Source: an uncultured Gammaproteobacteria bacterium
Lineage (GTDB): Bacteria; Patescibacteriota; Microgenomatia; UBA10105; UBA927
Reading direction: 5' to 3'
Assembly (NCBI GenBank): GCA_964629685.1
Contig: CAZVTT010000001.1
Coordinates: forward strand, 244,603-308,602
Length of the DNA stretch: 64,000 nucleotides
Below the pieces are notes generated by a model. It was given only the letters and a program-made list of their open reading frames with translations, ran no database searches and was not told the origin of the DNA. Shown here piece after piece: positions 1 to 64,000 of this stretch (the first letter of the stretch is position 1; the number at the start of each line of letters is the position of its first letter). Position numbers and translations under genes: made by a program.

Positions 1-277
1 GGCTCTGGAAATGCATGCCGTAATGATTACGTCGCGCCCTGCTCTGCTATATTGGACCATGGGAACGTTAGCAATAATGAAATTAGTACCGCTATGGCGG
101 AAAGGGGGTCTGGAAGTATATTTCACCGTTAATACCGGTCAGGATATTCATCTGCTCTGCCTTCCGGAAAACAGGGATGTGCTGGTAGCGAAGTTGCGGG
201 AATTGCCGTATGTTAAGGATATTATAGTTAATACGCCTTGCCCGGGAACAAAAGTAACGGAGACGCATCTGTTTTAA
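1..277 (+). CDS. 3' fragment of a GHMP-kinase-family gene, most likely diphosphomevalonate decarboxylase (gene continues upstream of the window)
   Basis: Frame is open from the window edge. The C-terminal translation ...YWTMGTL...EVYFTVNTGQDIHLLC... resembles the C-terminal block of mevalonate diphosphate decarboxylases (YFTMDAGPN-type). Stop TAA at 275-277. Confidence 0.4.
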   Translation, partial: ALEMHAVMITSRPALLYWTMGTLAIMKLVPLWRKGGLEVYFTVNTGQDIHLLCLPENRDVLVAKLRELPYVKDIIVNTPCPGTKVTETHLF

Positions 278-279
278 TT

Positions 280-978
280 ATGACTCAGGCACATATTCCA
301 AAGCATGTCGCGATTATTATGGATGGTAACCGCCGTTGGGCAAAAGAACACGGCCTGCCCACGTTGGAAGGTCATCGTCGGGTAGCCGATGATATTTTAG
401 ATCCCCTAATCGAACGGGCTTCGGAAATTGGTATAACGCACATGACATTTTGGGCCTGGTCAACAGAAAACTGGCAACGTGACGCACGGGAAGTGGCGGG
501 AATTATGCGCTTGTTCCAGCATATTGTGCAGCGGCGGTGGGATCGGTTGCATGAGCAGGGCGTGCGTATTAAAACCATCGGTGATATTTCTAAATTTGAT
601 ACGGGTATACGGACATCTTTAGAGCGGCTGATTGAGCAGACGAAAAATAATACTAAAATTACCGTTACGTTTGCGTTAAATTATGGCGGCCGGGATGAAA
701 TCATCCGAAGTATAAATAAATGGCAACAATCAGAGAAATCGCACGAAACGCTTTTAACGGCAGAAAAATTAGGTGAATTTTTAGATACTGCGGGATCACC
801 TGATCCCGATTTAATTATCCGTACCGGCGGGGAAATGCGATTAAGTGGTTTTTTGCTTTGGCAATCAGAATACAGCGAGCTCTATTTCCCTACGTGGTAT
901 ATGCCGGACTTTACGCCGGAACGTTTGGATGAAGCGGTAGAGGAGTATGCTAAGAGGCAGAGACGATTCGGGAAGTAA
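280..978 (+). CDS. uppS: undecaprenyl diphosphate synthase (isoprenyl transferase)
   Basis: Classic UppS motifs: HVAIIMDGNRRWA, FWAWSTENWQR, LNYGGRDE, RTGGEMRLSGFLLWQSEYSELYF. Start moved to the ATG at 280 (MTQAHIPKHV), which lies just after the stop of the upstream gene. Confidence 0.9.
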   Translation: MTQAHIPKHVAIIMDGNRRWAKEHGLPTLEGHRRVADDILDPLIERASEIGITHMTFWAWSTENWQRDAREVAGIMRLFQHIVQRRWDRLHEQGVRIKTIGDISKFDTGIRTSLERLIEQTKNNTKITVTFALNYGGRDEIIRSINKWQQSEKSHETLLTAEKLGEFLDTAGSPDPDLIIRTGGEMRLSGFLLWQSEYSELYFPTWYMPDFTPERLDEAVEEYAKRQRRFGK

Positions 979-984
979 GGAACG

Positions 985-1368
985 TTATCTTCCTCCGAAA
1001 ACATCCATAATTACCGTCAGATTGAATATTCTACCGATAAGCTGGACTATCCAGAACGCAATAAAAATTACCAGAAAACCGACAATTGCATAGGTAATTT
1101 GTTTCTTCCCGCTATCCAGCTTTTTGCTATCCCCAGCACTGGTAAGCAGTGAAAATCCACCCAGAATAAGCATAACCAGTAAGGCGATACCGGCAAAAGC
1201 GAATATAAACGGAATGGCAGCCCCTAAGACTGCTCCTAATGTTCTGCTGGCTTCAGTCCGGAATGCGAAATTTGAGGGTCCGGTAATGACAACGGTATTA
1301 ATAATGTTTGCGTCACTTTGTCCAGGAAGCGTCAGTGCTTGAGCCAGTTGTTGCATGGTATTATCCAA
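985..1368 (-). CDS. small pilin-like membrane protein (TrbC/VirB2-like two-helix topology)
   Basis: 127 aa with an N-terminal region followed by two long hydrophobic helices separated by a short polar loop (GDSKKLDSGKK). It is a paralog of the two downstream genes. Confidence 0.5.
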   Translation of the reverse strand: MDNTMQQLAQALTLPGQSDANIINTVVITGPSNFAFRTEASRTLGAVLGAAIPFIFAFAGIALLVMLILGGFSLLTSAGDSKKLDSGKKQITYAIVGFLVIFIAFWIVQLIGRIFNLTVIMDVFGGR

Positions 1369-1753
1369 AACCCGGTAAACCGAGAATATTTACCCCGATT
1401 AATCTCAATATAAAGACTGAGAAAATAATTAGCAATAGTCCCGAAATAGCAGACTGTACCATTTCTCTCCCTGTGTTTAACCGTTCCGGGTTGCCCGAAC
1501 TCATTTGAATTTGGAAGCCCCCCAGTAAAATCATTAGAAATGCTACGCCGCCACCAATTCCGAGGCCGATAGAAAGTATTTTGCTGATAAAAGCGACCGG
1601 GTCCACCGGGATACATCCTAATCCCGTTAATATACCGGCATTATTGTTACAGTACTGAACGCTGTCGTCTGCAGCCAAAACCGTAGCCGGGAACACCAAA
1701 AATGTGCCCCAAATTAGGCTCAGCTTCCCCAGATAGCGAGTTATATGACCCAC
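1361..1753 (-). CDS. small pilin-like membrane protein (TrbC/VirB2-like), paralog
   Basis: 130 aa with a signal peptide (LVFPATVLAADD) and a GLGCIP motif, then helix 1 (SIGLGIGGGVAFLMILLGGF), a polar loop (SSGNPERLNTGRE) and helix 2 (SAISGLLLIIFSVFILRLIGVNILGLPGF). Nearly identical in pattern to the C-terminus of 1864..2958. Confidence 0.55.
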   Translation of the reverse strand: MGHITRYLGKLSLIWGTFLVFPATVLAADDSVQYCNNNAGILTGLGCIPVDPVAFISKILSIGLGIGGGVAFLMILLGGFQIQMSSGNPERLNTGREMVQSAISGLLLIIFSVFILRLIGVNILGLPGFG

Positions 1754-1863
1754 AAGGCCGATAGTATATCATTTATCGGCGATGATTTCAAGGGAATGCC
1801 TAAAATCAAAGGAAAAAATGAACTAAACGGGGAGATGAAAATTCAGTAAATATAGACCTATAA

Positions 1864-2958
1864 TTATGAGAATCCCGGTAATCCGAGAATATTTACCCCT
1901 ATGAATCGGAGTATAAATACGGAAAATATTATTAACATTAATCCGGCAATGGCGGAAGTAATCAAATCTCGCCCCTCGCTCATCGCTTCAGGATTTCCCT
2001 GGCTCATGATTACTTTAAATCCGCCCAACAGAATGAGTAAAAACGCAATTCCGCCACCAAGGCCAATTCCGATAGTAAGTATTTGCCGGATAAATGCTGC
2101 CGGGTCCGTAGGGATACACCCTAAGCCTGTTTTAATACCGTTGTTTGCACATTCCACATAAGCGAAGCGTTGTCCGGTTTCTACGGGAGGTGGTGTGGTA
2201 CATGCGCTTTGAACACAACAGATCGTTCCCGCTGTTTCACAACGTAATCCATTGTTATACCCGCACACAGTCGTTCCGTTATTGCACAATGCAGCAGTTG
2301 TACAAGACATTCCAGCCCCAACGCAGGGTGCAATACTTCCTGTTTCTGCCGGACCGTCATCCCAACAAGACCCACCGCGGCATTCAGCGCTGGAAACGCC
2401 GCAAGTCCGTGCACAATCAGCGTTTCCGACACATCCCATGGCAGGATTTGGACCGCATACTTCTGCATGAGGAATACACTGTCCCGGTGATCCTATGTTG
2501 CAATTGAACCCCCCGCTGGGACAGACACAGCTTAACGTGCCGCTACAGCCGCTGCTTTGACCAACTATACAGGGGGCTCCGGGGGTACCCGTCGGATTGG
2601 TCGGAGTAGCCGGAGTGGTGGGAGGGGCAGTCGGTGGATTGGAAGGAACTGTAGGTGTATTTGTATTTACTGCCGTAGGGGTTGCCGGTGCTGCACAGAT
2701 GCTACCCGGATTGGGAGTGGCCACCAATGGATCCCGACAGGCATAGGAACCGTCTCCTTGAGGATAACAACAGCCGCCACCCCTGGTACAAGGCGAATCA
2801 GATTCAAAACCGGGGAGACTACAGTTTAATTGCGAACATCCGGCTCCGGAACACTGTGCAAATATAATGTTGGGGTGTTTTACCAGTGTGAAGAAGAGAA
2901 TGAAGCCGAAAAAAAATAACGAGTTATATATTATTCTTTTGGCGAATGCATATTTCAT
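1864..2958 (-). CDS. fusion protein: signal peptide + Cys-rich ectodomain (about 45 Cys) + Pro/Thr-rich linker + C-terminal VirB2/TrbC-like pilin domain
   Basis: 364 aa. The N-terminal TM/signal is followed by a Cys-dense region (CSGAGCSQLNCS..., CVCPSGGFNCNIGSPGQC...), a PT-rich stretch (TPTAVNTNTPTVPSNPPTAPPTTPATPTNPTGTPG) and a C-terminal 90 aa (GLGCIPTDPAAFIRQILTIGIGLGGGIAFLLILLGGF...SAIAGLMLIIFSVFILRFIGVNILGLPGFS) homologous to 1361..1753. Confidence 0.55.
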   Translation of the reverse strand: MKYAFAKRIIYNSLFFFGFILFFTLVKHPNIIFAQCSGAGCSQLNCSLPGFESDSPCTRGGGCCYPQGDGSYACRDPLVATPNPGSICAAPATPTAVNTNTPTVPSNPPTAPPTTPATPTNPTGTPGAPCIVGQSSGCSGTLSCVCPSGGFNCNIGSPGQCIPHAEVCGPNPAMGCVGNADCARTCGVSSAECRGGSCWDDGPAETGSIAPCVGAGMSCTTAALCNNGTTVCGYNNGLRCETAGTICCVQSACTTPPPVETGQRFAYVECANNGIKTGLGCIPTDPAAFIRQILTIGIGLGGGIAFLLILLGGFKVIMSQGNPEAMSEGRDLITSAIAGLMLIIFSVFILRFIGVNILGLPGFS

Positions 2959-3041
2959 ACAATATATTTACTTTAGCATGTTTAGAGTCGGAGATAAAAA
3001 CGAATCTGTAAGCACAAATCACGTAGTTTTGAAGTGATAGT

Positions 3042-4784
3042 GTGATACACTGGATATACTCCATGATCCGCTATTTAGTGACGATTATCACCCTCTGTCT
3101 GTTAACGCTTTTCAGCCTCCAGCGAGGAGTCTCTGCACAGGTGTGTGACCCCAGTTGTACGAATGCTATAGAGTGTCGTGACAAAATAGCCAAATGTCAG
3201 GAAGCCTGGAATCAGATGGAAACGGCAAAGCAGCCTCATGTAGACGCGTTAAAAAAAATGGAAGCGGATATCGTCGCATTTCAAAACAGAATTAAATCAA
3301 TCGAAAAAAATGTGGTGCAGAAAGCCGCGGAGATAAAAGAAGGTGAGAAAGAGTTAGCCGGCTTGTTGGGTGTAGCAGAGCGGCGGATCAGACAGTTCTA
3401 TATCCGTAGTTTTACCAATACACCGTTTGTAACATTCTTATCTACAGAAAATATAGGCATGATTTTGCGGACCATGGCCTATCAGAACGCAGTTACGGAG
3501 GAAGATAAACGATCTATAACCCAAACCGCTGTTTCCGTAAAAGGACTAGAGGAAAAAAAGAAAAGTTTAGAGTCGGAACGCTCATCACTGGCGTACCTGA
3601 AAGAAGAAACGGATAAACGGGCTGTATCCGTACGGAAATTAGTGAACGATGCGTCCGCATACCAGTCTAAACTTACGGGTATAATTGCCAGCCTTACTAC
3701 CCAGCAACAGGCAATTCTTTCCGCCAGATCAGGTACATTTACGACAAGCTTAGGAGAAGTCCCGCTTGCGGATGATCCGAACGCTTCCCCGAATTACAAT
3801 CCCGGATTCTCTCCGGCATTTGCCGGGTTCTCTTTCGGTGCGTATACCCATCGGAAGGGGATGAGTCAGTACGGTGCGAAAGGCAGGGCGGAGTCCGGTC
3901 AAAACGTAAATGATATTCTCAAGGCGTACTACGGTAAAACACCTGTCGGCAAAGATACCGGAGGATCAATCTCCGTTACCGGTATCGGCAGTATAAATTT
4001 TGAGGAGCATTATTTATACGGTATTGCGGAAATGCCTGCCAATTTTCCGAAAGAAGCACTCAAAGCCCAGGCTATTGCCGCCAGATCTTATGCCTATAGA
4101 TATAAACAACAGGGAACATCTATTTGTATTACGCAATCGTGTCAGGTGTTTTCACAATCGAAGGCAAATAATCCCCCTGCCGAATGGAAATCCGCGGTAC
4201 AGGAAACGCGTGGGCAGGTATTGGAAGATATTGTGGCCTACTATTCATCCACCACCGGTGGATACAGCACTACGTCCGGATGGGATACTAAATGCGGTAA
4301 TCAGGGATGTTGGACCGGAGATGCGTACGAAAAGATCGCCGGCAGTCCTTGGTTCTATAAAGGATGGTATACCAGCGAATATTATAATAATTCCGCTAAA
4401 TGCGGCCGAAGTCATCCTTGGTTAAATCAGGAAGAGTTTGCCGATATTCTAAACGCCTGGTTGGTGCGGAAACAGGGGAATGACGGGGATGCCAGCAGGG
4501 TACTGCCGGTCACTATCAGCAGTTGTGGAGTAGCCGGGGCATCGGGTAATCCCTATTCCATGAGTGAAATGCGGGACAGGGCAAATGCCTTGGGAGGGGC
4601 ATTTACCAGCGTATCCAGTGTAAAAGTGACATACAATACCGACGGATATACCGATAGTGTTATTTTCCAAACTAACAAAGGGGAAGCCAAAATTAGCGGC
4701 TCAGAATTTAGGGAAGCATTTAACTTACGTGCGCCGGGTTACATCTCTATTCGAAGCCCTTTGTTTAATTTAGAGAAAAAGTAG
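3042..4784 (+). CDS. SpoIID/LytB-domain protein with an N-terminal coiled-coil (EnvC-like) region
   Basis: N-terminal TM/signal, a long coiled-coil segment, then a SpoIID-type block (HRKGMSQYGAKGRAESGQNVNDILKAYYGKT) and a C-terminal domain. Confidence 0.65.
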   Translation: MIHWIYSMIRYLVTIITLCLLTLFSLQRGVSAQVCDPSCTNAIECRDKIAKCQEAWNQMETAKQPHVDALKKMEADIVAFQNRIKSIEKNVVQKAAEIKEGEKELAGLLGVAERRIRQFYIRSFTNTPFVTFLSTENIGMILRTMAYQNAVTEEDKRSITQTAVSVKGLEEKKKSLESERSSLAYLKEETDKRAVSVRKLVNDASAYQSKLTGIIASLTTQQQAILSARSGTFTTSLGEVPLADDPNASPNYNPGFSPAFAGFSFGAYTHRKGMSQYGAKGRAESGQNVNDILKAYYGKTPVGKDTGGSISVTGIGSINFEEHYLYGIAEMPANFPKEALKAQAIAARSYAYRYKQQGTSICITQSCQVFSQSKANNPPAEWKSAVQETRGQVLEDIVAYYSSTTGGYSTTSGWDTKCGNQGCWTGDAYEKIAGSPWFYKGWYTSEYYNNSAKCGRSHPWLNQEEFADILNAWLVRKQGNDGDASRVLPVTISSCGVAGASGNPYSMSEMRDRANALGGAFTSVSSVKVTYNTDGYTDSVIFQTNKGEAKISGSEFREAFNLRAPGYISIRSPLFNLEKK

Positions 4785-4845
4785 TATAATCAGTTAGTTT
4801 ATCGCGTAGTCACAATCCGGCCGGTCATCTGGCAAGAAAACTATT

Positions 4846-5505
4846 ATGCCAACACTCTACCAGTCTAACCAACCAGAAACACCGTCTCCGGCTCATCCCA
4901 ATACTGCAAAAGAGAAGCCGTTTGATCACGAACCTAAGTTTTTTTCCCGACGTGACACCATGCGCATGTTTACCCAACTAGCTGTTAATCCCCAGGGAGT
5001 TCGGTTTGAAACTCAGGAAGCTGAGGAAAAAATAATTCTCTTTATGCGGCAACATTTTATTGTGAATATTCCCTGGATCGTAATTACCGCAATCATGTTT
5101 GTAACGCCAAAACTTATATTTCCGTTTATAAGCCAAATTATTCCCTTTCCGGTTACTATTCCCTGGGGATATGCTATTACCGGTATTTTATTCTGGTATC
5201 TCGCAACCTTTGGGTTTGCTTTGTCTAGTTTTATCAGCTGGTATTTCAATATCTATATTGTTACCAATGAACGTGTTGTGGATATTGATTTTTTATATCT
5301 ACTGTACAAAGAATATTCGGAGGCGGAATTATCTAAAATACAGGACATGACATATAACGCAGGAGGAATACTGGCTACCGTTTTTAATTATGGAAACCTC
5401 TCCATAAAAACAGCGGGAGATAGTGCAAATTTAACGTTCGAGAAAATTCCTTATCCGCAAATGGTGGTGGAAACAATCAGGGAATTACTGGAGGATATAC
5501 CATGA
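4846..5505 (+). CDS. membrane protein with a bacterial PH (bPH_2/YdbT-like) domain
   Basis: Two TM helices followed by a pattern (YFNIYIVTNERVVDID...) typical of bPH_2 domains. Confidence 0.4.
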   Translation: MPTLYQSNQPETPSPAHPNTAKEKPFDHEPKFFSRRDTMRMFTQLAVNPQGVRFETQEAEEKIILFMRQHFIVNIPWIVITAIMFVTPKLIFPFISQIIPFPVTIPWGYAITGILFWYLATFGFALSSFISWYFNIYIVTNERVVDIDFLYLLYKEYSEAELSKIQDMTYNAGGILATVFNYGNLSIKTAGDSANLTFEKIPYPQMVVETIRELLEDIP

Positions 5506-5732
5506 TCCCCACAGTCCCAACAGAGGTATCTACCGCAGTGTTATTGGCAATTAAATTATTTGCTCTATTAGGATTGTTGATTTATGTTGGCTTCGCCGCC
5601 GTAATGGTTCGGCAGGAACAGTTAATGGCAAAAGTACTGGAATCTTCTTCGGAAAAAATGTTACGCATATTAGTGAGCGTTCACCTTCTGTTAGCGTTAA
5701 TTCTTTTTGGATTAGCATTCGTTTTACTCTAA
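5502..5732 (+). CDS. small membrane protein, hypothetical
   Basis: 76 aa with two hydrophobic helices. Its start overlaps the stop of the upstream gene (ATGA), suggesting coupling. Confidence 0.3.
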   Translation: MIPTVPTEVSTAVLLAIKLFALLGLLIYVGFAAVMVRQEQLMAKVLESSSEKMLRILVSVHLLLALILFGLAFVLL

Positions 5733-5781
5733 CTCCTTACTGTAGATCGGTTTCTGTTGTCTCGCGTGCTAAGATAAGATT

Positions 5782-7611
5782 ATGAAGATTCTTCCTGCTG
5801 TAGCTTCCGTGGTGACCCGTGCGTCTCCAACCGATTGGGCGCAAGTACTACAAACACCCCAGGCCTATGCGGTAATCCAGACTCTTGATTCTTCCGGACA
5901 GGCATTGCGGACCGGTGTTTCTCTCTTGGGTAGTCTTACCAGATTATTGGAAAAAATGCCGGAATCGGTTCAGGAATTAAAAACGGCGGTTCAGGAAATA
6001 GATGGTGAACATATAGTTTCTTTAACGGTGGTAGTTCCTCGAGGGCAGACACTGGATGTAATCCAGCGTGGTGAAGGAAGTGTCTATCTTAAGCGCGGAA
6101 AGCAACTGGCCTGTTTATTAAGCGCAGAGGGTGTCATATCTGGCGACGTCGCTGAAGGGGATGTGGTGATTTTAGCGGATAAAAATGCATCAGAATTACT
6201 TACGGACGCAGAAATTATTACCGCTGTTGATCACGAGCTTACTGCTGAGGAAATAGGAGAGCGGTTGGCAGTGGTTCTCAACGAAAAATCCGATAATGAA
6301 GGTGCTGCCATGCTGGTGTTTCAGATAAAAGACATAGTAGAGGAAGAACCGGAACAGGAGAGTGTTGCGGAAACGGAAGATACTGACACAATTCCCGAGG
6401 CTGACGATCCGGTTCCCTTGCCTAGTGCGATTTCTCACCCGCTTCCGCAACGCATCAGACATTTTTTGGTACGAATTAAACCTCGCATTGTTAAATTAAT
6501 CCCCGGTTCAAATAAAAAGTTAGCGGTTATTGTGTTTATTTTTGCCGGACTTTTTGGTATTAGTGTGTATTTGGGTATCAAAAAACAGGGAGAAAATGTT
6601 AGTTCAAAAAATGTGGCCGAGGCCGTATCACAGGCTCAGTCTTTATTGGATGAAGGTTTGGGTTTGCTTTCCGTCAATCGTGAGCAGAGTAGAATAAAGT
6701 TAGAAACGGCACAAGCATTACTGCAAAAGTATAAGGACAAACCGCCACTATCTAAAGAAGGAAAACGTGTCCCTCAACTTTACCAGCAAATATCCGATAA
6801 CCTGGAAGTAGCAAAACAAATCATCCGCGGCGAGCCGCAGCTTTTTTACGATCTGGACTTAATAAAAAAAGGCGCATATATCCACAAATTTGCTGTCTCA
6901 GACGATACCTTGGGGATGTTGGATGAAAATCAAAAAACTGTTTTTGTAGTCCGTATTCCCACTAAGGATGGTGATGTGCTGGCCGGTGGAGAGCCCTTTA
7001 CCGCAGCCACTGCGGTAGCTGCGTATGGAAAACAATTTTACGTGCTTACCGGTTCCGGAATTTACGAAATCAGCAGTAAGGGAAAAATTCCGGCCAAGCC
7101 GGTTATAGAGCATGACGAAACATGGGGGACAATCGGCGCTTTGGTGGCGTATGGTGGTAACCTGTACCTGTCCGATTTGCAGAAGAGCAGGATCTGGAAA
7201 TACGTAGCCACAGAAGTGGGATTTGATGTACGGCGGGAATATTTGAATCCCGATACGTTACCCAATTTATCACAGACTACGTCTATGGCCATCGACGGGC
7301 ATGTTTGGTTTGGTACAAAGAATGGCGAAATACTCCGATTTGCACAGGGAAAAGCGGACACATTTTCTCCAATTGGCATAGAACCGCCACTCGGTGAAGT
7401 GATTTCTGTTTATACTACTGACGATTTAGCTAATATTTATATCCTGGATGCTGCGGGGAAGCGGGTAGTTGTATTGCAAAAAGACGGACGGTATACTGCC
7501 CAATACGTTTGGAACGGGGAGATTTCTCCTGAACTGTTCCTGGTTTCCGAACAGTATAAAAAAATATTTTTGGTTGCGCAGGGAAAGTTGTATGCACTTG
7601 ATCTGCGCTAA
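5782..7611 (+). CDS. hypothetical single-pass membrane protein with a C-terminal beta-propeller-like repeat region
   Basis: 609 aa with an acidic segment, a TM helix (LAVIVFIFAGLFGISVYLGI) and C-terminal repeated motifs (YVLTGSGIYEI, LYLSDLQKSRIWKY, IYILDAAGKRVVVL, KLYALDL) reminiscent of NHL/propeller blades. Confidence 0.4.
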   Translation: MKILPAVASVVTRASPTDWAQVLQTPQAYAVIQTLDSSGQALRTGVSLLGSLTRLLEKMPESVQELKTAVQEIDGEHIVSLTVVVPRGQTLDVIQRGEGSVYLKRGKQLACLLSAEGVISGDVAEGDVVILADKNASELLTDAEIITAVDHELTAEEIGERLAVVLNEKSDNEGAAMLVFQIKDIVEEEPEQESVAETEDTDTIPEADDPVPLPSAISHPLPQRIRHFLVRIKPRIVKLIPGSNKKLAVIVFIFAGLFGISVYLGIKKQGENVSSKNVAEAVSQAQSLLDEGLGLLSVNREQSRIKLETAQALLQKYKDKPPLSKEGKRVPQLYQQISDNLEVAKQIIRGEPQLFYDLDLIKKGAYIHKFAVSDDTLGMLDENQKTVFVVRIPTKDGDVLAGGEPFTAATAVAAYGKQFYVLTGSGIYEISSKGKIPAKPVIEHDETWGTIGALVAYGGNLYLSDLQKSRIWKYVATEVGFDVRREYLNPDTLPNLSQTTSMAIDGHVWFGTKNGEILRFAQGKADTFSPIGIEPPLGEVISVYTTDDLANIYILDAAGKRVVVLQKDGRYTAQYVWNGEISPELFLVSEQYKKIFLVAQGKLYALDLR

Positions 7612-7613
7612 TT

Positions 7614-8057
7614 ATGCGCATTTTCAATCGCAAAGCATCATTCGAATATACAATTCTGGAAAAGGTTGAAGCTGGAGTTCAGCTATTGGGCCCTGAGGTA
7701 AAATCTCTCCGGAATGGTCAGGCTAGTTTAGATGGGTCGTTTGTAAAAATGGTTGGTCTGGAAGCGTTTTTGGTAAATGCTCAAATTCATCCATATTCTT
7801 TCGCCCGTCCTGATGGGTATGATCCCAAACGTACCCGGAAATTGCTGCTGCACAAAAAGCAGATAATTGCCCTTAAATCGAAGCTGGATACCGGTAATTT
7901 GACCTTAATTCCCATTGCCTGGTATAATAATGGCCCCCTATTTAAGCTGGAAATTGGCTTGGCCAAAGGGAAGAAACAGTTTGAAAAACGGGAAGTTAAA
8001 AGACGGAAAGACATGAAACGGGAACTGGAACGGGAATATAGGGGAAAAGTAAAATAA
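7614..8057 (+). CDS. smpB: SsrA-binding protein SmpB
   Basis: ASFEYTILEKVEAGVQLLGPEVKSL...GSFVKM...LLLHKKQI matches the SmpB family, and tmRNA lies immediately downstream. Confidence 0.9.
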   Translation: MRIFNRKASFEYTILEKVEAGVQLLGPEVKSLRNGQASLDGSFVKMVGLEAFLVNAQIHPYSFARPDGYDPKRTRKLLLHKKQIIALKSKLDTGNLTLIPIAWYNNGPLFKLEIGLAKGKKQFEKREVKRRKDMKRELEREYRGKVK

Positions 8058-8097
8058 CTTTGTTTATTGGGGTTTACCCCGAGGAGCGAAGCGACGA

Positions 8098-8503
8098 GGG
8101 GATGATTGACTCGACGATTGTTGTACGTTAAAAACTGCAAGCCGGCGATGACAAAAGAGCCGCAAAACATTGTCAAATACTATCTGCTGAATTATCAGAC
8201 AGAAAACAGGCACTCCGAGAAGAACTCGCAGCTTTGCGTGACTACTTCGGTATGTCTTCACATATTCCAGCTTTCGCTGCGTAACGTGACATCTAACGGC
8301 TACTTTTTTCTAGCGGGTACTGTTAGGTGGAAAACCAGCTAGGACGACAGGAATCCGATGACCAGCGAATTCCGGTGAAATTTTTTGGTCAACCCTCCGA
8401 TGATTAATGTTGTCCGTTTCGTCCATCGGAGAATAAACGGACTACGCTTGTAGAAGTTTTTGATATATGCATTCGGACCCGGGCTCGAAACCCGGCATCT
8501 CCA
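8098..8503 (+). ncRNA. ssrA: tmRNA (ssrA), about 406 nt
   Basis: The 5' end GGGGAUGAUUGACUCGACG resembles the E. coli tmRNA 5' end GGGGCUGAUUCUGGAUUCGACGGG. The 3' end (GGACCCGGGCUCGAAACCCGGCAUCUCC-A) forms a T-arm plus an acceptor strand CAUCUCC pairing with 5' GGGGAUG, including the G3:U70 wobble (alanine identity). An internal frame ends ...SSHIPAFAA-TAA at 8284, which is tag-peptide-like (Ala-Ala terminus). Exact ends are +/- a few nt. Confidence 0.7.
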
Positions 8504-8511
8504 CACTTCGT

Positions 8512-8540
8512 CCCGATAATGTCTATCGGGATTCTGTTTT
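8512..8540 (+). terminator. rho-independent terminator after ssrA
   Basis: Stem CCCGATA / TATCGGG with loop ATGTC, followed by ATTCTGTTTT. Confidence 0.5.
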
Positions 8541-8607
8541 AGCTTACGGGCACATCGTAATAGAATGTACTGAGATTAAGCCTTTTTAAGCATACAGTGA
8601 TAGCTGT

Positions 8608-9303
8608 ATGCATGTGCTGGATTTTATTTTCCCCAGGCGGTGTCTACGGTGCGGGAAGTTGGGAAGATATTTTTGTCCGTATTGTGTACGTTCACTTTCC
8701 TACATGCACGCAAACGAACTTGTTTGTCCTGTTTGCGAACGGCCTGCTATAGATGGCAAAACTCATCCCCGGTGTGTAACGAAATATTCACCAGATGGTT
8801 TAATCAGTTACTTCCGTTACCGGGGAATAATCCGGACAGCAATCCAAACCATAAAATACCGCTTCGTACGGGATTTGGTTTGGGATCTAACAGCCTTAAT
8901 ATCCGAGGAAATGCTGGAGGCAACCATATACGCATTACCGAAAGATTGTGTACTTGTTTTTATTCCCATTCCGTTACATCCCGTCCGTGAGCGGAATAGG
9001 GGATTTAATCAGGCTTTGTGTGTAGGGAAAATGGTAGCTAACCGGTTACAAATACCTCTGCGGACTGGAATATTACGGCGGGTACGGTATACTGCACCGC
9101 AGGTATCCATGAAAGATAGGATTGCCAGAGAAAAAAATATGCAGACTGTATTTGCACTTAAACCAGGCGTAACGATAATGCCATGCACAGTTTATATTTT
9201 ATTCGATGACGTTTTTACAACGGGCGCGACTATGAGGTCTGCTGCCTCATGTCTGAAACGTGCAGGCGCACAATATGTCTGGGGGATTACTTTGGCTCGA
9301 TAA
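8608..9303 (+). CDS. comF: ComF family protein (ComFC-type phosphoribosyltransferase)
   Basis: N-terminal Cys4 zinc-finger-like segment (CLRCGK...CPYC...CPVC...HPRC) and a C-terminal PRTase motif (ILFDDVFTTGAT). Confidence 0.8.
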   Translation: MHVLDFIFPRRCLRCGKLGRYFCPYCVRSLSYMHANELVCPVCERPAIDGKTHPRCVTKYSPDGLISYFRYRGIIRTAIQTIKYRFVRDLVWDLTALISEEMLEATIYALPKDCVLVFIPIPLHPVRERNRGFNQALCVGKMVANRLQIPLRTGILRRVRYTAPQVSMKDRIAREKNMQTVFALKPGVTIMPCTVYILFDDVFTTGATMRSAASCLKRAGAQYVWGITLAR

Positions 9304-9304
9304 T

Positions 9305-9943
9305 ATGCAGAATAAAACCATAGTGTTAGTAGCAAATGGGAGTTTGGATGATGTGCTTTGTACGTATATACCGGCAAATGCGATAGTAGTCGGGGTAGAT
9401 AAAGGGGCAATATGGTTATTGAAACATGGGTTTATCCCTCATATTGCGATAGGTGATTTTGATTCAGTTACGAATCAGGAACTGGAAATAATAAAAAAGA
9501 ACATTTCTGAAATTGAAACGTACCCCCGGCAAAAAGACGCCACGGATATGGAGTTAGCATTCCGTTGGGCGCTTCGCAAAAAACCGGAAGAGATTCGCAT
9601 ATTGGGTGGCATAGGGAGCAGGCTGGATCATAGCTTAGCTACGGTTCAATTGTTGGAGCGCAATCGTAAAAATTCCGTGCGTATCGTCGTATTTGATACA
9701 CACAACCGCATGGAATTAGTGCGCGGGCAACTTCAAATTGAGAAAACTAAAGAATACGCATACTATTCCATTATTCCTGCAACACGGTTTGCCGTAGTAA
9801 GCTTAAAGGGGTTTGCATATCCGTTAACTAAGGGCGTAATACGGCGGGGTTCAACCCTGGGTGTAAGTAATGAGTTGGTAGATGTAAAAGGAACAATTAT
9901 CGTACATGAGGGTAGAGTATGGTTGATAGGAAGCCGTGATTGA
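9305..9943 (+). CDS. thiamine pyrophosphokinase
   Basis: IVLVANGSL, VGVDKGA, IAIGDFDS and GGIGSRLDH match TPK catalytic-domain motifs. Start placed at ATG 9305 (MQNKTIV), two nt after the comF stop. Confidence 0.75.
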   Translation: MQNKTIVLVANGSLDDVLCTYIPANAIVVGVDKGAIWLLKHGFIPHIAIGDFDSVTNQELEIIKKNISEIETYPRQKDATDMELAFRWALRKKPEEIRILGGIGSRLDHSLATVQLLERNRKNSVRIVVFDTHNRMELVRGQLQIEKTKEYAYYSIIPATRFAVVSLKGFAYPLTKGVIRRGSTLGVSNELVDVKGTIIVHEGRVWLIGSRD

Positions 9944-9981
9944 TAGTCGAAGCGGGTTAAAACTGGTATAATTGTATGCCT

Positions 9982-10067
9982 GGAGAGTTGGCTGAGTGGT
10001 CAAAAGCGAGGGTTTGCTAAACCCTTGAGCCGAAAGGCTCGCACAGGTTCGAATCCTGTACTCTCCG
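9982..10067 (+). tRNA. tRNA-Ser (anticodon GCT)
   Basis: Cloverleaf read by eye: acceptor GGAGAGT/ACTCTCC, anticodon stem AGGGT/ACCCT with loop TTGCTAA, long variable arm, T-arm CAGGTTCGAATCCTG, discriminator G. Confidence 0.8.
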
Positions 10068-10068
10068 C

Positions 10069-10167
10069 CCTTCGTCGCTACGCTCCTCAGGGTAAACTTC
10101 ATTGCAGGGGTTCGCCCTGATGATAGTGCGGTAAGTAGTAACCCTGAGGAACGGAGTGACGACGAAG
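10069..10167 (+). other. long imperfect hairpin occupying the entire spacer between two tRNA-Ser genes
   Basis: CCTTCGTCG...TCAGGGT at the 5' side pairs with ACCCTGA...CGACGAAGG at the 3' side (perfect 9-bp and 7-bp arms with an imperfect middle). Confidence 0.5.
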
Positions 10168-10254
10168 GGAGAGGTCGCATAGTGGACTAGTGCGCTTGTC
10201 TTGAAAACAAGTGTGGGCGCAAGCCTACCGCGAGTTCGAATCTCGCCCTCTCCG
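10168..10254 (+). tRNA. tRNA-Ser (anticodon TGA)
   Basis: Acceptor GGAGAGG/CCTCTCC, anticodon stem CTTGT/ACAAG with loop CTTGAAA, long variable arm, T-arm GCGAGTTCGAATCTCGC. Confidence 0.8.
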
Positions 10255-10353
10255 CCTTCGCTCGCCGGAGCGAGCTACGGCGGACGAAGTCCGCAAATAG
10301 ATCGCGAAGGAGAGATTCGGTCGCCAGAGCTTTAGCGACGGCGAGCTTCGCAT

Positions 10354-10653
10354 ATGACCGATGGTCTCGATGAAATTAAAGGGCGACCTTCGGCGGACGC
10401 AGTCCGCTTTTATTATGTCTACATTTTAAAATGTGGTGATGGTTTGACTTACACTGGATGCACGGATAACTTGAAAGAAAGAATTGATCGCCATCAAAAA
10501 GGACAAGTCCCGGCAACGAAAAATCGTTTACCCGTGTCACTTACTTCCTATTTTGCATTTTCCGATAAATATACCGCTTTCAATTTCGAACACTATCTTA
10601 AATCCGGCTCGGGGAGAGCATTCCTAAAGAAGCACCAAATAATTGACCGTTAA
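10354..10653 (+). CDS. GIY-YIG nuclease-domain protein (small stand-alone GIY-YIG)
   Basis: FYYVYILKCGDGLTYTGCTDNLKERIDRHQ is a canonical GIY-YIG N-terminal motif. The true start is uncertain because the first 17 codons overlap a repeat hairpin. Confidence 0.65.
   Translation: MTDGLDEIKGRPSADAVRFYYVYILKCGDGLTYTGCTDNLKERIDRHQKGQVPATKNRLPVSLTSYFAFSDKYTAFNFEHYLKSGSGRAFLKKHQIIDR
10393..10411 (+). terminator. GC-rich hairpin GCGGAC-GCA-GTCCGC + TTTT (possible terminator for the tRNA pair); second copy of a 17-nt repeat
   Basis: Perfect 6-bp stem with a 3-nt loop followed by TTTT. A near-identical hairpin without the T-tract lies at 10280..10294. It overlaps the 5' part of the predicted GIY-YIG ORF. 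Confidence 0.3.
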
Positions 10654-10707
10654 GGTCTTTAGTTGTCATGTGGGTTATAATTTAGTACAGAACAAGAATT
10701 ATTACAT

Positions 10708-11076
10708 ATGATTCAAATAACTTGGTATGAGTTAGCGTCTTATTTAACTAACATCGTTTTAGCATTTTTAAGTATTTATCAATTTTTAGCCTCAAAAAAA
10801 GAAGAGGAAAATACAAAGTCAAAAATTAGAATGTTACAGAACCAAGCAGAGGGGATAAAAAATGCTTTACTTCAAATAGGTCAAAATTCAAACGCCTTCA
10901 GCAGCAAGGATGATATTGCTGCCGCGGTTACAGCTGTTTCACAATCAGCTGTAACATTAGATCAAGCAATGGTTGAAGAAAGATTCTATTCTGAAACAGA
11001 AATAAAACAAAAGAGAATGGAAATGGAAAAACAACAGAAGAAATTGTTTTCGATGCTTAAAACTAGTCAATCGTAA
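10708..11076 (+). CDS. hypothetical protein with an N-terminal TM helix and a coiled-coil
   Basis: 122 aa. TM helix (LTNIVLAFLSIYQFLA) followed by a Lys/Glu/Gln-rich predicted coiled-coil. AT-rich codon usage. Confidence 0.4.
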   Translation: MIQITWYELASYLTNIVLAFLSIYQFLASKKEEENTKSKIRMLQNQAEGIKNALLQIGQNSNAFSSKDDIAAAVTAVSQSAVTLDQAMVEERFYSETEIKQKRMEMEKQQKKLFSMLKTSQS

Positions 11077-11084
11077 GGAGGAGA

Positions 11085-12038
11085 ATGACATTTATTGCAA
11101 GTGTAATTGCAAAAAAAGGTGTTGCGATTATTGCTGATTCATTGGTGACGATGTCTAGGCCTGTAATGGAGGCAGATGACTTTAGGCATTATGTTCAAAG
11201 TAAAACAAGTCCAGACGGAAAAGTAACTCAGTTGAACCCAGATGACTTGTTGAAACTCTTTCATAAGAAGCCATCACACACAAAGGACTATGAGGAAAAA
11301 TTGTTTCAGTATGATAAATATACAGCAATAACGGTTGCGGGAAGGGCGGTTATTAACAATCGACGAATTGGCGAGGTTATTCATGAAATTTCTGACAAAC
11401 TTCGTAAAGCCAGGATGTTGAATAAGCCGATTGCTAATAAAATAATTGACTTTTGTTCGGAGCTTGAAGTAATTGCAAAATCGCATTTAGCTAAGTATAA
11501 ATTTATTGGACTAACAACATTTATTGTTACTCATTACGATAAACGGGCTGAAAAGACAAGTATTTTTAGAGTTAATATTAATAATGCGAGTGAGGCGAAC
11601 TTACAAAATCCTAGCTTTAAGTTAGTTGAGTTTTCAGAGAGTTTTGCTATTGAAAATGTAGTTTGCGATGGCCAAAATGGAATCAGTGAAAGAATTCTTT
11701 TGGGAGGAATAGATGTTATTTTAGCTACTGCCGAGAAACTTATTGACCGTATTGATACTGACTACGGGTTAAAACTAAAGCCTACTTATAAAAAACAACT
11801 TACAGATGAGATATTCCAGCAGTTTCAAAGTGAATTAAAAATTGCAAAACTAAAAGGTCTGAGTTTACAGCAAGCTGTTGATTTAGCATATTTATTGATG
11901 AAGATTGAGATAGATTTTCAAAAATATACTGAGGATATGCCGACTGTAGGGGGAGTAATCAAAATAGCAGTTATTGACTCCGAAGGAGTGAGATTTATTG
12001 CTGGAAAAGAAATTATTGATCCCCGTGAGCACTTATAG
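11085..12038 (+). CDS. proteasome-beta/HslV/Anbu-like N-terminal-nucleophile hydrolase-fold protein (divergent; candidate Thr1)
   Basis: Strong RBS (AAGGAGG) 9 nt upstream. The N-terminus MTFIASVIAKKGVAIIADSLVT resembles HslV [21 protein letters not shown]. A later block KLFQYDKYTAITVAGRA resembles the HslV Lys33 region KVRRLYNDKVIAGFAGG. The C-terminal strands (VGGVIKIAVIDSEGVRFI) look proteasome-like. It carries insertions relative to HslV. Confidence 0.45.
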   Translation: MTFIASVIAKKGVAIIADSLVTMSRPVMEADDFRHYVQSKTSPDGKVTQLNPDDLLKLFHKKPSHTKDYEEKLFQYDKYTAITVAGRAVINNRRIGEVIHEISDKLRKARMLNKPIANKIIDFCSELEVIAKSHLAKYKFIGLTTFIVTHYDKRAEKTSIFRVNINNASEANLQNPSFKLVEFSESFAIENVVCDGQNGISERILLGGIDVILATAEKLIDRIDTDYGLKLKPTYKKQLTDEIFQQFQSELKIAKLKGLSLQQAVDLAYLLMKIEIDFQKYTEDMPTVGGVIKIAVIDSEGVRFIAGKEIIDPREHL

Positions 12039-12039
12039 T

Positions 12040-12216
12040 ATGAAAAAAACACAAAAAATATCAAAAACAGACACAGAGGCAATTTCCGAAATTACACAAA
12101 GAAAAGCCGAGATTTTAAGTAAACAGAGAGATTCAATGTTGCAGGAGCTTAAAGACGCAATGAAAGACAAAAAAATAATAATTAAGGGAAATATATCAAA
12201 CTTACTTGGATATTAG
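12040..12216 (+). CDS. small charged hypothetical protein (58-72 aa)
   Basis: ATG sits 2 nt after the stop of the upstream gene. The ORF track extends it to 11998 in the same frame. Lys/Glu-rich and probably helical. Confidence 0.3.
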   Translation: MKKTQKISKTDTEAISEITQRKAEILSKQRDSMLQELKDAMKDKKIIIKGNISNLLGY

Positions 12217-12290
12217 CTCCCATTATTTACTCTATTATCTCACCATAAGTGCTCCAATTATATCCCAAGTGGTCAGCTAATTGATAGAAT

Positions 12291-12686
12291 ATGATTATGA
12301 AAATTAACCAAATTGATGCTGAAAATTTCCCCCTAGTTGAAGTTGTTTCCAATGAAGTGCTTGTTAAAAATACTCAAGATGTTCTTGATCTTTTAGGGGA
12401 AGTTGGTTTCTCAAATATAATTCTGTACGATCATAATTTTGAATCAGACTTTTTTGATCTAAGTACGAACAAATTGGGAGAAATTCTCCAAAAGTTTACA
12501 AACTACCAAGTTAAACTAGCGATTATTGGTGATTTTGAAAAGTATCCAAGTAGAGTCTTAAAAAAATATATTCACGAAACGAATAGGGTAGGAGATTTTT
12601 TATTTGTTACGAATATGGAAGCCGTTAAAGATAAATGGATAAGTAGTAATAAACGTTCTAATTCTGTTCCAGGCTGCCCGCAATAA
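12291..12686 (+). CDS. DUF4180-domain protein
   Basis: The pattern DVLDLLGEVGFSNIILYDHNFESDFFDLSTNKLGEILQKFTNYQVKLAIIGDFEKYPSRVLKKYIHETN matches my recollection of DUF4180 (...DFFDLSTGIAGEILQKF.NY..KLAIVGDF..Y.SKSL.DFI.ESN). Confidence 0.55.
   Translation: MIMKINQIDAENFPLVEVVSNEVLVKNTQDVLDLLGEVGFSNIILYDHNFESDFFDLSTNKLGEILQKFTNYQVKLAIIGDFEKYPSRVLKKYIHETNRVGDFLFVTNMEAVKDKWISSNKRSNSVPGCPQ
12658..12684 (+). repeat. 27-bp direct repeat, copy A (CTAATTCTGTTCCAGGCTGCCCGCAAT)
   Basis: Seen directly. It pairs with copy B at 13967..13995 (2 differences). It overlaps the last codons (NSVPGCPQ*) of the DUF4180 gene. Confidence 0.8.
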
Positions 12687-12733
12687 ATAGATGCACCAGT
12701 GGGTATGCTGCTGCTACTACGAGTTTTAAATAC

Positions 12734-13969
12734 ATGCGTATTTTTTTTCGTTCTTCTTTTAGAATTAGTTTAGTTTTATTCAGTATAGTATTAAGTCTTC
12801 TGGTAGTCGAAAAAATATTAGAAGTACGTGGCTATACGTACAAACCACTATTAGTTGCTCAGAATATTCGACCGGAAACCGCTGGGTATTTTTACGACCC
12901 AGAACTGATTTATACGGCTAAGTATCAGATAAATAATCCTTTACCCTCTGAAGTTGGTTTAAAAAATCAAATTCAGCTTAGACCCGACAGTATCAGTAAC
13001 GCCTCTGCGTCCGGTAATACGTTTACCGTTGTTACGCTTGGGGATTCGTTTACCTATGGTCACAATCTCGCGGATAGTGATACGTACCCGTCTCAGCTAG
13101 AGACAGTCCTTACGGAAAATGGATATAACGTGAATGTATTCAACGCCGGTGTGTCCGGGTACGGTATAGATCAAGAATACGTGTTTTTAAAACGAATTTT
13201 GGCTTCATACAAACCGAATCTGGTGATATTGAATCTGAATGAGAACGATATCTCTGATTCAAACGAAAATTGTCTCTTCAAGAAGGAGTTATCGGGGGAT
13301 TTTGTAAGAGTAACCGGTATTACCAGTAATACGTATATACTGTACCAGGTGTTAGTACACGTTCCGGAAAGTATAAAAAAATCGCGTGTATTAAATCTTT
13401 TCCTAGCAGGATTAAGCCTGGAAGGTCCACACAACTTTGTTTGCTCCCAAAAATACACGTCCGAACTAGAAAGATTGATGCTCGATAAAATTGAAGGCTT
13501 AATTACCAAGATCGCTCATGAGCTTCCTTCCGGAACGAATCTGATGTTAACGTTCGTCCCTATGCAGGATTATTTTAGGTATACCACAAAAGATACGTAT
13601 CGGCTTTCTAACCGTAAAAAAATAATCAAGCAACTGAGTAATTTTTCAATTTTAGATGTGAACAAGAAAATTGCGGGCAACCTGTATCCTGAAATTTATG
13701 TTTTGCGTGAAGATACGGATGTTAGGATAGCCGGTGCGAATACCGTCAGTGGTTTTGTTGATATGCCGTATAGTTCGGTAGATATACCATATCCCGATAC
13801 TCAATTATTCTTAAATGCATTAACGGAGCCTGAATCTCCTTACGGATCCAGACACCCCAGTAGACTTGGTAATTTTCTCTTCGCTCGCAGCGTTGCAAAA
13901 GAAATTATTGAAAAGTATCTTGGTGAACAACACCTTGAATCATATAATAACTCGATAAAAGTTCCGTAA
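12734..13969 (+). CDS. SGNH/GDSL-family hydrolase with an N-terminal membrane anchor
   Basis: N-terminal TM, GDS block (VVTLGDSFTYGH) and a Gly block (FNAGVSGYGIDQ). Confidence 0.6.
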   Translation: MRIFFRSSFRISLVLFSIVLSLLVVEKILEVRGYTYKPLLVAQNIRPETAGYFYDPELIYTAKYQINNPLPSEVGLKNQIQLRPDSISNASASGNTFTVVTLGDSFTYGHNLADSDTYPSQLETVLTENGYNVNVFNAGVSGYGIDQEYVFLKRILASYKPNLVILNLNENDISDSNENCLFKKELSGDFVRVTGITSNTYILYQVLVHVPESIKKSRVLNLFLAGLSLEGPHNFVCSQKYTSELERLMLDKIEGLITKIAHELPSGTNLMLTFVPMQDYFRYTTKDTYRLSNRKKIIKQLSNFSILDVNKKIAGNLYPEIYVLREDTDVRIAGANTVSGFVDMPYSSVDIPYPDTQLFLNALTEPESPYGSRHPSRLGNFLFARSVAKEIIEKYLGEQHLESYNNSIKVP

Positions 13970-13995
13970 TTCTGTCCCAGGCTGCCCGCCAATGT
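13967..13995 (+). repeat. 27-bp direct repeat, copy B (GTAATTCTGTCCCAGGCTGCCCGCCAATG)
   Basis: Seen directly, immediately after the stop of the SGNH hydrolase gene. In the frame of copy A it would encode NSVPGCPPM*. Confidence 0.8.
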
Positions 13996-14029
13996 AAGGG
14001 TTGGAATAGTGTGAATAATATCTGAGAAC

Positions 14030-15187
14030 CTAATTTTCTTTATTAAATGTATCCGGATTATTAATGGTAACGGTTTTTTGTATTTCAGGGTGACTTCTAA
14101 GGTACTGACTAATTACTTCAGATATAGTTTGAGCAACTAAGGCATGTCCAGATTCATTGTAGTGCTTATCTTTTGGGTTAAAGTATGAAGTATATTTATC
14201 TGGATCAGCTTTTAACATTGATTCACCGATATCTATAAAAATAAGATTGTCATTTGCCGCTAGTTGATTAAGCATTTTCTTGCGTTTATCATATTTTTCC
14301 AGATAGATTTCTTTTTCCCCTGGATCGTATTGTGTAGGAAGTAAAACAATAATAGGGAATGCGCCTCTTTTCCTTGTTACACCAACTAAATCGTTAAGTA
14401 TTGCGGCAATGACGTTCTCAGAATCCTGATTTGTGGCACCTGTTTCGGTATGCAAATGCAGATACTGCATGATGACACTTAATGCATGTCGACCTGTTAG
14501 GTATATATTGAGATACTCCAATGCATTCGGATTAAGCGCCAGTACTGTAAGCCACTTATTGGGTGGTGGAACAGGATTATTCGTATTAGCTAGTACATTA
14601 TTTTTTAACTTGAAAAATGGTTTACCATATCCTCTAAATGTACGTAAGGAAACTCGATCAAAATCATCTAAAATAAATGCCATGATGTGGAATGTATGTG
14701 ATATTGTCTCTGCGTCCCGTAGGTACCACAAATAATTTTGATCGATACCGTAACCTCCCTGCGCCATGTTATATGGCTGTAAGCTATTACTACTTAAAAG
14801 AGAACACCAATTTTTATAGTCATCCACACCGTATCCAAAAGTAAAAGAGTCACCCGAGCAAATAGTTGTGAATGCAGGATTGCTGGTATGCGTAGGAGTA
14901 ATTCGGAATCGATGTGAATTCGTAGTTAGATTTTTTCCCGGCCCATACAAATTTAACAATGATAGATTTTGTTTATTTATCCATCCTAGCAGTGGATCGT
15001 ACTCAGTATGTGTGTCTTTAATAACTCTTGAGGAGGTATTAACCACACGTTGATAAAAATGATAAAAAGAAAGAATTCCTTCAATACTTGCAAACAACAG
15101 ACATGTAAGAACAATTTGAAGAGCAAAAGTGACGAAATATTTCTTAATAGGGGAGATAATCTTATATAACTTCGGTAGCAAGGCCAT
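14030..15187 (-). CDS. SGNH/GDSL-family hydrolase with an N-terminal membrane anchor (paralog, convergent with 12734..13969)
   Basis: TM anchor, GDS block (ICSGDSFTFGYG), Gly block (AQGGYGIDQ) and a C-terminal DKHYNESGH block (Asp/His catalytic block of SGNH hydrolases). Confidence 0.6.
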   Translation of the reverse strand: MALLPKLYKIISPIKKYFVTFALQIVLTCLLFASIEGILSFYHFYQRVVNTSSRVIKDTHTEYDPLLGWINKQNLSLLNLYGPGKNLTTNSHRFRITPTHTSNPAFTTICSGDSFTFGYGVDDYKNWCSLLSSNSLQPYNMAQGGYGIDQNYLWYLRDAETISHTFHIMAFILDDFDRVSLRTFRGYGKPFFKLKNNVLANTNNPVPPPNKWLTVLALNPNALEYLNIYLTGRHALSVIMQYLHLHTETGATNQDSENVIAAILNDLVGVTRKRGAFPIIVLLPTQYDPGEKEIYLEKYDKRKKMLNQLAANDNLIFIDIGESMLKADPDKYTSYFNPKDKHYNESGHALVAQTISEVISQYLRSHPEIQKTVTINNPDTFNKEN

Positions 15188-15527
15188 ATTATAGTTTTAT
15201 CCTGTCGGCATCATCTACAGTCCTATAGTTCTAATTGGGTAGTTGATAGAAATATGATTTCCATCATATCAGAATGGCGAATTCTTATAAAAGATTAAGC
15301 AGAAAGTTTACTTCGTATGCATCTTGAAACACGGTGATTCTTGCTAGAATATCCTCACCACGGAAATCAACACAGCTGATTTTTCGGGAAAATTTGTTTT
15401 TATTCATTTGGGAAAGAAGCAATAGAAATATTCCGTCACTTTTACAACTGCAAGTTAACGTGTAATCCCATCAGGCAATCCGTTATGAAGAAGTTGTTTG
15501 AGATAATAGTAAGCTAAGTTTCCGTGA

Positions 15528-15731
15528 TTATAGTTGGAAGAATTTCAGCAATTCATACACAACAAACACCGGCCATATAAAGGCTTTAAACAAGCCAACG
15601 ATTACTAGCCACACTGTCGGTGCGTGCTGCAAAAAATAAATTGCTGCGCCAACCAAGCCGAGTCCGTATACCGCATTCCCTCCACCGCATGTGCTGTTGT
15701 GACGACACTGACATTCATGTTCTTTTGCCAT
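15528..15731 (-). CDS. small Cys-containing membrane protein, hypothetical
   Basis: 67 aa with an HECQCRH...CGGG segment and then two hydrophobic helices. Confidence 0.3.
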   Translation of the reverse strand: MAKEHECQCRHNSTCGGGNAVYGLGLVGAAIYFLQHAPTVWLVIVGLFKAFIWPVFVVYELLKFFQL

Positions 15732-15835
15732 AGGTAACCTCCTTTTCCACAGTACTCCGTTTCGGTAACGGCAACAAGCGAACTACATTACGCTAGCATA
15801 ACAGCAGAAGCAAGGGCAGAGGATATAGTGCCGTC

Positions 15836-16195
15836 CTATTTTTTGTTCGCCGCTACATCTATTTCCTTACGCCGGAGAGTAAGTAATTTTTTCAGGATTG
15901 CCACCGGGATCGGATTATCTGAAGTAAATCTGATTGTTCCCTTAGACAATTCGAAATTACCCAATTTTTTTTGTAGGGCTACGATAACATTTGGGCTAAA
16001 AGGGTAAATGCTGAGATGGCGTTTAGTGGCCGTGAAGCCCAGTAAAGGCCGTTTTTTGTACTTAAACGTCGGTATACCGTAACTTAACGATTCTTCCGTA
16101 CCGGGTACGATTTTTTTTATATTTTCGCAAAGTCGTACCAACGCTTTTTGGTTCGGCCCGGTAACGTTCTGCAAATATTCGTTCATTACAGACAT
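15836..16195 (-). CDS. DUF1801 (YdhG-like) domain protein
   Basis: Pattern ...SLSYGIPTFKYKKRPLLGFTATKRHLSIYPFS... is typical of the DUF1801 family. Confidence 0.5.
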   Translation of the reverse strand: MSVMNEYLQNVTGPNQKALVRLCENIKKIVPGTEESLSYGIPTFKYKKRPLLGFTATKRHLSIYPFSPNVIVALQKKLGNFELSKGTIRFTSDNPIPVAILKKLLTLRRKEIDVAANKK

Positions 16196-16245
16196 ACCCC
16201 TATTATGGCATAATAGGCGGGAATTCTGATAATGTTTTTACTAGT

Positions 16246-16650
16246 ATGGACAATACATTTATAGATAAATTGGCGTTTATCGAAATCAAGAACAGAACGT
16301 TGCTGGTTACCTTAAGTAAAGGTAAGGATACCTGGTATATCCCCGGAGGGAAGAGGGAACCCGGCGAAACCGATGCACAGGCGCTTATTCGCGAAGTTAA
16401 AGAAGAATTAACCGTCAACATTATCCCGGAAACGATTACTGCCTGTGGGGTTTTTACTGCGCAGGCGCATGGGAAGCCGGAGGGTACGATGGTGCGTATG
16501 ACATGTTATACCGCGCAATACACGGGAGAACTTGTACCAAGTTCGGAAATAGATAAAATGGATTATTTTAGGTATAAACAAAAAATATTGTGCTCTGCCG
16601 TGGACAATCTGATTTTTGATGATCTGAAACGCAAAGCGTTGGTTGATTAA
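16246..16650 (+). CDS. NUDIX hydrolase
   Basis: Nudix box GGKREPGETDAQALIREVKEELT. Confidence 0.7.
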   Translation: MDNTFIDKLAFIEIKNRTLLVTLSKGKDTWYIPGGKREPGETDAQALIREVKEELTVNIIPETITACGVFTAQAHGKPEGTMVRMTCYTAQYTGELVPSSEIDKMDYFRYKQKILCSAVDNLIFDDLKRKALVD

Positions 16651-17185
16651 ATACTCCCCCATGAAAATACGGTTTCGTTTAGCTGTAATAGAAGATTTGG
16701 AAGCATATACTGCTTTACTTCAACAGGTATACCAGGATGCATATACCAATAAGGATTTAGGGTTAACACCAGAGTGTTTTTCCCGGGAAGTTTTCATGAC
16801 TCCCAGTACGCAGGAATATCTTCTGTCAAATCTGCACCATAATGAAACTCAACAAACATGGCTTGCGATCGGCGATAATACACTTATGGGTGCCGTTACC
16901 ATTGTGGATCGGGGGAGTGAATGTGAATTAAGAGGTTTTTATGTCGCTGTTAATTTACAGGGTCAAGGTATAGGAAAGCAGCTGTTTATGAAGGCAAAAC
17001 AGTTTTGTGCCGGTAAACCTATCATTCTAGATATCTATGCGCACAATCTGAAAACCATCTCGTTGTATCAGAAATGGGGATTCGTGATAGATGAAACTAA
17101 ACCGGCGTTTTTCCGCCATTGGCCGGAATGGCCGGAAGGCTTGCAGGCGAAGTGTATATACATGAGATTGCCGGCCGCAGGGTAG
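16643..17185 (+). CDS. GNAT family N-acetyltransferase
   Basis: Acetyl-CoA binding motif VAVNLQGQGIGKQLF. Overlaps the upstream gene by 8 nt. Confidence 0.6.
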   Translation: MIKYSPMKIRFRLAVIEDLEAYTALLQQVYQDAYTNKDLGLTPECFSREVFMTPSTQEYLLSNLHHNETQQTWLAIGDNTLMGAVTIVDRGSECELRGFYVAVNLQGQGIGKQLFMKAKQFCAGKPIILDIYAHNLKTISLYQKWGFVIDETKPAFFRHWPEWPEGLQAKCIYMRLPAAG

Positions 17186-17203
17186 TCCCGATATGATGAA
17201 TAT

Positions 17204-17554
17204 ATGAAAATACAGATAAAAAGGATTTTCGACTTGTGCTCCTGGGGTATTCCGTTCGTACTGTATGTTTTAAGTTGGTACTTTCAGTATTACAATCGTT
17301 ATCCGGTTAGTAATGCGATCTGGAAGGAATATTGGCACCAATTCTATTACTTTTATCTCCTGGCAGGAGGTGTAAATCTGATACTCTATTTTGAATTAGG
17401 ACAAAAAAACTTAAAGGGATTTTTAGCATTTTTTAAAGCTCCGGTAGTGGGATTTCTGCTGACAATGTTCTCTTACGCCTTGGCAGCAATATCACGGGAT
17501 ATTTTAAACGTCATGTTTCTTATACTTTTCCGTAAGCCGTTGTTCATGTATTAA
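17204..17554 (+). CDS. hypothetical membrane protein
   Basis: 116 aa with three or four hydrophobic helices. Confidence 0.35.
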   Translation: MKIQIKRIFDLCSWGIPFVLYVLSWYFQYYNRYPVSNAIWKEYWHQFYYFYLLAGGVNLILYFELGQKNLKGFLAFFKAPVVGFLLTMFSYALAAISRDILNVMFLILFRKPLFMY

Positions 17555-17570
17555 TTTCCGTGCTATTTTT

Positions 17571-18107
17571 ATGATGACGATTATTGGTGGACCGATGTTT
17601 TCAGGCAAAACGACATGGCTGCTGGATCATATAAAAAAGTTACCCGGCGGAACTTTTCAGCTCTTTAAACCGGGAATGGATAAGCGGTATGCGGCAGATA
17701 AATGCGTTTCCCATACGGGGGTATCGTTCCCTGCAATGAATTTGGATACGGAAAATCCGCACATTCCCCGGTTGGTATCTGCAGTAAAGACGATACTCAT
17801 AGATGAGCTGAATTTTTTTCACCCTGAAAAACTTATTTCGGAATTGCAAAAACAAATGAATGCCGGAAAAGCGGTTATTGCCGCAGGCTTACTTTACGAT
17901 TTCAGACGGCAGCCTTTCGGTGCCACGTTGCCGTTGTCAAAAATAGCCAAGACATACATCCCGCTTTACGCTTCATGTGATTATTGTGGCGGTTTAGCCG
18001 AGTACAACTATCGGAAGGTAGCCGGAGATAGTCAGGTATTGTTGGGTGCGCAGGAAACCTATGGTGTTTGTTGTAATTCCTGTTGGGATCAGATACCTGC
18101 GTCATAG
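17571..18107 (+). CDS. tdk: thymidine kinase
   Basis: P-loop GPMFSGKTT, IDELNFF and a C-terminal zinc ribbon (CDYCGG...CCNSCW). Confidence 0.85.
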   Translation: MMTIIGGPMFSGKTTWLLDHIKKLPGGTFQLFKPGMDKRYAADKCVSHTGVSFPAMNLDTENPHIPRLVSAVKTILIDELNFFHPEKLISELQKQMNAGKAVIAAGLLYDFRRQPFGATLPLSKIAKTYIPLYASCDYCGGLAEYNYRKVAGDSQVLLGAQETYGVCCNSCWDQIPAS

Positions 18108-18150
18108 ATGTTTTCTTGTAGATGCAATCTCAGCATGGTATAAATAGGTT

Positions 18151-18666
18151 ATGGAGACGCGGAAACACCACGAGGATGAAGATACTCAGGAAGTACTCCT
18201 GACGTGGAATGCTCCCGCCCGGTTGTTTAAGCGCAGGGATAAGGAATTTTATACCAACATCGGTGCCATAGTATTCTTGCTTATCATTATTCTGATTTTC
18301 GCCCACGAATTTTTTCTTATTGCGGCTGTGCTTTCAGTTGTATTCTTTGTTTATGTTGTCTCTACGGTGCCGCCGGAAGAAGTGCGTCACCGCATTATAA
18401 ATCTGGGATTGGATAATGCCGGTACCTTATACCGATGGGATGACCTGCTGGATTTCTGGGTAGAAGAGCAGTGGGGGCAGATTATGTTTATCGTCCGACA
18501 GAAATACGGTACCAGGTTAATTCTCTTAGTTCCGGAAAATCATAAGGCGAAGGCCAGAGAGTTACTGGCAAAGCATATTCCGTTTTTGGAAAAACCCGAT
18601 AAAACATGGGTTGATAACGCTGCTCATTGGCTCTCCAACAAAGTACCTCTGGAGAAATCTTCCTAG
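18151..18666 (+). CDS. hypothetical membrane protein
   Basis: 171 aa with two TM helices (IGAIVFLLIIILIFAHEFFLIAAVLSVVFFVYVV). Confidence 0.4.
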   Translation: METRKHHEDEDTQEVLLTWNAPARLFKRRDKEFYTNIGAIVFLLIIILIFAHEFFLIAAVLSVVFFVYVVSTVPPEEVRHRIINLGLDNAGTLYRWDDLLDFWVEEQWGQIMFIVRQKYGTRLILLVPENHKAKARELLAKHIPFLEKPDKTWVDNAAHWLSNKVPLEKSS

Positions 18667-18747
18667 CGCGTTTCGCCGATCCGTAGTACAATATTCCCAT
18701 AGTATTTGTACCTGGTTCAGCGGGATGGTGCATATATTTGTGGATAC

Positions 18748-18819
18748 GCTCCCGTAGTTCAACGGATAGAATGGAGGTTTGCGGAACCTCTGATCGCAGT
18801 TCGATTCTGCGCGGGAGCG
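18748..18819 (+). tRNA. tRNA-Arg (anticodon read as GCG)
   Basis: Acceptor GCTCCCG/CGGGAGC, D-stem GTTC/GAAT, anticodon stem GAGGT/ACCTC with loop TTGCGGA, T-arm CGCAGTTCGATTCTGCG, discriminator G. Confidence 0.6.
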
Positions 18820-18857
18820 CTAATATTTTCAATTAGGAACAGGGTTCAGACTCGTTT

Positions 18858-18944
18858 GGTGAGGTGTCGGAGTGGTTAAACGGCCAGGTCTCGAAAACCT
18901 TGGGAGGGGAAACCCTCACGCGAGTTCGAATCTCGCCCTCACCG
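18858..18944 (+). tRNA. tRNA-Ser (anticodon CGA)
   Basis: Acceptor GGTGAGG/CCTCACC, anticodon loop CTCGAAA, long variable arm GGGAGGGGAAACCCTCAC, T-arm GCGAGTTCGAATCTCGC, CCA encoded. Confidence 0.75.
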
Positions 18945-18998
18945 CCAATTCCACACACGTACACACGGGTATTACGCTGAATCTTCAGTAGAAGCGCG

Positions 18999-21425
18999 TT
19001 GGAATTTATTATGACGAGGCACCGGAAAGATATTCTGCTGGTAATTCTGTTTTTCGTGTTATCGGCAGTGATATTCCGAAAATACATACTCCAACATCAG
19101 GTCCCTTTCCCCGCAAATTTACTTGTTTCGTATTACCAACCCTGGAAATCATATCCGTATCCCGAATATCCAAACGGGCCGCCGAATAAGCCCATGGGGT
19201 TTGATAATCTGCGGATCCATTTCCCGCTGCGGATGTTAGCTACATCGCAGGTAAAACAAGGTCTCGCTCCGCTTTGGAATCCTTTTAATTTTTCCGGAAA
19301 TACACTTTTGGCTACATATCAATCTGCCATATTTCATCCCTTATCATGGCTCTATTTGCTGCTACCGGGAATAGATGCCTGGTCGGTAATCATTCTGTTA
19401 CAGCCGTTTTTGGGTCTGGTGTTTTTCTTTCTTTTTCTGCGGGAAATCGGTTATTCACTATTAGCCAGCGGGTTGGGCAGTATGACATTCGCATTATCCG
19501 GTACCTTGCTGGTTTGGTGGGAGGAAGCATATGTGGCTGGATATACGGCAATCGGGCTTCCTTTAGCACTGTTGGCAATAGAAAAATTTCAAAAGCGGGG
19601 GGGACGGGTAAATTTTACCCTTGTAGTTCTTGGGTTTATATGGTTATTAGTTTCCGGATGGTTTCAATTTACATTATATAGTTTTATTTTTATTGGATTG
19701 TGGTGTTGGTACAGGGTTTATATATTGCACGCTATTAATTGCAAGCGTATGCTCCTTGTTCTATGTGCTCTGGTTGTTGCCGTATTGCTTAGCGGTATTC
19801 ACCTGCTTCCTGCTGCGGAAGCATATATCCATTCTCCCCGGGCGAGTACTGACGCGAAATATTTATTTGACGGTTATCTCATGCCGTTATCCCATTTGGC
19901 TACAATTATCGCACCGGATTTTTTCGGTAATCCCGCCACGTATTCTTTTTTCGGAAAAGGATTTTATTATGAGCACGTCATGTACTTCGGTGTGGTGTCG
20001 TTGGTATTCGTTTTATATGCATTGCAAATGGTTTCCGTCAGGGATAAGAAAGCAATTCCGGGCTACTTTTTTTTGTTTTTTCTGTCACTCGGTTTGGCAC
20101 TTCCGACCAGTTGGTTTTTGCTTTATACCCTGCATCTGCCCTTAATATCGGTGCTTATTCCATCTCGAATATTTTTTCTCTCGACGGTAAGTGCTGCCAT
20201 TTTGGCAGCCGAAGGTATGGAGCGTTTTTCCGAAAAACCTCAGGGAAAAAAGATGCTGACCGTGCTCGGATTACTTGGTGTGATGTTGTCGGGTATGTGG
20301 ATGTTTGTGTTGTATATGAAGTACACAGATCCCCAATCTTCATTTGCTACTGTAACTCTTCGTAACCTGGTTTTGCCTACGGTTATGTGTGTCTTAACTT
20401 TGCTCCTGCAGATAATTGCGTTTAATCGGGTTTGGCGGAAAGCGGCGCTTTGGAGTTTGCTTCTCGTTGCCGGTTTGGGTTCGGTATATATGGCGAATAA
20501 ATATCTCTATTTTTCAGAAGCACGATTCGTTTATCCCGATGTGCCGGTAATTACTACCTTAAGGGAGAAAGCCGGGATAAATCGGGTTTGGGGATTCGGT
20601 GACGCAGTACTGGAAAATAATTTCTCGACTATGCTCGGTTTATATACCATTGAAGGGTATGATTCATTCTTCATCGGAAGATACGGTGAACTCTTGTGGG
20701 CTGCTGCCAATAACGGCGTCGTATCGCATGATATCCCCAGAGCCGATGCGCGTTTATCCGCACAACAGTGGGGTGGGAAATATTTCGTTCATCCGCAGCA
20801 GGCAAAAATACTGGCGCTTCTGGGCGTTAAGTATCTGTTCGGGACAAATACCGGCACGGAGGAAGACGCTCCGTTTAGTGGTACGGAACCATTAAAGCGT
20901 ATTTGGCACGATAGTGCCTATGCAATATATGAAAGCGGTTCGGCATACCCTCGCGTATTTTTCGTAGACAATTATGTTATCCGAAATAGTGACCAGGAAA
21001 TAGTGTCGACGATGTTTGCGGATACCACGGATTTACGGAGAACGGTAGTTTTGGAAAGAGATCCCCAAATAGGTCATGTTGACGCATCCGAGTATACCGC
21101 GAATGTAATTTCTTATACGCCGCATCTGGTTTCCGTAGAAACCAAATCTGAAAAGGACGCCATATTATTTCTTTCCGATGTATATTTCCCCGGTTGGCGT
21201 GTGTATATAGATGGGAACAGACGCGATATATTACGGGCAAATTATACCTTCCGGAGTGTCGTTGTTCCGGCAGGGACTCATTTGGTAGAGTGGCGCTACG
21301 AACCGGATTCCTGGCGCTTCGGGTGGGTTATGTTCACGGGTGGTGTCCTATTATTCTGTATGATTATTTTTTACTACAAACCGGGAGCTGTTACCGTACA
21401 AAGAAGCAGAAAAAAAACGGTATAA
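18999..21425 (+). CDS. YfhO-family polytopic membrane protein (putative glycosyltransferase for cell-envelope polymers)
   Basis: 808 aa. N-terminal pattern LLVSYYQPW...YPEYPNGPPNKP...FDNLRIHFPLRMLATSQVKQGLAPLWNP, then more than 10 TM helices and a large C-terminal extracytoplasmic domain, as in YfhO proteins. Confidence 0.55.
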   Translation: MEFIMTRHRKDILLVILFFVLSAVIFRKYILQHQVPFPANLLVSYYQPWKSYPYPEYPNGPPNKPMGFDNLRIHFPLRMLATSQVKQGLAPLWNPFNFSGNTLLATYQSAIFHPLSWLYLLLPGIDAWSVIILLQPFLGLVFFFLFLREIGYSLLASGLGSMTFALSGTLLVWWEEAYVAGYTAIGLPLALLAIEKFQKRGGRVNFTLVVLGFIWLLVSGWFQFTLYSFIFIGLWCWYRVYILHAINCKRMLLVLCALVVAVLLSGIHLLPAAEAYIHSPRASTDAKYLFDGYLMPLSHLATIIAPDFFGNPATYSFFGKGFYYEHVMYFGVVSLVFVLYALQMVSVRDKKAIPGYFFLFFLSLGLALPTSWFLLYTLHLPLISVLIPSRIFFLSTVSAAILAAEGMERFSEKPQGKKMLTVLGLLGVMLSGMWMFVLYMKYTDPQSSFATVTLRNLVLPTVMCVLTLLLQIIAFNRVWRKAALWSLLLVAGLGSVYMANKYLYFSEARFVYPDVPVITTLREKAGINRVWGFGDAVLENNFSTMLGLYTIEGYDSFFIGRYGELLWAAANNGVVSHDIPRADARLSAQQWGGKYFVHPQQAKILALLGVKYLFGTNTGTEEDAPFSGTEPLKRIWHDSAYAIYESGSAYPRVFFVDNYVIRNSDQEIVSTMFADTTDLRRTVVLERDPQIGHVDASEYTANVISYTPHLVSVETKSEKDAILFLSDVYFPGWRVYIDGNRRDILRANYTFRSVVVPAGTHLVEWRYEPDSWRFGWVMFTGGVLLFCMIIFYYKPGAVTVQRSRKKTV

Positions 21426-21680
21426 AATGTTGTTTTTGGATTGCAGGAACAATATCTCTGTGATAAAGTACAATCGTTGCTTACTGATGGACATAGTGTC
21501 CGACAACCCTTGGAAGCAATATGATGGGAAATCCCGCTGAGTGGGAGTTATGGGGTAGTACCAACAGTAGCTGATGGAGAAGATTAAAATTCGTCACGAA
21601 GGGAAGTGGAGAGGGAATCCTTCGTGACTCTTTGTAAGGAAGTATCGTTGGGAAAGAAACGTAGTTTCTGTCCCAGAACG

Positions 21681-21752
21681 CTCCTGTAGTTTAATGGATA
21701 GAACGCGGCCCTCCGAAGGCTGTAATGGCAGTTCGACTCTGCCCGGGAGCGC
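21681..21752 (+). tRNA. tRNA-Arg (anticodon CCG)
   Basis: Acceptor GCTCCTG/CGGGAGC, anticodon stem CGGCC/GGCTG with loop CTCCGAA, T-arm GGCAGTTCGACTCTGCC. Paralogous to the tRNA at 18748. Confidence 0.7.
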
Positions 21753-21803
21753 AGTAAATAAACGGTGTGAAGTGGTATAGAATTATCGTGTAACCGGCCC
21801 AAT

Positions 21804-22463
21804 ATGTTTCGGATAGTCCGCAGTATTATTTTGTCAGTATTCCTGGTTGTAATGGGATTATTGCTTTTTAAGGACCGCCAACCTCAGCTTGCTGCCTGGT
21901 TATTTCCCGGTGATGTCGATATCAATTCGTTAGCGCATGCCAATAAGCCGGTATCCGTGGTGGCGCCTACCGTAACGGTGACGCCCTCTCCCACACCGAA
22001 AACGGTGTTGGATTTGACGCCGAACACGTTAAGTATTCCCAAGTTGGGTATTCATGCACAAATCGAACCTGTCGGTGTGACTGCAAACCGTAATATGGAT
22101 ACCCCTAAACACGCCGAGAATGCTTCCTGGTATAAATATGGAGTAAAGCCTTCGGAGCGGGGGAATGCCGTAATTGCTGCCCATTTTGATACGCCTTCCG
22201 GAAAACCCGCATTATTTTATAATTTACGGACATTGGAAATCGGGGACGAATTATCCGTTACGGCGACGAATGGTGTGGTTTCTGAATTTGTAGTAACCGG
22301 AAAGTCGTTTGAGCCTTACAGCACGTTCCCCAGTGATTATGTATTTAACACGAAAGAAGGCAGAAACGTAAATCTGATTACGTGTGACGGAGTGTTTGAT
22401 CGGGCAACAAAACTTTATAGCCGCAGATTAGTAGTGTACACCACCATGAAAGGAACATTCTAA
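21804..22463 (+). CDS. sortase-family transpeptidase
   Basis: N-terminal TM, LSIPKLGIHAQIEPVGV, His block (AAHFD), active-site Cys in LITCDG, and a C-terminal Arg (YSRRLVVYTT). Confidence 0.7.
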   Translation: MFRIVRSIILSVFLVVMGLLLFKDRQPQLAAWLFPGDVDINSLAHANKPVSVVAPTVTVTPSPTPKTVLDLTPNTLSIPKLGIHAQIEPVGVTANRNMDTPKHAENASWYKYGVKPSERGNAVIAAHFDTPSGKPALFYNLRTLEIGDELSVTATNGVVSEFVVTGKSFEPYSTFPSDYVFNTKEGRNVNLITCDGVFDRATKLYSRRLVVYTTMKGTF

Positions 22464-22464
22464 T

Positions 22465-23112
22465 ATGGCAAAATCAAAAAAGATTTCGCGCTATCCAGCA
22501 TTACCTTGGGATTTGATTATCATCGGGCTTATAGCCGGAGCAATGCTGGTATTTCGTTTCGGGGCATTACCTTCGACTGATTTACGCAGTCGGGCAGCTA
22601 CGGAGGTTCCTGTTCCTACCGGTTTTGTAATGAATCAGTTACTTCCTGCGCAAAATGTGTTGGTTCCGCCTTCGGTCAGAGTCGCAACCGGTTCAAGATC
22701 CTTTGATATGCACAAACCCATGTCTGTGGGTGTGGTACTAAATACCGGGACGTTGGCCATATCGGAAGCCACGGTAACCGTAACATACGATCCGGATTTT
22801 TTAGTACTAGCTGATGATGGTGTAATACTTGCCGATAAAGTAAACGCTACACTGCAAGTTGAAAAAAGAGTTCCGGGTGAAATACAAATTACCGTATTTG
22901 TAACGGAAGAAGCAGGACAATCCGCCCTTACGTTTAATGCAGAAAATCCATTAGTATTTCTCACGTTTGTACCTACAGGGACGGCGGTATCCGGTACGGT
23001 TGTGGAACCAATACTTACGAAAAGTCAGTTGGCAGGTGTCCGGGGAAATGCGGAAATACCGGAGAAAATTGAGTTTAGAAGTGCAGAAGGTGTACAATTG
23101 GACCTCCAATAA
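22465..23112 (+). CDS. hypothetical membrane-anchored protein
   Basis: 215 aa with an N-terminal TM (LIIIGLIAGAMLVF) and then a beta-rich domain. Starts 2 nt after the sortase stop. Confidence 0.4.
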   Translation: MAKSKKISRYPALPWDLIIIGLIAGAMLVFRFGALPSTDLRSRAATEVPVPTGFVMNQLLPAQNVLVPPSVRVATGSRSFDMHKPMSVGVVLNTGTLAISEATVTVTYDPDFLVLADDGVILADKVNATLQVEKRVPGEIQITVFVTEEAGQSALTFNAENPLVFLTFVPTGTAVSGTVVEPILTKSQLAGVRGNAEIPEKIEFRSAEGVQLDLQ

Positions 23113-23129
23113 TCAAAAAAGGGGAAAAT

Positions 23130-23723
23130 ATGACTATCGAAGCAATGGTAAATCTGGTATACGAAGCGGCGGTCGTAAAGAGACTGAAGCGGACCGGTTG
23201 GCAAATAATGGGTGACAATGAAGAAGGTGTAGGAGAACACACGTTTATGACCTGCGTCATTGCCTATTTGCTGGCAAAGCAGATTAACACGAATCCGGAA
23301 CGACAGGAAAAGCCAAATATGGAAACAGTTATGCTTATGAGCGTCTTTCATGATTTTCATGAAGCCAGAACCGGAGAACTGGATAAAATTGCCAAGCTCT
23401 ATACCATGCGTGATGAAGGAAAAGCTAATCAGCATATTTTTAGCGGCGTTGATGACGAACTACTCGCTACATTAGAAGCGTATGAAGAGAAACAGTCAAT
23501 CGAAGCCCGGGTGGTTTATGAAGCAAACGTAATCGCGTTTTCCGTAGAAGTAAAATTATTGTTAGAAAAGGGAAACGTACATGCGGCGGACTGGCTTAAA
23601 TCAAACGATTCCCGCTTACGGTTGCCGGAATCGATTTCGTTAGCGGAAAAATTAGCGGCTTCCGACTCACATGTTTGGTGGAAAGATTTACGTGAAGTAA
23701 TTCGTGACGAGTTCACCCGGTAA
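23130..23723 (+). CDS. HD-domain phosphohydrolase (YfbR-like)
   Basis: Motifs GEHTFMT...HDFHEARTGELDKI. Paralog of 29046..29642. Confidence 0.6.
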   Translation: MTIEAMVNLVYEAAVVKRLKRTGWQIMGDNEEGVGEHTFMTCVIAYLLAKQINTNPERQEKPNMETVMLMSVFHDFHEARTGELDKIAKLYTMRDEGKANQHIFSGVDDELLATLEAYEEKQSIEARVVYEANVIAFSVEVKLLLEKGNVHAADWLKSNDSRLRLPESISLAEKLAASDSHVWWKDLREVIRDEFTR

Positions 23724-23751
23724 TCTTCATCTTTTATATTCTTCGGAATTA

Positions 23752-24888
23752 CTATCTGCAGACTAAACGAGGAATAAAATACGTAAGGTATTTACTAACA
23801 ACTGATCGGAATTCCAGTTGACAGGTAATTATTCTGTTTGGAAAAACGTATGTTCCGATAAACCGGGGTGTAGGTATTAGCATTTGGGTTGGAGTGGGGG
23901 TAGAGTGTGGAGTCGGCGATAGAGTAGGTGTGGGAGTGGATACCTCTGTGGGTGTTGGAGTTTCCATTGGTGTATCTGTCGGTACGGGAGTAGGTGTATT
24001 GGTCGGATCTGGTGTGTCCGTGGGTGATGGCGAAGTTATTGCTGTTGGTGTAGGGGTATTTACTACTGTTGGTTCGGGTATCTCAGTGGGTGAGGGTGTT
24101 ATTGTGGGCGTAGGTGTGTCTGTCGGAAAACCGGTAGGTTCCGGAGTAGGTGAACTGGTTGGTACCGGAGTGACAGTCGGTTCCAGTGTCGGTTCAATAG
24201 ATGGCGTCGGAGTATCCGTTGGAGCTGGCGGAGGTTCTTTGCCGGATAACTTATTTTGAGGCTGGGACGTTATTTTTAGTACAAAATCATTCGCGTTGTT
24301 GTCGGAATCCCAACCGTTTCCTTTGTGTTCATCCGTTCCTGAAATATCCATACTATCAGCGGTTGAGTTTATTAGAGCTTTTCGTTCTATACTGCCACTA
24401 TCTTCGGGATTTGCAATGGTTTGAGTTTCCTTGTCTGCAGCAGTTCCCAACCCCACTTTGTCTACCAGGGTTTGTCCGGCATCGCTGAATAACAATATGG
24501 TATTGTTGCCGGCGATGCTACTGCTCGACGCAGAATACCACTGATCGGGAAGTGCAGGGATCGTGGTAAACGCGGGATTCGCGATGAGAAAAAAACCCTT
24601 CGCAGGAATGGTTCCTGCCAGTGAGTTTACTAATGTTTGTGGCGTGGCACTTTCTGTGGCTGTTTTTTTAGCAAGTCTCCAACCGGAAATGTCTACATCA
24701 ACGTCTGTCGGATTGTATAGTTCTATGAATTCATCATTCGGTTGAACGCCGCGCAACTGTATTTCAGAAATAACTATGTGATCAATAGCTGACTGTACCC
24801 GGTGTGTAAAAACCGTGGTGAGTAAGATAACAAATGAAAGTACTGTAACAATTGATACGAGTGGCAGTGGCAGTCTACCGTAATTCAT
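23752..24888 (-). CDS. secreted/anchored lamin-tail-domain (LTD) protein with a long Pro/Thr-rich linker
   Basis: N-terminal signal anchor, LTD-like block (IVISEIQLRGVQPNDEFIELYNPTDVDVDISGWRL...GFFLIANPAF), then about 110 aa of PTP/TPT repeats. Confidence 0.5.
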   Translation of the reverse strand: MNYGRLPLPLVSIVTVLSFVILLTTVFTHRVQSAIDHIVISEIQLRGVQPNDEFIELYNPTDVDVDISGWRLAKKTATESATPQTLVNSLAGTIPAKGFFLIANPAFTTIPALPDQWYSASSSSIAGNNTILLFSDAGQTLVDKVGLGTAADKETQTIANPEDSGSIERKALINSTADSMDISGTDEHKGNGWDSDNNANDFVLKITSQPQNKLSGKEPPPAPTDTPTPSIEPTLEPTVTPVPTSSPTPEPTGFPTDTPTPTITPSPTEIPEPTVVNTPTPTAITSPSPTDTPDPTNTPTPVPTDTPMETPTPTEVSTPTPTLSPTPHSTPTPTQMLIPTPRFIGTYVFPNRIITCQLEFRSVVSKYLTYFIPRLVCR

Positions 24889-25059
24889 AGGAGTACAATT
24901 CCGTTTGTCTAAAGAAAATATATCAAGATTTTAAAGTAAGTCTGTACCATACCGTACTGTTACGCAAAACAGTCTAAATAGAGTATAATAATCCAGTTTC
25001 CGGACGGTATGAATGATCACTATCCGGAAAAAGGGGCAAGCATTTTAACAACAGTTTTT

Positions 25060-25149
<90 letters not shown>

Positions 25150-25292
25150 GTATAATTAATTGTGATATCTAATAAATAGCATCCGTTAAATTCTGATCGT
25201 CAACGATGTAGTAAAGTTCTGAACCGCTAACTGTCGAGTTGATCTATGGGAATAGATTTGAAGTATAGGTTTTTCTTCAACGAATCCACCGT

Positions 25293-26558
25293 TTGTTGTA
25301 TTTCCTCAAAATCATGAAGAGGTGGATTCGAGAGTGTATTAAAGAAAAAATAGGTAAATTTTTACTGTTGAGTGTCATTATAATTTACTTCGGTTACGCT
25401 TATTTTCAACAAATTCCTCAGGTTACGTTTGAGAGCGACGAAATGATGTGGCCATGTATGGGGCGAATATTTCAATCATATATTCGGGGAGATTGGTCAT
25501 CTCCTGTTTGGCGTAAAACGGTATATGATTTTACGAATGGACCTGTACCCAGATATTTGTATGGGGCAGGGTTAATGACTGCCGCTCAGGATCTCAGGCA
25601 TTTTCAGGTAGTCTGCGCTGATACATGGCAACAATATGCTCCAATACAACGGTATGAGTTTACAACCCAGGAAATTAGATTTTTGTATTACAACAGAGCG
25701 GTAAATATTGTGGTATCAATGGTACTTTTACTGTTTGTATTTATATTTCTTTTCCTGCAGCATGGGACTGCTCCTGCTATTACAGGTACTTTTTTGTTGG
25801 GTTCGCAAGTTGTCTTTATGGAATACGCCGTACGGGCAATGGTGGAAATGTTGCTGTTGTTGTTTTTGGTTATCGCCCAAGTTGTTTTTCTGATAATAAG
25901 TCATCGAATTTTAAATAAAAAACAATATACGTATTGGGTTTTTATATTCGGATGCATTTGTGGTCTGGCTTTTATGACTAAGCCATACGGAGTTATGGCA
26001 GGATGTTCACTTGTATACTGGATTTTATTCTCCCGGATTAATTTTCGAGCGAGATTAAAGATTATTTTTTTTGCGGCGACTGGCATAGCGGTAACGATTC
26101 TTATAGTGTATCCGCCGTTCCTGATTCATCCCTGGTCCATATTTGAATGGTTTCAGAGCTGGTTTATAATTCAGCGTGAATTTCAGTCTTACTTCCCATA
26201 TGCTGCGCTAAATGGATATGGTGCCAGAATTCTCAGTGTTTTCGGCAGATATATATATCCCGGTAAAATGGCTTTTGCTGTCCCGGCTGTAAATATATTT
26301 GTCCTTTGTTTTTATTTTTTGATAGTATTGCGAAAACTGCAACGAAAATCGTTAACACCTGCAGAAACAGGAAGTATATATATGATTGTAGGGTTTATAG
26401 TGTTTAGCGGTTTTTACGTATATCGGGATTGGGATCGTTATTTTATTCCGCTGCTCTTACCGCTAGTGGTTATGTATACCACTGTATTTCACGCGTGTTT
26501 AACCTTAATACAAACTAGGTGGAGAAATATGTCTGTTAACTTGTACAAAATTAGATAA
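25293..26558 (+). CDS. polytopic membrane protein, possibly a GT-C-type glycosyltransferase (PMT/ArnT-like)
   Basis: 421 aa with about 11 hydrophobic helices and an extracytoplasmic loop near the N-terminus. No specific motif was recognised. Confidence 0.35.
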   Translation: MLYFLKIMKRWIRECIKEKIGKFLLLSVIIIYFGYAYFQQIPQVTFESDEMMWPCMGRIFQSYIRGDWSSPVWRKTVYDFTNGPVPRYLYGAGLMTAAQDLRHFQVVCADTWQQYAPIQRYEFTTQEIRFLYYNRAVNIVVSMVLLLFVFIFLFLQHGTAPAITGTFLLGSQVVFMEYAVRAMVEMLLLLFLVIAQVVFLIISHRILNKKQYTYWVFIFGCICGLAFMTKPYGVMAGCSLVYWILFSRINFRARLKIIFFAATGIAVTILIVYPPFLIHPWSIFEWFQSWFIIQREFQSYFPYAALNGYGARILSVFGRYIYPGKMAFAVPAVNIFVLCFYFLIVLRKLQRKSLTPAETGSIYMIVGFIVFSGFYVYRDWDRYFIPLLLPLVVMYTTVFHACLTLIQTRWRNMSVNLYKIR

Positions 26559-26567
26559 AATGAAGAA

Positions 26568-28076
26568 TTAAAGACTACGTTCTTTAATTTTATATTCAAA
26601 AACGGATTTGTCTTCTCCGTTGCTGAGAATGTTATCTGCAAGCTGAAATGCCATTTCTATAGAATTATCTGAGTTATTATAGCGAAATATTCCTGTCCGA
26701 CCGAGTAGGTACACGTTATCTGTTTCCAGATAGGTAACTATTTTCTGTAATCTATTTTTATAGTTAAGATCATATACCGGATACGCGTAGCGGACTCTTT
26801 TAACCCAAGTGTCAGAAACTTCGTTTCCGGAGAAATACTGTACAATTTCTGCATCAGCAATGCAGCGAGATATTAAAGCGGAGTCAGACATACTCCAGGT
26901 ATCATCACCGTAGTAACAAGTTATATCCAGACAGATACAAGTTTTTCCGGGGGGTACCATTTTTTCGGACCAGTTTCGGAATTCAACAGCTCGATTAAAG
27001 ATAACGTTATGATCAGGAAAATAAATCCAATGATCACTGGAAATTCGTTCGCGATTTAAACCGACATATACGAAAATAATATCCATATATTTATTGGCTG
27101 CAAAAAGGGTTTTTATACTTTCATCTTTTTCGATAAGCAATTCATACAGGGAGTAGGGGGGGATGGTAGAGACCAGAATATCGTAGGAAATAGAATGGGC
27201 ACCGTAATGGTCTGAGTATTTTATACGTTGGGATTTTTTTGAGACGGAAATTAATTCAATACCAGTATGTATGATCGTACCGTTTTCAACAGCCTCCTTG
27301 GCGAAAGCGGTCGGTAATTGACCTATCCCATATTCAGGATAGTAGAAATCTCCGCCATCGGGAGCAAGTTCTTCGTCTTCAAGTTTATATTCGGAAAAAT
27401 CAAGTGTGAGTAGTTTTACTATGCTCTTAGTAAGGAATTTTGATAGGTTCGGTCCGTTAAATCTTTCGTCCGCCCAGTCTGCAGATAATGCAGCGGGATC
27501 TTGTTTCCATATTTTCTGAGAATATGTTTGAAATAAGATGTGGTAAAGTTTTTTCCCGTATTTCGTGACGAACCAGTCTCTATATGATCGTATCGGTTGT
27601 GGCCGAATGAGTTGACGAAAATAGTTAAAAATAAAATCTACAGCTGTATAAAGACATTGCGACAGCGGGAGAATTCCCAGTATATCAGGTATGTCAAATG
27701 GATAATTCAGGTATTTTCCGAAAAGAAACACACGGCAGCGTTTATGCTTACGGTACATTTTAATAGTTTTAAGAGATAACACTGATTTCAGTACTTCAGT
27801 ATTTTTTGTATGGAACCTGTGAGCGCAGTAGTCTACAAAATAATCTTTAAATTTGGTCGTTTTTGCCAATCCGCCTACTTCACTATCCTTCTCTAATATC
27901 AAAACGCGCATACCGTGCTTTGATAGTTTCCATGCGAGCGAGAGGCCTGCTATTCCGGCACCCAAGATAACGATATCGAAATGGAGCTTTGGTGGTATTT
28001 CAGACGATATACTATCTCGTGATGGATGGTAAGATACCATACGTTTTAGACTATAGAGATTTTTAGTGGATTGCAA
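26568..28076 (-). CDS. FAD/NAD(P)-binding oxidoreductase (amine-oxidase / UDP-galactopyranose-mutase-like)
   Basis: Rossmann motif DIVILGAGIAGLSLAWKL...ILEKDSEVGGLAKT. The segment HRFHTKNTEVLKSV resembles the Glf HIFHTNNKEVW block. Confidence 0.5.
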   Translation of the reverse strand: MQSTKNLYSLKRMVSYHPSRDSISSEIPPKLHFDIVILGAGIAGLSLAWKLSKHGMRVLILEKDSEVGGLAKTTKFKDYFVDYCAHRFHTKNTEVLKSVLSLKTIKMYRKHKRCRVFLFGKYLNYPFDIPDILGILPLSQCLYTAVDFIFNYFRQLIRPQPIRSYRDWFVTKYGKKLYHILFQTYSQKIWKQDPAALSADWADERFNGPNLSKFLTKSIVKLLTLDFSEYKLEDEELAPDGGDFYYPEYGIGQLPTAFAKEAVENGTIIHTGIELISVSKKSQRIKYSDHYGAHSISYDILVSTIPPYSLYELLIEKDESIKTLFAANKYMDIIFVYVGLNRERISSDHWIYFPDHNVIFNRAVEFRNWSEKMVPPGKTCICLDITCYYGDDTWSMSDSALISRCIADAEIVQYFSGNEVSDTWVKRVRYAYPVYDLNYKNRLQKIVTYLETDNVYLLGRTGIFRYNNSDNSIEMAFQLADNILSNGEDKSVFEYKIKERSL

Positions 28077-28178
28077 CGGAAAAAGGGGAATTCTATTCTG
28101 TTTTTTTACTGTAAATATGAATACTGTGATCGAATAGACTATAATTAACCGTTAATTGGTCATTCTTACACTTTTACT

Positions 28179-29030
28179 ATGGAAATAACTGTTGCCGATC
28201 AGCGTATCCTTTTATTTAGCGATCAGATTGCCCCTGAAGACGCTAAGCAAAAAGCGTGGGAGAAACGTTTAATTGCGTTTGGCGCATTATCGCAGGTTAC
28301 CGGTTTTTTAAACCGTCCGAAAGATGAGGATTTTGAACTTATTTATCAGGAGCATAGATATCAGCCGTTTTGGCACGTTATTGCCAAAGCGCGGTACGTC
28401 TATAACCGGAAGGCAACTTATCAGGTAAACGTTCCCGGGAAAGAGGTGCAGTCAGTTACTGTTCATGATATCCGGTACGATGTACAGAATAATCACATCC
28501 ACCTGCCGGTTAGAGAACATTGCATTCAACATGAACAGGAAGAAGTACTTATAGATGGGGTAAGCGGCAAAAATAAACCGGAACTGGCACACTATTTGCC
28601 GTTAACACCGCGTGAAGTAAACGATAAAATTGAGAAAACCGTTTCGAAAGATTCCATCCTTGTCCCACCACAGGCTCGGGTATCCGCTATCATGCGGGAC
28701 GCACTCGCAAAAATGATAAAAGGAATTCAGGCGGATGAGATTTTGGAAGAGCAAGTGGAGGTAACCAGCGTTGATCTTTACTATTATCCCGTATACGCAT
28801 TTCAATACCGCTGGAAATCCAAAGGGAAAGAGGGCATTGTGGAAGTAGACGGGATGAACGGTTCTGTAAGTCCGGGAAGCAGAACATTTAACGAATTTTT
28901 CGGAAAAGTGCTGGATATAAATTTTCTGTTTGATGTAGGTGCGGATGCTGCAGGAATGTTTATTCCCGGTGGTTCAATTGCCGTGAAAGTAGCCAAAAAA
29001 TATATGGATACAAAACGTGCAAAGGTTTAG
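28179..29030 (+). CDS. hypothetical protein
   Basis: 283 aa, soluble, no recognisable motif. Confidence 0.4.
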   Translation: MEITVADQRILLFSDQIAPEDAKQKAWEKRLIAFGALSQVTGFLNRPKDEDFELIYQEHRYQPFWHVIAKARYVYNRKATYQVNVPGKEVQSVTVHDIRYDVQNNHIHLPVREHCIQHEQEEVLIDGVSGKNKPELAHYLPLTPREVNDKIEKTVSKDSILVPPQARVSAIMRDALAKMIKGIQADEILEEQVEVTSVDLYYYPVYAFQYRWKSKGKEGIVEVDGMNGSVSPGSRTFNEFFGKVLDINFLFDVGADAAGMFIPGGSIAVKVAKKYMDTKRAKV

Positions 29031-29045
29031 GCAAACAGTTACCAT

Positions 29046-29642
29046 ATGTCTTCCGTAAATCTTCAGGCAATTCTAGATGTACTCCACGAGGCAGAAGGAC
29101 TCAAACGATTGTTGCGGCACAGTTGGTTATCGGATGGCAGGCAGGAAAGTGTAGCAGAGCATACATGGCGGATGGCATTCATGGCCATCTTATTGCATTC
29201 AGAGCTGGAAGAACCTGTCGATATCGGCAAAGTGTTGGAGATGATCATCGTTCATGATGTGGCGGAAATCCGGGCAGGTGACTTTCACGCATTTAGAACT
29301 GTTCCGGCAAACAAAGCGGAACTTGAGTTGTCGGCCTTACGGAACATAGTTCAGAAGATAGATAGCAAAAAGGGGGAGAGGATAATTAATCTGTGGCAAG
29401 AGTTTGAAGAAAGAAAAACGTCCGAAGCAAAATTTGCTCAGGCGTTGGATAAATTGGAAGTACTTATACAGCATAACGAAGCCGATATCTCCACGTGGGA
29501 AGAAAAAGAATACGATTTTAATCTTACGTATGCATACGATAAAGTTAACTATAGTCAGATTTTGAAAGAGCTTCGGGAGTTAGTGCGCAAGGATACAACG
29601 GATAAAATAAATCATTCAGACAAAATACGGAGAGAACGATGA
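29046..29642 (+). CDS. HD-domain phosphohydrolase (YfbR-like)
   Basis: Motifs VAEHTWRMAF...IVHDVAEIRAGD. Confidence 0.6.
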   Translation: MSSVNLQAILDVLHEAEGLKRLLRHSWLSDGRQESVAEHTWRMAFMAILLHSELEEPVDIGKVLEMIIVHDVAEIRAGDFHAFRTVPANKAELELSALRNIVQKIDSKKGERIINLWQEFEERKTSEAKFAQALDKLEVLIQHNEADISTWEEKEYDFNLTYAYDKVNYSQILKELRELVRKDTTDKINHSDKIRRER

Positions 29643-29812
29643 CGCATACGTATAATTATGTTGAATAATACAGGGTATTTAACTTCTATAAACGATTGAT
29701 TTAAATTCAAGATTCTCCATCCTTGCACAAGAAAATACCTCGGGAAAATCCGTATCAGAAATTAATATTTGACAGCTATAGAACTAACGTTCTAGAATAG
29801 AACGACTGTTCT

Positions 29813-30400
29813 ATGAATACACACTCGAAAGCTTTGAATATCGCAAAAAAAATATTTGCATCTTCCGGTTATGATGGCGTAAGCATGCGGAGAATCGCTG
29901 CAAAAATGAATATTGTTCCGTCTGTACTCTATTATCATTTTAAAGATAAAAATGAGTTGTTGCGGGTGATGTTTGATTCAATTAACACTGATTTGGGCAT
30001 AAGGCGCAATAAACTTCCTCCCCAAAATACATTCCTTGATATGTTAAAGCAAAGGATAGAATTTCAGATAGATAATGCAGAGGAAATCGTTACGGTACTA
30101 AGATATTTTCTTCATTTCCGGACAACATTCCCCCAAAATGAATACGGTTTCGTGCCGGTTAAAGCATATCTTCATATTCAGGAAGTTCTTGAATTCGGTG
30201 AAAAGCGCGGTGAGCTAGGGGTAAAGAATATTCAGAAAGAAGCAAAAATAATCACACATGCTATTAACGGATTTTTATTGGAATATTACCCTAAAACTCC
30301 AACCGGAAAAGAAAAAAAAGTTTTAGTGAATGATATTGCTGATTTTATTTATAGGGCAGTGAGTAAGGTTCCTAACGAAGGGGTTAAGAAAAAAATATGA
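29813..30400 (+). CDS. TetR-family transcriptional regulator
   Basis: N-terminal HTH (ALNIAKKIFASSGYDGVSMRRIAAKMNIVPSVLYYHFKDKNELL). Its stop overlaps the crtI start (ATGA). Confidence 0.7.
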   Translation: MNTHSKALNIAKKIFASSGYDGVSMRRIAAKMNIVPSVLYYHFKDKNELLRVMFDSINTDLGIRRNKLPPQNTFLDMLKQRIEFQIDNAEEIVTVLRYFLHFRTTFPQNEYGFVPVKAYLHIQEVLEFGEKRGELGVKNIQKEAKIITHAINGFLLEYYPKTPTGKEKKVLVNDIADFIYRAVSKVPNEGVKKKI

Positions 30401-31872
30401 AAAAAGTCGTTGTTGTCGGATCGGGTTTTGGGGGATTGGCCAGCGCAGCGTTTTTAGCCAAAGCTGGATATGCTGTAACAGTATATGAAAAAAATAGGAC
30501 TCCGGGTGGACGTGCACGAGTCTTTCGGAAAAAAGGTTATCAATTCGACATGGGGCCATCATGGTACACCATGCCTGATATTATGGAACGATTTTTTGGA
30601 CTTTTAGGGAAAAAGTCCAAAGATTATTACAGTCTTAAAAGACTTGATCCATCATATCGGGTGATGTTCGATAAAAACGATATTGTAGATATTTCAGCAT
30701 CACTTCAAAAAAATTACGCATTGTTTAATCGCCTGGAAAAGGGTGGCGGGGAAAAATTAAAACGCTATTTGGCTCAGGCGAAGTACCAATACGATGTTGC
30801 GATGTCGTCATATGTTATAAAGCCATACCGATCAGTTTTCGATATGTTTGATATCCGTATGGCAAAAGAAGCCAGTAAGCTCCATCTGCTGGACAATATG
30901 GATACCTTTGTAAAACGTTATTTCGAAAACGACCGTTTACGCAAAATATTGCAGTATACTCTCGTTTTTCTGGGGGGATCTCCTAAAAATACTCCTGCAA
31001 TGTATGCCTTAATGAGTCATGTGGATTTTCATATGGGCGTTTGGTATCCCAAAGGGGGAATTGGATCAGTCGTAACAGCGGTAGAAACAATAGCAAAAGA
31101 ATTCGGTGCTAAATTCGTATATGGCAGCGAAGTGGAAAAAATAATAACGGAAAACGGGAGAGCTACAGGTGTGTTGGTACGGGGTAAACAGATTCAAGCG
31201 GATATTGTGGTAATGAATGCAGACTATGCTCATGCGGAACTGGATTTATTAACCGAAAAAGACCGTTCATACAAAGAGGCGTATTGGAAGAAAAGGGTAT
31301 TGGCACCTTCTGCATTTTTAATGTATCTGGGTATTAACAGACGCATACCCGCTCTAAAACATCATACTTTACTCTTCGCACATGACTGGGTGAAGCACTT
31401 TGATGCGATATTCGATAATCCGTCATGGCCGGAAAATCCATCAGTGTATATATGCTGTCCATCTAAGACAGATACATCTGTAGCACCTGACGGGAAGGAG
31501 AATCTGGTAGTTTTGGTTCCGGTGGCTTCAGGACTCCCGGATACTCCTGTTATCAGGAGCATGTATAGCGAAAAAATACTGAAGCAATTGGAAGATATTT
31601 TACAAATATCAATTCGTGATCATGTTGAATTTAAACAAATATATAGCATTCGGGATTTTGAACTGGATTACAATGCGTATAGGGGAACCGGTTTAGGCCT
31701 GTCTCATACTCTGTTTCAAACTGCTATTTTCCGTCCAAGCTATAGAAGCAAAAAGGTCAGAAATCTATTTTTTGTCGGACAATATACGCACCCGGGTATC
31801 GGTATTCCAATTCAGTTAATTTCCGCAGAGATTGCAGTCAATGAGATTAAAAAAGAATATGAAATCTCATAA
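30397..31872 (+). CDS. crtI: phytoene desaturase
   Basis: N-terminal FAD motif VVVVGSGFGGLASAAFLAKAGYAVTVYEKNRTPGGRA, the FDMGPSWYTMPD block, and overall CrtI length and pattern. Confidence 0.85.
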   Translation: MKKVVVVGSGFGGLASAAFLAKAGYAVTVYEKNRTPGGRARVFRKKGYQFDMGPSWYTMPDIMERFFGLLGKKSKDYYSLKRLDPSYRVMFDKNDIVDISASLQKNYALFNRLEKGGGEKLKRYLAQAKYQYDVAMSSYVIKPYRSVFDMFDIRMAKEASKLHLLDNMDTFVKRYFENDRLRKILQYTLVFLGGSPKNTPAMYALMSHVDFHMGVWYPKGGIGSVVTAVETIAKEFGAKFVYGSEVEKIITENGRATGVLVRGKQIQADIVVMNADYAHAELDLLTEKDRSYKEAYWKKRVLAPSAFLMYLGINRRIPALKHHTLLFAHDWVKHFDAIFDNPSWPENPSVYICCPSKTDTSVAPDGKENLVVLVPVASGLPDTPVIRSMYSEKILKQLEDILQISIRDHVEFKQIYSIRDFELDYNAYRGTGLGLSHTLFQTAIFRPSYRSKKVRNLFFVGQYTHPGIGIPIQLISAEIAVNEIKKEYEIS

Positions 31873-32701
31873 ATTTACTTCCGTGTTTAGGCAGGGTAGC
31901 AGAACGTATTTCACGAGTTCATTTTTTTTCCCTGAAAATATTAAAGATGATATCTACACTTTTTATGCTTTCGTACGGACTGCAGATGATTATGTCGATT
32001 CAATTCCTCAGCAAAAAAAAGAATTTAGGAAGTTTGTAAAAAATTTTACCTTTGCCTGGAACGGAAAAAGCACAGGTATTATGGTAATAGATGAGTTTGT
32101 ATCCCTGGCTCTTCGTAAAGGTATTTCTAAAACGGATATTATGGCATTTATTTCAGCCATGGAAACAGATTTATCCGTCCGTAGGTATGCCACTTTACGC
32201 GATCTCGAAAAATACATGTACGGTTCCGCAGAAGTAATTGGATTGATAATGGCAAAATTGTTGAATTTATCCGAACATTCACAAGTAAGCGCACGATTGC
32301 TAGGGAAGTCTATGCAGCTTCTAAATTTTATTCGCGATATTGAGGAGGACAACAGTTTGGGAAGGATGTATTTCCCACAGTCCGACATGCGTAAGTTCAA
32401 CTTACAGTCCTTGGACTATCACTATATACAATCCCATCCTGACCAATTCAAAAAATTTATTCTATTTCAGTTAAGCCGTTATTCAAAATGGCAAGCTAAG
32501 GCTGAACTTGGATTTTCCTATATCCCGCAACGATATAGAATAGCAATTCAGACAGCTTCGGAAATGTATAAATGGACAGCCAGAATAATCGCAGAAGATC
32601 CATTTGTGATATTCAGGAAGAAAGTAAAACCCGGTACGGTAAGAATACTTTTCTGTGCACTCGTTCAAACGATTAAAATATATACAGGTTTACGGACATG
32701 A
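31859..32701 (+). CDS. crtB: phytoene synthase
   Basis: YAFVRTADDYVD motif (cf. YAFCRxADDIVD) and the second Asp-rich block (RDIEEDNSLGRMYFP). Start placed at ATG 31859, overlapping the crtI 3' end. Confidence 0.8.
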   Translation: MKSHKFTSVFRQGSRTYFTSSFFFPENIKDDIYTFYAFVRTADDYVDSIPQQKKEFRKFVKNFTFAWNGKSTGIMVIDEFVSLALRKGISKTDIMAFISAMETDLSVRRYATLRDLEKYMYGSAEVIGLIMAKLLNLSEHSQVSARLLGKSMQLLNFIRDIEEDNSLGRMYFPQSDMRKFNLQSLDYHYIQSHPDQFKKFILFQLSRYSKWQAKAELGFSYIPQRYRIAIQTASEMYKWTARIIAEDPFVIFRKKVKPGTVRILFCALVQTIKIYTGLRT

Positions 32702-33540
32702 AGTTTTCTTATTATTTTAGGGCATTATTTTATGCTTCACGACCGAGATTTTGGCTCTATACGGCCGGACCTTATCTTGTTGGGTATGGTGCAGGTTCTG
32801 GATCTGTAAACAGACTATCGAACTTCGAGTTCTGGATATGGTTTGTATTTTTTCTTTTTCCGGTAAACATCCTTTTGTATGGAATAAATGATTGGTTCGA
32901 TAAAGATACGGACCAACTTAACCGTAAAAAGGATCAGTATGAACAGCGATTGGAATATACAAACAAAGAGGTTGTTCGGATCGGAATTCTATTTTCCGCT
33001 ATTCTTTTCGCGGTAATGGCATATGGTTTCCCGAGTCAGTATACGTCTTTGATGTTGATGTTAATGCTGGTGTTACTGGTGGGGTATAGTGTCCCGCCTT
33101 TACGCCTGAAGGCTAGACCATTTGTAGATTCATTGAGTAACGTGCTTTACGTTTTACCAGGATTTATTGGGTATTATCAGTCGACCAGGAGTTTTCCAGA
33201 CTGGCAAATAATTATTGCCGTTTGGTGTTGGTCAGCTGCAATGCATTTGCTTTCGGCAATACCGGATATCAAACCGGATAGTATTGCACATCTCCGAACC
33301 ACCGCAGTTGTATTGGGCAGACGGTCCTCACTCTGGTTATGTATTTTGTTATGGGGAATATTTTCAGCAGTATTTATTATTTCGTCACGTAATCCGATTT
33401 CATTGTTATTGCTGGTTTATCCATTAATCCCTGCGTACTTATTGCTCTCCGGATGTAGGAATGATGAACGGGTGTATCGGTATTTTCCGATAATTAACAC
33501 GGTATTTGGTTTTGGATTATTCTTATTTCAGGTGCTGTAA
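32698..33540 (+). CDS. UbiA-family prenyltransferase (candidate carotenoid-modifying enzyme, e.g. lycopene elongase/hydratase-like)
   Basis: Eight TM helices. UbiA motif (NDWFDKDTDQLN) and N-terminal RPRFWLYTAGPYLVG. ATGA overlap with crtB. Confidence 0.55.
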   Translation: MKFSYYFRALFYASRPRFWLYTAGPYLVGYGAGSGSVNRLSNFEFWIWFVFFLFPVNILLYGINDWFDKDTDQLNRKKDQYEQRLEYTNKEVVRIGILFSAILFAVMAYGFPSQYTSLMLMLMLVLLVGYSVPPLRLKARPFVDSLSNVLYVLPGFIGYYQSTRSFPDWQIIIAVWCWSAAMHLLSAIPDIKPDSIAHLRTTAVVLGRRSSLWLCILLWGIFSAVFIISSRNPISLLLLVYPLIPAYLLLSGCRNDERVYRYFPIINTVFGFGLFLFQVL

Positions 33541-33542
33541 CA

Positions 33543-34259
33543 ATGAACATTTCCGTTATTATTCCGGCATTAAACGAAGAATTTTCGATTCAAAATTTAT
33601 TACGGGACCTTAAACATCAAACTGTTAAAGCACATGAAGTCATGGTAGTTGACGGCGGTTCGGTAGATCAGACAGTGAAAAAAGTCCGAAAGACAAAGTT
33701 TGTAAGACTTATTTCTACGTCTGCAGGCATAGCTCATCAGCGGAACATAGGTGGTATGAAGGCAACCGGAGACATTTTAATTTTTTTGGATGCGGATGTT
33801 CGTATTGCAGCTGACTTTATTGAAAAGGTAATACTGTTTATGACCGCTACAAATGTCGCAATTGCCTGTCCCAGATATGTACCCTATCCCGGTTCATTGA
33901 TGATTAACGGTGTCTATACATTCCTGAATGTGTTGTTTTGGATTTTTTCCGGGGTAACTCCTTCAGGTGCAGGTTCATGCATAATTGTCAGATCTTCAGT
34001 GTATAAACAGGCTAAAGGGTTCAATGAATTATTAAAGTTTGACGATATTCATTTTATCCGTAGTGCATCCCGATTTGGGAAATTCAGTATGATACCTATA
34101 TCCGTTGCCGTTTCAGATAGGAGATTTCGAACATATGGGTTAATTCCGGTGGTTGCGACGTATGGAATCTTATCCGTAATGTTCTTTTTAGGGTTATATC
34201 GTTTAGCAAATTTGATCCCGTACCCTTTTGGGCGATACCATAAAACTTATGTACGTTGA
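33543..34259 (+). CDS. family-2 glycosyltransferase (candidate carotenoid glycosyltransferase)
   Basis: GT2 N-terminus ISVIIPALNEE...VVDGGSVDQT...FLDADV, with C-terminal hydrophobic helices. Confidence 0.6.
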   Translation: MNISVIIPALNEEFSIQNLLRDLKHQTVKAHEVMVVDGGSVDQTVKKVRKTKFVRLISTSAGIAHQRNIGGMKATGDILIFLDADVRIAADFIEKVILFMTATNVAIACPRYVPYPGSLMINGVYTFLNVLFWIFSGVTPSGAGSCIIVRSSVYKQAKGFNELLKFDDIHFIRSASRFGKFSMIPISVAVSDRRFRTYGLIPVVATYGILSVMFFLGLYRLANLIPYPFGRYHKTYVR

Positions 34260-35589
34260 TGGAAGCAGAATCCGGCAATTGAATACATTTCCGGCACAGC
34301 CGGGTCCGGTAGTGTACTGGATGAGTAGGGATCAGCGCATTTCGGATAACTGGGCATTACTCTATGCGCAGCAGAAGGCAATAGAACGACATGAACCACT
34401 TGTAGTTGTTTTTTGTTTACTGCGCACCTTTTTAGGAGCAGGAAACCGTCAATACAGTTTTATGTTAGCGGGATTGCGGGAGATTGCCGCTAGTCTGCAG
34501 GAAAAAAATATTTCCTTTTGTATGGTAGAAGGTGATCCGGTTAACGAGTTACCGGCTTTTCTAAAGCATGTTAAAGCTGGACTGCTGATTACTGATTTTT
34601 CTCCGCTCAAAACAGGGCGTGAATGGCGGAATAAAGTTGCTAAACGAGTGTCCATATCATTTGAAGAAGTGGATGCGCATAATATTGTACCCTGCTGGAT
34701 TGTTTCTCAGAAACAAGAATTTGGCGCATATACACTGCGTCCGAAGATTCAAAAATTGTTACCGGAATACCTTACAGATTATCCGGAATTAAACAGACAT
34801 CCCGTAAATCATAAGAACACCTACGGTGGTTATACGTATGCATTTAAGTCTCTTCCCTCAGATTATTCCTGGATTCCCGGTGAACGTGCCGCTCACAAGG
34901 CGTTAAGACAATTCTTGAAACAGAAATTACAAAATTATTCGGCATTACGAAATAATCCGGTTGTTTCCGGTCAATCTGATTTTTCCGTGTATTTGCACTT
35001 CGGTCAGATATCCGCACAGCGTGTGGCGTTAGCTATATCTCATGCAACAACTGATATAGCCTCAAAATCTGATTTTTTGGAGGAGTTAATTGTTAGAAGA
35101 GAATTGTCTGATAATTATTGTTTTTATAATCCCGGATATGATTCTATTGATACTGCTCCCGATTGGGCAAGGAAAACACTGAATGCTCACAGAAGAGATA
35201 CCAGGCCATATACATATTCTTTGACTGAATTTGAGCAAGGGAGAACACATGACAATCTCTGGAATGCTGCTCAAAAACAAATGGTTATTACTGGAAAAAT
35301 GCATGGATATTTAAGAATGTACTGGGCAAAAAAAATACTGGAATGGTCCGAAAGTCCAGAAGATGCGATGAGAATTGCGATTGCGTTAAATGATACGTAT
35401 GAACTAGATGGAAGAGATCCCAATGGTTATGCAGGAATTGCCTGGGCTATCTGCGGTGTTCATGATAGGCCATGGCCGGAAAGACCAGTTTTTGGCAAGA
35501 TACGATACATGAATAATGCTGGCTGCAAACGTAAGTTTGATGTGATCACATTTGTTAAGAATATTTCCATATTGGAAGGGAAGTTATAA
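34228..35589 (+). CDS. deoxyribodipyrimidine photolyase (class II-like CPD photolyase)
   Basis: N-terminal VVYWMSRDQRISDNWAL and C-terminal FAD-binding blocks (MHGYLRMYWAKKILEW...GYAGIAWAICGVHDRPWPERPVFGKIRYMN). Confidence 0.8.
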   Translation: MGDTIKLMYVDGSRIRQLNTFPAQPGPVVYWMSRDQRISDNWALLYAQQKAIERHEPLVVVFCLLRTFLGAGNRQYSFMLAGLREIAASLQEKNISFCMVEGDPVNELPAFLKHVKAGLLITDFSPLKTGREWRNKVAKRVSISFEEVDAHNIVPCWIVSQKQEFGAYTLRPKIQKLLPEYLTDYPELNRHPVNHKNTYGGYTYAFKSLPSDYSWIPGERAAHKALRQFLKQKLQNYSALRNNPVVSGQSDFSVYLHFGQISAQRVALAISHATTDIASKSDFLEELIVRRELSDNYCFYNPGYDSIDTAPDWARKTLNAHRRDTRPYTYSLTEFEQGRTHDNLWNAAQKQMVITGKMHGYLRMYWAKKILEWSESPEDAMRIAIALNDTYELDGRDPNGYAGIAWAICGVHDRPWPERPVFGKIRYMNNAGCKRKFDVITFVKNISILEGKL

Positions 35590-36341
35590 TGAAAGCGATT
35601 GTGCTGGCCGGAGGTTTTTCCACACGGCTTTATCCGTTAACCGAATATTTTCCCAAAGCGTTGCTACCGGTGGGGGGTAAAGCCATACTTTCTTATACGC
35701 TGGATCAACTCGTGCGGATAAAACGGATAGACGGCATTGCGGTGATTTCAAATCATAGATATTCAGGCATTTTTAAGCCATGGCTTCGCGCGGAGTACGG
35801 GAAAAAAATCAGACTGTTCGACAATATGGTAAGCGATCCTGGGAAACGATTGGGATCAATTGGGGATTTGCTCTATGTGCTTACGCATACTGGTTGGCAT
35901 GACGATATTATCGTGGTGGCGAGTGATACGTTAACATCATTGTCTCTGTCAGAGTTTATTTCATTTTTTTATAAGCATAAGGGAGTCGTAACTGCAGTAA
36001 ATAAAACATCGGATCCGTCTATAATTGCCGGGAAATTAGGGTGTGCGCTTATTGACGGAACAAGACTTGTTGCGTTCGTGGAAAAACCTGAAGTTCCGCA
36101 ATCATTATATACCGGAGTACCGTTCTATATTTTCCCGCGGAAAGTGCTTTCTCTTATCCGGCAATATTTTGATGAAGGGAACGCTACGGATGCACCGGGG
36201 TCCTTGCTTCCATGGTTGTTAAAGAAAGTACCTGCGTTTGCATTTGATGTGTCAGGGTATTACTACGATGTAGGTACGCTGGATATGTATAACACCGTTT
36301 CCGGCTCTGCTCTACAATTCTCCGAGTATAAGGTAAAATAG
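35589..36341 (+). CDS. sugar-phosphate nucleotidyltransferase (NTP-transferase domain)
   Basis: N-terminal motif MKAIVLAGGFSTRLYPLTEYFPKALLPVGGKAIL. TAATG overlap with the photolyase stop. Confidence 0.6.
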   Translation: MKAIVLAGGFSTRLYPLTEYFPKALLPVGGKAILSYTLDQLVRIKRIDGIAVISNHRYSGIFKPWLRAEYGKKIRLFDNMVSDPGKRLGSIGDLLYVLTHTGWHDDIIVVASDTLTSLSLSEFISFFYKHKGVVTAVNKTSDPSIIAGKLGCALIDGTRLVAFVEKPEVPQSLYTGVPFYIFPRKVLSLIRQYFDEGNATDAPGSLLPWLLKKVPAFAFDVSGYYYDVGTLDMYNTVSGSALQFSEYKVK

Positions 36342-36345
36342 TCGG

Positions 36346-37266
36346 ATGGTAGATATAACCAAACCGATTAAAGGTCTTAGTGCACTTATACTGGCAACTT
36401 CCATGTACGGTTTCTTCGGAATCCTTTCGAGGTGGGTAGGATATAGTATCCCGTTGTTTTACCAAAACCTTATCCGCTCGTTAATTGTGGTTGTGTTGTT
36501 CGGAATATACATGTTGGTTAAACAAAGTTGGCTCCGGATTAACCCCCAAGTATTATTGTGGTTATCGGTAAGATCCCTGGCCGGTACCATAGCATTTTTA
36601 ACATTTTTTATTGCAATGAATGAAATGCAGATAAGCACTGCGTATTTTGTATTTTACGTCGGCTGTGTGATCGGCGGGTATACCCTGGGGATGCTACTTT
36701 TTAAAGAGAAAATTACGCGCATAAAGATTATTTCTTTGGTAATCGCGTTGGCTGGTCTGGCCATTATCTTTAAATCCGGTTTAGAGTTTAGCAGTATTTT
36801 ATGGGTGGCAATGGCGATTATATCCGGTTTAAGTACTTCCGTATGGAATGTAATTGCGAAGAAAATTCCGGAATCGTATTCCATATCCCAAATAAGTGTG
36901 GTGGACAATGTCTTTGCCGCGGGTTTTTCTATTATCGGATCTTTGGTTATGAAAGAAATTTGGATAATACCTGAATTTACGCAGCCGTGGTTGGCTAATT
37001 ACGTACTGGCGTTTTTCTGGACAATTACTCCGATTTTGGTAATTACCGGCTTTAGGGCGCTGGATGCGAGTGTGGGTAGTGTCGTGATGTTAATGGAAAT
37101 TGTATTTGCATCATTATGGGCATTTCTCCTTTTTGGTGAAGGTTTAACTCCTCTAACATTTTTTGGTGGTATATTGATTATTGCTGCTATTATTATCCCG
37201 GAATATCGGCCGTTAATAGGCTTTATTAAGCCACTCTTCAATAAGTCTCGCCGTAAAAACGGTTGA
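36346..37266 (+). CDS. EamA/DMT-family transporter
   Basis: 306 aa with 10 hydrophobic helices arranged as two EamA-like halves. Confidence 0.55.
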   Translation: MVDITKPIKGLSALILATSMYGFFGILSRWVGYSIPLFYQNLIRSLIVVVLFGIYMLVKQSWLRINPQVLLWLSVRSLAGTIAFLTFFIAMNEMQISTAYFVFYVGCVIGGYTLGMLLFKEKITRIKIISLVIALAGLAIIFKSGLEFSSILWVAMAIISGLSTSVWNVIAKKIPESYSISQISVVDNVFAAGFSIIGSLVMKEIWIIPEFTQPWLANYVLAFFWTITPILVITGFRALDASVGSVVMLMEIVFASLWAFLLFGEGLTPLTFFGGILIIAAIIIPEYRPLIGFIKPLFNKSRRKNG

Positions 37267-37297
37267 CGCATTTCCGTTAACGCAGTACGCTCGATAT

Positions 37298-37777
37298 ATG
37301 CAAAAGTTAAAGATCGGTTGGTTTTCATTCTCCTGTTGTGAAGATTCCACAATTATTTTTACTGAAATGCTGAATGAGCATTACAAAACCTGGCGCGAAC
37401 TGATAGATTTTAGGTCTATATTGGTCCTTCAGCGACGGGAGGATTTATCCGAATTTGATGTAGCGTTTATAGAGGGCGCTATTACTTCGGCGGAGCAGGA
37501 AGAAAAAGTAAAAAAAATTCGTGGTGTCAGCAAAAAATTAGTCGCAGTTGGCAGTTGTGCTGTCGCCGGCATGCCGTCAAATCAACGCAATTTTTTCGAT
37601 GAGCAGACCAAACATGAGATAGAAGCCATAATTGCCAGATTCTCCTATGCACCCATGGTAAAAAAAGTGGCGGATGTCGTATCCGTTGACGATATGGTCC
37701 CGGGATGTCCCATGGACGAGCATCGATTTTTGGCGGTAGTGGAAAAATATCTGAAAGAATTCGGTGTAACAGCCTAG
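37298..37777 (+). CDS. [NiFe]-hydrogenase small subunit (short cytoplasmic type, NuoB/Oxidored_q6-like)
   Basis: Cys cluster residues (FSCCEDS...GSCAVAG...PGCP). No twin-arginine signal. 159 aa with no C-terminal cluster domain. Stop is 1 nt before the large-subunit start. Confidence 0.6.
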   Translation: MQKLKIGWFSFSCCEDSTIIFTEMLNEHYKTWRELIDFRSILVLQRREDLSEFDVAFIEGAITSAEQEEKVKKIRGVSKKLVAVGSCAVAGMPSNQRNFFDEQTKHEIEAIIARFSYAPMVKKVADVVSVDDMVPGCPMDEHRFLAVVEKYLKEFGVTA

Positions 37778-37778
37778 T

Positions 37779-39074
37779 ATGACAACATTTGATTTAACCA
37801 TTAACGAAATATCCAAGATTGAAGGTAAGGCACAGCTCACGGTTCGGGTAAAAGACGATAAGGTAGAAGAAGTTAAGTTTGCGATTACCGAATATAAACG
37901 GTTCTATACCCAGGCATTAAGAGGAAAAGATGTACTTGGATTGCCGCAGCTGAGTTGCCGGATTTGCGGTACATGTTCCAATGCTCATCTACTCTGCGGA
38001 ATCATAGCCGCCGAACAGGCGCTTGGCATACAGCCTTCGCTGCAATCACAAATACTCAGGCGGTTGGTAAATTACGGTCTGTTGATCCGTGATCACGGGT
38101 TGCACTGTTTTGTATTTGCCCTGCCCGATATTTTAGGTATAGATAATATTCTGGATCTGGATGAATCCAAGCCTGAAGAGCGGCAGATACTGGAAGATAC
38201 GTTTGCCGTAAAAGCTGCCGGAAATAAATTAAGCGTACTCGCCGGCGGACGCAGCGTACACGCTCCATATCCGACTGTCGGAGGATTTACCAAATTACCG
38301 AATTCCGCAGATTTTCCCGCCATGATTACCCAATTGGAATCAATCCGTCCCGCAGTCATCCGGTTGATTGGCCTGTTTTCCCAGTCAACGTTTACACTCG
38401 AGCAGGATGTGGAATTTATGGCACTGCTGGATTCCGATTATTCTTTCCTGGGTGGAACCGTGTATACCAGTAATGGGGAGCAGCTAACGCAAGAGCAAAT
38501 AGGCGGTTATTTTGAACATGTAGCTATTCCGTACTCCCACGCTTCCGGATATACGATGAAAGGAAAATTATATTTTACCGGAGCATTGGCAAGATTAAAT
38601 TTGGGAAAACAATTTTTGCATCCGAACACCCAACGTGATGCGTCCGGAGCGTTAGCGTTGTTTCCGTCAAAAAATATTTATCATAATAATATTGCGCAAG
38701 CTATAGAAATTCTTCATGCCATAGACGCATCAATAGATATTTTGCGTTCGCTTACCATAACGCCGGAACGTCCGGGCATGCTCGAACGTAAAGCCGGAGA
38801 AGGAATCGGTATGCTGGAAGCTCCGCGTGGTTTGTTGTATTACAAATTGAAGCTCAGTGAGCAGGGGAGATTGGACGATATTCAGATTATAGTTCCTACC
38901 GGTCAGAACCAAATAGTTATAGAAAAAAGTTTACTCACGTACTTTCAACAAAATTTTAATTTGCCGCGGGAAAAGCTTACTGCAGAAGCCGAGAAGATCG
39001 TGCGTGCCTATGATCCGTGCATGAGTTGCGCTTCGCATTTCCTGAAAGTTAAATGGATTGAAGCAAAGACGTAA
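37779..39074 (+). CDS. [NiFe]-hydrogenase large subunit
   Basis: N-terminal Ni-binding motif RICGTCSNAH and C-terminal DPCMSCASH, followed by an 11-aa tail (FLKVKWIEAKT) expected to be removed by the maturation endopeptidase. Confidence 0.85.
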   Translation: MTTFDLTINEISKIEGKAQLTVRVKDDKVEEVKFAITEYKRFYTQALRGKDVLGLPQLSCRICGTCSNAHLLCGIIAAEQALGIQPSLQSQILRRLVNYGLLIRDHGLHCFVFALPDILGIDNILDLDESKPEERQILEDTFAVKAAGNKLSVLAGGRSVHAPYPTVGGFTKLPNSADFPAMITQLESIRPAVIRLIGLFSQSTFTLEQDVEFMALLDSDYSFLGGTVYTSNGEQLTQEQIGGYFEHVAIPYSHASGYTMKGKLYFTGALARLNLGKQFLHPNTQRDASGALALFPSKNIYHNNIAQAIEILHAIDASIDILRSLTITPERPGMLERKAGEGIGMLEAPRGLLYYKLKLSEQGRLDDIQIIVPTGQNQIVIEKSLLTYFQQNFNLPREKLTAEAEKIVRAYDPCMSCASHFLKVKWIEAKT

Positions 39075-39432
39075 TTTTTTCAGGAAGCGTTTTCACTTCC
39101 ACACCTGGTGGTATACCAATAATTTTTACTTCCGGTAATTTTCCTAGCTTTCTTAGTAATCCCAGAGTTAAGGGTAAATCATAGTCATGGACGGAAACGC
39201 GCGGAGACAATAAAAAATGTTCTGCGGATGCAAAAACGGTAATACTGTCTATCCCCATTACGGTATCAATCAAAATTATCCGGTTGGTGTTCGCCGATTC
39301 TAGTTCTTCTGTTGGATCGTAATGAATAATCACGTCTTCAGGGAATTCTTCTTTAATCCTCTCGATAAGTGAGAGTGGTAAAGCGTCCGTGGCTTCTATT
39401 TGTGTACCGAGAAAACAGATGAGTCTTGCCAT
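39049..39432 (-). CDS. hydrogenase maturation endopeptidase (HycI/HyaD family)
   Basis: 127 aa. Pattern ...ILIDTVMGIDSITVFASAEH...VSVHDYDLPLTLGLL... is typical of HycI-like proteases. Overlaps the 3' end of the large-subunit gene convergently. Confidence 0.65.
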   Translation of the reverse strand: MARLICFLGTQIEATDALPLSLIERIKEEFPEDVIIHYDPTEELESANTNRIILIDTVMGIDSITVFASAEHFLLSPRVSVHDYDLPLTLGLLRKLGKLPEVKIIGIPPGVEVKTLPEKITSLLQSI

Positions 39433-40166
39433 ATATGCGAGTTTAGCACGGAAAGCGTACTGGTCATGTACTGTTTTAAATTTCTCAGCTTACGCGGAGA
39501 TAAAGACTCGCAGAACTGACCCCAATGGTAGGAAATCCAGTCCCCGGGTTTGATATCCGCCGCAAGTCGGTCATGAACTCCCTGAGTACTCAGATGTCTA
39601 CGTATAGGCTTTCCCCATAGTAAAATACCATTCGTTGATATTATCGGTTTTGTTAATACTGTCAGCGTTTCTTCTGTTTTGTTAAGTACTTTCCCGAAGT
39701 TAATAATGCAGGCATCCATAGTCCGGATAGTGTGCACATCGGGAATATTTCCGGTTCTGCGGTATATGGCTAATACATGAAAGTTGTGAAATGGCAGACC
39801 ACCCGTATCAATGTGTTGCGCTATAGATAGGAGGGTTTTTTTGGGCACTTTTTTAGCAAGCTGTAAATCATCCGTAAGGTGTTTCATGAAGGGAGATAAT
39901 CCCACGTTTTTTAAGAGGGCATTACCTATCCAGTAGGCTTCCACTACTTCGGGATCAAAAGGATCTTTGCGGTTATTTTCCGCTGCGATAAGTTTAAGGT
40001 ACGGGTATAGTGTTCCGAATTGCTCCAGTAATTCTTTTGTACCTAGATCGACTGTGAGATTACCGGAATACCATGCTAAATCCGTTTGTTTCTCCGGACC
40101 GCACAAGGATAGGGAATTGGGGGGATATGCATATCTGCTGGCGAGCAGCATGCCGACGCGGTTCAT
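39396..40166 (-). CDS. hypothetical protein (conserved-looking, 256 aa) lying between hydrogenase maturation genes
   Basis: Long ORF, soluble, no motif recognised. Confidence 0.4.
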   Translation of the reverse strand: MNRVGMLLASRYAYPPNSLSLCGPEKQTDLAWYSGNLTVDLGTKELLEQFGTLYPYLKLIAAENNRKDPFDPEVVEAYWIGNALLKNVGLSPFMKHLTDDLQLAKKVPKKTLLSIAQHIDTGGLPFHNFHVLAIYRRTGNIPDVHTIRTMDACIINFGKVLNKTEETLTVLTKPIISTNGILLWGKPIRRHLSTQGVHDRLAADIKPGDWISYHWGQFCESLSPRKLRNLKQYMTSTLSVLNSHIWQDSSVFSVHK

Positions 40167-41068
40167 AAGCTGGCGGTTTTTGACTGTGCGGTTTTTCCCT
40201 GAGCAAATACTGCAATAAGAACAGTACCCAGAACAGTTGCAGCAAACGGAACGGTTAAAACGGAAGTAATCGGTTGCGACAGAAATAGTACGGATAGAAC
40301 GCCGGTTATGGGTGTAGCCAGTACCAGGAGTGCAGTTGCTACCGTTGCCGGAGCATATTTAAGTGCGGTATACCATGACAGCACATACGCGCTTAAAAAC
40401 ATAATGCTTCCTATAATTGCCGGAAGTTGTGTCGGCGTAACCGCAAAAATTAACGAAGCTTTATTGGTTGTTATAGCAACACAAAGTAAGAATATTGTAC
40501 CAAAAAACATTCTTGCCCAGGAGACTATTCCGGGATCCAATTTTCTGAGTGCATACGCAGAAATCACGTTTTCCACCGACCAGAGCAGCGTTGCTGAGAG
40601 GATCATCCATTCTCCGCGGGTTGCGGTAAATCCGTTAAAGCCGAACAGAACATTACTCCAGAGAATTGCGACATACCCCAGGATCTGCCAGCGATTTAAT
40701 TTTTCTTTAAGATAGGGAATTGCGAGAAGTGCGACCCAGATAAATAAAGTTTTTTGTATAACGTTTGCGTTAAGTGCCGGAACTGTTTTAAGTCCTTCGA
40801 AGAACAGCCAAAAGGGAAGGCCGCCACCGATCAGTCCGATGGCGAGCAGTTTTTTCCAATCGTTAACGGCTAACGTTTTTATAGTATTAACTTTCCCACG
40901 TAGAAGAAGTAAAGCCGTTAGAATAATTGCCACACCGCCGTTTTTTAAAATATTAAATATCAGAGAATCAATTCCTTTAACGACAAATATTTTGTTATAA
41001 AAAATGGAACATCCCGAAATAAATGCCGTGAGTACTGCCAGTGTAATTCCTAATTTTTTATTCATCAT
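40163..41068 (-). CDS. EamA/DMT-family transporter
   Basis: 301 aa with 10 hydrophobic helices. Confidence 0.55.
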   Translation of the reverse strand: MMNKKLGITLAVLTAFISGCSIFYNKIFVVKGIDSLIFNILKNGGVAIILTALLLLRGKVNTIKTLAVNDWKKLLAIGLIGGGLPFWLFFEGLKTVPALNANVIQKTLFIWVALLAIPYLKEKLNRWQILGYVAILWSNVLFGFNGFTATRGEWMILSATLLWSVENVISAYALRKLDPGIVSWARMFFGTIFLLCVAITTNKASLIFAVTPTQLPAIIGSIMFLSAYVLSWYTALKYAPATVATALLVLATPITGVLSVLFLSQPITSVLTVPFAATVLGTVLIAVFAQGKTAQSKTASL

Positions 41069-41273
41069 AGTACGTGTTTAAGTCTTTAATCAGTTTTCTG
41101 ATTTTTAATCCCTGTGTAGCGGATAGTTTTGCTACAACAATATTTCCTATAATCTGTACGTAATCTCCCTGTTTAACCGTAATCTCTGCCCCCAGTGTAA
41201 CAACTTCATTGGTATCGATCAATGCCGTTCCGTTTTTTACTTCCAGTACTTTACGCGGTATGGAGAAACACAT
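41058..41273 (-). CDS. hypC: hydrogenase assembly chaperone HypC/HupF
   Basis: 71 aa. N-terminal MCFSIP (cf. conserved MC(L/A)(A/S)IP) and HypC-like length. Confidence 0.7.
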   Translation of the reverse strand: MCFSIPRKVLEVKNGTALIDTNEVVTLGAEITVKQGDYVQIIGNIVVAKLSATQGLKIRKLIKDLNTYYDE

Positions 41274-41278
41274 AATTA

Positions 41279-42574
41279 CTATTTTACTAAATATTTCCGA
41301 TTATCGCCGGAGTTACCGTTTATATTTCGAAGACAGAGGACGATGTATGTTAAGAGCAAAAATAAACAGACGGGAGGCCAACTGGCCAGTATCGTTTTCC
41401 ACGGTGAAAGCGAATCGACAATGCCGAGAAGCGATAACGGGGTCTGCCATTGTCCGAAAAGCAGCGGTAACACCCCGCAGACAAATAAAGCAGTAAGCAT
41501 ATTCCGTTTATAGTGTATTTGCCGTAGTAGTATAACGGCAAGCGAGAGGGGAACCAGTAAGAGCGGTACGTTCCAGTTCCATGAGAGCGGAAACGTAATA
41601 AATGCAACGATAGTCAGGTAGCCGTACAAAAGAATGAAGGAATGTTGTGAATATTGTTGTTTTAGATGGTTAAGCAATAGCAGGAATATACAGAGAAAAA
41701 TACCTGAAATACCGGTTGCGATTAAGGATATTTCCCCCAGCGGAATGTCCGCAATAAACGGTGTCATACCGGAAAAAGGATACCCGGATATCGGTCGGAT
41801 TATCGTGGCCGCTATCGTCCAGTTATTCGGATCTCCGAGAAAAAATTTTTCATTCGGAATTACGTTTGTACCATATGCCGCGATATTCGGAATACCGAGA
41901 GTAAAAACGGTAATAGCCCAACCGGTAACGAATAACAAGAAACCATTCCGCGCTTCTTTCTTATTACCCGTTATATAAAATCCCAGCAGTAAAATTATCG
42001 GCCATAGTTTTATAAGAGCGGCAAAGCCGAGAATAAGTGCCGCTGTATTTCTGTTTTCTCGCTGATATGCATAGGCACTGAGTGCGAGCAGGAGTAATAA
42101 CACAGATGAAACGTTATGAATGGAATTGGCTATGTGAAACGGATACCAATAATAACTAAAAGCCAGAAAGAACAGAATACCCCTGACGACAGGAGCGTTG
42201 AGAAGTCTAAGTAACAAAATACCGGCGAAGACGTAGGCGCAAATGGAAAATATGTCGAAAATATAATTTGCAGTTTGTTCCGAAAAAAACGTAAACGGAA
42301 TATAGAAAACTACTGAACTGGGGGGATGGGCGCTGTACTGTATATCCGTGGGGAAGGGAATCGTCCAACAACTGATCGGCGTGTAAATGGGTTGTCCGGT
42401 TATAAACCGTTTTGCAGCAACGTAATTTTGACAGAAGTCATTTACCTGATACGTTACCGATTGGAAACTAACTAATACAAATATGACAATCGCAGAAATA
42501 ATGAAATACATTCGGCTAAGTTGAAATACTGATTTCCACATACCTGTATCACCGTAATGGAGAAAGTATAGCAC
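41279..42574 (-). CDS. polytopic membrane protein, GT87/DUF2029-like (putative mannosyltransferase)
   Basis: 431 aa. An N-terminal TM, then DFCQNYVAAKRFITGQPIY (cf. DF..YY.AA..L..G..PY of GT87), followed by more than 10 TM helices. Confidence 0.4.
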   Translation of the reverse strand: MLYFLHYGDTGMWKSVFQLSRMYFIISAIVIFVLVSFQSVTYQVNDFCQNYVAAKRFITGQPIYTPISCWTIPFPTDIQYSAHPPSSVVFYIPFTFFSEQTANYIFDIFSICAYVFAGILLLRLLNAPVVRGILFFLAFSYYWYPFHIANSIHNVSSVLLLLLALSAYAYQRENRNTAALILGFAALIKLWPIILLLGFYITGNKKEARNGFLLFVTGWAITVFTLGIPNIAAYGTNVIPNEKFFLGDPNNWTIAATIIRPISGYPFSGMTPFIADIPLGEISLIATGISGIFLCIFLLLLNHLKQQYSQHSFILLYGYLTIVAFITFPLSWNWNVPLLLVPLSLAVILLRQIHYKRNMLTALFVCGVLPLLFGQWQTPLSLLGIVDSLSPWKTILASWPPVCLFLLLTYIVLCLRNINGNSGDNRKYLVK

Positions 42575-42898
42575 CCGGAGTATGAATTCACCCTTGGATG
42601 GATGACGGAATGACGTCAGTGAATAACCTATAGTTGATTTTGATTGTTATTTATAATACACTTCCAGCTTATCCCCGGCAGAATTTGCTCTGTTCAGGGG
42701 TATAGCACTTTAACGTATCCCGGAAATTGTACGCGCCCTGATGACGTGCGAAAGCAGTTCATGAACTATCGTGTATTGCTGTCGCACGTTTTCTATTGTC
42801 GGATGAAATGATCAACGAACAAAATAACGACAATGCTTTGGCTACGGCTGAAGGGGCGGAGAGGCGTGTAAGCAAGTTAATGATGAAGGGAGTTTACT

Positions 42899-43168
42899 AT
42901 GGCTAATCAACCACCAGTCCCCGTTTCTACGAAGGACAACCCCCGCCTTGCTTTTGAGGTGCCGTCCAATGCCGTCCAGTGTGACGAGTGTGGCGGTTGC
43001 CAGATGACCGATGCCGTCGAGTGTGATGTTTTGGTAATGAAATGCCCCAATGGGCATGTACTTCGCTATTCGATACACGGCGGCGTGACCGAATGCCCCG
43101 AATGTAACGAGGCGATGACCATGCAATCCTGCGGTGGACATCTACACCCGCTCGTCATACACGAATAA
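42899..43168 (+). CDS. small Cys-rich (zinc-ribbon-like) hypothetical protein
   Basis: 89 aa with CDECGGC...C...CPNGH...CPEC. Competes with an antisense ORF at 42842..43141. GC-rich segment. Confidence 0.3.
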   Translation: MANQPPVPVSTKDNPRLAFEVPSNAVQCDECGGCQMTDAVECDVLVMKCPNGHVLRYSIHGGVTECPECNEAMTMQSCGGHLHPLVIHE

Positions 43169-43326
43169 CCAACCGGAGGCCCGCCCCCTCCCAGACAATT
43201 CCCGGATTACCGTCCGTTTTTTAGGCGCATGACGCGAGAAGCATGAAGACAAGTTGAGTACTCCGGTACTATGACCCTAATTCTGTTTACTTGCTTATGC
43301 GCCTTTTTCGTGGTGTTAAATACAAA

Positions 43327-44373
43327 TCAGGCTGCTTTTTGTGCGGGTTTTTCGCCGATCGGCCTGCGGGATGTTACGGAAAACGGGTTATAGTTTTCCC
43401 ATTGGATTTCATTTATCCTTGCCATAATCCGGTCACGTAAAACTGTCGAGCGCTCATCCTGAGTTTTATCCAGCGGAATATAGTGTGCTTCCGTATCGTA
43501 CCGGCTACCGTCCCACTTTTGACCTCCGTTATTCAGGAAATCTACGAGATTCAGTGACTTCACGATATTCCAGAAATCGGCTTCGGTTTTTTGTGTTCGG
43601 ATGGTATCAAATTGTACATGTGCCTGGTCCAGTTTTGCTGTCCGCAATGCATCGCGGATCTGTAAAAACAGTGCTTGCGCTTCCGCAGTGGTGGTATTGG
43701 TTCTGCCATTCTCTGCAGCGCCGTACATAAATACGCTAAAACTGTTATATGCGGATTGCAGTGCTTCCGGATCCCCTGAAGCTAATGCTTGTTCCGCAGT
43801 TACTTTTGTCCGGGAAAACCAGGAAACATTTTTAGCTTCTACAATTGCGGCGATCATGTCGCGGCCATGTGCATGCACGGTCGGATCGGTAATGGTAACA
43901 TGTGCCACCAGATCTTTCTTCATATAGACGGGGTCCGGTATTTCTTCCCAGGTTGTATATTCGGCAGTTCTTACCAATTTTGCTGCACGAATATGTGCAC
44001 GTTCGAACATTTGTTGCGCTTCCGTATACGACGTAGCCTGTAAACGAAGACCTTCTGCCTTATATTCGTCTGATTCCCGCTCGAGTGCGGTTCTGAGGGC
44101 CGCAGTGTAGTCGGTTTGTTCGCTTTCGCTTAATTTGCCACCGGCCAGTTGCAAGGAGAGATGTGATTGTTCAAGAACGACGGATAAATCCGTTTCAGGT
44201 GCAAGTGCAAACCATGCAGGGAATGATTCAGCCAGCAGGGGTTCATTGTTGACTGCGGCTCCAATACTGCGGGCTACAAACCCTTGGGCTTCCGCAACAT
44301 CAATTTTTGCTACTTCTGCAGGAAGCGGACTTGCGGGAGAAAAAATGCGTTCTGCGATTTCTGGTACTGCCAT
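43327..44373 (-). CDS. hypothetical protein (GC-rich, Ala/Glu-rich)
   Basis: 348 aa. Composition is visibly more GC-rich than its neighbours. No motif recognised. Confidence 0.45.
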   Translation of the reverse strand: MAVPEIAERIFSPASPLPAEVAKIDVAEAQGFVARSIGAAVNNEPLLAESFPAWFALAPETDLSVVLEQSHLSLQLAGGKLSESEQTDYTAALRTALERESDEYKAEGLRLQATSYTEAQQMFERAHIRAAKLVRTAEYTTWEEIPDPVYMKKDLVAHVTITDPTVHAHGRDMIAAIVEAKNVSWFSRTKVTAEQALASGDPEALQSAYNSFSVFMYGAAENGRTNTTTAEAQALFLQIRDALRTAKLDQAHVQFDTIRTQKTEADFWNIVKSLNLVDFLNNGGQKWDGSRYDTEAHYIPLDKTQDERSTVLRDRIMARINEIQWENYNPFSVTSRRPIGEKPAQKAA

Positions 44374-44479
44374 AGTATTACCTTTCGATAGAGTATTTTT
44401 ATATTATATGAGTCAGGATTGTAGCATAGAATCAATGTTTTTCAAATTTTAAAGGCATTTACGGTATACTAATCTGCAT

Positions 44480-44950
44480 ATGATTACCTGTCAGTTTGAA
44501 AACGGAACTACTGCCGCATTGCGTCACGTGGTGGTTCATGCGCTTGTGGTTCAAGACGGGAAGTTACTGTTAGTGAAACGGGGAGAAGGGATGTTGGAAG
44601 GGGGAAAATGGGGGTTACCCGGAGGCTTTCTCGATCGAAATGAAACTATATCGCAGGCCGTGCTGCGTGAGTTACGGGAGGAAACCGGTTGGGAGGGTGA
44701 GGTGGTCTCTTTATTACAAATCAATTCGCTTCCCGATCGCCCTCATGAAGACAGACAAAATGTTGCATTCGATTTTATTGTTAAACCGTTACGGCAGACA
44801 GGCAAACCGGATGCGGAATCAAGTGCGGTAGCATGGGTACCTTTAACGGATGTATTACCGTTATCTGAATATGCCTTTGACCACGGAGAATCCATTGCTC
44901 TCTTTCTGAAATACCAAAAGGAATCTTTTCTGTTGCCCTATCTGAGATGA
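44480..44950 (+). CDS. NUDIX hydrolase
   Basis: Nudix box GGKWGLPGGFLDRNETISQAVLRELREETG. Confidence 0.7.
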   Translation: MITCQFENGTTAALRHVVVHALVVQDGKLLLVKRGEGMLEGGKWGLPGGFLDRNETISQAVLRELREETGWEGEVVSLLQINSLPDRPHEDRQNVAFDFIVKPLRQTGKPDAESSAVAWVPLTDVLPLSEYAFDHGESIALFLKYQKESFLLPYLR

Positions 44951-45000
44951 GAGAGAACACCATGTGTTTGCCCTCATAAGTATGGTATGCTCCGGCTACA

Positions 45001-46800
45001 ATGAACGACATTGAAGAAGTAAAATCCCGCCTCAATATTGTCGATATTATCGGACTGCGTGTGAAATTGACTAAAGCCGGTCGGAATTTTAAAGGCCTGT
45101 GTCCGTTTCATAATGAAAAAACTCCTTCGTTTATGGTTTCCGCGGACAGACAGTCGTTTCATTGTTTCGGATGCGGCAAAGGTGGTTCCGTCATTGATTT
45201 TGTAATGGAGTATGAACGGGTGGATTTTAGGGAAGCTCTGGAAACATTGGCAGAAAAAGCCGGCGTAAAATTGCAGAATAAAATTGAAAATACTCCGGAG
45301 ATGAAGCTGAAGGAAGCAATTCTGCAGGTAAATCATTTAGCGGGTGAATTTTATCAATATATATTAACGACTCACGCAATTGGAGAAAATGCCCGTAAAT
45401 ACATACGGGATAGGGGAGTAAGTGAAAAAGTAGTAAAAACATTTGCACTGGGATATAGCCCGAACAGTTGGGACGGACTTCATAGTTTTCTGAAAAAGAA
45501 AGGATATGATGACAAAATTCTGGAATCTGCCGGTTTAATTCTGAAAACCCAGCATAGTACCGCGGAACATCCCCGTTACTATGACAGATTCCGCGGCAGG
45601 TTGATGTTTACCCTTAAAGATCATCGGGGAAATGTTGTCGGATTTGCCGGTCGGCTATTGGATCCGGCAGCCAAGGAAGCCAAATACATAAATACATCGG
45701 AAACGCCGGTATATAGCAAAAGCAATGTGCTCTACGGTTTGGATATTACGAAGCAAGCTATTCAGAAAAGTAACGAAGCTATTATTATGGAAGGTGAGTT
45801 TGACGTAATTTCTTCGTTTCAGGCCGGCATCAGTAACGTGGTAGCCATAAAAGGTTCGGCTCTTACGGAAGGTCATGTACATTTATTACGACGGTTTACC
45901 GAGCGGATTACGTTTGCGTTGGACAGCGATATGGCGGGAGACGCAGCCAGCAGGCGGGGTATAGAAATAGCGGAGCGGGCCGGATTGGATATGAAGGTCG
46001 TTATATTGCCCGACGGAAAAGATCCTGATGATGTCGCCAGAGAAACACCCGGGCAGCTAAAACAGGCGATTAAGGATGCAATTTCCATTTACGATTATTA
46101 TTTTACGTCGGCATTTAAACGGTATGACACACAGGACCCGTACGGGAAGAAAAAGATCAGCGACGAATTAATTCCCAGTATCGCCAAAATAGATAATCCT
46201 ATTGTGCAGGGGCATTATGTGCGGCGACTTGCAGAACAATTGGGAGTAGCTGAAGACGTGGTAGTGGAAGGAATCCGGAAATTCCGTCGTGGTGTAGCAC
46301 ATAGTGTGGGATCCCGGGCGCCCGTTCCTGCTCCCGTTTCGTCCCAGCCGGACAGGAACAGAATGGAGCGCTTGGAAATATATATTCTGGCCTTACTCCT
46401 GCAGGGAAAAACCATCGACCTGTTGGAGGATTTGAAAGATACTATTCAGCCAACGGAATTCAGCTTGCCTTCGGTAAAGCAACTGTTGGAGCAACTGGCA
46501 AAATTCTTGGAAACACATCCGGTGTTTTTTCTGAAAGACTTTGCGGATAGTGTTCCTCCGGAGTTAGTGGCCATACTCGACGAAGCGTGTCTGTGGGATT
46601 TAGCCACTCTTACCGATAATGAAGATACTTACGCCCGTGAATGGACCCGCAGCATCCGGGAACTACGCAAGTTACAGTTAAAAACCAGAATTCAGCAGTT
46701 AACCGCGGCTCTTACCGATGAAAACGATGCCACGTATCAGGAGGATTTGGGAAAGTTGACCCGCGAGCTTTCCCTGCTGGAAAAATCTCAGGTGGTTTGA
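45001..46800 (+). CDS. dnaG: DNA primase
   Basis: CHC2 zinc finger (CPFHNEKTPSF...HCFGCGKGG), a TOPRIM block (IIMEGEFDVIS) and a DnaG C-terminal region. Confidence 0.9.
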   Translation: MNDIEEVKSRLNIVDIIGLRVKLTKAGRNFKGLCPFHNEKTPSFMVSADRQSFHCFGCGKGGSVIDFVMEYERVDFREALETLAEKAGVKLQNKIENTPEMKLKEAILQVNHLAGEFYQYILTTHAIGENARKYIRDRGVSEKVVKTFALGYSPNSWDGLHSFLKKKGYDDKILESAGLILKTQHSTAEHPRYYDRFRGRLMFTLKDHRGNVVGFAGRLLDPAAKEAKYINTSETPVYSKSNVLYGLDITKQAIQKSNEAIIMEGEFDVISSFQAGISNVVAIKGSALTEGHVHLLRRFTERITFALDSDMAGDAASRRGIEIAERAGLDMKVVILPDGKDPDDVARETPGQLKQAIKDAISIYDYYFTSAFKRYDTQDPYGKKKISDELIPSIAKIDNPIVQGHYVRRLAEQLGVAEDVVVEGIRKFRRGVAHSVGSRAPVPAPVSSQPDRNRMERLEIYILALLLQGKTIDLLEDLKDTIQPTEFSLPSVKQLLEQLAKFLETHPVFFLKDFADSVPPELVAILDEACLWDLATLTDNEDTYAREWTRSIRELRKLQLKTRIQQLTAALTDENDATYQEDLGKLTRELSLLEKSQVV

Positions 46801-46896
46801 TATAATCACCTCGGCTTTAAGCGAAGTCTTTTGTTTTTGTCCCGAAATAGTCGTTTAGGCGCTTATTTACTGGCGGAAGCAAAGACTAACGGAAAT

Positions 46897-47988
46897 ATGG
46901 CTAAAACTGCAAAAACTCTTACCAGTGTTGAAGAATTATTAACTGACGGCCGTGAAAACGGATTCGTGACTCAGGAAGATATTCTCACGCTTTTCCCCAA
47001 ACCCGAAGATCATATCCAGCAACTGGACAGTCTATATGACCAACTCATCCGCCAGGGAATAGACGTATTTGAAACGACGACTCAGGACATGGAAAAAGAG
47101 TCGAGTAAAAGTATTCAGGATCTGGAAAAGGAAATTGAGGCATTAGCCCGAGCCAGTGCCGAAGGTGTTTCCGATCCGGTAAGAATGTATCTGAAGGAAA
47201 TCGGCAGAATTCCGCTTCTGAAATTTGAAGATGAAATTGCATTGGCCAAGCGGTTCGAAAAAGAGGATATGGAAGCCAAAAAGAAGCTTACCGAATCAAA
47301 TCTCCGTCTCGTCGTTTCCATCGCCAAAAAATATATCGGCCGCGGCATGAGTTTACTGGATTTAATTCAGGAAGGTAATCAGGGGTTAATTCGGGCAGTG
47401 GAAAAGTATGATTGGCGCAAAGGATTCAAATTTTCCACCTATGCCACCTGGTGGATCCGTCAGGCAATTACCCGCGCCATAGCCGATCAGGCCCGTACTA
47501 TACGTATTCCTGTGCATATGGTGGAAACGATTAACCGCTTTATCCGTGCTTCCCGGCGGTTAATGCAGGAACTCGGACGCGAACCAACACCGGAAGAAAT
47601 TGCCAAAGTCATGGAAGTAGATGTGACGAAAGTCCGGGAAATTATGAAAGTTTCCCAGGAGCCTACCAGTTTGGAGACACCGGTAGGGGATGAAGAAGAC
47701 AGTCATTTAGGTGATTTTATTTCCGATCCCGGCCCTTCACCGTATGATCAGACATCCCGTCAATTATTAAAAGAACACATGGAAGAAGTCCTTTCGACGC
47801 TTTCCGATCGTGAACGGAAAGTACTTATACTTAGGTTCGGTCTGGAAGACGGACGTCCACGGACGCTGGAAGAAGTCGGAAGTCAATTCGGCGTTACCCG
47901 GGAGCGTATCCGCCAAATAGAAGCGAAAGCCCTGCGCAAGTTGCGTCATCCCAGCCGCAGTAAGAAATTAAAAGATTACCTCGAATAA
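46897..47988 (+). CDS. rpoD: RNA polymerase sigma-70 factor RpoD
   Basis: Region 1.2 ([16 protein letters not shown]), region 2 ([19 protein letters not shown]...[20 protein letters not shown]) and region 4 ([28 protein letters not shown]). Start taken at MAKTAK. Confidence 0.9.
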
Positions 47989-48059
47989 CGAAATTAAACC
48001 GTTAATTGTGTGGTTTCTCTCACACTTCTACGCATGAATGGTGTATCCTATGTACTATT

Positions 48060-49517
48060 ATGATACATCGAGCGTTCACTAAAATCGTTGCTACTATCGG
48101 ACCCGCGTCCGAAACTCCCGAACAATTGCACGCACTGTTAAAAGCCGGCGTCAGCGTGTTTCGGTTTAACCTAAAACATAACACGCCTGAATGGCACAGC
48201 GAACGGATAAATCGGGTCAGAAAAGCGTCTGCGGACAGCGGACTGCCGGTAGCCATTCTGTTGGATTTGCAGGGACCGGAGATTCGCACGGGTTCACTGG
48301 ATGTCGCGGGAATTACGCTTCGGGCAGGGGAACAGGTAACCATTGCATTTGAAGAAAAAGTACCGGTTGTGGGTGCTCCGGCACCTGAACGACAGGGTAT
48401 AACCATTCAGAACAGAATTGTATTGGAGCAGCTAAAAGTCGATGACACGTTATTAATTGATGATGGCAAAATACAACTAAAAGTACTCAGAAAAAATCCG
48501 GATATTGTCGCGGAGGTTGTTGAAGGCGGTAAGCTTGGCAGTAAAAAAAGCGTATCCATTCCGGATATGAATTACGACTTGCCGACACTGGTAGATCGGG
48601 ATTTTGAGTTTATATCGTTAGCTGCCCGGGAAGATGTGGATTTTATTGCGCTTTCGTTTGTGCGTACGGCAAATGATATAGAAATTTTGCGGAAAGAGTT
48701 GGTTAAGCAAAAGGTTAAGGCGGATGTGATTGCCAAAATAGAAACCGGCGAAGCCCTAAAACATATTCCGGAAATTATTGCCGCTGCAGACGGACTGATG
48801 GTTGCACGCGGTGATTTGGGTGTGGAATTGCCCATGGAACAGGTTCCGTACTATCAGAAGCATCTGATAAAAGCCTGTCTGGAAATGGGGAAGCCCGTTA
48901 TTACGGCAACACAGATGCTGGAATCGATGATTGAAAATTCTTTTCCGACCAGAGCGGAAGTTAGTGATGTCGCAAATGCAGTATATGACTTTACGGATGC
49001 AGTGATGTTATCCGGAGAAACCGCTATGGGTAAACATCCGGTGAAGCCCGTAGAGATGATGCAGCGCACAGCGAAGTTTATCGAACATCACCGGAAGTTT
49101 CCGGATGTGCCGTATGTAATAGAATCGCAGTCACAGGCAATCATGCATGCAGTGTCTGATTTTGCGATGCCGAAAACCTATCATCAGCAGCATATAAAAG
49201 CGTTAGTGGTACTGACGGAATCGGGGTATTCAGTAAAAATGCTGGCCCGGCACCGGCCGCACGTACCGATTATTGCGTTAACGCGGCATAAAAGCGTACG
49301 GGATAAATTATTACTCGTACACGGTGTAATACCGTTGTATTTCCGGTTTACCCCTCTCGATGATAAGCAGGAGTTTGTTACACAGATTACGGAAATGATC
49401 GCTGCCGTGAAGGATGCCGGTTATGTCCAAACGGGGGATAAGGTGCTTATGGTATACGGGGACCACTGGGGAATAAGCGGTAATACGAATGTGATGCGGA
49501 TAGAAGATGTAGATTAA
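48060..49517 (+). CDS. pyk: pyruvate kinase
   Basis: TKIVATIGPAS, MVARGDLGVE and the PK barrel plus C-terminal domain pattern. Start taken at MIHRAFTK. Confidence 0.9.
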   Translation: MIHRAFTKIVATIGPASETPEQLHALLKAGVSVFRFNLKHNTPEWHSERINRVRKASADSGLPVAILLDLQGPEIRTGSLDVAGITLRAGEQVTIAFEEKVPVVGAPAPERQGITIQNRIVLEQLKVDDTLLIDDGKIQLKVLRKNPDIVAEVVEGGKLGSKKSVSIPDMNYDLPTLVDRDFEFISLAAREDVDFIALSFVRTANDIEILRKELVKQKVKADVIAKIETGEALKHIPEIIAAADGLMVARGDLGVELPMEQVPYYQKHLIKACLEMGKPVITATQMLESMIENSFPTRAEVSDVANAVYDFTDAVMLSGETAMGKHPVKPVEMMQRTAKFIEHHRKFPDVPYVIESQSQAIMHAVSDFAMPKTYHQQHIKALVVLTESGYSVKMLARHRPHVPIIALTRHKSVRDKLLLVHGVIPLYFRFTPLDDKQEFVTQITEMIAAVKDAGYVQTGDKVLMVYGDHWGISGNTNVMRIEDVD

Positions 49518-49557
49518 CGCTTGCTGCACCTTGTAAACCATTGTACGCTAAGAATAT

Positions 49558-49890
49558 ATGAAAATAGTTTTAGGTATTCTGATTGTATTGCTGCTTGCCG
49601 GCGCCGGTGGCATTTATTACTACCTTAGTCTTCCTAAATCGGATGATGCGTACATGACCACGACAACAAATGAAACTGCCGCAGAGGAAAAAAGCGGTGA
49701 CGTGACGTTGACCGGAGTATTACGGAAATCAGAGGGTGACGATTATCATTACGTCATAGTTGCAGAAGGTCGGTCTACCGGTGTTGCGTCTCAGAGTATT
49801 CAATTGGATCAGTATGAGGATAAAACGGTTTCCGTAACCGGACAGTATTCCGGGACTACGCTTTACGCTGATTCCGTAACGGAACAGTAA
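49558..49890 (+). CDS. hypothetical secreted/anchored small protein
   Basis: 110 aa with an N-terminal TM (ILIVLLLAGAGGIYYYL). Confidence 0.4.
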   Translation: MKIVLGILIVLLLAGAGGIYYYLSLPKSDDAYMTTTTNETAAEEKSGDVTLTGVLRKSEGDDYHYVIVAEGRSTGVASQSIQLDQYEDKTVSVTGQYSGTTLYADSVTEQ

Positions 49891-49959
49891 ATTCCGGAGT
49901 TTCTTCTAGAAATTATCCACAGGCGTGATATAATATCCCGGCACGTTACAGCTGAATAT

Positions 49960-50031
49960 TCCCCTGTAGCTCAACGGTAGAGCAGGATCCTGTTAAGATC
50001 AAGGTTCGAGGTTCGAATCCTCGCGGGGGAG
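49960..50031 (+). tRNA. tRNA-Asn (anticodon GTT)
   Basis: Acceptor TCCCCTG/CGGGGGA (5' U as in E. coli tRNA-Asn), anticodon loop CTGTTAA, T-arm CGAGGTTCGAATCCTCG, discriminator G. Confidence 0.75.
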
Positions 50032-50101
50032 CAAAATATTTGCTGCCTAGAATTTTCTTCACCACAAGCTGGACTTTCGAACCCTCTGATATAATCCACT
50101 T

Positions 50102-50527
50102 ATGAAAAGAACGATCTTCTTGTGTGCCAGTATGGCATTTTACAAAGAGCTGGTGGGTATTGAAAAAAAACTAGAAACAATAGGTTTTGTTGTTAAGATT
50201 CCGGTTTCAGCGCAAATAATGAAGGAAAAAAATGATTTTGAAGTGTCTCACTTCAAAGGAATTTTTACTCATGGTGAAAAGTCCGAGTTTATTCTGAAGA
50301 ACTTTAAAGAAATTGCCAAATGCGATAGCATTTTGGTAGTTAATAGTGAAAAGAACGGAGTAAAGGGGTATATAGGAGCAAATGTTTTAATGGAAATTGG
50401 CCTCGCCTTTTATTTGAAGAAAGAAATTTATATTTGGAATGATATCGAGGAATCCGCACCCTACAGAGAAGAGTTTCTCGCATTTAAGGTAAAGTTTATC
50501 AATCAAAATTTAAAAAGCGTGAAATAG
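50102..50527 (+). CDS. nucleoside 2-deoxyribosyltransferase-like protein (tentative)
   Basis: The pattern IFLCAS...SILVVNSEKNGVKGYIGANVLMEIGLAF...IYIW resembles the Rcl/NDT fold signature. Weak call. Confidence 0.3.
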   Translation: MKRTIFLCASMAFYKELVGIEKKLETIGFVVKIPVSAQIMKEKNDFEVSHFKGIFTHGEKSEFILKNFKEIAKCDSILVVNSEKNGVKGYIGANVLMEIGLAFYLKKEIYIWNDIEESAPYREEFLAFKVKFINQNLKSVK

Positions 50528-50607
50528 GTTCCAGTTGTATAGGTTGAGCATGCGGTATACCTTAACAGAATGTAAGAATTTTATCTGAATTCATTTAAAC
50601 TTGCGGT

Positions 50608-50991
50608 ATGATTAAAGCTATTACGCCAGGTGGAGTAGACGAATATATTGCGAAATGTCCAAAAAACGTACAGGATACCATCAGAAAAATCAGACAGGCG
50701 ATACGTCAAGTCGCACCAGACTCTATAGAAACTGTTAGCTACTTCCAAATGCCCGGATTCTCATACGGTGGAAATTACTACTATAACGGAATGTTTGCCT
50801 GGATTAGCTATAAAAAGCCGTTTATACGGCTCCATGTTATCCCTCCTGTAATACAAGATCACAAAAAGGAATTTACCGGTATATCAACAACAAAGACTGT
50901 GGTAAATTTCCCGGAAGACACAGATATTCCGATAGCTTTGGTGAAGAAATTAGTGAAAGCAAGTATAACGGTTATGAAAAGCATGAATTAA
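50608..50991 (+). CDS. DUF1801 (YdhG-like) domain protein
   Basis: Pattern ...VAPDSIETVSYFQMPGFSYGGNYYYNGMFAWISYKKPFIRLHV.... Confidence 0.5.
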   Translation: MIKAITPGGVDEYIAKCPKNVQDTIRKIRQAIRQVAPDSIETVSYFQMPGFSYGGNYYYNGMFAWISYKKPFIRLHVIPPVIQDHKKEFTGISTTKTVVNFPEDTDIPIALVKKLVKASITVMKSMN

Positions 50992-51047
50992 AAAATATGT
51001 TCCATCATAGGATTATGAGTCGGAGCCAATTTTACTTTTGATATAAT

Positions 51048-51395
51048 TTGTTCATGAACCGGATCGTTATTCTTCGCATTATTCATGGATTATTCGCACT
51101 ATATTTTCTATTCTGTCTAGCATATCTATACTACGCTTCGATTTTCTCACAAATTAACATTATTCTACTTATTGCAGTGATTAGCTTGGGGCTAGAAGGT
51201 TTTGTTGTATTTATTCTGAATAAGGGTGATTGCCCTCTTATTCATATTCAAAGGAGAATCGGGGATAATACTCCGTTTTTTAATTTAATACTTCCAGCGA
51301 AGTTGGCAAAACAAGCAGTTCCGATTTTGACAAAACTAGCTTTGGCAGGGTTTATGATCTTAATAATGCGATTATTATTTAGCTCTTTCCGGTAG
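51048..51395 (+). CDS. hypothetical membrane protein
   Basis: 115 aa with three or four hydrophobic helices. Confidence 0.35.
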   Translation: MFMNRIVILRIIHGLFALYFLFCLAYLYYASIFSQINIILLIAVISLGLEGFVVFILNKGDCPLIHIQRRIGDNTPFFNLILPAKLAKQAVPILTKLALAGFMILIMRLLFSSFR

Positions 51396-51488
51396 ATTTA
51401 ATTAGAAAATAGACTCTGTTAATCCCTATCAGGGAGAGCGAGAAAATACCGTTTTCGTATACTCCTTATTTTTGATATCATATACCCT

Positions 51489-51917
51489 ATGGCTACAATA
51501 CATCCCTGGATCAACTTCAACGGCAATGCCGAAGAGGCATTTACGTTCTATAAATCTGTTTTCGGTGGCGAGTTTACAAAGATAGTGCGTTTTAAAGATA
51601 TCGCGACAAATGAATTCCCCGTGGCGGAAAAGGAACAAGATAAAATAATGCATATTGGGTTACCCATCGGCCCCAGTACTACGCTGATTGCGAACGATGT
51701 TCCCGAGGTTATGGGACGAGTCAATGAAAACGAAAACAGAAGCAAGATTTTGGTAAATACGGAAAGCAAAGAAGAGGCGGACAGATTATTTCTTGGCCTT
51801 TCGGCCGGCGGTGAAGTAGAAGGAGACATGGGGGACAGCCCATGGGGATCCTATGCGGGTATGTTTCGAGATAAATTCGGTATTGAATGGATCATTGAAT
51901 TTTCTCCTAAAACCTAA
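51489..51917 (+). CDS. VOC-family (PhnB/glyoxalase-like) protein
   Basis: The pattern IHPWINFNGNAEEAFTFYKSVFGGEF...MHIGLPIG is typical of PhnB-like proteins. Confidence 0.55.
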   Translation: MATIHPWINFNGNAEEAFTFYKSVFGGEFTKIVRFKDIATNEFPVAEKEQDKIMHIGLPIGPSTTLIANDVPEVMGRVNENENRSKILVNTESKEEADRLFLGLSAGGEVEGDMGDSPWGSYAGMFRDKFGIEWIIEFSPKT

Positions 51918-52001
51918 ATCCACAACTTCAGTTTAAATTCGTAGTGCAGCATCAATTTATTGCTGTATTTTTTGTTATATCCGGGAAGGACAGTGGAGTT
52001 G

Positions 52002-52211
52002 TTATTCGTCTGTATGTTTTACTTCTAGAAGAATATTTCGTTTAACCCCGGCAACTGCAGGTAGAAGATGATTCAAAACTTGTTCAGCTGTCATTCTGAA
52101 CTTTTTTCCTTTTGCAGATATCTTTACCCAACCCTTTTCATCCTTAGAATACTTTTCAGTAAAGTTTTTTGTACCCATGCTAATTACATAGCTATCATTA
52201 GTTAATTTCAT
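52002..52211 (-). CDS. small hypothetical protein
   Basis: 69 aa ORF on the opposite strand in an intergenic gap. Weak call. Confidence 0.25.
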   Translation of the reverse strand: MKLTNDSYVISMGTKNFTEKYSKDEKGWVKISAKGKKFRMTAEQVLNHLLPAVAGVKRNILLEVKHTDE

Positions 52212-52315
52212 GCCTTCATTCTAACAAAAGCGGTTCTCGTTTGTTCAAGGTGTGATTTTTGGCTACTGAATCCGTTAAATCCTGGCGCTGAATGTAGTCC
52301 TGATATAATTACTTA

Positions 52316-52798
52316 ATGAATAAAAAACAGCCTGTCGCCTATATCATTTGCGGATTTATCGGTGCGGGAAAAACTACATTTTCCAGGAAATTGGAAAAGG
52401 AAACCGGAGCTATTCGTATAACTAAGGATGAATGGATAGTAACGATTTTTGGCAACAAAATAACTTTAGACAAAAATTTTGAAGACTATGACAAACGGAT
52501 AACTCAACTGGCTAAGGATTTTGCTTTTAAAATTTTACAGTCCGGGGGAGATGTTATTCTGGATGAGGGATTTTGGCTAAAGTCTCAAAGAATCGATATA
52601 AGGAAGAAAATATCGGAATTAGGAGCAACGCCAGTTTTGTATTATGTTAAAAGTTCGATTGATACCATGAGAGCAAGAGTTGTAGACAGAAGTAAGATTC
52701 CATCAAAGGATTCGTTTGAAATAAGCGGTGAAATGTTTGACGGGTATTTACAATACTGGCAGCCGCCGGAAGAAGACGAAGAATATATTCCGGCATAA
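52316..52798 (+). CDS. P-loop ATPase/kinase (AAA_33-like)
   Basis: Walker A motif CGFIGAGKTTFSRKL. Small kinase-like size. Confidence 0.55.
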   Translation: MNKKQPVAYIICGFIGAGKTTFSRKLEKETGAIRITKDEWIVTIFGNKITLDKNFEDYDKRITQLAKDFAFKILQSGGDVILDEGFWLKSQRIDIRKKISELGATPVLYYVKSSIDTMRARVVDRSKIPSKDSFEISGEMFDGYLQYWQPPEEDEEYIPA

Positions 52799-52848
52799 TA
52801 CCTGTTTGTATTCATACGATCCCATCGTTTGACTAATATACTTATATT

Positions 52849-53373
52849 ATGCATCCGCTTACATTTATCGAAGAAATTTCCATTATTAACGGAAACCCAT
52901 ACGTTCGTCCACCGGACAATGTGTTGTCGGTAGTCTTTAAACAGGCTGGGAAAAATACGAGCCCCATCCCTGTAATCGGGAAAATCAACGGAGCAAAATT
53001 CCAACAGTCACTCGTAAGATACCAGGGGGACTGGAGATTGTATGTCAATATAATTATGGCAAAGGCTGCGGGTATACCATTCAGTAAAAGCATACGTGAA
53101 ATTGTAGGAACAGCAGCAGCATTTGAAATTGAATTTAATCCCGCTCCACCGGTGTATGAAATGCTCTCTTTTCTGCAGGATGCTCTCGATAAAAACCCGG
53201 GCGCAAAAGATAGCTGGAACAAACTTCCGCCAAATAGACAAAAAGAGATTTTGCGTTACTTTTCCTGGCTTAAATCGGATGAAGCGAAAGAAAGAAATAT
53301 TAAAAAAGTTATTGCGGTGCTATTGCGCAATGAAGGACGCTTTATGGCCAGAAATTGGAAAGACGGAAAATAA
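52849..53373 (+). CDS. DUF1905 + YdeI/OmpD-associated domain protein
   Basis: N-terminal DUF1905-like beta region (IPVIGKINGAKFQQSLVRYQGDWRLYVN) and a C-terminal KLPPNRQKEILRYFSWLKSDEAKERNIKKVIAVL segment. Confidence 0.45.
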   Translation: MHPLTFIEEISIINGNPYVRPPDNVLSVVFKQAGKNTSPIPVIGKINGAKFQQSLVRYQGDWRLYVNIIMAKAAGIPFSKSIREIVGTAAAFEIEFNPAPPVYEMLSFLQDALDKNPGAKDSWNKLPPNRQKEILRYFSWLKSDEAKERNIKKVIAVLLRNEGRFMARNWKDGK

Positions 53374-53435
53374 CGAAGACGTTCCGGTAATAGGTTTTCA
53401 GGCCTGTTTTATGCTGCGTTTGCTATACTAACGTC

Positions 53436-53993
53436 ATGGGAAAAATAATTGCTGGTATGGCTATGTCCTTGGATGGATTCGTGAATGACAGTAGCGGTAG
53501 TGTGGATAAACTCTATTCGGATTTCACCGAACTTCATGAAGTCCCGGCTTTTCAGGAAATGATCAGGAATACGGGTGCTGTAATTATGGGGAGGCACGTA
53601 TATGAAATGGCAGATCCTTTTACGTGGGCTACCGATGATTATGAATTTCAGACTCCGATTTTTGTGTTGACACATACCCCACCGATTAAATATCCGGCAG
53701 GAAACGGTAAACTGAGTTTTGTTTTCGTCACCGACGGAATCGCAAGTGCCGTAACTCAGGCAAAGCGGGCAGCTGGAGGAAAAGATGTGCAGGTGCTGGG
53801 TGCGCAAACTATCCAACAATGCCTTAATGAGGGACTCTGCGATGAACTGCAAGTAGATATAATGCCAGTTTTTTTGGGAAATGGATTAAAACTATTTGAA
53901 CATGTAAATACTGAAAAAATGAAGCTTGAACTTACGAGCGCAGTCAAAATTACCTCTGAGAGAACGAGTTTGACGTACCGAATGGTTCGGTGA
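53436..53993 (+). CDS. dihydrofolate-reductase-family protein (RibD C-terminal domain)
   Basis: Pattern IIAGMAMSLDGFV...GAVIMGRHVYEM...VFVTDG is typical of RibD_C proteins. Confidence 0.6.
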   Translation: MGKIIAGMAMSLDGFVNDSSGSVDKLYSDFTELHEVPAFQEMIRNTGAVIMGRHVYEMADPFTWATDDYEFQTPIFVLTHTPPIKYPAGNGKLSFVFVTDGIASAVTQAKRAAGGKDVQVLGAQTIQQCLNEGLCDELQVDIMPVFLGNGLKLFEHVNTEKMKLELTSAVKITSERTSLTYRMVR

Positions 53994-54112
53994 CGGAAAA
54001 TTCTTTTTAAATTCGAATTGTAGCGATAATTTTTTAGATCAGAAAATGTATTTCTATCATCTTTTTTCCGAATATTGTATGATTGGTTACAATAATTAAG
54101 GAGGACGATACT

Positions 54113-54502
54113 ATGGCTAAATATGTTGACGGATTTGTATTAGTTATTCCCAAAGATAAAGTCGAAGATTATAAAAAAATGGCTGTAGGTGGCCGGGATT
54201 CATGGATGAAGCATGGCGCACTGGGCTATTACGAGTGTCAGGGAAACGATCTGGTACCACAGGAAATGGGTGGCCAAAAAGCCCGGGCGTTTACGGAAAT
54301 GGCCGGAGCAGGGGCAGATGAGACGGTATGGTTCTCTTTCATCATTTTCAATTCGAAAGAACATCGGGATGAAGTGAATGCGAAGGTAATGGCCGAGATG
54401 GCTGAACAGATGAAAGATCAGACGGATATGCAAATGCCGTTCGATATGAAACGCATGTCGTACGGTGGATTTCAGGTAGAAGTCGAGGGTCAGAAGACGT
54501 AA
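54113..54502 (+). CDS. DUF1428 domain protein
   Basis: Strong RBS (TAAGGAGG) 8 nt upstream of ATG 54113. MAKYVDGFVLVIPKDKVEDYKKMA...WMKHGALGYYEC matches the DUF1428 pattern. Confidence 0.55.
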   Translation: MAKYVDGFVLVIPKDKVEDYKKMAVGGRDSWMKHGALGYYECQGNDLVPQEMGGQKARAFTEMAGAGADETVWFSFIIFNSKEHRDEVNAKVMAEMAEQMKDQTDMQMPFDMKRMSYGGFQVEVEGQKT

Positions 54503-54526
54503 TATTCTATTCTGCCATACACGATT

Positions 54527-54949
54527 ATGAATATGTTCAAACCAACTTCCGCAAAAAGTCCGGAAGAATATATTGCAGCCATCCCGGAACCGCGGCGACA
54601 AGATGTGGAGAAGCTCCATGAACTTATACAGCAAACTGTTCCTGCACTTAAGGCTCATATTCTGAGCGGTATGATCGGATATGGTACCTATCACTACCGG
54701 TATGCCAGCGGCAGAGAAGGGGAATGGTCTTTAATCGCGCTCGCGAGCCAAAAAAACTATATTTCCGTCTATGTCTGTGCGTTAGATAACGGAGAATATC
54801 TGGCAGAAAAGTATAAGAGTAAATTCCCGAAGGCGAGTATAGGCAAAAGTTGTATCCGCTTTAAAAAGATAGGGGATATAGATCTATCGGTGCTTAAAGA
54901 AATTGTTAGGAAAGCAGAAAAATTCGGCGGTGCAGGACAGGTTTCTTAG
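54527..54949 (+). CDS. DUF1801 (YdhG-like) domain protein
   Basis: Pattern ...PEEYIAAIPEPRRQDVEKLHELI...ISVYVCA.... Confidence 0.5.
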   Translation: MNMFKPTSAKSPEEYIAAIPEPRRQDVEKLHELIQQTVPALKAHILSGMIGYGTYHYRYASGREGEWSLIALASQKNYISVYVCALDNGEYLAEKYKSKFPKASIGKSCIRFKKIGDIDLSVLKEIVRKAEKFGGAGQVS

Positions 54950-54967
54950 TTTCCCCCAAACGGTTTA

Positions 54968-55336
54968 ATGGAGATGCAAGGAATGAAAACGAATCACCGG
55001 ATATTTACCATGAGCTTCTCGAGTGTCTATCCGCTATACCTTGCGAAGGCAGAGAAAAAAGGGCGTACAAAGGCAGAAGTAGATGAAATTATCCGTTGGT
55101 TAACGGGGTATAGTCAGCAAGCGTTGGAATCACAACTGAAGAAACAGACAAATTTCGAGACGTTTTTTGCGAATGCACCTAAGCTTAATCCGGCGAGGGC
55201 TTTGATAAAGGGTGTGGTTTGCGGAGTACGGGTGGAAGACATTACGGACCCGACTATGCAGGCAATCCGGTACCTGGATAAACTTATAGATGAGCTCGCA
55301 AAAGGGAAAACGACGGCAAACATTCTGCGGAAATAA
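54968..55336 (+). CDS. DUF2200 domain protein
   Basis: [39 protein letters not shown] matches the DUF2200 N-terminal pattern. Confidence 0.5.
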
Positions 55337-55392
55337 GAATATTTCGTACTGTCATAATGTATATAGCATAAGAATATAAAGTTCATATCGGA

Positions 55393-55728
55393 ATGCAAAC
55401 AAAATTTTTTTCAAAGCATATTGTAATACTCGGTCCAGTTCTGGGATTTATTTGTCTCATTCCGTTTATCGTTCTTGAAATAGTAAACAGAAAACAGTTC
55501 CATGAAGGATTTCCGTATGCTGTGTTTACGTTTAGCTGGTTGCTGCAGACAGTATTTATCTGGTTATTTATACCGGTAATACAGCAATTCCGTTCCGGTA
55601 CATCGGAACGGAATCAGCCGATGGCCAATGTCCTGCGGATTATCGGTATGGCATGTATTGCCTACGTGTGGATTGGGTGGATTAGCGATCAGTGGCCGTG
55701 TCTTATGGGTGTTCCCAATTGCGATTAG
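55393..55728 (+). CDS. hypothetical membrane protein
   Basis: 111 aa with three hydrophobic helices. Confidence 0.35.
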   Translation: MQTKFFSKHIVILGPVLGFICLIPFIVLEIVNRKQFHEGFPYAVFTFSWLLQTVFIWLFIPVIQQFRSGTSERNQPMANVLRIIGMACIAYVWIGWISDQWPCLMGVPNCD

Positions 55729-55768
55729 ACTAGAGAAAGTCTAATATTATAGACATAATGTAAAATTA

Positions 55769-56209
55769 ATGTTACATTATGTCTATATGGATGGAAAGAA
55801 ATATAAGCAACTACGGGTTTTTGTCGCATTCTTTGTTTCCGCAATAGTTTCTTTGGCGGTGCTTCGGGATAGTTACCTGTTAGCGGCGGCTGGTGTTCTT
55901 ACGGGAATGGTTTTTCTGGTCTTCGCCCGTACAAAGGTAAAAGTTAGAACGGACGAACGGGAATCTACTGTGCAGGAAAAAGCAGCCAGGATGACGTATG
56001 CGATTTTTGCGCCCACGTTAGGTATTAGTGCGTTTTTGTTATTGCTTCCATCAAAGAGCGGTTTATCAGTATTTACCAACGGCGAATTTATATATTTAGA
56101 ATCATTGGGTATGGTATTAGCATATATAACACTATTCCTCATAGTTATTTATGCCATTTCCTATCATTTCTATAACAGAAAATACGGGGGGAGTGGAGAT
56201 GAAGAATAG
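55769..56209 (+). CDS. DUF2178-like membrane protein
   Basis: 146 aa with four TM helices. Immediately upstream of, and overlapping, an XRE HTH gene, the usual DUF2178/XRE pairing. Confidence 0.45.
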   Translation: MLHYVYMDGKKYKQLRVFVAFFVSAIVSLAVLRDSYLLAAAGVLTGMVFLVFARTKVKVRTDERESTVQEKAARMTYAIFAPTLGISAFLLLLPSKSGLSVFTNGEFIYLESLGMVLAYITLFLIVIYAISYHFYNRKYGGSGDEE

Positions 56210-56408
56210 TATAAAAGTGTATCGCGCAATGCACGATCTAACACAGGAACAATTATCGGAAAAAATAGGGATTAGCCGACAGACAGTAATTGCAATAGAA
56301 AATAATAAGTATTTACCGTCTTTGGGCTTGGCTTTTAAAATTTCCAAACTCTTTAACGTATCAATTGAACAGATATTCCAGTATGAGGAATTCATCAATG
56401 AAGACTAG
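56199..56408 (+). CDS. XRE-family (Cro/C1-type) HTH transcriptional regulator
   Basis: MKNSIKVYRAMHDLTQEQLSEKIGISRQTVIAIENNKYLPSLGLAFKISKLFNVSIEQIF is a canonical HTH_3 domain. Confidence 0.7.
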   Translation: MKNSIKVYRAMHDLTQEQLSEKIGISRQTVIAIENNKYLPSLGLAFKISKLFNVSIEQIFQYEEFINED

Positions 56409-56805
56409 AAAAATATCAGACAATTTACTATATATATCGGCAATAGGCATTAGTATTGTATCGCTGGTATTTTTTATTACGGTTAATTGGATTGGATTCG
56501 AAGTAAAAAATATATGCCAGCATGCAAAATGGCAATACGGTGGGGATTGTGTGGACGCGCTTATTGTTCAATTACGTGATGAACATCAGGGCTATAGAAC
56601 AAGAAATCATGCGATTTGGGCGCTGGGTCAGATTGGTGATTCAAGGGCTGTTCCCGTTCTGAAAACATTGTACTCTGGTGTTATACCCGAGCGGGAACCA
56701 CTGGATACAACTATTAGCCAGTACGAATTAAAAAAGGCGATCGTTCTTGCAGGTGGCGGAACGAATCTTACTGCGATTTTTTGGCGTAACGGATTAAATG
56801 ATTAA
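56365..56805 (+). CDS. membrane-anchored HEAT-repeat (PBS-lyase-like) protein
   Basis: N-terminal TM, then RNHAIWALGQIGDSRAVPVLKTL, a HEAT-like repeat. Confidence 0.4.
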   Translation: MNRYSSMRNSSMKTRKISDNLLYISAIGISIVSLVFFITVNWIGFEVKNICQHAKWQYGGDCVDALIVQLRDEHQGYRTRNHAIWALGQIGDSRAVPVLKTLYSGVIPEREPLDTTISQYELKKAIVLAGGGTNLTAIFWRNGLND

Positions 56806-56885
56806 AAACGATTAAATTCGATAAGGTACTTATGTGTGTAATTGGTCATACTGCTTAAGAATGTTGCGTAAGGTAATATGGAATT

Positions 56886-57260
56886 ATGAATAATCAAAAT
56901 TTAAAGAACGGATTCGGTTGGGGGATTCTCCTTTGGCTGGCGGGGTATATATTGGGAATAGTGTTTTTTATGTTTATTCCGCAAGGGCTTCTGGGTTGGG
57001 CCATTATGCCGTTTGGAATTGCGTTAACATTGTGGGTATTACTAAAGCGGATTAAGCAACAAACGTTAATCCAGTATTGCGTGCTAGCTGTAATTTGGAC
57101 ATTGATAGCGATTGTTTTTGACTATTTTTTCTTAGTGAAGGTATTTAAGCCGGCAGACGGATATTACAAAACGGATGTATATGTATATTATCTTCTGACG
57201 TTTCTTTTACCGCTTGTTGTAGGTTGGCGGAAAACAGCGTTAAATAAATTTAGACCGTAA
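56886..57260 (+). CDS. hypothetical membrane protein
   Basis: 124 aa with four hydrophobic helices. Confidence 0.35.
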   Translation: MNNQNLKNGFGWGILLWLAGYILGIVFFMFIPQGLLGWAIMPFGIALTLWVLLKRIKQQTLIQYCVLAVIWTLIAIVFDYFFLVKVFKPADGYYKTDVYVYYLLTFLLPLVVGWRKTALNKFRP

Positions 57261-57264
57261 TACA

Positions 57265-58887
57265 CTATATTTCTACGACTTCGCCGCCCATGTGTTCAAT
57301 AAAGAATGTGTCATGGGAAATGTAGAGTACACCTCCCTGAAAGGCAGCAAGTGCATTTTCCAGTTCTTCTATGGATGGAAGGTCCAAATGATTTGTTGGT
57401 TCATCCAATATCAATAGATTCGGTTTTGCAGCAAGCATTTTTATGATCTGGAATCTGGCTTTTTGTCCTCCGGAAAGCGAAGCTATTTTTTGTCTTCCGT
57501 CTATTATCGGATCGAAAAGATATTGTGCCAACAAACTCCTTAATTGCCGTTCTTCCAGTGGGATACCCAGCTCGGAATATGTTGCTTCAATGGCATGATC
57601 CAGCGTCAGATGCAGATATCGTTCATTAATTTCCTGCTCGTATTCTCCTATACGTAAATTTGCTCCCAGTTTTATCTCTCCGGATAATTGTTTGGCTTTC
57701 GGTATTTCATTTCTAAATAGCGAAATTATGGTGCGGACTAAAGTGCTTTTACCTGCACCATTTCTACCTTTGATTAAAATTCTATCGTCATTTCGGAGAG
57801 AAAAGGAAATATCCGAAAAAATAGGAGATGCAAATCCCAATGAAAGTTGGCGTACCGATACTAGTTCACTTGTTCGTTCCTTCTCCGCATGAATAGAGAT
57901 AGTAATATTTTTTTCTTTAAATTTATGATATGAATCAGCTACATTTTTATCCAGCGATTCCGTGGAATCCTGATCGATCCAGAATGAAGGTTTAACGGTT
58001 TCTGATTTAATTTTTTCGTAGTCGCGTAACCAATGATCGTACCGGGTTTTCCATTCTTTACTTTTAGCCCTCATTTGCAGACCCCATTCAACCCGTTTCT
58101 TTGCTTCTTTTAGGCGGTTAAGCTGAATCTGATACTGTTTAACGGAATTTGTGGTGGAAATCGTATTATTCTCCAAATAATATTTGTAGTTGCCGTTATA
58201 GACGAAAAGTTGTTTATCTTTTAATTCGATTATTTTATCTACGTGTTCCAGTACATCTCTGTCATGCGTTACCACCAATATGCTGCCGATCTCTTCCTTC
58301 ATCCAGGAAATGAATTGTTCTTTCCCGATGTAATCCATATGATTCGTCGGTTCATCTACCAAAAACAGATCGGCATTTGAGTACATCATACGTGCCAGTT
58401 CCACATACCTTTTTTCTCCTCCTGACAGTTGCCCGAGTGGCTGGAGCGCTTTCTCGTTTGAAATTTGGAAGTTTAAAAGGGTGTTTAGGATCTTATCTTT
58501 TATGTAGTAGTAACCGTGTCGGGTAAACTGATCAACGGATTCGGAATATATATGTATATCGGTATGTACACCGTTTTCAAAATCCAACAATATCTGTTCA
58601 AGTTTTGTATAGTGCGGAACGCTCTGCAGTATGTATTCCAGAGCAGATTGTTTATGTACGGAAATGTGTTCCTGTTTGGTAAGCGTAACACGGAGATTTT
58701 TTTTAACTTTCAACGTTCCGCCAAACTCCGCGTCTTCTCCGGCCAGTATTTTCAGCAGCGTGGTTTTCCCCTGACCATTGCGGCCGATTAACGCAATTTT
58801 TTCTCCTGCATCTATGGAAAACGTAAGATCGTGAAAAAGATCTTTAGCACCTATTGTTTTAGATAAAAGTGTGGCATCGATGAGCAT
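57265..58887 (-). CDS. ABC-F family ATPase (two tandem ABC domains, no TM domain)
   Basis: Two Walker A motifs (GRNGQGKTTLL, GRNGAGKSTLV), two signature motifs (LSGGEKRYV, LSGGQKARF) and an inter-domain linker. Confidence 0.85.
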   Translation of the reverse strand: MLIDATLLSKTIGAKDLFHDLTFSIDAGEKIALIGRNGQGKTTLLKILAGEDAEFGGTLKVKKNLRVTLTKQEHISVHKQSALEYILQSVPHYTKLEQILLDFENGVHTDIHIYSESVDQFTRHGYYYIKDKILNTLLNFQISNEKALQPLGQLSGGEKRYVELARMMYSNADLFLVDEPTNHMDYIGKEQFISWMKEEIGSILVVTHDRDVLEHVDKIIELKDKQLFVYNGNYKYYLENNTISTTNSVKQYQIQLNRLKEAKKRVEWGLQMRAKSKEWKTRYDHWLRDYEKIKSETVKPSFWIDQDSTESLDKNVADSYHKFKEKNITISIHAEKERTSELVSVRQLSLGFASPIFSDISFSLRNDDRILIKGRNGAGKSTLVRTIISLFRNEIPKAKQLSGEIKLGANLRIGEYEQEINERYLHLTLDHAIEATYSELGIPLEERQLRSLLAQYLFDPIIDGRQKIASLSGGQKARFQIIKMLAAKPNLLILDEPTNHLDLPSIEELENALAAFQGGVLYISHDTFFIEHMGGEVVEI

Positions 58888-58906
58888 GAATCTATAAGTA
58901 TACCAC

Positions 58907-59593
58907 TTATAGTTCTTTTTTAGCTCTGAAAAGAAGTATTCCCAGCGCGATCAGAAACGTAGGGAGGAGATAATTATTTATTTCCGCAACCATGCTAACT
59001 CCTGAAGTAACGTTTCTAAATCCACCCACGAATCCGAGTAGAGCTGTAAGCACTGCGAAATATCCGAAATATTTTATTCTTCCGGATATCTTCATGAGAA
59101 TTAACCCTACAGTAAGAAACCAGGCGTTCATGGTAAGTTCTCCCAGAAATTCACCAATGTAGTTTCCCAAATATACGTTTAATCCCAAAAAAATGGTGTT
59201 TATCGTGGCTTGTTGATCAGGACTTGCTGCAGCAAATGATTGAGCCATAGTCCAGTGGATGCTCGGCCAGCGCATGAGGCCAAGCATATTTGCAAAGGTG
59301 GCTACTGTTGCGAATATCAATCCCCCGATAGCTAAGGAATTATGTTTATTCCGTAAATACGCGTAGGTTCCCAGTGCTGCCGGTACAAGAATTAACGGAA
59401 GAAATGCATAAATTGCCCAAATAGCCCTCATTTCTGAACCGCCGGCAACTATTTTAGGTAAGACATGATACGCATCGCCGTCCAAAATATCGGGATAATT
59501 AAAGTTAATGGCAAGGTAGGTAAACACACCTACAAAAGCTATTCCACCGAATAAAGAGAATAGACCGCCGATTTTTATCATATTGTCTTTCAT
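58907..59593 (-). CDS. hypothetical polytopic membrane protein
   Basis: 228 aa with six hydrophobic helices. Confidence 0.4.
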   Translation of the reverse strand: MKDNMIKIGGLFSLFGGIAFVGVFTYLAINFNYPDILDGDAYHVLPKIVAGGSEMRAIWAIYAFLPLILVPAALGTYAYLRNKHNSLAIGGLIFATVATFANMLGLMRWPSIHWTMAQSFAAASPDQQATINTIFLGLNVYLGNYIGEFLGELTMNAWFLTVGLILMKISGRIKYFGYFAVLTALLGFVGGFRNVTSGVSMVAEINNYLLPTFLIALGILLFRAKKEL

Positions 59594-59737
59594 ATATTAA
59601 ATTGTGTGATATCTAACAATAAGTACTGAGTTTACTATACTTTATAGCTCGGAAATAATCTATGAAAGAAAGATACCTGGACATATTGTGTTTAGGTGGA
59701 TTGAATGAGGGGGAGCGTGTTAGGTATACTACAGTAT

Positions 59738-60418
59738 ATGAATATTTCAGTTTTAGGTACGGGGGTAGTAGGTAGAGCGCACGCGGAAAAATTAGTTTCT
59801 CTTGGTCATAGTGTGACGGTAGGTACAAAAGACGTACAGAAAACTATGTCCGAGCAGCAACCCGATGGGATGGGTAATCCGCCGTTTTCCGTTTGGCATA
59901 AAGATCACGCTCAGGTTAAGTTAGCTACATTTGCTGACGCGGCTAAATCCGGAGATATTATATTTGAAGCTTTGCACGGCGCGATTGTGGTGGAAGTACT
60001 CAAAGGTGTGGAAGCAGAGTTGGCAGGGAAAATAGTTATCGATATTGCAAATCCACTGGATTTTTCCCGTGGCATGCCACCATCACTATTTATAAGTAAT
60101 ACCGACTCATTGGGTGAACAAGTGCAAAACGCGTTACCCCAGGTAAAAATCGTAAAAACGTTTAATACCATGAATGCACAACTGCAGGTAAATCCGCGGT
60201 TGTTGAAAGACGGGGACCACCATATTTTTATAAGCGGAAACGATCAGGCAGCAAAACAGCAGGTTACGGAATTCTTAAAGGCGTACGGTTGGAAATTTAT
60301 TATCGACCTGGGAGATATCTCTACGGCTCGCGGCACGGAAATGCTTATGCCTATATGGTTAAGGTTGTGGGGATCGCTGAAAACTCCCATGTTTAACTAC
60401 AAAATAGTTACGGAGTAA
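59738..60418 (+). CDS. NADP-dependent oxidoreductase, F420_oxidored/ProC-like Rossmann domain
   Basis: N-terminal MNISVLGTGVVGRAHAEKLVSLGHSVTVGTK dinucleotide-binding motif. Confidence 0.55.
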   Translation: MNISVLGTGVVGRAHAEKLVSLGHSVTVGTKDVQKTMSEQQPDGMGNPPFSVWHKDHAQVKLATFADAAKSGDIIFEALHGAIVVEVLKGVEAELAGKIVIDIANPLDFSRGMPPSLFISNTDSLGEQVQNALPQVKIVKTFNTMNAQLQVNPRLLKDGDHHIFISGNDQAAKQQVTEFLKAYGWKFIIDLGDISTARGTEMLMPIWLRLWGSLKTPMFNYKIVTE

Positions 60419-60522
60419 TATCTGCATTTTATTTAAAACATACGGCGACTCTCGGAATATCCGATTTTTATCTGTCTTATTTGTTATACCGTGTGTGATT
60501 GACCAGGAGGATATAACAGTGT

Positions 60523-61152
60523 ATGCAAAATAGTATTTTGTACCTTCATGGTGGGGGGACTTCCGATAAGCATACGACCGGATACTTACAGGAATCTTTA
60601 CGCCGGTTCGATATTACCGGCTATTCCTTTGACTTCAGCGGACAGGGAGCTACTCCTACGGCTTTGCGGGAATCTAGTCTCGAACACCGTTGCCGGGAAG
60701 CGCAATCAGCAATATCTAAGTTTCGGTTAACTGAACCTTTAACCGTTTGCGGTTCAAGTATGGGGGGATATATTGCCATAAAACTTCTGGAAACATATGC
60801 CATAGAGCATCTCATCCTATTCTGTCCCGCTGTATATGACAGAAAAGCGTTTTCGTTATCGTTTGATGAAAAATTTTCTTCCGTTATCAGGGTGAAAGAC
60901 AGTTGGAAAAACTCAGATGCATTTGAAATATTAGATAAATTTACCGGAAAAATACTGATTATTACCGGAGAAAAAGACGAAGTCATTCCTCCCGAACTTT
61001 TAGTTCAATTGGCTACCGCATTAACGCACGCATCGTATAAAGAAATTATTACTATTCCGGGGTGTCCTCATAAAATACACGGTTGGCTGCGTACGGAGCC
61101 TATTTGGACGGAGAAAATAGCAGATGCTATTGCGGCATTTCTTAAGCGGTAA
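60523..61152 (+). CDS. alpha/beta hydrolase
   Basis: HGGG oxyanion segment, nucleophile elbow (GSSMGG), and C-terminal Asp/His (GEKDEV...PHKIHGW). Confidence 0.6.
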   Translation: MQNSILYLHGGGTSDKHTTGYLQESLRRFDITGYSFDFSGQGATPTALRESSLEHRCREAQSAISKFRLTEPLTVCGSSMGGYIAIKLLETYAIEHLILFCPAVYDRKAFSLSFDEKFSSVIRVKDSWKNSDAFEILDKFTGKILIITGEKDEVIPPELLVQLATALTHASYKEIITIPGCPHKIHGWLRTEPIWTEKIADAIAAFLKR

Positions 61153-61247
61153 CAGCATCACCGGATTTTTACAGACAGGCCTGTGTATCCGTTCGACGCA
61201 AAAGGAACAAATAGCCTGAGGATATTCCGCGATGCTATACTAAAAAT

Positions 61248-61598
61248 ATGAAGAAACCTGCACCGTCGTCATTAGAAGTTTGGTTGCATACCCTTGTTCA
61301 CTTTATCGGTGTACTTATCATCTATTGGCTGGTAGTCGTCCCTCCTGTCTGGATATCCATAGTAGCGATTATAATTGAAAAACTGCAGATGACGCTTCTG
61401 GGTCATTGTTTTCTGACAAATATTGCTCACAAGCGGGGAGTAATGGTGGGAATGACGTATTGGGAATTCGTTGCGTATAAATGTAAAGTTAAACATCACA
61501 AAGTTGCCGGACGACGGATAGATAATTTTATAAAAGTAACGATTATTTTAGTACTGGTTATTCGGCTTATGATGTGGGTGCAAAGAATGTTTTTGTAA
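61248..61598 (+). CDS. hypothetical membrane protein
   Basis: 116 aa with two or three hydrophobic helices. Confidence 0.35.
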   Translation: MKKPAPSSLEVWLHTLVHFIGVLIIYWLVVVPPVWISIVAIIIEKLQMTLLGHCFLTNIAHKRGVMVGMTYWEFVAYKCKVKHHKVAGRRIDNFIKVTIILVLVIRLMMWVQRMFL

Positions 61599-61601
61599 CC
61601 G

Positions 61602-62399
61602 TTATTTTGAACGTTTTCTTCTGTATAAAAATAATCCTACGCCTAACATCGTCATAGTAAGTGCGATTCCCAAGAAGAACGCGGCGGCAGCAAGTGAGAC
61701 TGCTGTGCGTTCCCCGTTGGGAATAGTCGGAGTTGGCTGAGTGGGGGAGATTATTCCGGTTGAAGTTGGGGGAATGGTTGCGGTTTCAATGACCGCAACC
61801 GGCGTTGCAGCAATAGTTTCTGTTGGCGGTGAGTCCTTCATTGTTTCTGTAGGCATAGGGCTTTCCGTGGGTATGGGTGTGAACGTGGGCAGAGGAGGAG
61901 GGGGAGGACATGTATTTGGACTGTTATATGTGGGGGACGTACAAATAGTCCAACTGCCTGAGCCGTCTACATGTCTGCCTACTGAAGTATTATAACCCAG
62001 AGTACTACTGTATCCCTGACTGTCGGCACGGGAGTTATTCTTGTCGTACAGGTTAACCGTGTCACCTTCATTAAATAGGCTAATAGCTGTTACTGCCTGA
62101 GATACTGAATAAAATCCACCCGGAGGAATATCTATCCCGGCGGAAAATGTAAATATTTTTTTATCACCTGCAGAATTTTCCAGTTTCCAACCATCCAATG
62201 ACACGGTTTCAGGCCCCGTGTTATAAAGTTCAATCCATTCGGACGTTTCATCACTTGGTTTGGGGAACAGTTCATTTATTACCATTGCTGCAGAAACCGA
62301 CACATTCTTTGGAAATAGCACTGGAATAATGAAAAATACACATATTCCGACTAGAACGGCACGTGCGAACAAAAGTGATTTTGTGTAAAGAAAATACAT
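61602..62399 (-). CDS. lamin-tail-domain (LTD) surface protein with a Pro/Thr-rich linker and a C-terminal TM anchor + basic tail
   Basis: Signal anchor, LTD block (AMVINELFPKPSDETSEWIELYNTGPETVSLDGWKL), PPPPPLPTFTPIPTESPMPT linker, and a C-terminal LAAAAFFLGIALTMTMLGVGLFLYRRKRSK. Confidence 0.55.
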   Translation of the reverse strand: MYFLYTKSLLFARAVLVGICVFFIIPVLFPKNVSVSAAMVINELFPKPSDETSEWIELYNTGPETVSLDGWKLENSAGDKKIFTFSAGIDIPPGGFYSVSQAVTAISLFNEGDTVNLYDKNNSRADSQGYSSTLGYNTSVGRHVDGSGSWTICTSPTYNSPNTCPPPPPLPTFTPIPTESPMPTETMKDSPPTETIAATPVAVIETATIPPTSTGIISPTQPTPTIPNGERTAVSLAAAAFFLGIALTMTMLGVGLFLYRRKRSK

Positions 62400-62623
62400 G
62401 ATATCGATGTATTATACATATACCGGACGAGTGCGTCGGAAGTCAGAAATATGCTATCTTGGGTTAAAGGCTCCCAGGGGGGGGAAATTCAGCTTTTATT
62501 CAGTTTTATTATATATATTGACTGTTTTGGTACAATAATACAGTCCCGACGCTCCAATATTTCCGTTCTATTGGAAGAATTCGTGTACTAAGCATTCAGG
62601 AACGTGCGATTATTGATTAGAGT

Positions 62624-63238
62624 ATGTTAAAAAAAGTAAAAGAATTTTCACATCAGCTTCCGGATAAAAAAAGGTATTTTGAGTTTATTACTGCTTTGTT
62701 AACAATACCGGTTATGCTTACGGTATTGATTACCAATCTGAATAATATTAAAAGTCAGAAGTCAGTTCAGAATCAGTCGCAAATTACTCCCACGCTCAGT
62801 GTGACGCCTCCTCAAACAACTAAGGAAGCAGAAAAAAAATCCGGATCCGTGTCCGGAAAAACACCGACCCCGACGCTTACACCGGATCCGGTGCAATGTA
62901 AACGGGAAATCGGTCCCGTGAGTGTGGTAAGTCCGGAGCAGAACGAAACCGTAAATAAAGATCCTGTATGTATCGATATTGCCCGGGAAGGTGCAAGTTA
63001 CTGTGCGGTTGTCTGGTCATATAGGATAAACGGCAGTTCATGGTCCGATTATACCGATAAATCAATCTGTCTTTATTCGTTATCTCCCGGTACGAAACAA
63101 CTGGAGCTACGGGTAAAAAGTGTCGTAACAGGGGAGGAGCGCATCCTGGAGCGAACGTTTTCTATTGCAGGTACAACTATGACGCCAACCCCTACAACCA
63201 GTACTTCGTCAGCTACCCTACAAACGGATACTCAGTAA
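62624..63238 (+). CDS. hypothetical secreted protein with an N-terminal TM and a Thr/Pro-rich segment
   Basis: 204 aa. TM (FITALLTIPVMLTVLITNL), then TP-rich segments flanking a beta-rich domain. Confidence 0.4.
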   Translation: MLKKVKEFSHQLPDKKRYFEFITALLTIPVMLTVLITNLNNIKSQKSVQNQSQITPTLSVTPPQTTKEAEKKSGSVSGKTPTPTLTPDPVQCKREIGPVSVVSPEQNETVNKDPVCIDIAREGASYCAVVWSYRINGSSWSDYTDKSICLYSLSPGTKQLELRVKSVVTGEERILERTFSIAGTTMTPTPTTSTSSATLQTDTQ

Positions 63239-63313
63239 TGTGTAATTATGACATCATAATTACACAGTTCAGTGAATAGTAATTCCTGAATGGCAATGTG
63301 GTAGTTTTTACGT

Positions 63314-64000
63314 ATGAATTCTTTTTCAGTCGATACGATACCTGTCTCCATGGTAATGATTGCATATAACGAGGCAGATCATATTCATGATGTTATCGTC
63401 GAGTATTATGAGGAGATCTTTAAGAAATTACCCCGGGGCAGCGAGTTTATTGTCTATTTAGACAAACCGACAGACGGAACCTCGGCTGTTGTAAAAGAAC
63501 TATCTCAAAAATATAGATTGCGCGTCTCTGAAGGTGAAGTAAATTTAGGTTATGCCGGCGCTTTGAAAGCTGCGTTTTCGTTAGCCCAAAATGATGTTGT
63601 ATTCTATTCAGACTCATCGGGAAAACACCGTGCCGGTGATTTTTGGCAATTGTTTCCGTATGTATCGCAATACGATATTGTGTCCGGATGGCGAAAATGG
63701 CGTAGCGATCCAATGATCAGAAGAATTATCACCGTGTGTCAGCGGATGCTGGTATCCGTCTTTTTTAGGTTACCGATGCACGATTATAATACGGGGTTTA
63801 AATGTGTACACAGAAGGGTGTTGGAGGATGTTTTACCTGCCTGCAAATATACCAAGCAGAGTTTTTCCACGGAATTGTGTGTACGGGCGATGGTGAAAGG
63901 GTATTCTATTATTAGCGTCCCTGTCGTATTCCGAAATAGACGGAATACAACTACCGGAACGAATTATATGCAGTTACCGGGAATAATATTCAGATCATTA
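63314..64000 (+). CDS. family-2 glycosyltransferase (DPM-synthase-like), 3'-truncated by the window end
   Basis: ATG at 63314. The frame stays open to the window end. MVMIAYNEADHI...IVYLDKPTDGT...GYAGALKAAF is a GT2 A-domain pattern. Not in the ORF track because there is no stop within the window. Confidence 0.55.
   Translation, partial: MNSFSVDTIPVSMVMIAYNEADHIHDVIVEYYEEIFKKLPRGSEFIVYLDKPTDGTSAVVKELSQKYRLRVSEGEVNLGYAGALKAAFSLAQNDVVFYSDSSGKHRAGDFWQLFPYVSQYDIVSGWRKWRSDPMIRRIITVCQRMLVSVFFRLPMHDYNTGFKCVHRRVLEDVLPACKYTKQSFSTELCVRAMVKGYSIISVPVVFRNRRNTTTGTNYMQLPGIIFRSL

Follow-up and report, generated by a model that had tools for sequence, protein, structure and literature searches.

Small host-dependent bacteria such as those studied here are thought to be poor in repeats and mobile elements, and little is understood of how they acquire accessory genes. 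Where integrative islands stand in tandem at tRNA genes, att repeats that come from the tRNA 3' end separate them, and Xer/dif-flanked modules carry 28-bp pdif sites. The Correia elements of Neisseria and the RPEs of Rickettsia are MITE-like intergenic repeats that alter gene ends. CALINs are arrays of integron cassettes without a nearby integrase; they are defined by two or more same-strand sites spaced by less than 4 kb and lacking an intI in their vicinity (Cury et al. 2016, PMC4889954). A REP unit measures 20-40 nt, forms a palindrome by itself and bears a tag, GTAG or CGTC (PMC3733652).

We analysed a 64-kb stretch of DNA, hereafter the window, in which two direct repeats bracket a single hydrolase gene (SGNH#1) downstream of a DUF4180 gene (Table 1). 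The repeats are very probably the conserved 5' half (~37 nt) of a lineage-specific intergenic element. We propose, with a probability of about 0.45, that they are decayed junction or recombination sites of a cassette-like array.

Table 1. Coordinates of the window features discussed in the text.
Feature	Position	Strand	Basis or remark
tRNA-Ser(gct) and tRNA-Ser(tga), head of the low-GC island	9981..10256	+	strand shared with all element copies
Three tightly packed low-GC3 ORFs (122, 317 and 58 aa), function unassigned	10708..12216	+	
e0, decayed element copy upstream of DUF4180 (AAGTGCTCCAATTATATCCCAAGTGGTCAGC...)	12246..12290	+	alignment with L035 e2
DUF4180 gene, 131-aa ORF	12291..12686	+	PF13788 over residues 12-115; alignment of 19 homologues
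eA, element copy, conserved 5' half only (ATAAACGTTCTAATTCTGTTCCAGGCTGCCCGCAAT)	12649..12684	+	L035-only profile match 12649-12683, E = 2e-3
SGNH#1, membrane-anchored GDSL/SGNH hydrolase, 411 aa	12734..13969	+	Pfam
Inverted partial core match within SGNH#1 coding sequence (ATTGCGGGCAACCTG), 14/15 to eA	13668..13684	-	
eB, element copy, conserved 5' half (GATAAAAGTTCCGTAATTCTGTCCCAGGCTGCCCGCCAAT)	13955..13993	+	L035-only profile match 13955-13995, E = 4e-4
SGNH#2, convergent distant paralogue of SGNH#1, 385 aa, distal array end	14030..15187	-	GC3 0.288

The repeat core, TAATTCTGT[T/C]CCAGGCTGCCCGC, occupies positions 12659-12681 and 13967-13989: its two copies are 1308 nt apart and identical at 22 of 23 ungapped positions. 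On the 3' side, a 1-nt indel is followed by an AAT common to both copies, bringing the match to 26/27, and a 13-nt identical core immediately precedes the point where they diverge. Similarity also reaches further 5' (ATAAACGTTC versus ATAAAAGTTC, with a 2-nt indel between the copies), for a total of ~37-39 nt with the two small indels included. This 5' extension is part of the element, because related copies on another contig contain the same portion. The original prediction of 27-base repeats bracketing exactly one gene is thus borne out as real and non-random, except that the string of its second copy begins at 13966 and not, off by one, at 13967.

Chance similarity or an assembly artefact, which has the small number of copies as the sole point in its favour, is already refuted as the source of these repeats. 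A shuffled-sequence control gave no match in 100 shuffles at up to 3 mismatches, and at the same tolerance a search of the window with the core returned the two sites only. With tRNA paralogues and one paralogous gene pair set aside, no other near-exact direct repeat of the 64 kb is as long, the background of such repeats reaching at most 17-18 nt. Moreover, the arrangement is reproduced by three independent read-set assemblies, and is no assembly artefact: the Logan assemblies SRR14271372 and SRR14271365 match it at 100% identity over 7.2 and 5.9 kb, respectively, and in SRR14271370 two contigs run into the SGNH gene, one from each side. Reciprocal detection between two genomes, described below, also argues against chance.

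Copy A encodes the last residues of the DUF4180 ORF, as had been predicted. In the alignment, however, all 19 DUF4180 homologues terminate two codons past W116. The Pfam domain of the window protein stops near residue 115, and residues 117-131 (12639-12683) form a non-conserved read-through tail that enters eA; where the homologues end, the -1 frame holds TAG TAA TAA (12644-12652). Since the homologues stop earlier, copy A lies within a 13-residue read-through tail and not in a native 3' end. Deleting the bracketed interval would therefore not restore an intact DUF4180 3' end, contrary to what had been proposed: either tail arises by reading on into repeat DNA, which leaves the notion of regenerating such an end without meaning. 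The closest named relative of the DUF4180 protein is from Candidatus Roizmanbacteria. Copy B was said to follow the SGNH stop; it is indeed at the end of SGNH#1, but its core starts with the TAA stop itself. The C-terminus of SGNH#1 is of normal length relative to four homologues, which rules out the repeat as a lost C-terminal extension of this protein (hidden coding). That ORFs run into elements explains why DUF4180 has its tail and why the stop codon of SGNH lies inside the repeat.

Around the repeats, the window has the structure of a low-GC island. The trio of low-GC3 ORFs lies between the tRNA-Ser pair with a GIY-YIG gene and the decayed copy e0; PADLOC and NCBIfam yielded nothing useful for the island ORFs. 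The copy e0 ends in an extended -10-like motif, TGATAGAAT (12282-12290), followed after 6 nt by an ATG at 12297, the likely start of DUF4180. The DUF4180 ORF reads through eA, from which 49 nt lead to the ATG of SGNH#1, the single gene between eA and eB. The final codons of SGNH#1, with its TAA stop, fall inside eB, which is located in the 60-nt spacer ahead of the convergent SGNH#2. Homologues of SGNH#2 are found within surface-polysaccharide gene clusters. The inverted partial match inside SGNH#1 is not significant (profile E = 0.26 and 1.9).

Composition changes stepwise at each of the two repeats. GC3 is 0.364 in SGNH#1 and 0.24-0.29 in the genes on either side, values of 0.29 or less being found in none of the 65 other window genes. 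In codon usage, SGNH#1 is intermediate to host-like and both flanks are atypical.

The element was recognised as a family on a related 9.4-kb contig of an uncultured bacterium (L035), the orthologues of which are ~65% identical to those of the window. It carries at least five element copies, four of which lie between five single genes that are consecutive, co-oriented and low in GC3. These genes are located directly 3' of a tRNA-Ser(cga), in the order tRNA-Ser(cga), isochorismatase, e1, HXXEE, e2, NUDIX, e3, a 107-aa gene, e4 and GNAT; a convergent HhH-GPD gene closes the array after GNAT. GC3 is 0.26-0.36 in the four array genes measured. The fifth copy, e5, is supported by alignment (p below 3e-4). 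At the window site orthologous to the L035 tRNA-Arg/tRNA-Ser(cga) there is no array, so array content varies between these relatives.

Three L035 copies are imperfect palindromes of 62-66 nt with the ends AAAGTTCCA and TGGAACTTT. Terminal inverted repeats of 9-11 bp are found in these intact copies only (e1, e3 and e4), all three sharing a terminal 9-bp stem, and two inner pairs are changed on both sides. Upon DNA folding, e1 and e3 form hairpins (z = -3.2 and -2.6), as opposed to eA and eB (z = +1.3 and +1.1). Neither a hairpin for eA or eB nor a significant 3' arm or 3' terminal repeat in the window copies was obtained by folding and by 3'-arm searches.

A profile built from six copies scores those copies alone, with E values of 1e-9 to 1e-12. 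Searched against the 64 kb, a profile made from L035 only has eB and eA as its top two matches; in the reverse direction, a window-only profile matches e1, e2 and e4 (E from 6e-5 to 1e-3). The copy e0 is missed by profile search alone (E = 42). Its alignment with e2 extends over 55 nt, takes in both the ATG and the promoter-like motif, and scores 28 (p ~7e-4), control spacers reaching 10-17. The profiles match nothing in six other loci of homologous genes, and the profile scan gives no copy in the other ~70 window spacers or the remaining L035 spacers; to date, the family is seen in these two genomes only.

Identity among copies is 74-94% over more than 30 nt. All eight copies have one orientation, on the strand of the tRNA and the genes, and the six strong ones start near the stop codon of the upstream gene, from 12 nt ahead of it to 5 nt past it. 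In three cases the stop codon touches or overlaps the element at its 5' end, and the GNAT start codon is inside the 3' arm of e4. In its intact form, the element begins at the stop codon of one gene or no more than 5 nt from it, and a promoter-like motif, TGnTAGAAT or TGnTATACT, follows it 6-7 nt ahead of the next gene's ATG. By a rough estimate, random placement would put copies at consecutive junctions in both genomes with a probability of the order of 1e-4.

Several other origins were considered and rejected. A widespread repeat is not supported: the scan with TTCTGTNCCAGGCTGCCCGC, a pattern narrower than the family consensus, gave 10 genome-contig and 9 metagenome-contig matches, all of them single chance matches on unrelated, mostly high-GC contigs (0.46-0.73) without flank similarity. 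A viral origin has no support either, viral contigs having given no match in two scans by pattern and one by protein. Conserved synteny was discarded as well, as the relatives of DUF4180 (L005/L035, L006, L018) and of SGNH (L003, L004, L032, L034) have different neighbours; no flanking repeats were seen when these loci were first compared, the L035 copies being found later. The repeats are no terminator or structured RNA: on both strands, both copies fold no better than shuffles, there is no terminator-like site at the repeats, and Rfam gave no match. Compared directly with every window tRNA and the tmRNA, and then by alignment, the repeats make a case for a tRNA fragment that is suggestive at best. 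The copy e3 agrees with the 3' end of the L035 tRNA-Ser(cga) at 14 of 16 positions (p ~0.008 before correction for 7 elements), the resemblance of other copies to tRNAs is weak (z from 2 to 3.9, Ser no better than Arg or Asn), and the element profile does not match tRNA genes.

Because the repeats are the element that separates single genes in a relative, we favour a cassette-like array beside tRNA genes over a one-off scar. In the proposed mechanism, a putative recombinase encoded elsewhere would add single genes one by one, by site-specific recombination at an element already present, and the element would be duplicated with each added gene. The SGNH gene would then be one cassette unit and DUF4180, bracketed by element copies as the SGNH gene is, another, the three copies e0, eA and eB marking their borders in the low-GC island 3' of two tRNA-Ser genes. 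The window array is probably a fossil, since neither the 3' arm nor the hairpin is left in its copies. As originally noted, no recombinase is nearby: the 50 window ORFs scanned hold no recombinase or transposase domain, a Phage_integrase-type match and a RAYT (Y1 transposase) included, and the gene calls of L035 (9.4 kb) show no recombinase or transposase either. The suggested comparison of DUF4180 loci with and without the insert gave no empty site in any available assembly or relative, and no other cassette order in any assembly examined. The 90% clusters of three locus proteins contain this organism alone, and homologues of SGNH#1 elsewhere have no flanking repeats.

The main rival of this cassette-array reading, and a rather doubtful one, is a REP/REPIN- or MITE-like palindromic family. 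The element itself would be mobile or persistent, having landed or been kept in short post-stop spacers; the SGNH gene would never have been inserted, and the two copies around it would be independent half-element relics in neighbouring spacers. ORFs reading into elements, as in the case of Rickettsia RPEs and Neisseria Correia elements, fit such a family, and so does the lack of both a recombinase among the 50 window ORFs and an empty site. The intact copies are short imperfect palindromes with terminal inverted repeats, their coexistence with the half-element relics e2, eA and eB is reminiscent of REP singlets versus REPINs (PMC3337134, PMC3116915), and the location 3' of ORFs, between co-directional and convergent genes, is REP-like (PMC3733652). 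However, all of the eight copies share one orientation, and they occur at consecutive junctions of compositionally foreign arrays near tRNA-Ser and in none of the other spacers of the window or of L035. The GNAT start in the 3' arm of e4, together with the stops at the 5' end, is hard to obtain by random insertion into spacers. No duplicated flank, and hence no target-site duplication, is visible at any copy, and the half-unit is not palindromic itself; the CGTC tag is present in the L035 copies only (TCGTCCC), the window copies having CTGT instead. A repeat family had been named beforehand as fatal to an insertion footprint; one does exist, which partly refutes that reading, although the copies seen are clustered in arrays. 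An improbable alternative has the element as a portable promoter/operator module (a binding site plus an extended -10) copied before unrelated accessory genes, its post-stop position being a by-product of tight packing. The homology of e0, e2, e4 and e5b does span the -10-like motif to the ATG (TGnTAGAAT or TAGGTATAAT plus 6 nt), and the same layout of -10, 6 nt and ATG is found at other genes of both genomes. Yet eB has no downstream gene on its own strand, no recognisable -10 follows eA at the right distance from the SGNH#1 ATG, and a consensus scan shows no promoter excess; the identity over more than 30 nt and the long hairpin far exceed the needs of a binding site.

Two further models were weighed. 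In the original prediction, the 1.3-kb SGNH segment was inserted once, at the native DUF4180 3' end, either duplicating a 27-bp target or using a private att core. Consistent with it, direct repeats bracket exactly one gene, the 13-nt identical core comes just before the copies diverge, and composition shifts at both repeats. But the repeat is not DUF4180 sequence, its copies differ by one substitution and up to two indels, and 27 bp is far above known transposition duplications. The element also recurs, with one copy ahead of DUF4180 and five or more in the other genome, and this family membership largely refutes the model, which we now consider very unlikely. What survives of the prediction is its cassette- or att-like part, still the best single explanation; the one-off target duplication does not, given the decayed third copy and the at least five copies in the relative. 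A tandem duplication of the SGNH gene and its 3' flank, with the upstream copy mostly deleted and DUF4180 fused to the leftover 3' end, is barely credible. It would account for the similarity entering the 3' coding end of SGNH#1 by ~12 nt, for a spacing (1308) divisible by 3 with the initial TAA of copy A in frame with the SGNH#1 ATG, and it has a precedent in the tandem SGNH paralogues of L003. Against it, the supposed 3' coding end, AAAAGTTCC, belongs to the element and in L035 comes after unrelated genes, and no more SGNH-like remnant is found upstream of copy A.

In its widest form, the cassette-array reading becomes tentative: an integron-independent cassette system, of which we found no description, may operate in candidate-phyla-radiation-like bacteria. 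Single genes would be stacked 3' of tRNA-Ser by a trans-acting putative recombinase on a 62-66-nt imperfect palindrome (AAAGTTCCA...TGGAACTTT) unlike attC, and the cassettes would include the SGNH and DUF4180 genes of the window. Among the papers searched, none ties integron-like cassette arrays to these bacteria. In two related genomes, the element stands exactly at the junctions of single foreign genes behind tRNA genes, and it accounts for two annotation oddities, the longer DUF4180 tail and the hydrolase stop inside a repeat. Its profile and degenerate pattern provide a searchable signature for such arrays and the enzyme that builds them. Were it only a repeat of the REP/MITE type, it would still be a new family.

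Compared with known systems, the locus resembles tRNA islands in that its arrays begin immediately 3' of tRNA-Ser and its direct repeats lie on the tRNA strand; in contrast to them, its units are single genes without an integrase (window island ORFs and L035 gene calls). With Xer/dif-flanked modules it shares a comparable site length and single genes bracketed by sites, but no dif-like dyad or XerC/XerD half-sites are discernible by eye, and the sites are in direct, not alternating, orientation. Like Correia elements and RPEs, the element has terminal inverted repeats and internal promoter-like sequences, with ORFs extended into it or starting inside it. It is much shorter (62-66 nt), arranged in an array and not dispersed, and shows no visible target-site duplication; the MITE hallmark of terminal repeats plus such a duplication is not found. 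Nor do the window repeats look like a target-site duplication by transposition: they are non-native sequence, recur at other junctions and have indels between copies.

To REP and REPIN sequences, the element is similar as a short extragenic palindrome, lineage-specific, with hairpin and decayed half-forms coexisting (PMC3116915, PMC3337134, PMC3733652), and in its position 3' of ORFs between co-directional or convergent genes. REP families are dispersed in many copies over extragenic space, in both orientations, with an associated RAYT gene. The element differs by having one orientation, by its clustering at consecutive junctions of foreign arrays (the window has three copies in 64 kb, adjacent and on the same strand), and by its non-palindromic half-unit: the internal stem of the conserved half is just 3 bp long, and GTAG is missing.

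From CALINs, the locus departs in several ways. The canonical attC core (RYYYAAC proximal, GTTRRRY distal) is absent, the ends here being AAAAGTTCCAA and TTGGAACTTTT; the order of the core is reversed on either strand, with GTT proximal (5' arm) and AAC distal (3' arm). The attC palindrome, in which R''/L'' pair with L'/R' over ~57-141 nt, is not formed by the window copies, which are half-sites without a hairpin, and e1 and e3 of L035 fold at 62-66 nt. Each gene has its own promoter-like motif, and arrays start at tRNA-Ser genes, without an intI/attI platform. As a layout only, e0, eA and eB conform to the CALIN definition, within 1.8 kb on the + strand. The likeness to CALINs nevertheless extends over many traits: co-oriented, mostly single small accessory genes of atypical composition, each followed by a similar imperfect-palindromic site of ~60 nt that the ORF ends overlap; sites on one strand, less than 4 kb apart and with no nearby integrase; and a site similarity greater within than between genomes.

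The repeats flanking SGNH#1, the hydrolase gene between copies A and B (eA and eB), are real: their 23-nt cores are identical at 22 of 23 positions, lie 1308 nt apart, and are both continued by AAT beyond a 1-nt indel. No third match exists in the 64 kb at up to 3 mismatches, and 100 shuffles of the sequence gave none; chance is a negligible explanation. The background of near-exact direct repeats stops at 17-18 nt in the 64 kb; the present repeat is exceeded in length only by tRNA paralogues and by a single pair of paralogous genes. Three Logan read-set assemblies agree on the locus, two from other read sets (SRR14271372, SRR14271365) at 100% identity across it and a third (SRR14271370) entering the SGNH gene from both sides, so the pair is no assembly artefact. 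The original prediction, an SGNH gene inserted at the 3' end of DUF4180 with the repeats as its footprint, stands in part: the observation is confirmed, save that its copy B string begins at 13966, one position off.

Copy A had been taken for the native end of DUF4180, which is refuted. The Pfam match (PF13788) is confined to residues 12-115 and 19 homologues end two residues past the conserved W116; the window protein is 13 residues longer, and copy A is located within this tail. Stop codons stand in the -1 frame precisely where the homologues end, so the tail could plausibly stem from a 1-nt frameshift and subsequent read-through into what had been spacer DNA. The SGNH#1 protein ends as four homologues do, which excludes copy B as lost coding sequence. 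Both ORFs enter the element: DUF4180 runs through the whole half, while the SGNH#1 stop is a TAA inside it. SGNH#1 and SGNH#2, its convergent minus-strand paralogue distal to eB, both come from families occurring in surface-polysaccharide clusters.

A loose 23-mer scan of the fetched relatives returned two matches in L005, a partial view of the 9,436-nt JGI contig L035, each 9 nt past a stop codon and jointly bracketing one gene. By its sequence, L035 comes from an organism related to that of the window; its DUF4180 is 64% identical, three more proteins are orthologous (~45-65%), and the arrangement gene / tRNA-Arg(gcg) / tRNA-Ser(cga) is common to both. Besides the array with e1-e4, L035 has another accessory cluster, which follows tRNA-Ser(gct); there a hexapeptide-transferase gene is preceded by e5, a diverged copy accompanied in tandem by a partial one.

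Every L035 element opens (TA[A/G])AAAAGTTCCAAT.TCGTCCCACGTTGCCCGC; the window counterparts are ATAAACGTTCTAATTCTGTTCCAGGCTGCCCGC (eA) and ATAAAAGTTCCGTAATTCTGTCCCAGGCTGCCCGC (eB). This start also takes in the 10 nt ahead of the predicted repeat, which are thus part of the element. With a profile from the four L035 copies alone, the top two hits in the 64-kb window are eB (E = 4e-4) and eA (E = 2e-3), and one from the two window copies alone recovers e1, e2 and e4 (E 6e-5 to 1e-3); six further loci with homologous genes gave no hit to either. Across the conserved half, L035 copies are 74-94% identical to one another, eA and eB 83%, and copies from different genomes 64-78%. The copy e0, upstream of DUF4180, is missed by the profile alone (E = 42); its 55-nt alignment with e2 spans a TGATAGAAT motif as well as the ATG at 12297 (p ~7e-4) and scores far above control spacers. 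Element copies thus enclose DUF4180 (e0 and eA) just as they enclose SGNH#1 (eA and eB). What emerges is a new family of repeat elements arranged in an array; the repeats very probably belong to it, whatever the mechanism.

Positions of the elements and of neighbouring features
Feature	Sequence	Position	Description
e0	window	12246-12290	decayed third copy, seen by alignment with e2
eA core	window	12659-12681	TAATTCTGTTCCAGGCTGCCCGC
eB core	window	13967-13989	TAATTCTGTCCCAGGCTGCCCGC
DUF4180 ORF	window	12291-12686	131 aa
-1-frame stops	window	12644-12652	TAG TAA TAA
SGNH#1	window	12734-13969	
TGnTA.AAT/TATACT, 6-7 nt, ATG	window	12282-12299	recurrent layout
Same layout	L035	6075-6095, 7072-7088, 7572-7587, 7947-7962	
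Array	L035		tRNA-Ser(cga), isochorismatase, e1, HXXEE protein, e2, NUDIX, e3, 107-aa protein, e4, GNAT acetyltransferase, convergent HhH-GPD gene
Tandem copies	L035	866-969	one and a half copies, no intervening gene: diverged full 5' half and centre, then 5'-truncated copy with promoter-like motif; could be a deletion product or ORF-less unit
FMN riboswitch	L035	3364-3501	100 bits; upstream of EamA-family transporter gene
Inverted near-copy of element core	window	13668-13684 (-)	15 nt, 14/15, in SGNH#1 coding sequence, where window SGNH#1 has 3 extra residues versus homologues; not significant by profile (E = 0.26)
SGNH#1 homologue (35% identical)	L004, another fetched locus	5672-5749	begins 3 nt past tRNA-Ala gene, between GNAT gene and histidyl-tRNA synthetase; no flanking repeat found; looks like another single-gene insertion beside a tRNA
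Three tightly packed low-GC3 ORFs	window	10708-12216	122, 317, 58 aa; no significant Pfam, NCBIfam or PADLOC match
Long hairpin	window	10068-10170	97-nt spacer tRNA-Ser(gct)/tRNA-Ser(tga); -51 kcal/mol, z = -5.7; 0/200 shuffles as stable; no Rfam match at gathering threshold
GC-rich 25-nt direct repeat	window	10270-10294 / 10383-10407	88% identical; right behind tRNA-Ser(tga) / within N-terminal coding part of GIY-YIG gene; related GGCGAGCTTC motif behind tRNA-Ser(gct) in L035
20-nt inverted repeat	window	15125-15144 / 15424-15443	95% complementary; SGNH#2 coding 5' end (minus strand) / 340-nt gene-free spacer at the island's distal (low-GC) end
26-nt near-exact repeat	window	1371-1396 / 1874-1899	25/26; in neighbouring minus-strand ORFs 1361-1753 and 1864-2958, probably paralogues given the T4SS-pilin domain in the second

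Elements e1 and e3 fold into imperfect hairpins, 62-66 nt long (DNA z = -3.2 and -2.6). A 9-bp terminal stem, AAAGTTCCA paired with TGGAACTTT, is common to e1, e3 and e4, with two inner pairs altered on both sides and pairing kept. Only the 5' half is retained in e2 and all window copies, which have no hairpin, no significant 3' arm and no TGGAACTTT close by; either window copy, on either strand, folds no better than shuffled sequence, and the window repeats show no terminator-like site and no Rfam match. The upstream stop codon directly precedes the 5' end in e1 and e2 and is separated from it by 5 nt in e3; in e4 the two overlap. Downstream of every L035 element stands TGnTAGAAT or TGnTATACT, a putative promoter motif, and 6-7 nt further on an ATG belonging to the next gene; behind e1 this is an in-frame ATG, 30 nt ahead of the start as called, and the GNAT start codon lies inside the 3' arm of e4. 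The recurrent layout suggests that transcripts in both genomes may be leaderless. This promoter-like layout and the homologues make 12297 a more likely DUF4180 start than 12291. That the whole element is a portable promoter module is improbable.

All copies share their strand with the genes and with the tRNA-Ser that heads each array. Window genes around SGNH#1 have a GC3 of 0.24-0.29, a level reached by 0 of the 65 other window genes; SGNH#1 itself has 0.364 and intermediate codon usage, and values of 0.26-0.36 were measured for four L035 array genes. Since DUF4180 has an ordinary GC3 in relatives (0.39 and 0.47), the window's DUF4180 lies in acquired DNA. The tRNA-Arg/tRNA-Ser(cga) site that holds the array in L035 has none in the window. 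Recombinase or transposase domains occur neither in the 50 window ORFs scanned nor in the L035 gene calls.

An element of 35-65 nt may come to lie between unrelated genes in two ways: it moved in, or genes were added beside it. Genes added next to an existing element would yield an array of single genes separated by element copies. Gene addition is favoured by the single orientation of all copies; by their presence at consecutive junctions in two genomes and absence from other spacers examined; by their tight abutment to stop codons, with one copy including a start codon; by the foreign composition and cassette-typical nature of the intervening genes (isochorismatase, NUDIX, GNAT, with a toxin-antitoxin pair nearby); and by unlike array content at orthologous tRNA sites. 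We tentatively read the elements as junction sites of a cassette-like array (probability about 0.45), a reading weakened by finding no recombinase, by the decay of the window copies, by the reversed order of the integron attC core, and because neither an empty site nor a shuffled gene order was seen. The 90% protein clusters contain this organism alone, and relatives of DUF4180 and both SGNH genes lie in different contexts without flanking repeats; the proposed comparison of these relatives therefore gave no empty site. Searching genome and metagenome collections for the repeat, also proposed, gave 19 single matches to a 20-mer pattern, on unrelated, mostly high-GC contigs and with no similarity beyond the pattern itself; viral collections gave none.

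A REP- or MITE-like repeat family, the other route, is possible but rather unlikely: REPs are likewise placed after ORFs and leave half-element relics (PMC3733652, PMC3337134), whereas a MITE should show a target duplication, and none is visible. Repeats left as att sites by serial integration at tRNA genes would fit the setting, with e3 agreeing at 14 of 16 positions with the tRNA-Ser(cga) 3' end next to it and the window copies resembling the tRNA-Ser(gct) T-arm; however, Ser tRNAs do not outscore those for Arg or Asn, and the element profile matches no tRNA gene. The one-off insertion originally proposed is very improbable, as the element recurs upstream of DUF4180 and in L035, and a remnant of duplication and deletion is scarcely credible.

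In the literature searched, we found no paper linking cassette arrays to these bacteria. If REP-like, the family is ordinary; if a recombination site, it is notable. Three features define REPs, namely a palindromic unit tagged with GTAG or CGTC, dispersal, and a RAYT gene; such a tagged palindromic unit is absent here. The element differs from integron attC in its core order, and the window copies in forming no palindrome, yet its layout is the same as that of a CALIN, an integron array without integrase (PMC4889954).
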